A stretch of 56,371 bases of DNA, the filler included, from Porpidia crustulata (Eukaryota): assembly GCA_964255105.1 (NCBI GenBank). It is 4 parts of 4 records of this genome, joined end to end, with 100 filler letters (N's around TTAATTAATTAA, not from the genome) between each part and the next. Parts side by side here need not be neighbours in the genome. Positions count along the whole stretch, not along the records: positions 14,125 to 28,147 come from CAXUWE010000400.1; 3 more parts are not named here. The stretch is one strand, 5' to 3'. Under the pieces are notes generated by a model. The model did no database searches and was not told the DNA's origin. It worked only from the letters and a program-made list of their open reading frames with translations. The position numbers were made by a program, and so were the translations under genes. Position 1 is the first letter of the stretch. The number at the start of each line of letters is the position of its first letter. This document shows positions 1 to 56,371 of this stretch, in pieces.

Positions 1-1182
1 CACCTCTCTCAATCTCGCCAGTCCTTTCCACAACCCTCTCCACAACCCCAACCTCAACATCACCGTCAGTGAACCCCGACGCTCCCCCAGCTCCACCCTC
101 CGGAACCGCACCACGACGGAATCACCCTGCGCGGCGTGTGAGAGGGTTGGTACTGCGTTGTTGTGATGATTTTGCCTGGGGACGACGGGGTTTCTGTGTG
201 TTGGGGGTATTAGAATTTCTTTCGTATCCCACAAACTCGGTTCATCGGATGGGCGTGAAGGTGATTTTTTCTTGCATTTCGACTTTGTGTGATTTTATTC
301 TTCTTTAAGAAGTTCGCACTTATTGGATGTTTTTCTCGAAAACCCGGCACCCCCGGCCCTCATCTCCCTCTCCCAACCTTTCATCGACTGATTTGGTTGC
401 TATCGCATCGTAAACACACCTTCCCAACGCACAAGTTATTAAGTTTTAACTTTGAATATGCGAGACTAGTGGGGTTTGATGAGCGGAAGATGAATATCAA
501 CGCAGGGGGATGTATAGGCAAGGGTATACTACTAATGAAAGAGTGATGTGGAGCGAAAGCAGGGATGGGTGGTGGAGAAAAGGAAGAGGAGAGGGATGAC
601 GAGGATGCGATAAGGGGGAAAATGAAAAGGAAAAGGTGATGAGGGATGGGATGGATCGAGAGAAGAAAGGGGGAGAGGGGAGAAGAGATCGAGCAAACAA
701 CGGGTAGGAAAAGATCAAGAAAAGGTAAAAAGGAAGACCAGAAGAGCACCGGAGCCGGGAAAATGAAGGGGGAAGGTATACACAGGAAGACGTGTTCGGG
801 TAGGGAGAACCGCATCGGTCGCGGATGCGCTCGCGAGGAACGAGATGCGGAGGCGTTGCACGACATTTCCAGTCTCCCCAAGAACACGCAACAGAGTAGC
901 GGCTTCAACCATATGAAAAACGAATCTCCACCTTACAGCCATGGGACCGTAGATTCTACAGCACAAAAACATAAATACGCCTAGCCACCCTTTGAACTCC
1001 CATGCAGCCTATGCCTGTATAAATAATATCATACATCTCGATGACCCTAACTTCTGATATACTCCAATCGCTGGTGCTACGTATGCAACGCCCCACCCAC
1101 TTTGGACACCTGTTCAATGCACTGCGTAGACCCTATGGTTGTTTCTACTTTTTCCTTTTCTCTTTTTGAATTCCTTTTGGAA

Positions 1183-2289
1183 TCAATCATCCCACTCCTC
1201 GTCCAATTGATCGATCAACCGATTCTCGTCTTCGGCCCTGGAACCCCTGCCACCGCGGCCGTGGGTCGGGAGCTGGTTGTAGCCTTTTCGGCGGGGGAGG
1301 CAGCGGGCGCAGGAGGAGGTGGCGATGACGAAAATGTCCTGTTGCGGTTTAGGTCAGCTTGCTGATAAGATGTGGAGATCTGCGAATTGAGGGGGGGGGG
1401 ATTTTACGGAAACAAAACCTCCGATGCCGGCCCAGATGGCGTAGTTGGGCAACTGCTTCCATCCCCGCTGGTGCATCACGGTTCTCTGATACGCAATGCC
1501 GCCCAGCAGATAAACAGCCGCGGCGATTAAGAATATCACACCAAACACCCCTGCCGGTCCCAGCGTCTGCGGCGCGGAGATTGCGTCACCGCACGCGGCC
1601 ATAGATTTGGTCTCGAAGAAATAGGTGCATTCGTCTGGGCTGGTGCCGACGAAGTTGATGTGCACCTTGGGCGCTAGGGAGTCGTGGTCGCAGATGAAGG
1701 AGATGAGGGAAGATTTGCGGCGGCGGGTCGGGTTGGGTTTGGAGCTGGAAGGCTTCTTTTTGTGGTGGTCATCACCTTTCTCACCGCCTCTACCTTCTTC
1801 GTCATCTTTTAACGCTCGGCCATCGAGTGGTCGGTGGGGTTCCTCGTCGCAGAAGCTGCCACCGGTGTAATTGAGGACGAGCTTACGGCCACGGAAGATC
1901 GGTCTTGAGGACTCTTGGCCGATGGAGTATATTAAATCGCCCTCTTTATAGTATGCGCTGACATTTCTCCATAGTTCCTTGTCTACATCGACGACATCGA
2001 CGACATCGACGGCATGCTCTAGATTTTCGATCACAGGAGCACAAAAATTGAGGGTGAAGTTCCTCCCGTAGTCCCAACCCTTGGCATGCCAACTCTCGTC
2101 TCGGTCGTCTTTGTGCGACTTCTTGCCGTCTTTGAGGGGCGGCACAGTGATAGTGTTGAGATCGTAGAACTTATTGAGTGAGGATGTGATGGTGCATGGG
2201 TCGAGGATTTTCTCGGAGTCTGCGGCTTGAGCCGTGGATAGTATCAGGGAGAGGATCGAAAGTGATACGAAGACAAAAGATTGCCGCAT
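1183..2289 (-). CDS. MRL1: Mannose-6-phosphate receptor-like (MRH domain) vacuolar sorting receptor, 2 exons
   Basis: Signal peptide, Cys-rich luminal domain (NFTLNFCAPV, LVLNYTGGSFC, SSLISFICD, CTYFFE), one TM helix, YQRTVMHQRGWKQLPNY. Intron 1339-1407 (GT..CTGAC..CAG) gives the tail ...EDENRLIDQLDEEWDD*. Confidence 0.85.
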
Positions 2290-2647
2290 GGCGGCTGAGT
2301 ATGGGTTGATTGCGATAGCAGTGTGATTATTCTCTTCAATGTGGTGAATTGATATCTAGGAAGGTTCTAAGAGGATGCCAGGCAGCTCTTGTGAGAACGT
2401 TGTCTACTTTACTTCCGCCTGATTGGGCCGGAATTAAGCGATGTTAGAGAAAGATTGCATAATTTATTATTGTATAAAAGCTGTCTAAGGGACGATCCCT
2501 GCTTTATGCAAGATGTCGTCGATAATTATATGTTTAGCTTCGTAGGTCCTGTAGCACGCTGTCTCTTCAACCTATATAGTAACGTATCATTGCCGTTGAA
2601 TTGTTCTGCGACAAACTAGTGGGTATCTCACACGAAACGTCTACAAC

Positions 2648-4219
2648 ATGAGCGCTGCAGAGCCCGCGCACGGTTATGAATTTGGTGGACCGTAAGTAAC
2701 GCTTCACAAGTGAACGTATGTAACATCGCCTAACCGGCGTGCAGACCTGGAGCATTCGCAACTTCGTTTGGTCTACCATTGGTATGCTATTTGGCAGCCT
2801 TCCTCTGCAACGACAAGACGGGTTGTCCCGTCCCATCAACTCTGCATCCCAAGAGCCTTACTCTTGCAAAATTAAAGGAAGAAGCGGGATGGCCGCAGGA
2901 GGGAGTGTATGGACTTGCAAGCTTTAAGGTTACTGGGTGGGTAGTAGGATACTATCTTTTGAGTTTAGTACTCTTAGCAGTACTTCCCGGCGTTGAAAGC
3001 GAGGGTGTGCGGCTGAAGTCTGGTGGGAAGCTGAAGTATAAGTTTAATGGTATGTCCTCAGGGATCTCGGTATAATCCACTCAATTAATACTTGCCAGCC
3101 TTTAACTCAGCTGTCGCCGTCCTCACTGTCGCGCTCGCCGGCACCATAATGCAAGGGCCGGATTTCCCTTTATGGACCTTCATCTGGGACAATTATACCC
3201 AACTGATCACCGTCAATCTCGGCGTTGCATTTTCTCTTGCGTGCTTTGTCTATGTCCGAAGCTTTTCCGTAAAGGCGGGTAACAACGATCAACGCGAATT
3301 AGCGGAAGGGGGACATTCCGGTAACTTAATCTATGACTGGTTCATTGGTCGAGAACTCAACCCTCGAGTAACCCTCCCTATGATTGGCACCGTTGACATC
3401 AAGGAATTCATGGAGGTTCGGCCTGGTATGCTCGGCTGGATCCTACTCGACCTAGCTTTCATCGCGCATCAATATAAGCTCTACGGACGCGTTACCGACA
3501 GCATCATCCTGATTACGGTTTTCCAAGCCTTCTACACCCTAGACGCGCTTTATCTCGAGCCAGCAATCTTAACGACAATGGATATCACAACTGACGGCTT
3601 TGGTTTCATGCTCGCGTTTGGTGACCTAGTGTGGTTGCCGTTCATATACTCTTTGCAGGCACGCTATCTCGCTGTATATCCTGTCCATCTTGGACTTACC
3701 GGGATCGCCGGTGTTCTAGCAGTGCAGGGCCTTGGCTATTACGTTTTCCGTTCTGCCAATAACGAGAAGAACAGGTTTAGGACAGACCCAAAGGATCCCC
3801 GGGTCGCACACTTGAAGACCATGGAGACTACATCAGGGAGTAAGCTCCTTATTTCAGGTTGGTGGGGTACAGCAAGGCACATCAACTATCTGGGAGATTG
3901 GATCATGGGCTGGTCCTACTGTCTACCAACAGGTATCGCCGGCTACGTTATTCAACGAGGGCCTCGGCTATCTACCGGTGATGTTCCCCAACCCACAGAT
4001 GGAAGTATCCTTGGTGGCACTTTGATGGGTACACAAGTTGTGCAGGGTGAAGCCAGAGGTTGGGGAATGGCTATCACATATTTCTACATCGTTTATTTTA
4101 CCGTTCTCTTGATCCATCGAGAGATGAGGGACGAGGAAAAGTGTATGAGGAAGTACGGAAAGGATTGGGATGAGTATAGAAAGAAGGTGCCGTGGCGGAT
4201 CCTTCCGGGTATATACTAG
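2648..4219 (+). CDS. ERG24: Delta(14)-sterol reductase (ERG4/ERG24 family), 3 exons
   Basis: N-terminal GYEFGGP; introns 2692-2744 and 3050-3098 join in frame; motifs GRELNPR, MDITTDGFGFMLAFGD, LLISGWWG..RHINYLGD, LLIHRE.RD..KC..KYG.DW..Y...VPWRILPGIY. Confidence 0.95.
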
Positions 4220-6748
4220 TCAAGATTGAGATAGTCGCTCAGTTTCGATGAATTCACGACCTGCTCGCTCTATCCATGTTTCAACGCGATCTAGAGTCGT
4301 GGGCTCATGTAAAGTTAGTGTTCGCGATTTGGAGTCGTGGACGTGTTCGTGGCAGTGACTCATTCGCTAGCGGCGAAGCGAGTCCACCACGATGCATTCA
4401 ACACTTATCTCAGACATGAAACGTATGCATGATGCGTTTCACATCACAAGGACGTATACGTCTGCCTCAGAGTCGTGCAGGACGAAGAAGGCTTGGATAG
4501 CGGCACTCATAATGGCGAGATTTTTGTATCGCACAGCCTCGATCAGGACTTTGCCGCACAGCAAGCGCGAGAGGCGACATATCTCGAGCGCGAACCATCT
4601 CAGCTGAAAGATTCCTCGGAGTCTCCTATGCGGTTCGGCGCGAGCGTCCTGAAAAGGACGGAGTGCACGCATGCATACTACTACGTCCTTGTGGCGCTTG
4701 CACTGGTGATGCAACCCACCGGAGCTTCAGGACTGTCTTCAGAAATAGCATGGATTGGGTGCCGGGACACGCAACCATGGCGCTGGGTTCGCTGGGGATG
4801 ATCCTCTTGATATGCTATTATGTCGCATGGCTGTCAGAACCTGATAGGAAGGGATGGGCAGAAGAGGCAAATGTTTTCCCTATCAAGTTTATAATCTGTA
4901 CCATGTGACAGCTGGCGGCGCCTCCAGGACGGGCTCTGTGCAGGAATTATGCAAGGCTGCTCATTGCTTTATGCTCGCCATGCCAAATTTAGCAATTACT
5001 ACCTCAAGGAACGGAAAACCCGGGTATCGTCGGCTCAGCACTTTAGGTTCGCACAGCCACAAGACGTAACGCATGAGTGGCACGCTGTCCGGACTGTACG
5101 GAAAGACTGATGCCGACGGCACCGAGGACTGTGGACGTGTGTCTGTTCATGACGAAGATGGTGCACTGACACGTTGCAGTGTACTTACGATCAAAATGCA
5201 ACATGGAAACAAATAATTGCTGACTCATGGACGAAGACCATGCCCGCATACTACCTTAAGGATGATAGCCAATCAAAGCCCATACGCAGGGATCCTACTT
5301 CTAAGCTCCGTTCCACCGTGACATCGGCAGCGAATCTGATTCTAGAAGCTCGCACAATCACACAAGGCCTTTGTCACTAACAAGGAATCATTCTTGGTCA
5401 GATCCCATCGAGTGGTCATGCGCTCTTCCTTGTTGATGGCACGTGAAATCGTCGCAAGGAAAACCTGTCGTGGAAAGGCTCAAGATGTGCAAGAACCAAA
5501 CTCGAAGGAGTATCAATGCCGCCGGATCACGATCCTCAGGTGGAGCTGAGAAATCTGTGGTCCGGTTATGATATTCACCTCCTTGCCTCTGCATGAGGCG
5601 TGCGACGTTCCCATCTCCATGCTGCCGCCATCGATCTCCACGATTTAAAGATTCATGATACGGCGGGGGTTGAGATGTGTTTCATGTTGAGCGTGGGAGC
5701 CAAGAACCGAGCAGGTAGTATACGGTAGTGGGTCGTTTGTTTATTAATCCAGACGTGCAGATGTGACACCCTTGTAATGCAAGTCATTGATCTTTCCACG
5801 ACGCCTATTACAGCGCTTGATATCTGATGCGTACGACGTACCCAGCAGCCTAGCCTGCACCGCCGTATGTGGTTGTGGCCAAATATTTCCACAATAAACT
5901 ATTCCCCGAGGATCCAGGCTATCGACTAATGGGCCTGATCTGCGAAAGCGCGGAGACTTCGATCATGTTTATCCTAATCTAAAGTTGGATACACTTGGTT
6001 GCTATCCCCCACGCTGACACGCTGAGGGCCGTCATGATTCTCCTTGATGGCAGTTGATTTTGATTGCACATCGGATTGCAATTTCATATCTCACGAACCA
6101 CAGTTAGCACACTACTCGAGGCACCATAGAGGTAGCGATAGGGATCAGCTTTATGTCGAGTGCTGAGGAAGCTGGTCTTCTAGCTGCATGCAAGAAGCCA
6201 CTCGCCTCATCACCAATCTGGCAACATCAGCGCGTTGCTTTTCGTGCCCACGCCCATGCTCCGGTAAAATCAGGCCCTAAAACACTAAAACAAGGCCTGG
6301 CGCGCGACCGCAGCTTAACTGAATGCACGCTACATACACACTGCATATACACCCCCGCTAGGACTTGCAGGTGGACGACTCCAGAGCTAAAATTCTCGCT
6401 CGTGGGCCCAGCGTACCAGCGACTGCGCAGACCCGGTTAAACGCCTTCTCCCACTATATTTCTGCTACGTATGTGATATAAGGAAATCCTGCTCCCCGCG
6501 AAATAATGCCTCTCTACCCTCTCCTCGGTGCCTTGCCGTCTCTTTTCAATCCACCATCTCCTCCTTCTCCTTTGAGGCGCGCATAGTAACTCCCTTGTCT
6601 TGGGACCGCCGGATAATTCACCTTTATTATTTATTATCTTTTAAAGAACCTTTTCATTTTACTTTTAAACCTAAATTTCTCATCCGTTCTACGTCCCTCA
6701 AGCCATAAGCGAACCTCGCCGTCTATTGCCGCAACCACCACCACCACC

Positions 6749-7819
6749 ATGCCCATTCAATTACTTCCGGCTTCCGCTGCGGCGTTCGCACCGCGAGCTG
6801 CTCCCAATGTGGTGCTCAACACCAAGGTCGATCCATGGTTGACGGCGACACTGAAAAGAGTGAATCGAGTGAAAAGGCCCTTGAACAGCGTGCCTCAACA
6901 TTTGCGATGTCTGACCGAGACTCTTGCCTCGCAATCAGCGATATGGACTTTGTGCTCAGTCATGCTACCAAAGGCCCCCGATTCTCAGCTCCGAAAAGAT
7001 GAGAATCCTTTGATCGAGGCCCTATTCAATTATCAGCTCATCTCCATCGAGGCTTACGTGGTTCACGTTGACATGGTCTCACAAAACGAAGTCGCATTCA
7101 AGTTGACACCGGAGACGATCGAATCGCTGGTAGAATATCACAAAGAGGTTCATTCAGTGGACACAGCTGCTAGTACCTGGAACTGGTCGGAAAAAGAAGC
7201 TCAACTGAAGAAGCTGCAAGAAGATTTTGTGCAATCTGCGAATAGATATGTCTACCGCACTAACGCCATGGCTCTGGAAGGTATGGAGGAAGATGGCGCT
7301 GGCGAGCTACTGTGCGGGCGGAGCGAAGAGGTGAAATGCGCTATCATGGGCCTGTTCCTACCGCTTCTACCACCCCCACCGAGGCTTGTCGACGTCGTCC
7401 GTCCTACCCCGCTTCTTCCAAGCTCCACAGGTGCTGAGCACTGGTGGCAACCATCTCAGCTTTCCTCCAACAATCTATCCAGTTGGAACATTGTACCTTC
7501 AAGCCCTAGCACCATGTCATCCGGAGGTTCTTCAAACACCTGGGCAAGCATGGGACTTAATGAGCTCCAACAGCTTCCTTCGCCGACACCGTCATACAGC
7601 CAGCCGTTCTCAACTACATGCGAAAGTCCACCTCAATATTACAGCGCTCCAGTGACATCAGAGCCCTTCTACAGCACATCCATGGCCTTTGCACCGATCC
7701 CCCAACTACCGCTACCCAGCCTATTCATGCAGCAGCAATGCAGCACGAGCGCTGGGTATGGTGGTTTCGCATGGGACCGATCTCAGGACTTTGCCATGCC
7801 TATGCCATACGCTGTATGA
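6749..7819 (+). CDS. Conserved fungal hypothetical protein (globular N-terminal half, S/P/Q-rich disordered C-terminus), single exon
   Basis: 356-aa ORF with strong Kozak context (CACCACCATG). The N-terminal half resembles uncharacterised Pezizomycotina proteins; no function recognised. Confidence 0.75.
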   Translation: MPIQLLPASAAAFAPRAAPNVVLNTKVDPWLTATLKRVNRVKRPLNSVPQHLRCLTETLASQSAIWTLCSVMLPKAPDSQLRKDENPLIEALFNYQLISIEAYVVHVDMVSQNEVAFKLTPETIESLVEYHKEVHSVDTAASTWNWSEKEAQLKKLQEDFVQSANRYVYRTNAMALEGMEEDGAGELLCGRSEEVKCAIMGLFLPLLPPPPRLVDVVRPTPLLPSSTGAEHWWQPSQLSSNNLSSWNIVPSSPSTMSSGGSSNTWASMGLNELQQLPSPTPSYSQPFSTTCESPPQYYSAPVTSEPFYSTSMAFAPIPQLPLPSLFMQQQCSTSAGYGGFAWDRSQDFAMPMPYAV

Positions 7820-9128
7820 AAAAGGATCGATTGTCCAAACAATATGCATAGCATCGAAGGCGTTCGTGACGCCTTGAACGGCATTGTTCGCACTATACGC
7901 AAACGAACATACGATGACTCGAGCGACCATTGGATACCACCATCGGCAGGCGTTACACTGATCACTCGCAGCGGAGCAGAACTGGATACCCTTGAACTTC
8001 TTTGTTTTTAACATCTTATTCCTGCGTCTTTCTAGCGAGCGTTGCTGTATCTTTGTTTTTGGCACTTTGCATACCGGTTCGGCTGGCCCATTCGACGTAC
8101 ATTCTAAGATTGATTCTTCGGGAGGCTCGCGAGTCCTGCATTATTTAAGACGGTGGAGCCTCACGGCTATAGAGCAGGTGGATATTTGTCATAGTTTGGC
8201 GCCTCTGCTTCGTCTAATTTTGTCGTCTTACAGGGAGTCGCACTCAAGGGTCGCCGGGCTTGCCCAGCCTGAGAGTCGGCATACCTGCCTGTCTGTCCAC
8301 TTTGGTACTGTGTACCGGCTGGCATCTTCGGATGGTGGAAGACGACGACATGTTCAGGGAGAGTTGGCATCTGGGATGCTGACATAATGTTTGATCCACA
8401 TCCTACCAGCGGAACGTCGGAAGAGAATTTGGAAGATCGCGCATTGGGTTTCGTCCGTGGCGAAAGTCGAGGGAGGACCAGTGGTCTTCTTTGCGTTCTG
8501 AAGGGTCTTTGGAAGGGTAATACTGGTAGCGTGTGGATTCGTAGGTTCACCTCCTACGCTCGGAACAGGATTCTGAGGCGCTTCTCGTTGATTGAGAGGA
8601 ATACGGTGCGGGACTAGAGCTGAGCTCCTACATACAAATAATGCAAACATGGAATCCACTCTTCCAATCACCACATCACAATTTAATTGTCTCTTTAACG
8701 ACTACACCAACATGCATATACCTTGAGTGTTATCTTCGTATACGATTTCTACCACGCCATGAGCATATCCAAAGTGGCTAGGCCTGCTCGAATGACGTGG
8801 ATAAATCTAATTCTGGCTAAATACTGGGGTTTCCATCGTGGGCTATGGTACTCCGCATCCTGCTTGTTTTATCACAACATCAATTCTTGTACATAACAGA
8901 CCGAGTCAATTATTTCTTCTAGACCACGTAAACTTGTCGCCATTGTGAATGTCCTGATGTATTGAATTCACGAAACTCGCTGTGACACCTGTACGCCATG
9001 ATGAAATCCATCAACCACAAGCACTTCTGTTTACACTGAGGAGTCCAGCATAAGATTGATTGCACACATCATTCTTCAGCAGCAAGATCTCATTACGACA
9101 GGATATTGAACTAACCCCCCCCCACAGT

Positions 9129-11469
9129 ATGGCGGCACTCCACGCGGCCTTGCGAGCTCTCGATCCCACACCGTTCTCCGAGGTGCCAAAAGATGAAATA
9201 CAAGTCAAGGATTACTTGCAGGATTGCTTCGCAAAAGCTCAGCTCATCATAGACTCGGTCCCTCCTCCAGCCGTCGAAGACAGCATTACTCGTGCACGAT
9301 CTGACACCGCTACTTCAAACGCATCATGCGCCTCCGAAATCTCCATATCTTCTGCACGCTCAGATCCCCTAGACCCCTCAAATACGATCTTGCAAAAAGA
9401 ATGGGGAAAGCCAATCAAGTTAGCCGTAAAGGACAACCCACTGGGTATGGCGGTCTTCAAATTAGGCGGCAAGGACGGTAGAGGCGCATGGTTTGCGAGG
9501 AGAAGTGTTCATGAGGGATTGGGGTTCAAGAAATGGAAATTTGGCTTACAGAGCGAGTTTCCGGAGAGTTTGGAAGTACAAGGTGCCCCTGGTGAAGGAA
9601 ATGTGAGAGGTATAGGAGGTGAGAGAAGAGTGGAGAGGATGGTTGTTGACGGGGTTGGCAATATTGAGGGTCCGTTTCCAAGTCACCAGATGGTCCTAAC
9701 ATGGACCTTGACGTGGTCATGAAGACTGACCTTTCCTAGTGTATCATATGTCCGCACAGTTTCCTGGCCCTACCACCCCCCGCGATTTTGTAACGCTCCT
9801 AATTACTTCCTCTTCAGCTCTTGGCGATCCCGAGTCCGCGTCGTCAATCACTTCCCCTGAAAATGGCAAAAGGTTAAGGACACCCCCATTTGACGTTCGG
9901 CCCAGGCACTTCATGGTGCTATCAAAACCTTGCATACATCCCGATTGTCCCGAACGGCCTGGCTTTATACGCGGACATTATGAGTCTATCGAATTCATCA
10001 GAGAGATACCTATGAAACCGAAAAGGTCCGTATCTTCTACAGATCTCTTGAGACAACGGAATGGACGGTCAGTCTCTCCATCTTTGGAGAAAGCTACGGT
10101 CCTTCAAAATGCTGAGCAAAAGCTCCACGGCGGACGAATAAGTCATGATATGTCTGTTTCAGCAGACGATAGTGTCCTAGCAGCAGGGCGAGCGCGCGGT
10201 AGAACCATATCCTTCGCAGGATCCAGAGGCATAAAAGCGAAGGGAGAGGCAATGGATAATCCTGACGATTTTGACGACATATCCGAAGAGAATCCTGTAG
10301 AATGGGTCATGATAACTCGCAGCGATCCGGGAGGAAGCGTGCCGCGATTCATGGTTGAGCGAGGAACACCCTCTGGTATCGTTGCAGACGCCAGCAAGTT
10401 TTTGGACTGGGCCTGTAAGAAGCAACACCCTAACTCCGAAGACGAAACCGGCCAAACAAATCATGCGCGAACAAATCACAAGAGAGCGAGCGAGTTTGGT
10501 GCACTACAGACAGATGGTCATCTAGCAGGTCTTGATGGACTGTCGGATCCGCCCAATTCTACTTCATTCCCGCTAAGGGAGCAGGATGTGCAGCCAGGGC
10601 TTCCAGCACCAGGACAGACCAAACAAGGGGGTTTATTTTCTAGTATGACCAATGCTGCATACGCCGGAATCGAAAATTATGCGCCTCAAGCCGTAATTGA
10701 TTATCTGCCTCCGCACTCACGGCCTGTTTCCACGTCGACCAGCGCAACAAATTTGCAAAATCCTGCACTCCCTAATGGAATCAAAGACATCGAAACTTCT
10801 TCGATTGAGTCTCTTTCGAGCATCGGTTCCTTTGCTAGCGCCGAGGAGATCCTAGATGACTCACAATCCACCAAATCCGTTTCCTCCTTAACCACCTCAT
10901 CCAATATCAAGGATTCTCTAGGCATGTCACAGCATGAGAAAGAACTACTAAAGCTGAATGAGCGTAAGAAGGCATTAGACCTAAAACTTTCCAAGCTCCG
11001 AGAGAAGGAAACCAAGGATAAGGAAGAGTTGACTTCCAAAGAGGAAGAGCGGGTCCGCAAAGCCGAGGAGAAACACGCGCGTGAGGTGCAGAAGCAAGAG
11101 GAAAAGTACAAGAAGGAGGTGAGTAAATTAGAAGCCAAGCGGCAGAAGGATGTCGCCAAAGAAGAGGAAAGAAAGAAGAGGGTGCTCGACAAAGATGAGA
11201 AATCTCGATTAGCTCGAGAGAAGGACGAAGTCAAGCAAGAATTAGAAGTTGTGAGGAAAGAAAGAGATATTTTCAGAGAGCAAGTCGGCGCATTGCAGAA
11301 AGAAAACACTGCGCTGGTAGCGAGAATGGGGAAGCTAGGGGAAGGCAAAGATCTATTGAAAGAGGTTCAGGAAGAGGTTGTTGGAAACAGAAGCCGAACC
11401 TCGAGCTTGAAGAAGGGCAAGGAAACAAGGGTCGAAGCCACAGTCTTAGGAGGTGGAATGAAAGGGTAA
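9129..11469 (+). CDS. DUF3074 (START/SRPBCC-like) domain protein with C-terminal coiled coil, 2 exons
   Basis: Motifs WFARRSVH, FPGPTTPRDFV, GFIRGHYESIEFIRE, NPVEWVMITRSDPGGSVPRFMVERGTP..I..DA.KFL.W; intron 9670-9739; K/E-rich coiled coil in the last ~180 aa. Confidence 0.82.
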
Positions 11470-11966
11470 ACTTTCGCAATACCGGTATGATATATGACCA
11501 CCAAAACGGAGCATTTACATTGTAAGAGGGTCATAAAGGGCGAGCTGGATAATGCTTGGACGATTTTGTATGTAGGTAAAGGTTTGCAGATTCCTGGCCT
11601 TTTTGTGCAGTTGTCATTTTCTACAGCGAGATTCCAACGTCTCGACTTCAGTATTTTCTGTCGTTGTCAGAAACATGAAAAATCAAAAATATGGTGCTGG
11701 CCATATTCTCAGCCCCCTATTGTTTTCATTTCGATGTCTTAGCACTCAAACTAGCTGCTCACGTGCTACGAGGTCACATGATGGACTATATGTGTGGTGA
11801 CATCATCACCCTTTCAAGAAGCGCGTCTTTCTATCGATAGCTTCGCGTCTGTTGACAAAGTGTCTTTTTTTGTGTTCATTTCTGACTGTATGAACTTAAA
11901 AGCTCGCCCTGCTTGCTTGGTCGAGGTATACTAAGACGTACACCTGGTCGCAGCGGTACTATCGCG

Positions 11967-14024
11967 ATGCCTTCGAAACCTCGAGTCCTCTACTGGTTTC
12001 GAACCGACCTTCGCCTGCATGACTCGCCTGCTTTCAAAGCTGCCTTGGACTTTAAGCCTGAGTGTTTGTATCCAATATGGTGTTGGGATTCACATTACGT
12101 CTATCGTGCGCGGGTTGGACCGAATCGATGGCAATTCTTGTAAGTGAGTTTACGAGATAGCCCAAGTTTTGCTCCAGAGCTAGCCTTGGAAGATAAATTG
12201 TGCTAAGTAGATGTGTGTCACGTCCAGGCTCGATTGCCAGTCTGATCTCTCCTCTTCAATAACAAAGTTGAACCCAAAGTCAAAATTATTTGTCATACGG
12301 GAAGCTCCACAAACAATACTACCAAAGCTTTTCAAGGCATGGAAAATATCGCATCTAGTCTTTGAAAAGGATACGGATGCGTACGCACGAGACAGAGATG
12401 CGAAAGTCATGGAAATGGCAAAAGAAGCTGGCGTCGAAGTTGTGGTCAAAGTGGGAAGGACTCTATATGATCCAGATGAGTTGGTCAAGGAAAACGGAGG
12501 AAAACCCACAATGAGTATCACTCAGGTTCAGAACGTAAGAACTATGTTTGCCCGCCTTCGATAGTCTAAGCTCATTATAGTAGGCAGCTAAAAAGATTGG
12601 CGACGTCCCACGCCCCGTCCCCCCTCCCAAATCCCTCCCCAATCCTGGCGATACCACCCTTGGCTTTGACCAAACCCGGCCCTCATCCGACCCTGACTTG
12701 AACAGCCCTCAGCGCTCCGACCCTGACAAATCGTACAACCACCTTGATGGCCCACAGCATGACTTCGCGGTACCTACCATGTCCGAACTTGGTCTCAAAT
12801 CAGCAACTACCGCCCACCGTGGCGGCGAGACTCGCGCCCTAGCAGCGCTTGATCGTATCATTGCAGACAAAGATTACACGGCTACATTTTCCAAGCCTGC
12901 CACCGCCCCTACGGCCTTTGAGCCGCAAGCAACCACCCTCCTCTCCCCACACCACCATTTTGGTTCCCTATCCGTACGAGAATTTTACTGGCGAGCACAG
13001 GACGTCATAGCTGCGTATCCGAAAGGAAAAGCCAGTACCATTCCTACAAATCTCATTGGCCAGCTGCTTTTTAGAGACATGTATTTCGCCGCGCAAGCTT
13101 CGCTCGGCTACTCATTTGCCCAAACAGCTGGAAACTCTCATGTTCGCTTCGTACCTTGGCATCTACCCTCTGAAGTATCCCCTTCCAACGGACTCGTCAC
13201 TGGTGCCCACACCATTGACTCTGAGGAAGCAGAGATTTGGTTTCAGCGCTGGAAATATGGACGAACGGGCTTCCCATGGATTGATGCCCTAATGCGGCAA
13301 CTGAGGCAAGAGGGATGGATACATCATTTGGGACGGCATGCTGTAGCATGCTTTTTAACAAGGGGAGGCTGCTATATTGACTGGGAGCGAGGCGCCGAGG
13401 TGTTTGAGGAGTGGTTGATTGACCACGAGACAGCTTGCAATGCCGGCAACTGGCAATGGTTAAGCTGCACGGCCTTTTACGCTCAATTTTACCGCTGTTA
13501 CTCTCCCATAGCCTTTCCCAAGAAATCGGACAAAGAGGGCGCATTCGTACGTCACTACGTACCTGAGTTGAAGGACTACCCCAACAAGTACATCTACGAA
13601 CCATGGAAAGCGCCCATACCTGACCAGAAGAAAGCGAAATGTCTAGTCAAGGGCGATGGCGCCAGCGAGTCTCCGCAAGGCACCGAGAACGGAGTGCAAG
13701 TATACCCGAAACCAATGTTCGACTTCGACCAGCGCCGTACCATCTGCATCGAAGGCATCAAAGGCGCCTACAAAGCCAACCTTTACGGCAACGACCCGCG
13801 TGTCAAAGACGGGACATGGCCGTCCCTGTTCCCCGACAGCGCCGAAGGTCCGACAGAGGGCAAAAAGCGCACGTCCGGCGCGGGCGGGCAGTCCGAGGGT
13901 CCGACGAAGACCTCGGACGGGAAATTCAAAGGGGGCGCCGGAAAGAGCAACGGCAGCGTGAGGAAGGAGGTCGATACCGAGGAGGAGAATGGAACCGACG
14001 AGGACGAGCGAGGAGCGGCGGAGG
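11967..14024 (+). CDS. (6-4) photolyase / cryptochrome family flavoprotein, 3 exons, 3' end cut off by contig end
   Basis: YWFRTDLRLHDSP, GGET.AL, LLSPHHHFGSLSVR, GRTGFPWIDALMRQL..EGWIHHLGRH, NAGNWQWLS. Introns 12140-12227 and 12535-12583. No stop before the spacer. Confidence 0.93.
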
Positions 14025-14124
14025 NNNNNNNNNNNNNNNNNNNNNNNNNNNNNNNNNNNNNNNNNNNNTTAATTAATTAANNNNNNNNNNNNNNNNNNNN
14101 NNNNNNNNNNNNNNNNNNNNNNNN
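14025..14124. other. Artificial contig-joining spacer
   Basis: 44 N + TTAATTAATTAA (stops in all six frames) + 44 N = 100 bp; identical to the other two spacers. Confidence 0.98.
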
Positions 14125-14240
14125 GACCGACTCAATCCACAACCCTTTTCACCCTAAGTCAGCCCATCATATATCTCAAAAGAAAGCAATGATTATTACT
14201 GATTGATTGATTGATTTGTATCTCATTAATTAGTTACTTT

Positions 14241-14431
14241 TGTTACGATCAGACCTTCCCCAACATCCCCAGCAGCCCTTTGGTAGGGCTAGCGCCCCTA
14301 GGGGGGCTGAGCCACCGGATCAAGGTGGTGCCGAGCCTAATGAGGCCTAGCGTCGCTCTAGCATTTCTTCCTTAGCATTTATTTCTTCGTTGATTTACCC
14401 CCATAGCTAGGTAGTCAGGAGGCCCTTAACA
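14241..14431. mobile_element. Solo LTR (191 bp) of an LTR retrotransposon
   Basis: Begins TGTTA, ends TAACA, flanked by an exact 5-bp direct repeat ACTTT (14236-14240 and 14432-14436). Confidence 0.8.
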
Positions 14432-15082
14432 ACTTTGTAATAAATGAAAGCGTTCGTTGTGTGATCTCGAAAAGAAAATTTATCGATAAAAATTTGAGTG
14501 GAGCGACGGCGCTTTTGAGGATTTGATGTTCTGAACACACTGTTATAGCCAGGGATATGATGAGCCTTCATTATTGAACCTGAGTAAGGTCAGATTAGGG
14601 CATTTGGGCGAGCCAGGACGTTTTCAAGAGGTCACCGACCACTCCGACCTTGCTATCACTGAGCGCCAGACCTCCGGGGTTTACCCGACAGGCAGCAAGC
14701 AGCCCAGATAGAATTAAATTTTACGTTCAATTCTGTAGCCATGCCAGCGCTTGAGTTGGAACCAACTTGCATACCTAATAGGAATTACCCCCCCTCTCCC
14801 CACCTTTCATCAGATAGGACTGTTATTTCAAGCTGGCCTTTTAATTAAAGGCGGACCTCCCAGGTCAAGCTCGATAAATGCAGCCCATTGTCCCAGTCAT
14901 ACCTACTCTTTCCCTCTGCTTCTTCTTCCTCCTCTTATCGCTGATTCCAAATCAAGTCCGCACTCTATCCATGCAGGAATAACGTTCAGCTCCCACACGC
15001 TCTCCCAGATTTTGGACCCATAGGTTGAAAGACACGACTGAAACATCCAATGGAAATATAGATAAAAGGAGAGGCAACAACA

Positions 15083-15642
15083 TTAGAAAAGCCCTGAGGC
15101 CCATTGTTTGATAAGAATGGCTACCCAACAGATAGACTCGGTCAGCTCTTACGAGGGTTGGTCATTCACATTGTATATCTAACCTCTGCAGGTCTCGTGC
15201 GACCTTTAATTGAACCTATACTACAGATTGAAGACTTTAAACCTCGTCATAGCGTTTTAATAACACCAGAGAAGATGGCAATGGACTATCAAAATGCTAG
15301 ACTGGTGGACGATGTGTATCCTTGGTCAAGTCCGTTGGAATAAAGCTACCTACGTGCCGCCATGCTCATGCTGTACTGTAGGCATTTTCGCCGAGCAATC
15401 ATCCTTATCTCAAATTTATAGACTTGAGATGCCAGCACCAACTTATTCAAGGACAATACGGCCGAAGGCCCGATATCCCTGGCCTCACTGCACTCGGCTT
15501 CGAACAATGGGTTACCATCTTCATCCAAACTCACCCCAATATAAGTACAGGAGACTTCGGTACATCATTCTCAACCTACCAATTAACAATCCGGACAATG
15601 TGATAGAGGTTTCCCAAGGACATTCCTAGGCGACTATTTCCA
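15083..15642 (+). pseudogene. Decayed fragment of a conserved fungal domain (resembles what I recall as DUF7514)
   Basis: Pieced across frames and two introns: LEKP*GPLFDKNGYPTDRLGQLLRGL / IEDFKPRHSVLITPEKM..YPW / LRCQHQLIQ..RPDIPGLTALGFEQWVTIFIQTHP / LPINNPDN..FPKDIPRRLFP. TGA at 15095 and several frameshifts. Confidence 0.7.
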
Positions 15643-18600
15643 CATTGCGAAGACCCAAGGTCTCGTAATCGTATTAGAGATGCTATCTCTAAGTATACGG
15701 TCGTCGAAATATCCAGACGAAACCCGGGAAGGCCTCACTCTCGTCTATCTCACTCGATGCGAATTGAAGATCAGTTTTGCAATCCACCAAAGAGCCGACA
15801 TGTCAGATTCGTTCTACCCAACGGTTGTCGTAGTACCACTCAACACAATAACGTAGGTGCAGAAAGTCGGAAAGGTTCATCACATACACATGGAGCGCAA
15901 GCTCAACCATCAACCTACCGTTGAACAGATTAAGCGGCTTGCTTACATCAATGACCATCCCTAGGTGCTATATAAGTCATTTTGCATCCAGCTGTAGCGT
16001 ACTTGGAATCTTGAAATCAGGATGAAACGGGATCCAGATCTTGTTGATTCCTCCATAATGACTTGCTTACAATTGTCCCCTTTGTAGCGACGGTGACAGC
16101 ATGCATTCGCTGAGCAGCCTGTATCCACACAATATGGTTCGGACGACCATCTCAAACATCGTATCATAGCAAAAGCGAGCATACCTCGGCCCCGAGTTCC
16201 CTGTACATAATCTATCTATCTGGTAGCAGTCTTCCTTAGTAGCCATCCTCTCTGCACAGCCACCCTTTGTCAAGCTAGCCTTAAGTTTTATCTGATGCAC
16301 TTGCTCGGTTTGGGTTTTGAAGCTTGTTAGTGTCTTCAAGACTACGTTTTGAGCTAAGATTATTAGGTGATGACAGGGTATTGGCGCGTAGGCGAGATGT
16401 GCTTCAAGGTGCGCTCCGTCGGCGTGATTCCATGACTTGTCACGTTTGCTAAACTCGAATGTACGGTCCTGGTAAGACTTTCGCTCATCGCCTATGTAGA
16501 TAGGACATTGCATAGGCCGGCAAACCAGAGGGAAAACATTCGTATCGTCTTGCTGACTTTGCTCGAAAGAATACAGCGGCTCTGGAGGCTGTAGGAAATC
16601 TTGAAGATCTGGAAGTTCGGGAAGCTCTGGAACGGCTTTTATGAATTTATCCAGGCCAAGGGAGCTGATAGTAGGCATTGAGCGGCGGCAAAGTCCTGAC
16701 TCCTCTCGACGGCACAAGGCAATTCTCAAATTGATTGCAGTAATCCTTCTCTCGAGCCTTTCTGAGTCTGACTCAGCCCGTTCGGGGATGTTGTACTTTA
16801 CAGGTCTAAGAGGCGAGTCATCGTTCGGCAGTACCGAGTTCGAGTAGTCATTCATCTGGGCTTCAACGGCGATGGTATCGGCTACTCTAAGGTGAAGCTT
16901 TCGGTCCAGGCGGAAGTAATCGCTTCGGAGGCTCTCTTTGAGCTTGTGGCGAGCGTGGTCGACGGATCCTTTCTTCAGCCGCATTGGGTCACTGCTTGGA
17001 TCGTTGGAGACAGTATCATAATTGCCCTTAATCTTCTCTTTAAGTTTTTGGGACTCTTTCAAGAGACGTTTGACGTGCTGATGATCAACGACCCTCCCGG
17101 AGCTCTTATTCGAGTATCTGGAAGGCGCGTTATAATCCGCTGTCAAAGTCATCAGCCAGGCCAGCTTTTGAACAACGTTGTCGGAGGGTCTCTCGAGAAA
17201 GGCGGCTTGGGTATCAAATGATACCTCTCAATTAAGATAGCAAGGGGTCGCAGCGGAGGACCGATGGTCAAAGATCTGATTCATAACTGATATAGCCGCC
17301 GTGCCTGAATCGTTAGTATCAGCGATACGAATCGATCCAAGGTTGTGATCGGATTGTAACATGGTACAGCTTATCGTTAATCGCACTCATAAATCCGCGA
17401 AAGATATACTGTATGAAATGACGTTGCAGGCCCGCATTCAGACCGAGCTTTCTACAGTAACCTCGCCACGTACTAGCCCGTAGAGGGTCTGTGTCAGAGG
17501 TACCGCAGGAGCAAGCAGATCGCATCGGGGCGCGAAGGTTTGGTTCATCGAGGACATCACTCTTTCAAGTCAAACTGTGAGCTGGCTTGTCGTCCAGTAG
17601 CTTCAGCTTGAAGATACGAGAAATGTCTGCATTGAGTGTGTCAAGCGAGAACGCTCCGTCATGATATGCTAAGGGAAAGGAGATGGTCGAGGACACAGAA
17701 ATGGGGGTCGTTCTCCCCTACACAGACGAAGGTTTTTCTGCGAAACGGTTAACAAACTGATAATGCACTTCTGGATAATAAAGACATACACATTATCTCT
17801 TTAATTCGCTCCTTTAGTATGCAAAATTGTAACTTTTCCGAGCAATATATTCGGATCGCCTTGGACTGGATTAGGAGCAACAAGTAGCTCTACTTGCCTG
17901 TAGGTAATAGATCCACCCTCTTCTGATCCCACCTCGTAGCCATCATCAGTTTCACTATCACTGCTGTCGCTGCCACTCGTCGACGATCAATCGTCATCAC
18001 TCTCAAGATCATCATCTGGTCCGCTGTTATTACTATTGGCACCTTCCTTCTCCATTTCCTGTCTAGTATCGAATAGCGAGTAGGGTCTACATCCAGCCTA
18101 AATATCTAGGAGGAGAGCGGCAGCGATTTGAACTCGCTGTCGCTCATCCGCAAATATCGTGTCGTCAAAAGTCCGATGGGTGAAGAGAGTGTGATAAACA
18201 TCGTCGGCACACATTACGGGCATGACTTCTGCATGCAGCCTCAGCCCGTATGCAGATATGAGAGTTTTCTTGTACTATGACCCACCAGCATCAGTCAGGA
18301 TTCGTTAGAAGGTATTCAGAAGATAGCAGCTTACGTTGACGACATCCATCCTCAAATCCTCATCCCACTTTGCAACCACTCCCACGGCGAACATACATCT
18401 TCAAGATGTTCCAATAAACATTCAAGACACTGCCAGCTTTGATTCTAGGGCAGTGGTCAAGGATCCATCGCAGAAACGCCTTGATTCCAGGAGCTCGTAG
18501 CGGAAACCGTTGGACGTCTGGGTCTCTCTTCCAGTTTCTTGAGTAAAGCTAGCGAGAAACGCGATATGTTAGATCCACCATTGAAGTTGAGAATATCACT

Positions 18601-18656
18601 AATCTGGATCCTCACTTCATCCATCTCTTTTGTAGCGATTGCATTCGTACGTAATA

Positions 18657-18857
18657 CTATCCCTTAAGCTGGCAGTCCGTGTGCCACCAGGATTATCGGG
18701 CACCTTACCTATCCGGATATACGCGATACCTAAAATGGCTACGTCGAATTACCTGATCTTACCAATATGTGCTAGATGTTAGGGCAAGGGCTTCACCGGA
18801 TAGGTAAGGCGTACCCGATAATCCTGGTGGCACACGGACTGCCAGCTTAAGGGATAA
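18657..18857. mobile_element. MITE (201 bp), ~60-bp terminal inverted repeats, TA target-site duplication
   Basis: Left CTATCCCTTAAGCTGGCAGTCCGTGTGCCACCAGGATTATCGGG...CCTTACCTATCCGG is the near-perfect reverse complement of 18796-18857. TA at 18655-18656 and 18858-18859. No ORF. Confidence 0.88.
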
Positions 18858-18942
18858 TAGCGAGGATCTCGCTTGACGATTTCCACCATACCTTGCATAC
18901 CTGTTTGGCTCTGCTGGTTAAATTCAATAGCATATGCAGCTA

Positions 18943-19040
18943 CTCAGGCTGTCAGACTAGTTTTCAATCTTCGGACACAGAAGCGAGAATACCGGCATAA
19001 ATTCTATCTTTCGTGTCCGAAGATTAAAAAGTAGCCTGAG
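18943..19040. mobile_element. Small fold-back/MITE-like element (98 bp), TA-flanked
   Basis: Termini CTCAGGCT / AGCCTGAG, inner arms AATCTTCGGACAC / GTGTCCGAAGATT, TA on both sides (18941-18942, 19041-19042). Confidence 0.7.
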
Positions 19041-19197
19041 TAGGTGTTCTTGCAGCGTAAAGCGGCTTCAAAGGCTGCCGGAAATGGGCTTGAAGTTTGA
19101 TGTACTATGTAGGTAATCATGGGACTAATGTGCTACGCCCGCAGATGATAGTGTTCGCTTGCGATATCTATAGAAACACCCTCCCACCCTCCATAGT

Positions 19198-19296
19198 AGA
19201 GGGTTTTTGCAAACAAAACTTAGCTGTCAACCCTGCGATTAAAAATAGACCATTTTCAGTTAGATCAGTGAGGCTTTTGGTTTGCAAAAACCCTCT
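19198..19296. repeat. 17-bp perfect inverted repeat pair (possible third MITE)
   Basis: AGAGGGTTTTTGCAAAC (19198-19214) and GTTTGCAAAAACCCTCT (19280-19296). Excluding the terminal A/T, the flanks are TA (left) and TG (right). Confidence 0.6.
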
Positions 19297-19398
19297 GGTC
19301 AGAATTCAATCAATCGATCCAAATTCAGTCCCGGATGTCAAGTTATGATATCTCTATAAATGTATCTACCGAATCAATTTTGAAAAAAAAAGTCTACT

Positions 19399-22300
19399 CT
19401 ATGCAACTTGTGCCTTCGCAGCCAACGCCTTATCGGTGATGCTTTCAGCCTGCGAACTTATGCGCGTACTCGGGTCAAGAAGGTCCAACATGCTGATGTT
19501 GGTTGCAAGCGCTTGTAGGAACCAATTGCGCAACTCGGCAGCAATCAAACTGTCCACGCCTAGATCCGCCACTGACTTGGACGGATCGATACCCTCCACA
19601 TCAACAAACAACATCTCCGCCACCGCGTTAGAGATGGCACTTTGCACAGACGCTACGGTATCAATACGCCCAGCAGCTCCTGCCTGAACAGCCGCGTCAA
19701 ATTTGTGACGTACCGAAGCGACCGTATTCTTCGATCCTTCATCCAAAGAGCCCGTCAAAGAGGCAGAGTGCCGTTGTGCATCCGAGAAAGCGCGGATCAT
19801 GAGCGAGATTCGCGCGTCACTATACCAGCGGGGTACGGCAGCGGATGAAGGCGCATCGCCCTCTTCGCGCTTTCTGGCCATCATGGCTGCTGGGTCCAAG
19901 TAGGTGTGCAAGTTTGCGGCGGAAAGCGGATCCTCCAGTCGACCGTGCCATTGTTCGGAGCTTGTGGTGTCAGCTGTCTTGTTGTTCAAGAATGCTGGCT
20001 CAAGCAGTGTCAAGAATTGAGACTCGCTCAGCGTCAGCGTCTTGTTGCGCTCAAAGAGATCCACAGTGATGGCATCTGTACCGACTTTCGTAACCTCATG
20101 GATCAAGCTAAACGAGGTTGTCGACGCAGGCAAGCCCAGTCGTTGACGGTATCGTGCGAACGCATCCTGAAAACTATTGGCTGCGGTGTATGCGCCTTGC
20201 GTTGCAAATGCATACACAGACAAGGCCGAGGTGGTCATGATGAAGAAGTCAAGCGGCATCGATAGGGTTGCTTCGTGCAAGTTCTTAGTTCCCTGTACCT
20301 TGGCTGACAGACCCTCATTCCATCGCGAAGATGAAAGCTTGTCGAAGGTGAGGTCCAGGTATGAGACGGCAGCGTGCACGATACCCTTGATGGGACGAGA
20401 AGAAGAGATCTGTTGGATCACGCGTGTAATCTGGTCCTTGTTGGTAACGTCACAGACAACAGAATTGACGCGAATATCGCGGCTGGCCAGTGATTCAACA
20501 AGTTCCTGGGCTCCGGGGACGCTGGTAATATCACGTCGAGAAAGAAGTGTCATGTACCTTGCACCCCGATCACCCATCCATCTGATCAAGGACTGTCCTA
20601 AGCCGCCCAAGGCTCCAGTAATGACATAGCAGGCCTCGGAGTCGAAGTTGAGGGCCGGGGCCTGAGGAATCATTCTGACTAGACTCTCCGGGTTTGTAAA
20701 GGTTACGACAAGCTTGCCAATCATGCTGGAAAAGTTACCCAATACCTGGGACAACTGAGCAACATCAGGTGCAGTAACCTTTTGAATGGGCCCAACGAGT
20801 CCTTTGCGGTAATAGTCGTCGAGGGCCTGCATGAGCTCTTCGACAAGCAATGGGTCCGAGTCAATGATGATCGAAGGGTTAATCGAGCAATAGCTAGCGT
20901 TCTTTTGGAATAACTCCAAACTAATCGCTTGATCGTTTTGTGCGCCGGCTCGGCCCACGTCGATGAGGTGGCCCAGAGGTGCCAGTACCTGGAGAGACGA
21001 CTGTAGAAGTTCGCCCTGCGCAGTGCTCAGAACCACATCGAACCCACACTTGCGCGTCATTTCTGCAGCCCGCCGGAGACTTGCCGCGCTGGGTGCTGGG
21101 ATGACATGCGAACCTGGCATGGCCACCTCGTCTAGAAGGAAGCTAGCTTGTTCAGGCGTCTCGACCATGGCGAAAACATCCGCTCCTTTTGCCTTTGCGA
21201 GACGAATTGATGCCAGCCCGACATCATTCGCGCCCGACTGAACGAGCACCGTCTGTCCTTTTCTGAGGTGGGCGACGTGGTCGAAAGCAAAAATAGCGGT
21301 CATGTACGCCAATGGCATGGTAGCCATCTGTATCATATCATCACTTGGCTGAAGCTTGCTCGCGAAGGTAGCTGGCACGCGTGTGTAATTGCTAAATTGG
21401 CCCTTGCCGAGACCATACACGCGGTCGCCAATCTTCAAATCACTGACTCTGGCGCCAATCATGGAGACGATACCCGCGTATTCAGAGGAAAGATTATTGG
21501 CATCCAAGCGACCAGACCAGTGCTCCAAGTCCCTCCAGTTCAGGCCAACAGCTGCAACCTTCACATCGATGAAGTCTTGCGGCAGTGGTTGCAAAAGCTC
21601 TGCATAGGATTTGAAGCACAAGGAGTTGAGTACACCGGGCGTCTCAAAGGCAGCGCGTACAGCACCTTGGCTGTTGAGGGGCAGCATCTCCGGTTTCATG
21701 CTTTGGCTGTCCATACCGTGTTGCGAGCGGAAGCCTGCATCGGGTACATGGCGACTAACCCACATGGAGCCATCTTGCCAAGAAAATTCACGGTCCTTTG
21801 GATTACCCTCTTCGTCGTCCATGGGAATGCCTTGGTGTAGTGCAAACTCCTGGTCGACTATGCAGCGAGCAAGATCTTTGGCTTCGTCATTTCCAACTTC
21901 AAAGTTGTCAGCGTCGATGTCGATTGACATGTACTGGCCGACAGGATTCTCGGTTTGAAGGACTCGGAGCAGGCCAGGAATCAATGCACCATCCGCATTC
22001 CTTCCTTTAACTATGCCACAGCTCGTAACAGCAACCAAGCTTGCCGTATTCCGTGCAAGGTGTTGGGAGATCTTTAGGTCTTGCTCGCTGGCATCGACCA
22101 AGAGATGCTTCTCATCGAAAAGGCCCACCACGCGCGATTCTGCCCCAACGCTATCCAAGGCCTTGTCAAGTAGACCTGCTTTGGCGATCACTCCCCGTTG
22201 TTTCAGTTCTTTGGAGATCTGATGGACAAGAGCCGGAGGCGTTTTGGTGCTATAGAGCAAATGGACAGCGGCAGATTGGGGTAGCTTTACTTTCTCTGGG

Positions 22301-25300
22301 ATATATGTAGAAACGATCACAGAGGTGGTGTTATGTGGTGCCGGGAAATCGTCCAATACCGCATCAAGCCCTGAGAAGCCAGCTTTTCGCAATGATGAGT
22401 CCCAAGCGTCCAGACTTTGGAAAGGAGCATCTACACGGCCATCAGGGATACCAGCCCAGTACCCTGTGAAGGTACCCACAACGACACCAGGTACAATAAA
22501 GTTCTGGTTGGTTTCGACCAAGACGAGCCTGCCTCCAGGCCTAAGGAGGTTTCGGCAGTTTGACAAAGTTTTGTGCATATTCGAGGTGGCGTGAAGGACC
22601 TGGCATGCAATGACGAGATCGTAAGCCTGCTCGTATCCTTGCTCTGCGGGTTCCACCTCGGTGTCAAAGACAGAAAAGCCTATATCGCGGAAATCGACTA
22701 GAGATTCACGGGCGGACGACAAGAAGCCTGCAGAAATGTCGGTAAATGTGTAGTCCCGATAGGCTTTGATGCCGTTGGAGCCGTTAAACGCCTTCATAGC
22801 GATGCGTGTCGCACCACCGGTACCACCACCAATCTCCAGAATGCGGAGATTGGGATTGGAGTGGGCAATGCCGTCCAGAACGTGGAAGAGCTGTGGGTAG
22901 ATACCAGTCATCAGAAGACCAGATTGATAGAGGGGCGTCAACAGCTTCTCGTTGATAATGACATCAACCCCAGTTCTGCGTTCATAGAGAATGTCGCTCA
23001 TGTTGTCATGTAGAAGCTTGGCTATCTTCACCTCCATGACATCGGGTGCCTGGCTGACCAACTCGTCAATCCCTTCGAGGAGACGTCCTTTGCTTGCGAG
23101 TTGTCTGGCCTCATCCATCAAGGCAGAGTGATCATTTTGACCCTTCCTCTTGATCCAAGCGAAGAAGTCGGCCACCTCGCCAGAAGGCTTGGGTCCATCT
23201 TTCAGCTTCCCGAAGGTTTCATACATACTATATACTACCAAGTTGGCTAGCTCAGTCATGACTCCCCATTTGGCCGATTTGTCGACGTTATCCTTTGGTG
23301 GAGGGTACATCTGGCGAGCTTGGCGATTGGTCAACGTGCGGACATCGGGTTTCCAAACCAGGCGCGTGTACGGACTGCTAAAGGTCTTGTCCGAGGACTT
23401 GGCCTCGGTGGAGTAGCTAATGCAGCGGAGGGTATCGACACTGAGCATCACCTCGCCATTCGAGCCCAGGATTTGCAGGTCAAGATAGGCAGCGCGAAGG
23501 CCACGTCTCTCTCCCCGAGCAAATACGGTGCATGTGACGCCCGTGATGTCGTTGGCGAGATACAAGTGCGAGAGCTGGACGGGCACAAAGGCGGTGCTGG
23601 CGTCGCCGGGCCGGCCTCCATGGGCGGCGACCAGTCCCAGCTGAATGGCGCCATCGAAAGATGCAGGATGCAGAGGATATTTGGACTCGCCGCCTCTGAT
23701 GACGCCGGCGGTGGTGTTCAGGGCCAGGTCAGCGGTAGCCAAGTGTCTTTGTGGATCGGTGCGGATGTTGGAGAGGGGCTGGAAGGCAGGGCCGTAGCCA
23801 AGACCAATGGCTGCGAACTTCTTGTACCAGGCACGTGCATCGGCTAGGCTCGGCATAGAACTAGCAGTAACATTGTCAATTCCTCCAAGGTTCCGCTTGA
23901 TATCAACATCATCAACATCCTCAGCCTCGACCTTGACCAGACCAGTACAGTGCTCTGACCATTCCCCCGTCTCACGTCCCACTGAGCTGATGGAGAATGT
24001 GGCCCATGCTGATGACTTGGCCGTCGCGGTGTCGACAAGCTCCATGCTCGTCAAAACCTCGACACCGTAGTCATCTTCCGGGATCGTCAAGCTGTTCTTG
24101 ATGGCTACATTGCGAAGCGAAAAGCCCTTGATCTTCAGCGCCTCTGGGAACTCGTTGTAGATGCATGCCGCAGCTTCAACTGCCATGGCCATGTATCCCG
24201 CACCCGGTAGCACCGCATCTATTCGCACCGAAGTCAATATGGATCATTCTTTCTCGGGAGCGAAAGAAAACACTCACCTGGCACTAGGCGATGATCGCTC
24301 AACCATGGTACGTCTTTCATGCGAAGAATGTTGCGCCACTGTGGTCGAAGCTTTGCATTGCCGACGACCTTGGAGCCCAGGAGGTCGTGTCTGGTAGTCG
24401 ACCGGAATCGGTACTCTTTGCTTGCTCGGCTCTCGTGATAATTCAACTCTCCATAAGTGTATTGGTATTGGGGCAGATCAATGCAGATGCAGCCATGCTC
24501 CAGACCTGTGCCGTCAATGTTGTCAACAGCGTTTACAGCAGCAAGGTCAACAGTTGCGTTCAAGCCAAATAGAGTCCCAGCAAGCTGCAGCATCGAGGCT
24601 CGGCTGTCTTGCTGTCTCTTCAATGTTGAATTATACGTGACAGTCTTGTCCTGACCCTTCAATATCTGCTCTAAAGGGCTTTTCAAGGTAGGATGAGGTC
24701 CAATTTCTACAATAGCATGGATCGGGACATCCTCCATACTCATGAGTCTTACAACGGCCTCTGAAAAGCGCACGGGAGACTCAAGATTGGCTCTCCAGTA
24801 TGAAGCCAAATCGTCGAGGTCGGCAGTACTCTTACTAGGTGTGACAGACGAAGCCCATGGTACCTGCGGATACCGCTGTTTCTCATCAGCCAGCCCATGT
24901 TTTTGGATGTGTTTAATCCCGTCGGTGAGCATTTTGATGTATTCGCGACCGAGAGGGAGCATGTGATGAGAATGATAGGCATTGCCATCGGTTTTGAGAG
25001 TTCGATTGAAGACGCTGTCTGCGGTCATGGCTGCGGAAATCTCTTCGATAGCTGCAACTTCTCCCGATAGAGTGACGCTGCCTTTGGAGTTTATGGCTGC
25101 CAACTTAACTCCATCTTCTTGGCCTTCTAAATATTTGGTTATTTGGTCGGGACCGAGACCCACAGCCAGCATGGCACCTTTTTGCTTATTTTTTGATACT
25201 GCCTGACCACGGAAGTATGCGGCTACGATGGTCTCGGCAGCTGTAGTACGACCTGAAGCATACGCCGCTGCCATTTCACCTGACGAGTGTCCAGCGACGC

Positions 25301-27460
25301 CCGAAGGTCGGATAGACCACGAAGCAAGAAGGTCGACAAGGCCAATTTGTACGGCTGTACATACGGCTTGAGAGACTTCAGCTGTCTGGATCAAAGCAGT
25401 ATCACAATTGCCAGAGAGAATGTCGTAGAGTGACCATGAAGGACCATTAGGGAGTGAGCCAAGGACATAGTCAAGGTACTGGATGGCTGTCCGGAACACG
25501 CGATACTCGGAAAGTTCAGCACCCATAGCGTGCCACTGAGCTCCTTGACCAGTGAAAATGAAACCCAGGTTGCTAGTTTGTAAAGGTGCTCTTACAGGCT
25601 TTCTATCAATCACGAGGCCTTGAGCGACATTGGCCTTGTCCACAACACGGAAAGATCGTTGCGCCAATCTCGAACGCCTGGCACCGAAGGTATATGCAAC
25701 GTCTGCTAACGAAAATTGGTCTATCACTTTGGATAATGCATCGATATTCAAATTCAGCGAGGTCTCGTTGTGGCCTGAGAGAGGCAGCAGTACCAATTGG
25801 CGTGTAGCCGCGGCCGTTGTGGCATTCAATTTCGGGCTCTCAACGATAGGACGGTGCTGTATTGATGTTCCATTCTGATTTCCATTCGTATGTCCATTTG
25901 TATAGCCAATTGTACGGCCATTTGCGTGGCCATTTGTGTGGCCATATGTGTGGCCGTTTGTATGGCCATTTGTCGTGCCGTTTGTTTCGTTGGCTGTGTT
26001 CTTGAAGATGCCAGGTGCCACATAGCCCGGAAGTACATTGTTGACATGGTCAAGGATGGCGTGTCCATTCGCACCACCATATCCGAACGAGTTTATACTT
26101 GCTCTCTGTAGTCCCTTTGGCCATGGGATAATTTCTGTCACAGGTTTGACCTTGGCCCCTTCGAAGTCGATATTAGGGTTCAACGTCTGGAGATCATATA
26201 CAGGGGGAATAGTTTTGTGCTCGAGGGAAAGCACAACCTTCATGATTGATGCCAGGGCGCTAGCACCCTCACCATGCCCTACGTTGCTCTTGATAGAACC
26301 AACCAGCAACGGATTTTCGGCGTCTCTCTCTGGTGCGAAGACCCTTCCTATAGCGGCCACTTCAATCGGATCTCCGACATATGTGCCTGTGCCGTGGCAT
26401 TCAAAATAAGTCGTATGTGCGAAAGGAAGATCACCAGCGTTTCTGTAAGCTTCGCGGATGACGGTTTCCTGGCCTGTGGCGCTAGGTCGTGTAATACCAC
26501 CCGTTCGGCCATTGGAATTGATGGCAGTTCCTCTGATCATTGCTCGAATGGGTGATTCATCGGCAATGGCCAAAGATAGTCTTTTCAGGTAGATGGCACA
26601 GTAACCCTCTCCACGGGCGTAACCTTCTGCTCTAGAGTCGAAGGTGTGGCATCTGGAAGATGCAGACAATGCGCCGAGTTTGTCGAGCGCAATTTGTGTT
26701 CCGGGATCCGCAATCCAATTAGCGGATGCGACAATTGCCGAGTCACAATCACCAGCGCGAATTGCGTTAACTGCTAGATGCAGAGCATACATGGATGATG
26801 AGCAGGCAGTGTCAACAGTGAGACTAAAGATCAAGTCAGCATTCTCTCGAGAGACGCAAAGACTGATTAATGGCGTACCTTGGCCCTTGAAGATTAAAGA
26901 TATAACTTATGCGATTTGCAAGAATGCTGGTTCCGGCACCAGTAAAGGCATATGGTCTCGGGTTATCCCAATCCCGAGACTGTATCATCCAATGATCGAG
27001 ACAAAAGTTACCGACGAAAACGCCTGTACGTGTGCCGGAAATGCTCTCCCACGTCTCGCCGCCGTTCTCCAAAGCCTCATATGTCACCTCGAGCAGCTTC
27101 CGCTGCGACGGGTCCATTGTCTGCACCTCGAGGGCGGTCATGCCGAAGAAGGAGTGATCGAACATTCGAGCGTCTTTCCCGGCCAGAAATGCGCCCCGCA
27201 TAGCCATGGTGCCCGGGCGCTCCGTGTTGGGGTGGTGGAAACCACGGGTTGAGAAGATGGGGTCGTCGAACTCGCGCCAGCCGTCGACACTGTCCTTGAG
27301 GAACTCCCACAGCTCGGGCGCGTTGCGGACACCGCCGGGCCATCGACATCCTGAACGAGACACGCTTCAGCATCAAGTTTTGTCTGGCCTAAGCAAGGAT
27401 GGGATTTGTCTTACCCATGCCGACAATAGCTACAGGCTCGTGCTGGTCTTGAGCCGCCAT
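19399..27460 (-). CDS. Highly reducing iterative type I polyketide synthase, KS-AT-DH-cMT-ER-KR-ACP, 4 exons, ~2,627 aa
   Basis: Start MAAQDQHEPVAIVGMGCRWPG; introns 27351-27414, 26824-26878, 24219-24277 give a 7,884-nt open frame. KS DTACSS/HGTGT/NVGH; AT GHSSG/AYHS; DH HRLVPDAVLP; cMT LEIGGGTGG; ER-like region; KR GALGGLG..YTAAN; ACP GVDSL. Confidence 0.95.
25880..25990 (-). repeat. Degenerate 12-bp coding tandem repeat (TNGH-like units) in the PKS KS-AT linker
   Basis: Encodes TNGTTNGHTNGHTYGHTNGHANGRTIGYTNGHTNGN. Confidence 0.8.
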
Positions 27461-28147
27461 GATAGGTCCTGCGCGTTTGAAATGAAAATGCTGGAGGTGA
27501 GTTTGTTGGGTTATTATGCATATATCATGATGTACTAATGTATATATATATGAACAACAGATTTAGGCGCGCAAATCCAGCGCGCTTCTGAGCTCCTAAT
27601 GGTATTTTATATACAAATAAGTAACTGCGTATCTTATTAACGTTACTAAATAGCGAAATACAAAATCGACAATCAAGGGAAGTCTAATGATGATCAAGAC
27701 GTTTATCCTGCTACGACCGGCACCGGGGGCACATGTTCACCCGGATTAGGAAGTTGGGGGGATTGAGCCACCATCCGAAGTACTAAGTCGTTGGACCTAG
27801 CCCATGTGCTACTAGATATATCGGATGTTTAGTCCTAACATATCCGATTATATAGATGAGGCAGAAAAAGTACCGACACAAGAAACTAACAAATTGCATA
27901 GTTAAACTATAGTCCTATATTAAATAAATGAAATACTAATCGTATATCTCCTTTGCATATTCGTACATCTCCTTTTGCATACTCGTTTACCCCCCATATG
28001 GGGTTTAGCGCTACCCCAATAAAGCTTAGTACTAGGGTTATAACCCTTTTCCTTATTGAATCGCTTCCCGATTTGAACATGTTCTAGCGCGTATGACAGC
28101 ACAAGGGGTGAAGCATAAGAAAACAGCGGAGCAGGTGGGGGAGGGAG

Positions 28148-28247
28148 NNNNNNNNNNNNNNNNNNNNNNNNNNNNNNNNNNNNNNNNNNNNTTAATTAAT
28201 TAANNNNNNNNNNNNNNNNNNNNNNNNNNNNNNNNNNNNNNNNNNNN
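28148..28247. other. Artificial contig-joining spacer
   Basis: N44-TTAATTAATTAA-N44. Confidence 0.98.
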
Positions 28248-29816
28248 GGATGGTGGTGGCGAGGGCCCTGTTTTGTGGGACGGATGGTTAGGAGGAATGG
28301 GGAGGGTGAGTGAGGGAATTGGAGGAGAAAGAGACTTACCAGATGTCGGAGTGGGAGCCGTGGAGTTCATCGGGTTTGAGGGGGCGGTTGATGCGGGAGG
28401 CTTCGACGGTCATGACTTCGGGGGCCATGTAGCTGGCAAGGAGGGTTAGATGATGGAGACTTGAGTGGATTTCTCCGGCAGGGACACTTACTTCTGGGTG
28501 CCGTAGCGGAACGTGCTTTTAAAGGATTGGACCGAATGCAGGGGACCGCCGAGGGTGTAGCTTAGACCTTTGGGGTGTCAGTGAAGTTTTATTAAATTCT
28601 ACCAGATCGATTGGAGGGATTCCAAGGGGAGAGACCCAAAACAATCGAATTGAGAATTAACAAGAACAAAACCCTACCAAAATCCGCCAACTTCAATACC
28701 GGATACAATGCATTCTCCGCGGGATCCGGCTCCGCCAGCAGCATATTCTCAGGCTTCATATCCCCATGCACGATCTGATCCCACCCCTGGATCGGCGCGT
28801 GAGGATTCGGATTATTGGTCCCATGGCGGCAGTAGCACAAGGCGTTCAGAATGCTGTAGAAGCAATGCCACAGAAACGCTTCGGGGAATATCAGCCTAGG
28901 GGGGAGTTGTGATCAGTGATGTTGTACAGGTGGGTTTGGAGCCGATTCCATACCCGTGCTTCTTGTAGAAGGTACATAACCGCTCCAAGTCCCCGTGCTC
29001 CGCGACCTCATACGCGATGCGGAAAAAGGGCTCGCGCTTGACGTCGGGTTGGATCAAAGCTGCGACCTCGTCAGCAGGTTGTTTACCTTCACAGACTCTG
29101 ACGCTTCACCCCAATCTAAAACCTTAATCACATTCTTACACCCCACATCATTCAGCCGCCGCGTGATCTGAGCCTCGGAGCAATACGTATTGAAAAACGG
29201 CGACGTCTTCGTATCTTTGGTCGCCAGCACCAGTGGCTACCCAACCATCAACACTGACCTAACCTACCGCCGCATAGACACATACCGGCTTCCCCCTCCT
29301 CAGCTTCTGCCACAGAACCACCGACCCATAACCTCCCTTCCCCAGCAATCGCCCAGGCCGCCACGCTCTCCGCCTCGCGCCGCTTTCCGCAGCCGCGGCG
29401 TCCTGCTTCAATATCGCTTGGATGGGCGACCGGACGCCGTTCGGGTCGGGAAAACTGGTCGAATCCCCGCGGGGCAGGTTCATGTAGTACTGCACGACAT
29501 CCTCTCGAAGCCGGCCGCTGAGCACGAAGCGTCTGAGTTGGAGCTTGAATCCCAAGGGGATACCTTTGGCGTTTTGGCCGGGCCGCAGCCCCCATTGCGC
29601 GAGTTCTCGAGGGGATGCGTCGGCAAGTAGTTTGTCGATTTGCTGCTCCAGTGCTTCCGAGTTGGCTCTGCCGGAAGATATGCGCCTGCGGGGCTGTCTG
29701 TTAATGTATGCGGTATTGTCTCTTCCCGTGGCTTCGTTGACAGCGGAGAGATTGTTGAAATCGTAAAATCCGGCTGGATCCTCAAAGGATCGAGATTGCG
29801 GAGGAAAATCCGCCAT
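28248..29816 (-). CDS. Ser/Thr protein kinase (non-RD), multi-exon, 3' end cut off by contig start
   Basis: G-loop LLGKGGYGSV, LATKD, catalytic loop IVHGDMKPENMLL, KLADFG, YMAPEV, SDIW, spread over short exons with GT-AG introns. Start MADFPPQ is inferred. Confidence 0.85.
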
Positions 29817-30081
29817 GTTGTCGACCTCTGAATTGGCAATAGGAAGGCAGTGCACCTCTCTACCGCATTGCTATTATCCGAGTGTGTCAATGTTCTGGAC
29901 CTGAGGCTATGTGCCGGATGCGGCGTGAATTAATAGCGCAAGACAAATGCAGCGGCGGAAAGATGAACCAGGCATTGGAACAATCACATAATGAAAAGCT
30001 GGATAAGGTTCGTAGAGCTCCAATGATCCTCATTTTCTATAATAAGTCTATCATAATCGTAGTGAAACAATACACCGAGGC

Positions 30082-31518
30082 TTAGAATCTTCTAACAAGC
30101 TCAGCAGGCTTGTTCTTCAGGATCTCTTCAATCTCGGCCATAATCTCATCAGTCAGCTTCGGTACAACGTCCAAAGCCTTTACGCTCTTGTAGATCTGGT
30201 CAACCCTCGAGGCACCAGTAATCGCGCTGGCTACATTGGGGTTCTTGAGGACCCAAGCCATGGCTAAACCGGCTTGGTCTGTACCGAGTTTCTTGGCAAT
30301 GGGCTATGAGGAATGTCAGCGTTGAGTCTACCTTAGCCGTGGAATGTGACTGCGAACCTCCAATTTTCGGACTTTTTCAATCTCAGCCTTCCAGTTCTCA
30401 TTGCCAAAATTCTTTCGCATGCTCTATTTGGGTTCAACAGTCGCTTCTACTCAAATTCTGCGGAGGTCCTTACTTCAATGTAATTGTCTTTACTCTTACC
30501 CAACCGACTGTCTTCAGGAATTCCATCATTGTATTTGCCAGTGAGAATCCCACCTTTCAGTGGGCTCCATATTGTAGTCGATATACCGTAATTCTCGTAC
30601 AGTAATACGTAGTCCTTCTCAACTCGTTCGCGCGCAAGCATGTTGTATTGCGGTTGTTCCCTGCAGACGTTCAGCACTCAAGCACTTCACCAAGCTAGAC
30701 AAAAACCCCACTAACATAATCGGACCGATCATGTTCAACTTATTGGCAACTGCCCATGCCATTGCGATTTCTTCAGGGTTCCATTCGCTAGTTCCCCAGT
30801 AGAACGCTTTGCCAGTATCGATTAGATAGTTGAATGCTCGCACGGTCTCTTCGATCGGGGTGTTTCTGTCAGGTCGGTGCGCGTAGAGGAGGTCCACTAG
30901 TACTGTCAGCCTAGATTGTAACTCATGAATCAATCCACCTCACCATAGTCGAGCTGTAGTCGCTTCAGAGCTGCGTTGGTGCCCTCTATAAGATGCTTTC
31001 TCGACAGCCCTCCGTTGTTCACTGCTATCGTGAGCATTTCAACGAGGTTCCGTGCTTCAAGATGACAAACCTGGATTATCACCAAAGGCTGATCCCCAGT
31101 TTATCTTAGTTGACACCACCTGAGTATTGTTAGCCTCTGTTCACTTTGCCGAAACTTAATATTCCGTACAATATCGTTACGCTTCCACCCGAACTTTTTG
31201 ATAGCGTCGCCCATGACTTTTTCAGACTCTCCGCCAGCGTAACCCTCGGCGCAGTCGAAGAAGTTGATGCCGACATCGTAGGCTGCTTTCATGCAAGAGA
31301 ATGTACTCTCTTCAATCTACCCGTAAATATCTTCCTTTGGCACGGTATATGTAACTGACCATTCTCGACATGACCTCCTACTTCTCGTTAGTTGTGATCT
31401 AGCAAACAAAATCTGACGAACCATAAGTAAGCCATCCACCCAACGAGATCTCCGAGACTTGGAGTCCTGAACGGCCGAGGAACCTGTACTTCATCTTGGG
31501 AAGCGATTCGGATGCCAT
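30082..31518 (-). CDS. Aldo-keto reductase, Kv-beta (voltage-gated K+ channel beta subunit)-like, multi-exon
   Basis: [99 protein letters not shown]. Confidence 0.92.
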
Positions 31519-32147
31519 TATTGGAGGAAGTTTAAATTATGAGATGCTGGTTGTCTGGTAGGGTTGAGAATTTGCAGTATGGTTTGAGAGTAAACAGAAT
31601 TGTGTGCGTGGGATTAATTTCTTAATGGCTTTCTGCTTTTTATCATGGAGGTAAAACCCCACTCGCGCGGGGCCACGCCCATCACGCCCTGGCGTAAAGC
31701 AAAAGCTTTCCGTGCAGCGTCATAGCTTTGTCAGGAACAATTGTTTCTACTCGACGGTCTGTTCAACGGGTAGACGCCATGATCAAATCGGGCGGAACCG
31801 CTTAGCCCAAAGAGGAAAGTCGCTGACTTCCTATCTCCGGAGCGAATTATCTCCGCAGCAAATCCGCCCTGCCCTTGCATGGTGAAAAAAATCATTCTTC
31901 ACCAGCGTTCAGACAGGTTCTTTGGATTAGTTCACGGAGATCAAGACGAAATCAAAGGCATCCCTCAAGTTCCCGCATAACCATCCTTGAACCCTCGTGG
32001 GGGACCTGTCTATGTATTGGGCTGTCGTGGTAGTCATGAGGCTATGTATGTATAAACGATGAGAGAAAAGTCAATCTCTGGAAAATGTGCAACTGTCAGC
32101 TTCTAGAATCAAAATAGAGGTCATGTATCTCCGGTGTCCAAATTCCG

Positions 32148-34521
32148 TCATTGCTTGGAGCGGTAGCCTTGTTCCGCAGCATAGTCGGGATTTGCATGAT
32201 GAACGTTCTCTACTCCCATCGCTCGATTCTTCTCTGCTCCGTTAGAGATCACGCTCGCTTGCCGGGCTCGGTGTTCCTCTGTTTCTTCGTAGTTGATAAG
32301 TAGCTCGCCGTGCTTACCTGGATACACATCAGCATCTGCCTCTCTAAACGACCAAGCACAAATGGATATTCGCACCATATCTCTGAGGCTCATCACGAGC
32401 TACCTTGATCACGGTGAACCACCCCTTCCAGCCGTGAACTTTGCGGAAGATAGTGTCCATTTCTTCCAGCGAACGATAAGCCGTTTCAGGGTAGAAAAAC
32501 CAGACTGGGTTGAATTAGCTGTGTTCAGAGATCCTCATGAATCGCTCAAGCTCGAAGTGCACTACAATTACTCACCAGAAGGGAAGATAAAGGCATTACT
32601 AAGACTGTTAGCCAGGTCATCGGTCATTTCAGGGGCATGACCTACATGACAGCAAAGATGATATAAGTTTGGTAACCGATTGAAGAGAAAGCAACGGGCG
32701 TGATCATCACTACCATGAAATTGAAGGCCTAATTACATGGATTAATTCAGCTTCGACAAGATCATATGAATAATTGCCGAAACATACCCAATTAGCTGAA
32801 GTCGACAGTGCATTGGCAGGGGCTCGGATCCTAAGAGGTACAATCTATGCGTGTCAGCCATGATTCAGTAATCTCATCTTGGGGCTTTTATTCACCTCTG
32901 CTGGATAGAGCCACGTCATTCCAAGCCATCCAACTGCAAAGAATGTGTTGAACACAAAGAGGAACAGAGCAGCAACAATTCCTGGACCTTTGCCACCTAT
33001 GCTTGTCTATACGAACGTTAGTCTCTTCCTTAGACGTTTAAGCCCAACAGCCACTCACCATAATCGCTAATATCACCATAGAGAAAGCTTGTCCCGCTGC
33101 TCCAAAAAGCATCAGCTGACGACGGCCAAACTTCTCGATTGTGAAAACGGCGATCCACGAAGCTAGGAAGTACTCTAAAGACCTAATCAGTGTGCAAGAG
33201 CAGGAGTCATCAGGCTTCTACTCGGGCTACGTACCTGTGCCATTAGCAGCTGCTAGTATCCGTGAGGTGAATGGATCTAGTAAAATCTCATTTTGATAAA
33301 TCGACGCCGCATAGTACGTAATTAAATTGATGCCTGATACTTGTTGATATACCTGATTCACATAGCCTAACACAACTCGGTGGAAGTGTCGATCTGGGCC
33401 CATTGTGAAGAGGTCCGAGAATTTTCCCTGCCAACACTTTAGTAAAACCACTCCATCTAGTAAATCCACTCAAATTCGCCGGCTGTGAAGGTACCTTGGC
33501 CATTTCCAAGACGGTGTCTTTGATTGCAGTGAATTCAGCAAACACTCTCGGATCATCACTTGGTAGGTCGCTCAACGCTCCTAAAACTGATATTGCTTCG
33601 TCTTCCTTGCCTACGTTATGTCAGCTCTCAACAAATATAATTTTCGTACTCTTTCGCCGAGTAATTGAATCTTGCCTTTTAAGATCAACCATCTAGGCGA
33701 TTCCGGTAGTTCCATTATCAAAAGCAGAATGAGCAACGCGAATACAATCTGGAAGGCAACCGGGAATCTCCAAGAGATTGTGCTCGGTTCGAGGAACGAG
33801 AATCCGAACTATCGGTATTTCGGTTGTCAGCATTGAGTCGTTTGCTTGTGAGATTGGCCTGCATGTAATTATGACAGAGATATAAGGGGAATGAAAGATT
33901 CGATATCCACTGAGATGTGTCATGCAGGCAGGACGTTGAGAGAATCAGAATAGCTCAGGAAATACGTACATCAAGCCAGTAACTGATGCAAATTCCACCT
34001 GTAATAAGGGCACCCTCGATCATGACCAGCATTCCCCTCCTATGTGATTTGGAGCATTCAGATTGCCATGTTGGTCCGGTAGACGTATTTAATCCATTAC
34101 CAAAACCAGTGACAAGCCTCCCAGTGATCAATTGCGCTAGCGTAAACGAAGAGCATTGCAACGCTGCACCAACAACCATGATTGATGAACCAAGGAAGAT
34201 GGTCTTTCGACGTCCAAGCATATCTCCTATCCAAATGGTGGTGACAGCGCCAAAGAAACATCCCACGTTATAGGATGCTACCGAGATGCCCTGAATCGTA
34301 GACCTGTGATTCATTTGGTTCTGTGTCAGGCCTTGCGCCATTTCCGTGGCGGGCCTGATATCGATTTCTGGAAAGACCCCGACGAACGACGGCAAGGACA
34401 AGAGGGCGCCCATTACCCCCTGATCATATCCGAAGAGCAGAAAATCTAGGCCAGCCACAATTGCAATTGCAATGTTGAGCTTCTTACCCGTGAGGCCATA
34501 GTATCGAGATTTGCCGAACAT
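32148..34521 (-). CDS. MFS sugar porter, STL1-like (glycerol/polyol:H+ symporter group), intron-rich
   Basis: LFGYDQGVMG, D.LGRR, PTWQSECS, PESPRWL, QQVSGINLITYY, PET.YRSLEEMD motifs across about ten exons. Confidence 0.9.
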
Positions 34522-35765
34522 GATGATGAACGGCTTGGGAATATCGCGTACGACGTAGGAGCTATGAGAGACCAGAGTTAATCAACGTCAGTATCTTCCC
34601 TATCTCTTCCTGAAAAGTACGTCTATATATATATGATTATATGAACCATGAAGAAACGGTATGGCATACCCCGACTATGTGACAGACGGTGAGTCCTAAG
34701 ACATCGGCCATGGAACCCCGCATGCGGGGGATGCAGGGGAGTTTCCATGCAGCAGAAGCTACCGTTACTCTAGAAGGTTGATGTTAGTGGGCAATCGAAA
34801 GTAAACGGAAGGTTGATCGTCAGAAGTTTCAGGTGCTCGGGGTAGATCGAGGCGAGCAAGAGCGTTGACGTGTAGATGTCTCATCAAGCCGCCGTCTAGG
34901 AACTTTCCGTCTCCCAGGGTGTTGTCAATCAGGATGCCTTGGATGCCAACGAAAGATGCGTGGGTGCGTGGCTACCCACCGTGCCACCGGCGCCCACCAT
35001 TTACAATCTTAATCTTTAGATATGTATGTATGAAGTTTGTACAACCCTTTCGACTACGCTGCCGGTGTTGAACACAATGCGAACGCATTTTTTCTTTGCT
35101 GTTCCACTATCAATAATTGACTTCAACACCCAGAAAGTGCGGAGCGGAGCTAAACCGTGACCCAACTCAGATGTGGGACCGGTCAAGCCGGGAACGAGTC
35201 ATAAAACACAATCTTCTTCATAGCTTACGTTCACTAGGTACAGCGCACCACTGCAGATCAAGAACGAAGTACATCATTCCCAGGCGTTTGAAGCAATCAA
35301 GGAAGATACACCGGCCTGACACCACATTAAGTCACCCTCAACATGTTCCTTAGCATTCATGTGATGAAAACCATCGCTGTCAGCAATTATGAAACACCAC
35401 AACGTGGAGTTCCTGTGTAAGGCTCTCGGTGTTAGGAGTTAACATAGACATAGTGGATTGGCAAAGATACCTCTTCGTAAAATCTCCTAATAAGGAAGGA
35501 CAGTCGAGCCATCAGATGCCAAAAGTGAGTATCGTCAGATACCAATTGTATCTATGAGGCGAACCGTCTCGTGGATTTTAATAGTCAGAGCCCTTCAGAA
35601 ACTAAATGCAAAGCGTTTTGATTGTTCCGGCCAAGTTGGCTCACTGTCAATCGGGCATCTATCTAGCAGACACATTTCGAACCAGACTGGAAGGTATGGC
35701 AACTTCCGTCAACTATTGCGACACAGCGAAAGGGTGCTGAAAAGTACTATCTTGAAGAACCATGT

Positions 35766-37733
35766 TCACCAAGCGCTCACCTCCGCAGGACCAGCATTCC
35801 AATCGCCTGAACCCATCGCTGCTGCTGGCGTTCCCCACTCACCATCGCCAGCAGGGGCATCAGTGCTGGCCTCGTTGTTATACCCTTCTCCTTCACCACC
35901 ATTCTCGTCCGCAACGGGCTGTTTGCAGCGCTTGACCGTGTGTCCCATTTCGCCGCAGTTGTTGCACTTGACTTTGGACCAGTCCTTGGGCTCCGGGCAG
36001 TCCCTAGTAAAATGACCCACCTCGTCGCAGTTGCGGCATTTGGACATTGCAGGGTTCTTAGGCTTGTCGCATTCTGCGCTCTTATGGCCATCCTCACCAC
36101 AATTGCGGCAGGCGTTACTAACGTTGGGACAGTCTTTGGCGAAGTGGCCCACTAGGGTGAATAAGTATGTACGCCCGCATTGCAGGATGAGAACGCCTAC
36201 CCTGTTCGCAGCGTTTGCATTCAACACCTTCAGCAGAACGAGGCTCAGGACATTCGGTAGACTGATGACCAGATTTCCTACTTTTCATCAGTCACTGTTG
36301 ATTTGATCAGCAATCCCTCTGTGACTTACTTGCAATTACGACAAGCGAAGCGATCGATTCGTTCCTTCGGGCAGTCGCGGGCACGATGACCAGCCTCATC
36401 ACAATTGACACACTTTACGCTTACACGGTCGATCTCACTGGCTTCCTCCGGACAGGCCCGCTGAGTATGCCCAAGTTCTGCACGAGTCAGCAATGGATTG
36501 AATCCACATTATAATGCTGCTAACCGTTGCAGCGATTGCATTTGGGTATGCCGCGTTCAAACGGCAGACCAGCATCTTTCAAGCGTTCAAGATTCTCCTC
36601 AGGCGATGATGGCCATCCCTCTGCGGCGTTTGCGCGAGGTGGCTTGGGGGCAAAAAAGAAGCCAACTCGATATTTCTTATTCAATTCGCCCTGGATGTTG
36701 ATAAGGGTAAAAGTAGGGGAAACTTCTTTCTCCTATGATGTTCATCAGCGAGATGCTTTCGTAGCTTCGGACAATGAATACCTGGGCGATTAAATAGGTT
36801 TTGAAGTTATTTGTACGGAACGCACGCTCAAGTGCATCGTACGTCGTGACTGGTACTGCCTTACAGTATACTTTGATAGCCTTCGTCATGATCAGTAGTT
36901 GTCTCGCAAGTGGCCATGGGTCCTCCCACCGCTTTGAGATCGTCGAGGTCTTTTTCATTGTCTGCAACTTCAATTGTGGCCCAGGCATCCTCAGGTCCCA
37001 TATCAGCGACCTCGGACATATCGAACGAGTGGTTATCTTTGCAGTCGATTGTAGCATGGCCTGCATTCTTGTTAGAAGGGCTTGCGTTTGGGCTGAGAAG
37101 ATAAGTGTTTCCCTTACCCTCTTTCTTGCAGTTGTTGCACTTTGAAGGGGGTTTATCTGGACAATCGCGAGCGACGTGGCCGACCTGCTCGCATAGACGG
37201 CATGTTCTATCGTCGACGCGCTCTTCGGTACATTCGGCTTTGGTATGTCTGGAATCTTTAGGTACATAGCTCCAGAAATTGCAGGTACGTCGCCTACCCT
37301 TCCTTCTTACAATTGAAACATGCAAATGCGGGCTTGTCAGGACAGTCGCGTGCAACATGACCTTCGGCATTACAGCTATTTGGGTAGTAGTCAGTTTCCG
37401 AAGTTGTCCATATTTTGAATGCAGAATACTTACATACGACATGTAAAATCGCCGTTGACGTTGGCATTTCCGTTGGTCATTTCATTGGCATCATTAGCCA
37501 TCCCAGTATCGTCTCCTCTGGTACCTCCATTGTTCCAGTCATTTGCAGCTCCTGCTCCGGCGTCCCAAGCTCCAGCTGAATAACAGGTCAGCAGACAGTA
37601 GCAGAACGAATCGAGTAAGTCAATGACATAAAGGCAGCGATGATGAGTTTAATACTCTGCACTTCTCTGGCTCGGAAACGATAGAGGAGTATCAATCTCT
37701 TCAAGACTCACTTGCTCCTTTGTCCCAGCTCAT
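35766..37733 (-). CDS. Multi-CCHC zinc-knuckle nucleic-acid-binding protein (CNBP/GIS2/CnjB-like), multi-exon
   Basis: Many CX2CX4HX4C units (CRLCEQVGHVARDC, CRNCGEDGHKSAEC, CRNCDEVGHFTRDC, CNNCGEMGHTVKRC), G/W-rich termini; start MSWDKG inferred. Confidence 0.88.
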
Positions 37734-39459
37734 GGTGCTTGCTCGATGTTTCGTTACCTGTGGTTCGCGTTAGTAATCACCATCAAGTCAATTCTCTTTA
37801 ATGTAGACATCAGGATACTTGTAAGCCTATGTCATGATGATTTCGTATTAGAGAGTCGACTGCGCTATCAACAAAGTGGCATGTTGATATTGACTCTTGA
37901 CTTTAAGGTCATGTCCACACACCTTGCATGGGCAAAGGCTTCTGAAGTGACTGGGTAAGAAAAGATTTTGCTTACTTCTTGGTCTCTTACGCCTTGAACG
38001 ATCACTGTCAGCTTCGTATTTCTCAGGTGATACTTGTGGATAGACACCAGTGATTGAAGAAAAGGCAGCTCTGAAATCGTCGGTTCCGGTAATCTTAGTG
38101 AGGCCAGGTATGGATATTTTCGTCCAATGTTTTGGTATTCACCCGTGCAGCTACAGCAATTCGAGAAGACGATGATGATCGACTCACTGTGCAGCAGTCC
38201 TGAACGGCAGATCCCAACTGTCCTGAGCGCCCTAATGTACGTGTTGAAGAGTGTGAGGTTTAAGGGCAGAGGTGGAAGAAGGTAAACGGAAGTGGAAGGC
38301 AATGGATTTACCTACATTCGTCTTGAGTAGTGAATGGCGAGATTGTGGGTCTAGCCCTATATTTTTACGACAAATTCTATGATGTCGTCCTCTCATAATC
38401 AGCCCTACCTCTATGTTCGCTTTCATCTCTATTCCAATATCCCATTCCCGAAGATATTCCTACCTGAAGCCTGCCGAACCATTCTCCACTTGCCTTCATC
38501 ATTATTTTATCACCCAGGATTACTGGGCAATCCAGGTTTCTGCTCAGTGGCTTCTTGACAGCATTCTTCCTCTCACTCACTCCACCCCAAGTGTAGTAGA
38601 TTCTCTTCTCTGCACCTCATTCATATATCACTACAAATCCACGCGTGAAATGAAAAGGAAATAGATCAAGGAGAGCTAGCTAGTGCCGCGAACCAGACCT
38701 ATGCAGAGCTGATAAATTAGCGGAAACTTCCTTTTATATAGATGATGTAGCCTCGTATCTTCAGCTCCTTATGCCTCCATCAGCGTATCGATCTTGATCC
38801 TAGATAAATATCTTGGAACAAATCTCCACTACGTACGACCAATCAACTCCGACCAATGCTTGGTATCTATCTATTTAGACCTCGTCCAGTCGCATGAGCT
38901 GTCTGCGTGTGTACAGAGAGCTTTGGTATATTTGGGCCTTTTTCACGGTAGGTGTCAGGATTGAGAGTGTAGCTGGATGGGTCTATATGATGGTCAGAAA
39001 ATCCCTCTCGGGGTTCAAGATGTTAGCGGTCTCACACTTGTAAGGTCTTACATTCGCGGCTGCCAAATCAAAGGTGGCATCTGGTTCGAGATATTTAGCC
39101 GGCGATCAGGATTTTCAGATTAAGATACCGCTTCAGGCGCTATTCTGTTGATTTCATCTTGAGAGTGGGACGGATACCGTGCGTTTCGGGGGCAATGGCG
39201 AGTGTGAACGGTTCGAAGAGTGAAGATGGCCCGATTTGCTCGAGCATATAGCCTGAGATTTGGCCCCGGCTGATAATCAAACTACTCAGAATATTTCGAT
39301 ACTAAATGTTTTCCTATCAACTGAGCAAGATTCTTTGAAGCAAATGTAGAATTCAACTATTCCAAAACTAGATCACATTAACGCTATACAGCAAAAACTC
39401 TATAAATACTTTTCCTATGATCGAATGCAGTGCCTGTGGTAGATGATCTTTCCCTCGCC

Positions 39460-41849
39460 TCACATACCCTTACTGTTCCATATGAGTTCACCAGTTTCCT
39501 TATCCCTCCTCGGCGCTTTGCCCCCGGTACCCCTGAATGCTGCCGTCAACTGCTTACTCCTGAAAGGGTTCACCACCCCTTGAACCGTGAATGATACCGC
39601 CGGCTGTTTGCTCATGGATTGTGCCACCGGCGCTTTACCTCCGGAATTCCCCAGTTGCCCTGCACCATCGTCAGAGCTCTGGATAATCTCCGCCAGCCCT
39701 CCACTCTCATCGGTGTCGTCAACCGCTACCCTCCCAGCCGTGTCCTCCCCTCGATACTGCGTGCTCAGCGCCTGCACTGCCTCCTCTGCGCGTCTCCAGA
39801 GCAACGCCACGCCATTGAGACATAATTGAACGCCTCCATCCGCTTCCACAAGGTTCCGAGCGTATTCCCCAACTATTTCTGACGCCCTGCGGAAGCCGTA
39901 GTTTTCCAAGTCTTCCTTACCGAACGCGTCAATCAAGGCTGCTGACTTGACGTGCGACGATACGAGTTCGGTGGACTTTTGCGAGGCGGTACAATGGAGG
40001 GCAACGAGGGCGGCAAGCTGGTCGGTTGTCTGGGTCCGAAGAGAGTCGTAGAGGGTTAATTGAGTTTCTTTGGCGACAAGTTGGTTGGTGAGATCTTTGA
40101 TCTTCTCAACAGCGCTCGAAAGTTTTCGTTCAATTTCGACAGCCTTGTCGTTGGCTTCGAGCGCGCGGGCCTTCGTCTCAATTTCTTTGATCTTCCCTTC
40201 GAGTTCTTCACTTTGGCTTTCAATTTTCCTCTCTTTGTCTTTGATTTCCCTGTCCTTGCCTTCGAGTTTTCTGTCTTTTTCTTCGATTTCCCGATCTCTA
40301 CCTTCGAGTTTCCTGTCTTTGTCTTCGAGCTGCCTTTCCTTGACTTCGATGGCTTTGGCATGGGCTTCTACCGCCACTTTGAGATCGTCGGCATATTTCT
40401 GACTGGCCTCTTGAAGTTTGGTGTCTGCGTCGTTGACTCGCCTGGTGGCTCTTTTGAGCGCTGCTTCGTAGGTCTCTTTGCGAGAAGCTTTCTCCGATTC
40501 ATAAACCGCCGACGAGCGTTTCCAGTCCTCTTGTAATTTTGCCACGGATTCATGCAAAAGGGAAAAGTCGGGTGATTTGCAGCTATTAAGCATTCTCAAA
40601 GAGGCAGCTGAGTCGGTGGGGACGATATTAAAGGTCTCGGATGGTTCGGTTGAGTACCTTCGTCGCTTACTAACGTGCGAAGACGATAGTGATTCAAGCT
40701 CGGAGTCATGGGCGGGGGCAGAGCGTTTAGCAGCTTCTCCTTCTGCTGGCCTGGAATCGGTTTCAACGGGCTTGTTAGATTCAATAGGAATAGGGTCAGA
40801 ATCGACGTTTGAGGGCGCCGGATCAACTCGATCCGCAGGTCGTGAGCCCAGATTGGGGAATATAGCTTTTCTTAAAGTTCGAGCACATCTTGGTTCACTT
40901 TGGCCAGTAAGACGTTTTGATACATTCGCGATTTTTTGATGTCTTGGTGCTTTGACCCCAGCATCACGGCCTGAACTTTTGATTATGCCACCTTGTTTTG
41001 CATACACTCTATTTTCACTTGCATAATAATGTTCTAAGGCTCTAGTAGTAGGCCCTAAAAGAGTAATGCTCTGATCAATGTCAGAAATTGAAAATAAGAA
41101 TTCTTCAGAGGGATTCAGTACCGTCTTTGGCACAACCACGTCCACCGCCGGCCCTTCCCCCTCGGGAAGGTCACTATCTCTAGGAGGAGGGATACCTTCA
41201 TACTCATTTTCCTCCTTTTCTTCTTCTTCTGCTTCTTCTTCATCATCTAGATTCATCTCTGATGGCAGGTCCGAGTCTAAATCGTCGTCAATGCTTTGTG
41301 GCCGCGGGCGGTTTACAGTAGCCCATTTGTGACCGCGACTTGCTCCTCGCTGTTTCCGGCCGCCACGCCTACTCGGCGTAGCAACAGAATCACCCTATAA
41401 CAGATCAGGGAAAATCATATTTGTGTGGGCACTTCATGGTTATGGGTATACCTCTCCATTCTGCCTTCTCATCACCTTGAACATGGTCAGCTTGCTGGGA
41501 ATTTGCATTGGTATGGAATCCATTACGAACCGAATACTGTTGCTGCATCGCACCCCGAGTTCGGGTTGGATAGTCCTAGTGTACATTGGTCACTAAGAAG
41601 GAAAGCTGATGACTAGTCCCACTCACTTTACAAATGGTCTCCCATTCTTCTCCATTGCGGCGTCGGTTGTAGATGTCCTCCCGAGCCTTGAAGGACCAAA
41701 ATTTCGAATTTGCAGATCGGGCTCCATCCGGAGATAAACCCAAGGTAGCGCCCTTGAGACCTCTCCGGCTCTTATGTTTACCTTTCTGCACCAGATCAAC
41801 AGCCCGAATTACGGATACACGGAACCTCCCAATGGGGGTAGCTTACCAT
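39460..41849 (-). CDS. Predicted nuclear protein: N-terminal Myb/SANT-like motif, acidic tract, coiled coil, H3-tail-like C-terminus
   Basis: ATG-only coding exon (41847-41849), introns 41786-41846 and 41576-41626 yield FWSFKAREDIYNRRRNGEEWETICK-DYPTRTRGAMQQQYS; long last exon with a 598-aa ORF. Exon structure 41400-41530 uncertain. Confidence 0.7.
40195..40340 (-). repeat. Degenerate 21-bp (heptad) coding tandem repeat
   Basis: LEDKDRK-LEGRDRE-IEEKDRK-LEGKDRE-IKDKERK-IESQSEE-LEGK. Confidence 0.75.
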
Positions 41850-42268
41850 GGTCGAGGACAGCTTGTGTTTGAAGAGAACCATTGACCTGAGTGCCTGTCA
41901 AGTGGCACGGGATATTAATTGAAGATTGATGGAAATGGATGATTTAGGAATATCTGTTCCTTTGTAAAATATTGCGCTTCCTTTAGAATCATTCGACTAG
42001 ACGGATGTCAGGAAAAGACGTTTTAACAGCTACTCATAGGAGCGTGCGACATTTCCTTTGCACCAAAGTGAGATCGGATAGATGATAAATGTCGTGGAAG
42101 CAGATTATAACATATTTAGAAGATTGGCGTCATAGGCCAGCGAGCAATTAGACAACAAAGGTAGTTGATAGAGTAGGAGAATAGTAAAAAATCCGAATAG
42201 AATGATTGAAAGAAAATAAAAATGAAATGAAGATGCGAATCAGAATCAGAAGGAAAGGGGGGGGTTGG

Positions 42269-42368
42269 NNNNNNNNNNNNNNNNNNNNNNNNNNNNNNNN
42301 NNNNNNNNNNNNTTAATTAATTAANNNNNNNNNNNNNNNNNNNNNNNNNNNNNNNNNNNNNNNNNNNN
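42269..42368. other. Artificial contig-joining spacer
   Basis: N44-TTAATTAATTAA-N44. Confidence 0.98.
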
Positions 42369-43620
42369 CCCCCGGACCCCCCAGCCAAGCATAACTCTCC
42401 CAAGTGGTCCCGCTTCCGAAATGTGCATCAATCTGATACATATCCGGATCCGAATTGCCTGCCCCTCCATTGTAATCCACTAAGCCCCCCGCCGCGTTGT
42501 TCTGGAATTGTAGGTTCCTCATGTAGGCCACATTTCCCGCGTCGTTCGGCCCGGGGAATAGTCCACTGCCCATATCCGTCGTCGTCCTGCCTTCAGAATC
42601 ATAAACTTCGCCCCACCATCCGATGGCGTCCGCATGATCAGGGAATGCGGATGCTTCGTGTCCGGCACTGGTGTAGAGGGTCCCAGGGTAGTAGCCTATC
42701 CAGCTATTCTGGACGTTGACCCACCAGTTCCCTTGGTACTGCTGAACTTTGATGCTGATTTCCTCCTGGGAGCCGCCGGGGACGCTGTAAGGGGTGAAGG
42801 TACTCCCTGGGAAGATGGTCGTGCTGACTTGGACCCAACCTGCGACGTCGCGGTTGTAGCCGCCGAGGTTGTCGCCTTGCTGCTGATAGCCGTTGGTCGT
42901 AAAGTAGGTGAACAGATGGGGAGAGAAGTCACCACCAATTTCTTGGTAGACTTGCCAGCCGACTTCGACAGTTTGATAGTACCCGAGGGAGGTACCGAGG
43001 CAGCCGATCTGGAGGAGGGAGAAGTCGTTGGAGGACTGGACGTAGGGGGAGTAGCCGGATATAACGCCTTGTCCGCCGAAGTTGAGGACTGTTTGCTGGG
43101 AGTTGGCATAGCGATGGACGCCGGTGGCCGCGGGAGCTAGCATATTTGTCGAAGTCGCCTCATTGCCTTTGGCCTTGGATAGATACATGTCCAGGCTCTG
43201 CGTGAATCCTAGCTTTTCGAGGTTCTTGCGCAGGATTGGAACAGTTCCTTCAGGACCTTTCTCAACTCCCTCCATTGCCAGCTCAGGGGTGGCCTTGGAT
43301 GCTTTGTGTCGTGGGTCCTGCAATTCCAGGGCTGTCACAGCGGGTGGTGGCGCCGCGGCAATGCTTCCTTGTGAGCCGATGGGAATCCAATCGATGACAT
43401 GGCCCTTGGGTGTCGTTGTGGTCTTTACGATGGTCAAAGCATCTTGCTGGCGCTGGAAGTGTACAGTGATCTCCTTCTTGTTCTGCTCGTAATTGACATC
43501 TTTCTTTTGCAGTGGTTTTGTAGGAGCCTTGACGTTCATGCGGCGGTTGGGGTGTGGAATAGGTCCATATGTAGGTGCTTTTGAGCCACGTAGCAGATGT
43601 GTTAAAGAAACAAGCTTCAT
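42369..43620 (-). CDS. Neprosin-family glutamic peptidase (pro-domain + catalytic domain); stop codon lost at contig edge
   Basis: Pro-peptide IVKTTTTPKGHVIDWIP...PEGTVPILR; catalytic region FSLLQI, TVEVGWQV, PHLFTYFT, GYN, GNWW....WIGYYP, WWGEV, TDMGSG.FP, AYMRN, terminal LGGPG. Confidence 0.85.
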
Positions 43621-44818
43621 TATAACGCAATTTATGTTAAAGATAAGGAAGTTACTAGAAAATCCCTCAAATTTGAAAGTTTCTTTGGAGTTTTTGATCT
43701 AGGTAAGTGGTCGAGTCTGTTGTAATTATATAATGTCTCCTCCGAGGTCAGCTATTTGCTTCGACGGTGTCAAGTGTAAGCACAGCATGTTCTGACTGTA
43801 TCGTGCTCTCCGAGGACTGCAAATTGCAACCACATTTCCATTGATAAACCGGGGGTTTAATCACGAGTACGTCAGCGACACCATGTAGAATAACGATGTA
43901 AGGAATGTGATGGAGCCGTTTCTTCTTCATGTTGCAAATCAGAGCACTTGACAAATGTCAGGCATAACTTTATATTTATCGATAGTAATGATATTGGAGG
44001 CTTCATAGGTGCTCAAATTCTCCGTTATTTAGCTCCTAGATTTAGCTTTCGTTCGGATCATCCACTGACCGTGCACAGCTATGGATTTGTCAGTAATCAT
44101 TTGGATCAATACCGGGGAAGAGAACATGGGCTGGCATCAAGGTCAGCTTCCACTGTCAGAAGCCGCTGGTCACTTTCGTATCTTCAAGATTCTTCTTACG
44201 AGGAAGCTGCTAATATACAAGATAAGGAGAGGACTGTGGTGACAGCTTTTTTGAAAATTGGACCATGAACGAAAATGAGGAAGCCATTTTGCGAATCCAT
44301 GTTGTGCGGCTTGGATCAGGCGGGCCACATAGTAGGGAGTCTTGTGCCGTCGTGTTGTATCATGGTCATCACGAGGTCTATAATGGACATGAACATCTGT
44401 CGGACTGTCGGGTAGTAATTTAGACAGACACCTTGACCGACTGGGTGAACTTAGCAGAGTCGAATTGATCATCGTGAGTGTTACAATTGCACTGCGAGAT
44501 TGTCACACTGTGTTCTCCAACCGTCGAGGATGTTAATCAGGTCTACCGTATCCGGTTTGTTCAGCATGACACTGCGCTATACTCGATTCGGCCATCATAA
44601 CATCCATTTCCATCTCAGCTTCCAATCCATCGAACACCTAAGGTATATTTTCGGAGGTTTCAGGCCCACGAAATCAATTTCAAATGAGCATGGTACGCAT
44701 GAACGCTTTTAATGGATCAATTTTCGACACCGCACTGACCAGGTCTTTGATGTAAAGTCTATCCACAAAGCTGCTATTCTATGTACATGGGAATTAGAAC
44801 GTTGGTGCATTTTGATGT

Positions 44819-46473
<1,655 letters not shown>

Positions 46474-48282
46474 TTATTGCAGCCTAATGCTGACTGTCAG
46501 TATATAAGTATCAGATCTCCTAAGTGTATCGTATTACAATTCAAGGTGCGCGACAAGACGTTGGAAGATGATCTGCTACCCGCGAATTCCATCTGTGATG
46601 ACGTTTGATATCTCGAGTCAACGATCATCATATCATCTTTAGGGTTTAACCCCACCATACTTATTCTCCATGAATTAAAGGCAAGCCAGCACTTCGACAG
46701 CATTGTAGATAGAATGGTATGGCTACTTGAAGCTGTTGGAAGAATGAGTATCGAAGCAATGATAGAGTATCCGACATCATTAGGGAGTAAAAAGGGGCCA
46801 GTTTGGACCGATCCGTCGATGAATGCGCTCTTGCCTAGAGATATATCAAGCCTCATTTATCTTGACGCGCAATGTCTATTGCAAAATGTACGGGTGGATC
46901 TATCTACAGCTTCTGCCTAATTCTCAATGACACGTGCGGTGTGCTTGACACTACCTACCTTACTTACCAATACAATAGGTCCCATACTGGGAAGGAAAAG
47001 ACTGATAGGTACAGGGAGTGATTCTCAAACCGTTTATCACCTTCGGCCCACCCTGTCGATGCCGTTGCGGCCGTGACTTCCTTAGATATATAAGCAGGCC
47101 GGCTCGGTCCTCGGCGTTTACCTTCCAAATCCGTGACAATGGCCACGGATTGTCCATCGCCCCCGTTGTGGCAATGTAATGCCTTTGTGGCACCTCAAGG
47201 GCACGGCTTGCACTTGAGCAGCTTTCTAGCCCACGTAAGGCCTCTTCTCCCTGAGACTGCATTCTTTCTCCTACGAAGCGTGATGCCATCCTCATACTTT
47301 CCAAGCCAACCCCCATCTCACCACTCTAACCATGTCGGACCAAGTGAAGCGGTTTGACACTCTCGTCAAGGACTCGGACTTCCTCCTTGTCGTTTGTACG
47401 CCACTCAGGCTTGCAGTCAGAGGCTCATTTGCGCGGAGTGGCGTCTAACGGTAGATTTCCGTAGTCATTGACGTCCCTTCCGCATATCCCACCTGCGTCA
47501 ACTCTAAGCGTGGTCGGGGGGAATTGCCGCTGCTCATAGAAATTCACTGATTATGACGGCTGAGCCGAAGTCGAAGCTCCCAGCAACGCGTTCTGCGTCG
47601 GGATACACTGGCGAGGCAATCGAGGACCCGCTGAATGTCCTCGTCGGATATCTCAAGGTACATGATGTACTTGACGTCGCGATTCCAAGCAGGAGTGGCT
47701 ATTAGAGCGGGATGGCGCAGCCGGCGGTCTTGGTAATGAAGAAAGACGGGATCGTTCTTTTCAATTGGGCTATTGTTCCTGGTTTGGTGCGATTCCCGAC
47801 CATTCGCATGACAAGTACAAGATACTAACTCCATGTAGATGAACCTTGGCGGAGCCAAGGGTTGGTCAGCGCTGAAAGAAGTCTGGGAAAACGTAGCCGC
47901 ACTCCGCAAGTGCACGATAAGTGTTCGTTGCTCAGTATTAGCAGAGTATTGAAAGAGAAGCTATTTGGTTGATGCGAGTTGTCCCGATTGGCTCATGTGT
48001 GGCTATCTTCAAATTAAAACCCACTATTGTTTTTCGGAATTTCTCAACTTAAAATTTCAAGATTGAGTAGGTTGATTCTTTGAGGGAAGGATTTGATTGT
48101 ATAAGCTGGGTCTAAAATCGCCCTTGAAACCCTAGTCATAATTGCCTGCGCTTTCCTGGCCGGAAAGAGTACATGAAGTCGTGTGATAGGTGGACTTGAC
48201 GTGATATATCTTGAACATCTTATCCCAGCGAAACGGGGTCCGATGGCATTCGAGGAAGATTTCTATATGTAACTCCAGGTCT

Positions 48283-50121
48283 CTAGGGGCTTTCTTTTTC
48301 GCCTATTTCCTGATCATCGTGGGTTCGAGGCCACAAGATCCTCCGTAATATGTGCTTCACGGTCTCTGCCTCGCCCGAGTCAGGGTGCCACCTCGTTATG
48401 AGCTCTTCCCATATTTCTAAGGTCCTTTGCCTCCCACAGCATTTTCCAAATGCCCTTATGACCCAGATTACCATCCATTTCATGACATGTACATCTTGCT
48501 GCTCTACCTCTAACACTGATTGCAAAGAGCTCCATACGCTTTCTAGCCGTATTTTTGTCCACGAGGTATATCGCATTCCTCCGTGATAGGCAAAGCCCTT
48601 GAATAGCTTCACAAATATGTGGCCGCGTATTGGAATACCTAGTATGTGCATCTCATCTATGAGGGCAGCGATGCGTCGCAACTCTCCAGTCTGAGTAGCG
48701 TGATGTTCTATAAGTATAGCAAAGGTATGCACGTCCGGCCCAAGGTACTGCTCGTTGCGTATGCGCTGGATTTCCACAGTGTCTTTATTGTAATTTACCG
48801 TTGCTCTGTCAAGAGCGCGACCAAGCTCCCTTGTACGCTTCCAATCCATCAGGGGCACCACGACCCCGGTTTTCTTCGAGAGCATCTGCTTCATTCGCTC
48901 AAAAACCTGCTCGGCTGATGGAAGTTCACCGGCCTGAATAAGTGATGCGACCACGCAATTCATAACAACAGTATCAACAATACCCCCAGACTCAACAAAG
49001 TCTCGGTAGGCCAGCCTCACACCCTGCCCGTCCCCTTTGAGTCCGTGGTAGTAGATAAAGCCCACTCTTGCAAACCGATTAACCCGAAGTCTGCGGGCGT
49101 CCATCTCCTTTAGAATCATCTCCGCGAGGACAAATTTGCCAGCTTTGGCTGCAATATCGAAGAGAATATTGAAAGTGACTTTCCCACTTTGAACACCAGC
49201 TTCCTGCTCCATTTCCTTCCAAGTATGGAGGGCTACCTCAATATCAGCAGCTTCAACCCTTACAAAACATCGTCCCGCGTATGCTATTGCGCTATTCCAT
49301 TCGGCCTCCGTCAGGGGTAGACCGGCTGCTTTCATATCGTCCACAACCGAGAGATAGCGGAGCATCGCCTCCTTTGTTTTCCTCTCAATGACAGAGAGTC
49401 GCCGTAACAGCAGGCGGCGGATCTTATAGGTGAGATGGGTGATTCTAGGGGGGGGTATCGCAGAGTAGGCTCCATAGATTGCTTCATGTGAACTATCCTC
49501 ATCTCGTAATGTGACTTGGAGATTCTCGATAGCACTCTTCTCAACATGCGAGCTATCTCCCAAATTTTGCATAAGCTCCGGAGAATTCCTATCTTCGCGG
49601 CGCTCGAGGTAAGGAATACGTTCAACTGTGTGCAGCTGTTCCACTTCTATGTTCCGGGCTAGGGTGCTGTAACATTCCTGGTGGAACGGATAGTAATCAA
49701 CCATTTGTAAACTCTCTTCGCGAGAGATTATAGCTTCAACAGGCTGGGTTCGAGTATGGGCCAACGGAGATGAGGAATGGAATCTCCGAGCCTGCCCCAC
49801 CGTGTATTGGTAATGCCTTCGGCGGGCTTTATGGTATGTATACGCAGAAGTTGAGACAGATCCCTCTGGAGATGGGAGACGGGTATGTTGTCGACATGAG
49901 GCTGCCTGCACTAGAGCATTGACGAAGATGCTCTCCATCTGATGTAATGCAACGCGCGTAGCTGTCGGCTTTGACCTGAGTTTGTTGTAGTCTTGGTGAT
50001 GAGGTTTCTTGCAAGTTGCCCCAATAGCGAAATAGATGAACGGTTGCGCGAAAGCGTATAATGGAAATAGGACGTTCAAGATATGAGGAGAATGGCCTCT
50101 TGCAACATTGGTGCTACTCAT
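48283..50121 (-). CDS. Pentatricopeptide-repeat (PPR) protein, probably mitochondrial
   Basis: Tandem PPR-like units (EWNSAIAYAG, VTFNILFDIAAKAGKFVLAEMILKEM, VVMNCVVASLIQAGELPSAEQVFERM, PDVHTFAILI). Start at 50121 or 49938. Confidence 0.85.
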   Translation of the reverse strand: MSSTNVARGHSPHILNVLFPLYAFAQPFIYFAIGATCKKPHHQDYNKLRSKPTATRVALHQMESIFVNALVQAASCRQHTRLPSPEGSVSTSAYTYHKARRRHYQYTVGQARRFHSSSPLAHTRTQPVEAIISREESLQMVDYYPFHQECYSTLARNIEVEQLHTVERIPYLERREDRNSPELMQNLGDSSHVEKSAIENLQVTLRDEDSSHEAIYGAYSAIPPPRITHLTYKIRRLLLRRLSVIERKTKEAMLRYLSVVDDMKAAGLPLTEAEWNSAIAYAGRCFVRVEAADIEVALHTWKEMEQEAGVQSGKVTFNILFDIAAKAGKFVLAEMILKEMDARRLRVNRFARVGFIYYHGLKGDGQGVRLAYRDFVESGGIVDTVVMNCVVASLIQAGELPSAEQVFERMKQMLSKKTGVVVPLMDWKRTRELGRALDRATVNYNKDTVEIQRIRNEQYLGPDVHTFAILIEHHATQTGELRRIAALIDEMHILGIPIRGHIFVKLFKGFAYHGGMRYTSWTKIRLESVWSSLQSVLEVEQQDVHVMKWMVIWVIRAFGKCCGRQRTLEIWEELITRWHPDSGEAETVKHILRRILWPRTHDDQEIGEKESP

Positions 50122-50467
50122 GGGCAAATTACGGGACTAGAGAAAGAATTGTGACACATGGCGTTAAGTGAAAGACCTGAAATCCATCAGTTCTAGTCCC
50201 ATCTCTCAATATCTCCAACATTGCTGTAGACTCGCAATGGGTATGAGAAGCATTTTGATTAAATGTGGTTGCCGACTCAATCTGAAGGCGGGATCTCCCG
50301 CTCCCGCTTGATGACCATAACCGAACTATCTATGAAGACACGACTTCTTATACCAATAACATATATCAATTGCCATCGACGCATATTGGAGTGTTCGAGC
50401 CCCCCATTCAAATCTACAAACTCTACATAAAGTCGTTCAATCCTGGCCACTGCCACTGGTAGCTGTG

Positions 50468-51261
50468 ATGGGGCGTTACGATTTCCGTCCCCTTCGAGTC
50501 CATCAAGCTGCTAGACAGCTTTTGGCAGCTGAAAGGATCGCCAGGACTCCAGCATGGTATAACGTCGTTTGCAGTATTCCTCCAGCTCAAACACTCGTAC
50601 GAACACAGCCTGTCCAACAGCAGGAGCGAAAAACAAGGTCGAAAACGAAAAAGCCTAGTAAATTGTATCGACCTCAGCAGATTACGTATGAGGAAGATGC
50701 TTTACGGAAAGAATTTTATAAGGATCATCCATGGGAATTAGCTCGACCACGAGTAGTACTCGAGAATGACGGGCGCGACGCGCAAAGCGATGACTGGAGC
50801 CACATGTCGCAGTCGAATAAGCCTTTATGTGGAGAAAGGTATTTTTGCGGACTAGGTTACAAGTATCTTTACTAATTACCTTCAGCGTCGTTCAGCGGCA
50901 AATGTTCCTCACGCGCAACAATCCCAATATCACTTTAGCACAGGCATATGATCAAGCCAGGAAAGAGTTCTACGAGCTGCGGCTTCAAGAAGACGTGGAG
51001 CGCAGAGTAGCTGAGGAGGAAGCACAAGCAACCGGAGCTTATTTTGGCAAATCAACGCTTGAAATCGGAATGGAATTGGAGGATAAAGTGTTCGAAGAAT
51101 GGAGAGAATGGGCGTCTGCGGAGATTGCGGAGAAAGAGCAGAAACGAGCAGCGATGTATACAGGTGTTGACAACGAGACCATATCGACGTCTTCCGATGA
51201 CCTTGAGACACAAGCTGCCCTTGAGGAGATCAGCGATTCTACCCCAGCCGGAGGAGGGTAA
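50468..51261 (+). CDS. RSM25: Mitochondrial small-subunit ribosomal protein mS23 (37S S25), 2 exons
   Basis: [52 protein letters not shown] across intron 50839-50885, [12 protein letters not shown]. Confidence 0.92.
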
Positions 51262-52348
51262 GAAGCCTTTGACGGTGCTCCATTTGACTGTGAGCCATAG
51301 GAGATTAATTCAAAACCACATTAAGAAAGTAGATCTTCGAAATTTGGAGATTGATTGTACATATTGGGCAGTTTAAGATCCTGAAGATTACTGTAATGTG
51401 TGCTATTCTCATTGTCCGCTTGTTTTTAAGTTCAATTGCTTCGATGGGCCATTGATGGTCCGATTGCGTGTTTCTGAAATGCCGAGATGCTCGGTCCATA
51501 CGGGAAGACCACACTTTTCCTGCAGTGTTTCCGTAGACCCGAAACTCTCCATATTCTTCAACTGACCAAAAGTATGTTCCGTTCATCATAACGTTTGCAT
51601 ACATTCTCGACTACCTTACAAGGTTGCATAGAGCGTGCGTGCGGGCTATTTTGTAGCGCGGCGGGTATGGATCGATATCGGAACGGATTATCTATACTCC
51701 CAGCTGCTAGCTCGATCCAGAGATCAGGGAAGCTAGTGAGTAGTGGCAGTTGAGATCGACCTATCCAAAACGTCACAACAGACGCAGGAACACAAGTGAT
51801 AAGGCGACAAGCCACTGCGAGCTGCAAGCCACCCACACCCAGTAGCCGACCGTAAGGAAACTAGCACTCCGTATTCCCTATATCCCATCTTAACCATTCT
51901 GTATAGAGAATGATCCCTCAAATGTAGGGGGAAGACTTCCTATCAGGCTTTCCTTCGTCGATCATTGTCTCATGTGTACAACTATCATTGTTGCCTGATT
52001 CACTCTGTGAGTACCCTTGTCAATAGATAGGGTATGTCGGAGGGTATCGTGTTACTCGGACCACTTGCCCCCTTTGACAGACCAGTGTTGTACCGGAATC
52101 GATCATCTACCAGTCCACCATGGATACGTTTGTCGGTCGTCTTCGAGCACAGCGAGATCAAGAAGAAGAGTGGTCCAATAGCACACCGGGAGCGCACAAA
52201 GAATGGAATCACACAGGAGAGCAAATTGATGGCTTCGGCACTTCACAGGCTTCTCGCTATGAGTAAATTCGCTTCCCTACTTAATCGGGAATTTATCCTG
52301 TTGCTGACCCTGAATTCAAGACGCCACGCTCCTGAGAGCGACCGTCCT

Positions 52349-55239
52349 ATGAGCTATGAAGGCCCGTCGCAGGAGACTTTCGAGCAGATGGAAAGCAGTC
52401 TTTCCGGTCCTGAAACTGTCGCGGTCTTTCGAAATGCCGTTGAAACCGCCCGTCAAGCAATACAGCAATCCCTGGCGGGAAGTGAAAAAGTAGTCGAGGC
52501 AGTCAATCCAAAGTTGACAGTCGATCTGAGCCACCATGGCATAGAGAGGATTCCCGAAGCTGTAGTTGATATATTGAAACCCGGCGTGCAAATGTAGGGC
52601 ATCCACCGCACCTGCACATATATCAGGGGCCATCATCTCATAGAAAATGATGCTTTCCGATGTTTTGCAGGCTGACTGTCAAAAAATAGGCTACAACTCT
52701 CACATAATCAGATCGGATTGATACCAAATAAATTTGCGGACTGTATCCTTCTCAGATATTTGAATCTTCGCGGAAACCGGTTCAAGGACATTCCCAAGGC
52801 GGTAGGTAAACCTGATTGGATTTTGACTTGTGTTCTCTCACTAATAGAAAGCAGGTGTATAAGCTTCCTCAATTGGAGATTCTTGACCTTAGCCGCAACA
52901 AGCTCAGCAAGGTGCCAGATGAAATCGGGGACATGAAAGCATTGCGCGTTCTATCACTTTTGAGCAACTGTATCGAAACCGTTCCCTACTGCCTTGGAAA
53001 CCTGGATACGCTGAGAATCCTAAAATTAGCTGGGAATCCACTAGCTTCTGACCTGTTACGTATTGTTAACGGCAGCGATGGGACCTCCTCACCATCTTTA
53101 GCAACTCTCACAGAGAATGAAAAAGACACACTTATGACCAAAAGGATCAAAAAATTCTTGAAAGTCGAGGCCGCCGCAAGAGAGTCCGGTGATGGATCTA
53201 GCAGCGATGGAGTACTTGATACGCCGCGTCCTCTGAGGCGCAATATCAGTCTTCGATTTCCAGTGAAGATCAGTACAAGCGGTTCGGAGTCCGCCTCCGA
53301 TATGAGGTCACCCGGGTTCGCGAGACCGTCGATTCCAACGCGCTCTCATTACCGAGTAGGGTCAGGCCAGAATGATGTTTTACAGAACGCTGCTCTGCGT
53401 CGTCCTGGGCTGGCACCTTTGTCTATCGGCAACGAGAGAAATCGGAGCAATAGTGAAAGTGTACTCCAGGCTACGCAAGATACCCGTAGCAAGCGTATGG
53501 GAATAGTGACAAGGAAAAATAGTGATCTTGGCATTGTTGACGAAGCAAATCGTAACAGTCATCATTTTCGTGGACAGAGCCATAGCTCGGTGCTACGGGA
53601 TAAGCATTCTAACGGAGTCCGAAATGGCAGCTCCTCCTCAAGCCCGAGGGATGTTGAACGTCAACGTGGCATGTTTGTCCGTCGACTGTCAAGCTTGCCA
53701 GAATACAAACGAGAATCACGTTCGCCAGACAGCATTATCGAAGGCGCCAAGGGTGTTTTATATTCCCTCCACCAGGTTCACCCACACATCTTGACATTGA
53801 ATAATGTGGTAAAAGATGGAAATTCCAAGAGATCAAGTTTGGAGCGTGTTTACCACAATGCCATTACTCATCTCGATCACCTCGATCGAGAGTTGCACAA
53901 TATTGAGAACAGACCTGAGCTTAATCATGACGAGAAGGCTCGCTCAACCAGCAATGCGAGCTTTGCTGCCAGCGCTTGCATTGCAGCTTATCGACAAGTT
54001 GGGAATATCCTGCTTCGCAATGTTCCTCAACTGGTAGGGGACGGAGATCAGCGTTACATTCGCACATTGATCCTTCTAATATATGGAAGTCTAATCGAAG
54101 CTCGCAATGCTTGTTGGACTGTTGGCATTACTCCCAAAGTGCTCAAGCCGCAAAAAGCAACCCATCTGAGAATTTCAACTATTGCAGAGGAACTCCCCAA
54201 ACTTGCCAAACGTCGCGATCGCTCTATTACACCCACTCGCGACCGCCCGAATCCAGATAGACGTTACAGGAATGGAACTTTGATCACGCAACAAAATTCG
54301 AGTACCCACAGTCGGTTCAACTCAGCCTCTTCAACCAACTCTACGGTTCCCCTCTACGTTAATGGCCGCAGTCGCTCGAACAGTCGCACGAACAATCTGC
54401 CAGTATCAGCCACAAGCTCCATGGCCAATACCCCCCGGTCTGGGGAGTCCTTCATGGGCCCTGGAACACCCATGATTCGCTCTCGCAGTAATAGTGCTGT
54501 AGCAATAGGGCAAGGCGTCCAGAACCTCCACCTGCTCCAGGAATTGGACCACGAAACGCATTTCGAAAAGATTTTCCTAAATCTTGGCACAGCTGTCGAA
54601 GAAGGCACAAGTGTCATCCCCGGCGTTCTTGACCAGTTCACCCGCTGTTTAGACGTCGCCCAGCGCACACCACACACCGCACCGAATATCCACACCCTCT
54701 GGATCACCCTCATCAGCCGCGCCAGAACCTGTATCGACATGTGCGAAACCCTCAAGATGCGCCTTTCCACCATCAAGCTCAACGAACCCGACGTCCGCAA
54801 CGCCAAAGACTTCTGGCGCATCTGCGTCCGCTTCACCAACTCCGTCGTCACCCTCATGGATGGCATCGCCGACGCCAAGCGCCTCGACGTCGTCCCCAAC
54901 GACGTTATCCAGTGGATGCGCCCCGTCCTCAAGCTCGCCCGCTCCGCCTTCATCGACATCAACAAGTCCCCTTGGTCCAGCTTCGCCTACGTCGACGACG
55001 CACCCTCGATCAACGGTAACGGCTACCATCGCGCCCGTGGCTCCTCAGGTGGCTCGTCCTCCTCACCGTTCAGCATGCCCGCCACCCCGCTGTCCGCGGC
55101 GCTAGGCCCCGCCGCGCAAGCAACCATTCCTTCGACCCCAGCGTCGGCATCATTGGAGCGCTCGTTCCAGGGCGACATCTTCCAGCGGGCGGATACGCTG
55201 GCAAGCTATCAGAACACCATGGTATACCGCCGCGCCTGA
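52349..55239 (+). CDS. SOG2: RAM-network leucine-rich-repeat protein SOG2, at least 3 exons
   Basis: N-terminal LRRs (LRYLNLRGNRF, LEILDLSRNKL), introns 52594-52689 and 52802-52854, motifs NERNRSNSE, VRRLSSLPE, RYIRTLIL..YGS..E.RNA, PATPLSAALGPAAQATIP, FQRAD. Start codon uncertain. Confidence 0.88.
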
Positions 55240-56371
55240 GGGGGGTTTGAAATTTACGAAAACGCAAATTCAACGAAAGACATCTGACGAGCTCTGGAAA
55301 GCCGTTGGGAAATTAAGCACGAAGCTATGGCCTTTTTGTGGAGATATATGCACATAGGATACCTTTTTTTATTTTGCTCTCCCCTCGCATTATTCTGGCG
55401 GCGTCTCGATGTTTCTTAATCTTTCTAGGATGCTGGGTCACTTGGTCGGTGGAGTCGGACAGGAATGATACCCCCTTGCGCGAGATATTTCTGCGAGCGA
55501 TGGCGCTGTGGTTGTCTTTGGATGTAGTTGGGGGAGAGGGAGGTGTAGATACGGTCGGGGATGAGATATGTATATATGAGATCGGATGGTGGGATCTTGT
55601 GCGGACATGGATACTCATCAGCATCACCCAATCTCGAAGTCCGAGGACAACGCTCTGCCAATGTAAACAAACCGCACATCTCGAAATCTCAAATTCTCAA
55701 AATATCAAATCATCCAAAACACTGAAAAAGCAGCCCGGGCTTGGTTGATCTGATGCTCTCCTGTACATCCGTGATTATCCATCTAATCCCAGCCTATGGT
55801 CTATTAATGAAAGCAGATGTTCTACGCGTATTGAGACTGTTGTCGTGTAATCATACCTCACCTTTGCGCACGCACGCAAATCCTACTTTAGTATTTTGCA
55901 AATCCGAGGCGATGCCGCGATACGGCGAGCCACAACAAAAAAAATCAGATGTGGCTCAGAGTCGTATCTGGCTGAGACCGTGACTAAACGAGAGCGAGAG
56001 AGATGCGGAGGTCAAGGAAGGGACGAACGAAGAAGTAAAGGAGATAGGATGGGAAATGGGGGTTTTGGAACAAGGGTTACATTACTATGTGATGTTATTA
56101 CGGGTGAAACCGTGCTGAAATTCGAATGGTTCATGCTTGCAAAGAGCGTGTGGGCGCATTCCCGTGATCCCGCCGACGCCATGCCTGATTTCGTTGCGCA
56201 TATGAACCAAATCAAGATAACCCCCGCCGCTGCTGCAACGAGTGTACCATACCCCCTCCCCTCTCCCATCCTATGAAAAGCCAAGCAAAACGCCGCGCGC
56301 TCGTCATTGCAAGCGTAAGATACAGTGAAATAACCCCCCCCGCCCAAAAAACATCATGCCGAACATCTCAC

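Follow-up and report, generated by a model that had tools for sequence, protein, structure and literature searches.

A decayed DUF3435 recombinase gene beside a polyketide synthase in Porpidia crustulata, very probably a relic of an old Starship-superfamily insertion

On the minus strand of contig CAXUWE010000400.1 from Porpidia crustulata, we identified what is very probably a dead, single-copy DUF3435 tyrosine recombinase (YR) gene of the captain kind, most plausibly a remnant from an old Starship-superfamily insertion just downstream of a polyketide synthase (PKS) gene. The earlier interpretation is partly supported: the captain type and the orientation bear it out, but a full Starship wreck around the pseudogene, with an edge within 300 bp of the PKS stop, is a possible and rather unlikely reading. 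The 14,023-nt contig makes up the whole of positions 14125-28147 of the window (the entire 56,371-nt stretch of DNA that was analysed, four contigs joined end to end), and both the pseudogene and the PKS lie on it, together with a third putative gene:

15098-15924, plus strand: DUF7514-like gene, in three Pfam-matching pieces, on the left (supposed cargo) side
16277-18530, minus strand: DUF3435 (PF11917) tyrosine-recombinase pseudogene, given as the span with detectable homology
19399-27562, minus strand: highly reducing PKS (KS-AT-DH-MT-ER-KR-ACP), four long ORFs with three short gaps taken as introns

An intact captain excises and integrates its element, cutting and rejoining DNA by means of its active-site tyrosine; judging from homology, the intact ancestor of this gene would have played the same role. 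Captain-type pseudogenes mark former landing sites of giant cargo-carrying transposons; with one of them beside a secondary-metabolite gene, it may be asked whether a Starship brought in, removed, or rearranged this part of the genome.

Homology and family membership of the recombinase gene

We compared the pseudogene with a 735-position profile built from seven full-length relatives. It matches profile positions 62-732 in order, in nine fragments; six of these have E values of 5e-07 to 3e-46 or near 1e-3, one has an E value of 0.0016, and the other two match weakly (E values of 0.78 and 0.11). As a control, stop-to-stop pieces from both strands of 15900-19450 were searched with the profile, and the best plus-strand piece reached only E 6.3. 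Collinear minus-strand tblastn matches were obtained with all eight relatives of at least 550 amino acids (aa), and 56 of the 76 columns that are conserved in at least six of the seven relatives and covered by a fragment are kept in the pseudogene.

The earlier note on this DNA had proposed a DUF3435 captain pseudogene and called for the reconstructed protein to be scored with PF11917. Three readings of the sequence scored above the curated gathering cut-off of 25.8 bits: the uninterrupted 386-aa ORF (16067-17227; 33.9 bits), frame -1 with stops read as X (62.5 bits), and a frame -3 piece in which profile positions 111-204 were matched (26.9 bits). An exhaustive HMMER search with the 386-aa ORF gave 184 matches at E <= 0.001 among 1.84 billion representatives; it found longer relatives of the ORF, none of which had scored in a word-based search. 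PF11917 was above its cut-off in all eight relatives scanned (P0061, P0052, P0060, P0035, P0146, P0084, P0002, and P0003) and was precomputed on all nine non-self matches of a further search. Neighbours in the Atlas are DUF3435 clusters (scores of 0.84 to 0.86), which we treat as a lead only.

Identity to the best relative is 45 to 49%, and 49% is the maximum for any protein relative. Most database relatives of the 386-aa ORF are short fragments, with just 8 among the best 150 reaching at least 550 aa, which suggests that scattered broken copies are the norm for the DUF3435 family. By homology, then, the gene is a DUF3435 tyrosine recombinase of the captain type.

Gene structure

The recognisable blocks follow one another along the minus strand from 18274 down to 16277: ERQRVQ..AGCRP (18274-18002), TILHTKG (17971-17807), LGLNAG..QYIFRG (17564-17343), QIFDH..CYL (17305-17231), and FDTQAAFLERPS with the C-terminal Cys/His module (17224-16277). 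Every block that the earlier note had named was thus located, in the order that it gave. Introns were called from splice-signal motifs and phase alone, and the following structure is proposed:

18335-18530, minus strand: exon 1 remnant (..AFLRWILDHCPRIKAGSVLNVYWNILKMYVRR / VVAKWDEDLRMDVVN), a profile match whose frame change at ~18380-18390 is too tight for an intron
18275-18334, minus strand: putative intron 1, 60 nt (GTAAGC .. TTCTAAC .. CATAG), in phase with the homology on both sides
17790-18274, minus strand: exon 2, with ERQRVQ..AGCRP (first catalytic-type Arg), an acidic linker, and TILHTKG; three in-frame stops
17738-17789, minus strand: putative intron 2, 52 nt (GTATGT .. GTTAAC .. 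GCAG), in phase
17368-17737, minus strand: exon 3, KTFVCVGENDPHFCVLDHLLSL / AYHDGAF .. LGLNAGLQRHFIQYIFRG; frame error at ~17683 and one in-frame TGA
17305-17367, minus strand: putative intron 3, 63 nt (GTACCA .. ACTAAC .. TTCAG), with the exon junction 1 nt out of phase
16067-17304, minus strand: exon 4, with QIFDH..CYL, an in-frame TGA, FDTQAAFLERPS, a long C-terminal region, and a degenerate double C2H2-like module

The 386-aa ORF within exon 4 contains the 361-aa model P0001, which is annotated as a gene; this annotation can be corrected, as the called "gene" is the tail of the dead recombinase.

Upstream of the exon 1 remnant there is an in-frame TAG at 18551-18549. A permissive tblastn search with the first 230 residues of eight relatives against 18250-19450 found nothing credible of the N terminus upstream of 18530, and profile matches in that part had E values no better than 3.6, leaving ~61 N-terminal profile positions undetected. 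Because both searches came up empty in this region, a start of homology at ~19070, as earlier proposed, is rejected in favour of 18530.

Lesions and decay

The reading frame is broken by five in-frame stops, involving all three stop codons, and by three frame errors:

18100-18098, minus strand: stop TAG, exon 2
17989-17987, minus strand: stop TGA, exon 2
17803-17801, minus strand: stop TAA, exon 2
17567-17565, minus strand: stop TGA, exon 3
17230-17228, minus strand: stop TGA, exon 4
~18380-18390, minus strand: frame error, exon 1 remnant
~17683, minus strand: 1-nt frame error within ..HLLSL/AYHDGAF, a conserved block with no space for an intron
Across putative intron 17367-17305, minus strand: 1-nt phase error at the exon 3/4 junction

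Stops fall inside contiguous conserved-block alignments (LLLDI*AGCRP, HTKGAN*RDN, and CYLN*EVSFDTQAAFL, with the asterisk marking the stop). Together with the PF11917 scores, these lesions bear out the earlier description of a captain-type pseudogene. That description had the gene broken by stops, frameshifts, and miniature transposons (MITEs); the stops and three frame errors stand, while two of the supposed frameshifts are in-phase putative introns with canonical signals (18334-18275 and 17789-17738), and the MITE-like repeat lies upstream (18655-18859), leaving the recognisable coding sequence free of MITE insertions.

The C-terminal Cys/His module has also degenerated. Three of its eight zinc-ligand columns are substituted (C244Y, C290I, and H306Q), at positions where the replaced residue is held by 107 of 122, 101 of 111, and 100 of 104 relatives, respectively. 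The catalytic-type residues, which on the basis of known YR motifs we take to be R (AGCRP), K (HTKG), R (QYIFRG), H (FDH), and Y (CYL), are all kept under this assignment from motifs rather than from a structure: the R189, R404, H426, and Y434 columns, invariant in all seven relatives, are retained, as is the HTKG Lys motif.

Intron signals and catalytic-type residues can still be made out, so that the gene was probably functional for a time, in this lineage or a donor, before it was inactivated. With five stops, three frame errors, an N terminus that is missing or unrecognisable, and substitutions at three of eight zinc-ligand positions, the present copy would no longer be able to excise or integrate an element.

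Dinucleotide indices rule out heavy repeat-induced point mutation (RIP) as the cause of decay. A RIP signature is indicated by TpA/ApT above 0.89 and (CpA+TpG)/(ApC+GpT) below 1.03; it is absent over 16277-18530, where the values are 0.74 and 1.18, and the other three contigs of the window give similar values (0.67 to 0.70 and 1.23 to 1.27). The damage consists instead of ordinary point mutations together with small insertions and deletions.

Assembly error does not account for the lesions. The DNA was found in one sequencing run, which is probably its source, and a Logan contig of 4,302 nt from this run matches 14386-18687 with 0 differences, a check on reads that are probably those of the assembly and hence not independent. 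In the adjacent PKS, used as an internal standard of assembly quality, ORFs of 1,614 and 890 codons are uninterrupted. Read depth is ~9.9 over 14593-18336 and ~10 to 11.5 over the PKS; given this equality, the recombinase pseudogene is single copy.

Surroundings of the pseudogene

The 5′ end of the pseudogene faces the PKS stop codon (19399-19401), in agreement with the captain orientation described earlier, and 869 nt separate that codon from the last homology at 18530. Three inverted repeats, each a local hairpin, occupy 18655-19296 within this interval:

18655-18859, no strand: MITE-like foldback element, 205 nt, with 49-nt terminal inverted repeats (TIRs) that are 96% complementary
18952-19039, no strand: second hairpin, 39-nt arms that are 82% complementary with 10-nt spacing; raised local depth
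19198-19296, no strand: third inverted repeat, 21-nt arms that are 95% complementary with 57-nt spacing; ~100 nt downstream of the PKS stop

The first of these has the traits of a MITE (TIRs, small size, and no coding capacity) and sits roughly where the N terminus or 5′ region of the pseudogene would be expected. It is multicopy, with a local depth of 23 to 30 versus ~10. One arm also turns up in another contig from the same sequencing run, 5,023 nt long, and the joint contigs lead away from the element; the same arms, at 93 to 95% identity, occur in unrelated flanks at metagenome loci L001-L003, which count as one extra context because the three assemblies show a single locus. No further copy of any of the inverted repeats occurs in the remaining three contigs of the window. 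With element limits of 18657-18857, TA could flank the element on both sides, a dinucleotide that is too short to serve as evidence of a target site duplication.

To the left of the pseudogene's 3′ end, ~2.1 kb are visible up to a high-copy repeat (depth of 2,886) at the contig end. The DUF7514-like gene in this part has an in-frame TGA TAG at 15601-15606, between its second and third pieces, and is a putative gene of doubtful integrity; a full-text literature search for DUF7514 found nothing. Accessory genes of Starships include DUF3723, patatin-like, ferric reductase, and NLR genes, and none of these four is present in the ~2 kb visible to the left. An Rfam scan (E <= 1) of 14125-28147 returned two chance-level matches and no 5S rDNA, the fragment found at the insertion site of 5S-rDNA-targeting Starships, and no tRNA was found in the window. 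The other three contigs, which represent unrelated loci, carry no Starship accessory genes and only families of the housekeeping type (ERG4/24, photolyase, pyridine-nucleotide disulphide oxidoreductase, PPR, mitochondrial ribosomal protein, and SOG2).

Origin of the relic

Within the 14,023-nt contig we saw no element boundary, direct repeat, terminal repeat, cargo, or presence/absence polymorphism. In the architecture described in the starfish survey, the captain opens the element as its 5′-most gene and points into the cargo (PMC11162782); since the 5′ end of the pseudogene faces the PKS, cargo would be expected on the left, with the PKS outside the element. The pseudogene could then be the captain of a derelict Starship whose 5′ edge lies in 18531-19398 and whose cargo includes the DUF7514-like gene and continues to the left past the contig end, the PKS being a flanking host gene. 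We consider this possible but rather unlikely, and hold as equally doubtful the broader proposition that either a large derelict Starship with its fossil captain lies directly behind the PKS, with an edge in that interval, or the PKS cluster arrived on a Starship-derived region. The intergenic stretch is packed with repeats of raised depth, and the left contig end in a very high-depth repeat is what would be expected ahead of an accessory, repeat-rich region. The ends of Starship elements are often repeat-packed. The orientation fits the canonical arrangement of a captain transcribed inward, and a pseudogenised captain is on record inside a recognised element, Wallaby (PMC11162782). Yet only ~2 kb of the supposed cargo can be seen, without the accessory genes named above; there is no 5S rDNA or tRNA target nearby; and the starfish survey tied only 559 of 10,771 predicted YRs to bounded elements, a number that its authors call an underestimate (PMC11162782). 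The remaining 10,212 YRs of that survey are "solo," and among the causes that it lists is that "few YRs are associated with cargo" (PMC11162782). To an origin of this sort we give roughly even weight: the recombinase gene, perhaps with a little flank, would be either the sole remainder of the insertion or the whole of it, its cargo deleted or never present, and the neighbours would be host genes. That the copy is single and, with a best relative at 45 to 49% identity, old speaks for this origin, as does the predominance of short fragments among its best 150 relatives. Against it stand the short reach of the contig, which opens only ~2 kb to the left in a short-read assembly, and the view of the survey's authors that much of the excess of solo YRs comes from fragmented assemblies (PMC11162782).

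It is improbable that the PKS is itself the cargo of an outer, nested, or rearranged Starship or Starship-derived region, with the pseudogene as an inner or second captain. Precedents exist: the Aspergillus fumigatus Starships Lamia and Osiris carry PKS clusters (10.1101/2024.06.28.601215), a pathogenicity cluster lies inside a Starship-derived region in Colletotrichum lupini, and 38 of 597 predicted elements in the starfish survey have more than one candidate captain (PMC11162782). Here, however, the contig bears no sign of an outer element, no second YR was found in 19399-28147, the PKS lies on the wrong side of the captain for canonical cargo, and its depth and composition are ordinary. Even less credible is a functional gene, with the breaks explained as assembly artefacts, missed introns, or recoding, or with the 361-aa ORF as a domesticated working protein. 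The ORF is annotated as a gene, two apparent frame changes did prove to be putative introns, and the catalytic-type residues are retained; but three stops lie inside contiguous conserved blocks where no intron fits, TAG, TGA, and TAA are all involved, a second assembly of the reads shows no base difference, and the adjoining PKS reads normally and uninterrupted, against recoding. The 361-aa ORF lacks the whole catalytic core in addition to its lost zinc ligands.

A dead captain-type gene left by an old insertion just downstream of the PKS is the reading that we retain. Since a link between Starships and PKS clusters is already documented in Aspergillus fumigatus and broken or solo captains are very common, the present case is one more example and not a principle. 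The pseudogene is a pointer for long-read assembly of Porpidia crustulata.

Comparison with known systems

DUF3435 tyrosine recombinases are the captains of Starships, the Hephaestus captain (Urquhart et al.) being one example. The pseudogene resembles such captains in its PF11917 match, its block order, its R..K..R..H..Y-type motifs, and an orientation compatible with the 5′ end of an element, and its long C-terminal extension with a zinc-finger-like module recalls the Enterprise captain, which has a zinc finger (PMC11162782). It differs from them in its stops, frame errors, and unrecognisable N terminus, and in being known as a gene without a delimited element. In the starfish survey the median predicted YR has 812 aa, and six active-site residues were used as a filter (PMC11162782); unlike a functional captain, the gene described here has no uninterrupted full-length frame and is missing the first ~61 positions of its profile.

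Of the PKS-bearing Starships, Lamia carries the fumigermin cluster and Osiris an NR-PKS cluster, the Osiris navis comprising 5S-rDNA-targeting Starships (10.1101/2024.06.28.601215). Cryptons, of which CryptonF is the outgroup to the 11 captain families in the starfish phylogeny (PMC11162782), are likewise eukaryotic transposons that encode a tyrosine recombinase; in contrast, the pseudogene matches DUF3435 over most of the profile and its relatives are DUF3435 proteins, a distinction drawn from these matches.

Among inactive copies, the captain of Wallaby comes close: it too is a YR riddled with premature stops, missed by gene finders, and left in place as an inactive copy, although Wallaby is a bounded element with known cargo and the pseudogene here is a gene alone, with no delimited element (PMC11162782). 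The "derelict" Starships of the survey are mainly RIP-mutated copies (PMC11162782), whereas this pseudogene has no RIP signature. Its default class is that of the "solo" YRs, which it resembles as a YR on a short contig without predictable boundaries; the survey, which dropped predicted elements shorter than 15 kb, notes that many YRs may be pseudogenes and blames fragmented assemblies for much of the gap between solo and bounded YRs (PMC11162782).

A DUF3435 gene in fragments

The DUF3435 blocks that an earlier note had read from the raw sequence are all on the minus strand in the order it gave, and its detection was accurate. Scored against PF11917 (DUF3435; cut-off, 25.8 bits), the reconstructed protein passes in three pieces: the untouched 386-aa ORF at 16067-17227 (33.9 bits, E 2.3e-8), frame -1 of 16280-18274 with X at stops (62.5 bits, E 4.5e-17), and the frame -3 piece 17343-17672 (26.9 bits, profile positions 111-204). 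An exhaustive HMMER search with the 386-aa ORF against 1.84 billion representatives returned 184 proteins at E ≤ 0.001, 42 of them at ≤ 1e-10, with 49% identity for the best non-self match; word-based searching across 5.8 billion clusters yielded nine non-self matches (31-45% identity), all nine carrying PF11917. The sole database protein identical to the product of this locus is P0001, a 361-aa model within that ORF.

The relatives are mostly recorded as fragments, and 8 of the 150 best HMMER matches reach at least 550 aa. In tblastn, all eight long relatives gave collinear matches (18530-18387, 18274-18017, 17938-17774, 17672-17343, and 17308-16277). We built a profile from seven of them, choosing to omit the eighth, P0084, because its N-terminal half aligned poorly. 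Nine stop-to-stop fragments matched this profile collinearly and together span its positions 62-732 (of 735), seven with significant or near-significant scores (E 3e-46 to 0.0016) and two weakly (0.11 and 0.78); in the plus-strand control, no piece did better than E 6.3. The DUF3435 gene is real, far beyond chance.

The window consists of four separate stretches of about 14 kb. They are joined at 14025-14124, 28148-28247, and 42269-42368 by spacers of artificial origin (44 N, TTAATTAATTAA, 44 N), and no feature should be taken to span these. The pseudogene is in the second, 14125-28147, which is one entire short contig: its 14,023 nt match exactly the length of the contig on which P0001 is recorded. 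The genes mark the organism as a fungus. The other three hold housekeeping-type genes, and nothing akin to the pseudogene was found there. Two CCHC zinc-knuckle ORFs on the third contig (35769-36284 and 36864-37481, both minus strand) could represent a cellular nucleic-acid-binding protein or a gag remnant.

Putative introns, lesions, and conserved residues

The earlier note had placed the blocks between about 19070 and 16200; homology ends at 18530, and we correct the limits of the gene to 18530-16277. The damage that stands is five in-frame stops and three frame errors. Canonical fungal intron signals occur at three sites of frame change and are in phase with the homology at two, so two of the supposed frameshifts are putative introns.

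Putative introns and lesions of the pseudogene (all minus strand)
18551-18549: upstream in-frame TAG
~18380-18390: frame error between ..KMYVRR and VVAKWDEDL
18334-18275: putative intron 1, 60 nt, GTAAGC .. TTCTAAC .. CATAG; in phase with the flanking homology
18100-18098: in-frame stop TAG, between LLLDI and AGCRP
17989-17987: in-frame stop TGA, acidic linker
17803-17801: in-frame stop TAA, after HTKGAN
17789-17738: putative intron 2, 52 nt, GTATGT .. GTTAAC .. GCAG; in phase with the flanking homology
~17683: frame error inside ..HLLSL/AYHDGAF
17567-17565: in-frame stop TGA
17367-17305: putative intron 3, 63 nt, GTACCA .. ACTAAC .. TTCAG; 1 nt out of phase (frame error)
17230-17228: in-frame stop TGA, between CYLN and EVSFDTQAAFL

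Nothing aligned upstream of 18530, leaving about 61 N-terminal profile positions missing. The C-terminal module, a double C2H2-like motif in relatives, is substituted at three of eight ligand columns (386-aa ORF numbering): C244Y, C290I, and H306Q, where the conserved residue is held by 107 of 122, 101 of 111, and 100 of 104 relatives, respectively. Of the 76 columns covered by a fragment and conserved in six or more of the seven relatives, 56 keep the consensus residue. Among those kept are four invariant columns (R, R, H, and Y) together with the HTKG motif; we take these to be the catalytic residues of a tyrosine recombinase.

A 4,302-nt Logan contig from the single sequencing run found to contain this DNA covers 14386-18687 with no differences; as it probably derives from the same read set as the assembly, this excludes assembler error but not sequencing error. 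The neighboring polyketide synthase (PKS) gene has unbroken ORFs of 1,614 and 890 codons. All three stop codons are represented among the lesions, and therefore no single codon reassignment rescues the frame. RIP indices over 16277-18530 (TpA/ApT, 0.74; [CpA+TpG]/[ApC+GpT], 1.18) are near those of the other contigs and are not RIP-like. Depth in that sequencing run is about 9.9 over the pseudogene versus about 10 to 11.5 over the PKS, so the run contains no other copy of at least 90% identity.

Surroundings of the pseudogene

Neighboring features
15098-15924 (+): DUF7514-like gene in three Pfam-matching pieces, left of the pseudogene
18655-18859: MITE-like inverted repeat, 49-nt arms, 96% complementary
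19399-27562 (-): highly reducing PKS (KS-AT-DH-MT-ER-KR-ACP), four long ORFs with three short gaps taken as putative introns

Three inverted repeats lie within the 869 nt that separate the end of homology at 18530 from the stop codon of the PKS at 19399-19401. The earlier note had MITEs breaking the gene; the element at 18655-18859 instead lies outside the recognizable coding part, in the position of the missing N terminus or 5' region. Depth climbs to 23-30 there, its arm recurs on a separate 5,023-nt contig, and further contigs branch off inside the arm. A 24-mer of the arm also matches three near-identical metagenome loci (L001-L003, one on a 94-kb contig), which represent a single locus in three assemblies; there the same arms, 93-95% identical, enclose a shorter element (in L002, 1491-1544 and 1599-1649) amid unrelated flanks. 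These recurrences identify the element as a MITE-like family that another organism also carries. The other two inverted repeats can form hairpins: 18952-19039 (39-nt arms, 82%), in a raised-depth bin, and 19198-19296 (21-nt arms, 95%). Scans of contig 14125-28147 detected no tRNA and no Rfam family, 5S rDNA included.

Imperfect tetrapeptide repeats in succession form a low-complexity insert in the KS-AT linker of the PKS (~25870-26010, minus strand), where such an insert is unusual. The DUF7514-like gene has an in-frame TGA TAG at 15601-15606, between its second and third pieces, and no clear start codon was found; this gene, too, may be decaying, or it may have an unmodeled intron. A full-text literature search returned no paper mentioning DUF7514. 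Toward the left contig end, a short repeat at about 14244-14430 has contig depths that sum to 2,886 versus about 10 elsewhere, and the contig probably ends because of it. This repeat is GC-rich and partly palindromic with many loose ends; it is either organelle-like or an element in very many copies.

Relation to Starships

The pseudogene encodes what was a captain-type tyrosine recombinase, now dead. The defining features of a Starship are direct and terminal repeats, at least 15 kb of cargo, and an empty site. Reading the pseudogene as a Starship wreck is a reasonable hypothesis.

Starships are described as having the captain gene at their 5' end (PMC11162782). The 5' end of the pseudogene faces the PKS, so canonical cargo would be on its left and the PKS would fall beyond the element; the earlier note's argument from orientation is sound within its limits. 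A derelict element with cargo still present on that side is rather unlikely in our view, and a PKS carried by an outer or rearranged element is highly improbable. For 10,771 predicted tyrosine recombinases, the starfish survey delimited 559 bounded elements and left 10,212 genes "solo" (PMC11162782), an excess that cautions against assuming a full element. The same survey states that many of these recombinases may be pseudogenes, and attributes a large share of this gap to short-read assembly (PMC11162782). We consider the chance that the pseudogene is a solo relic to be about even.

The Wallaby captain is described as a pseudogene with many premature stops that was overlooked by a gene finder (PMC11162782), and is, like the pseudogene at 16277-18530, a captain-type gene broken by premature stops; "derelict" or "degraded" is the term recommended for inactivated copies (PMC11162782). 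The Aspergillus fumigatus Starships Lamia and Osiris are reported to carry a fumigermin PKS cluster and an NR-PKS cluster, respectively (10.1101/2024.06.28.601215), and a pathogenicity cluster of Colletotrichum lupini has been reported within a Starship-derived region. To the documented pseudogenized captains, the pseudogene at 16277-18530 adds a further case.
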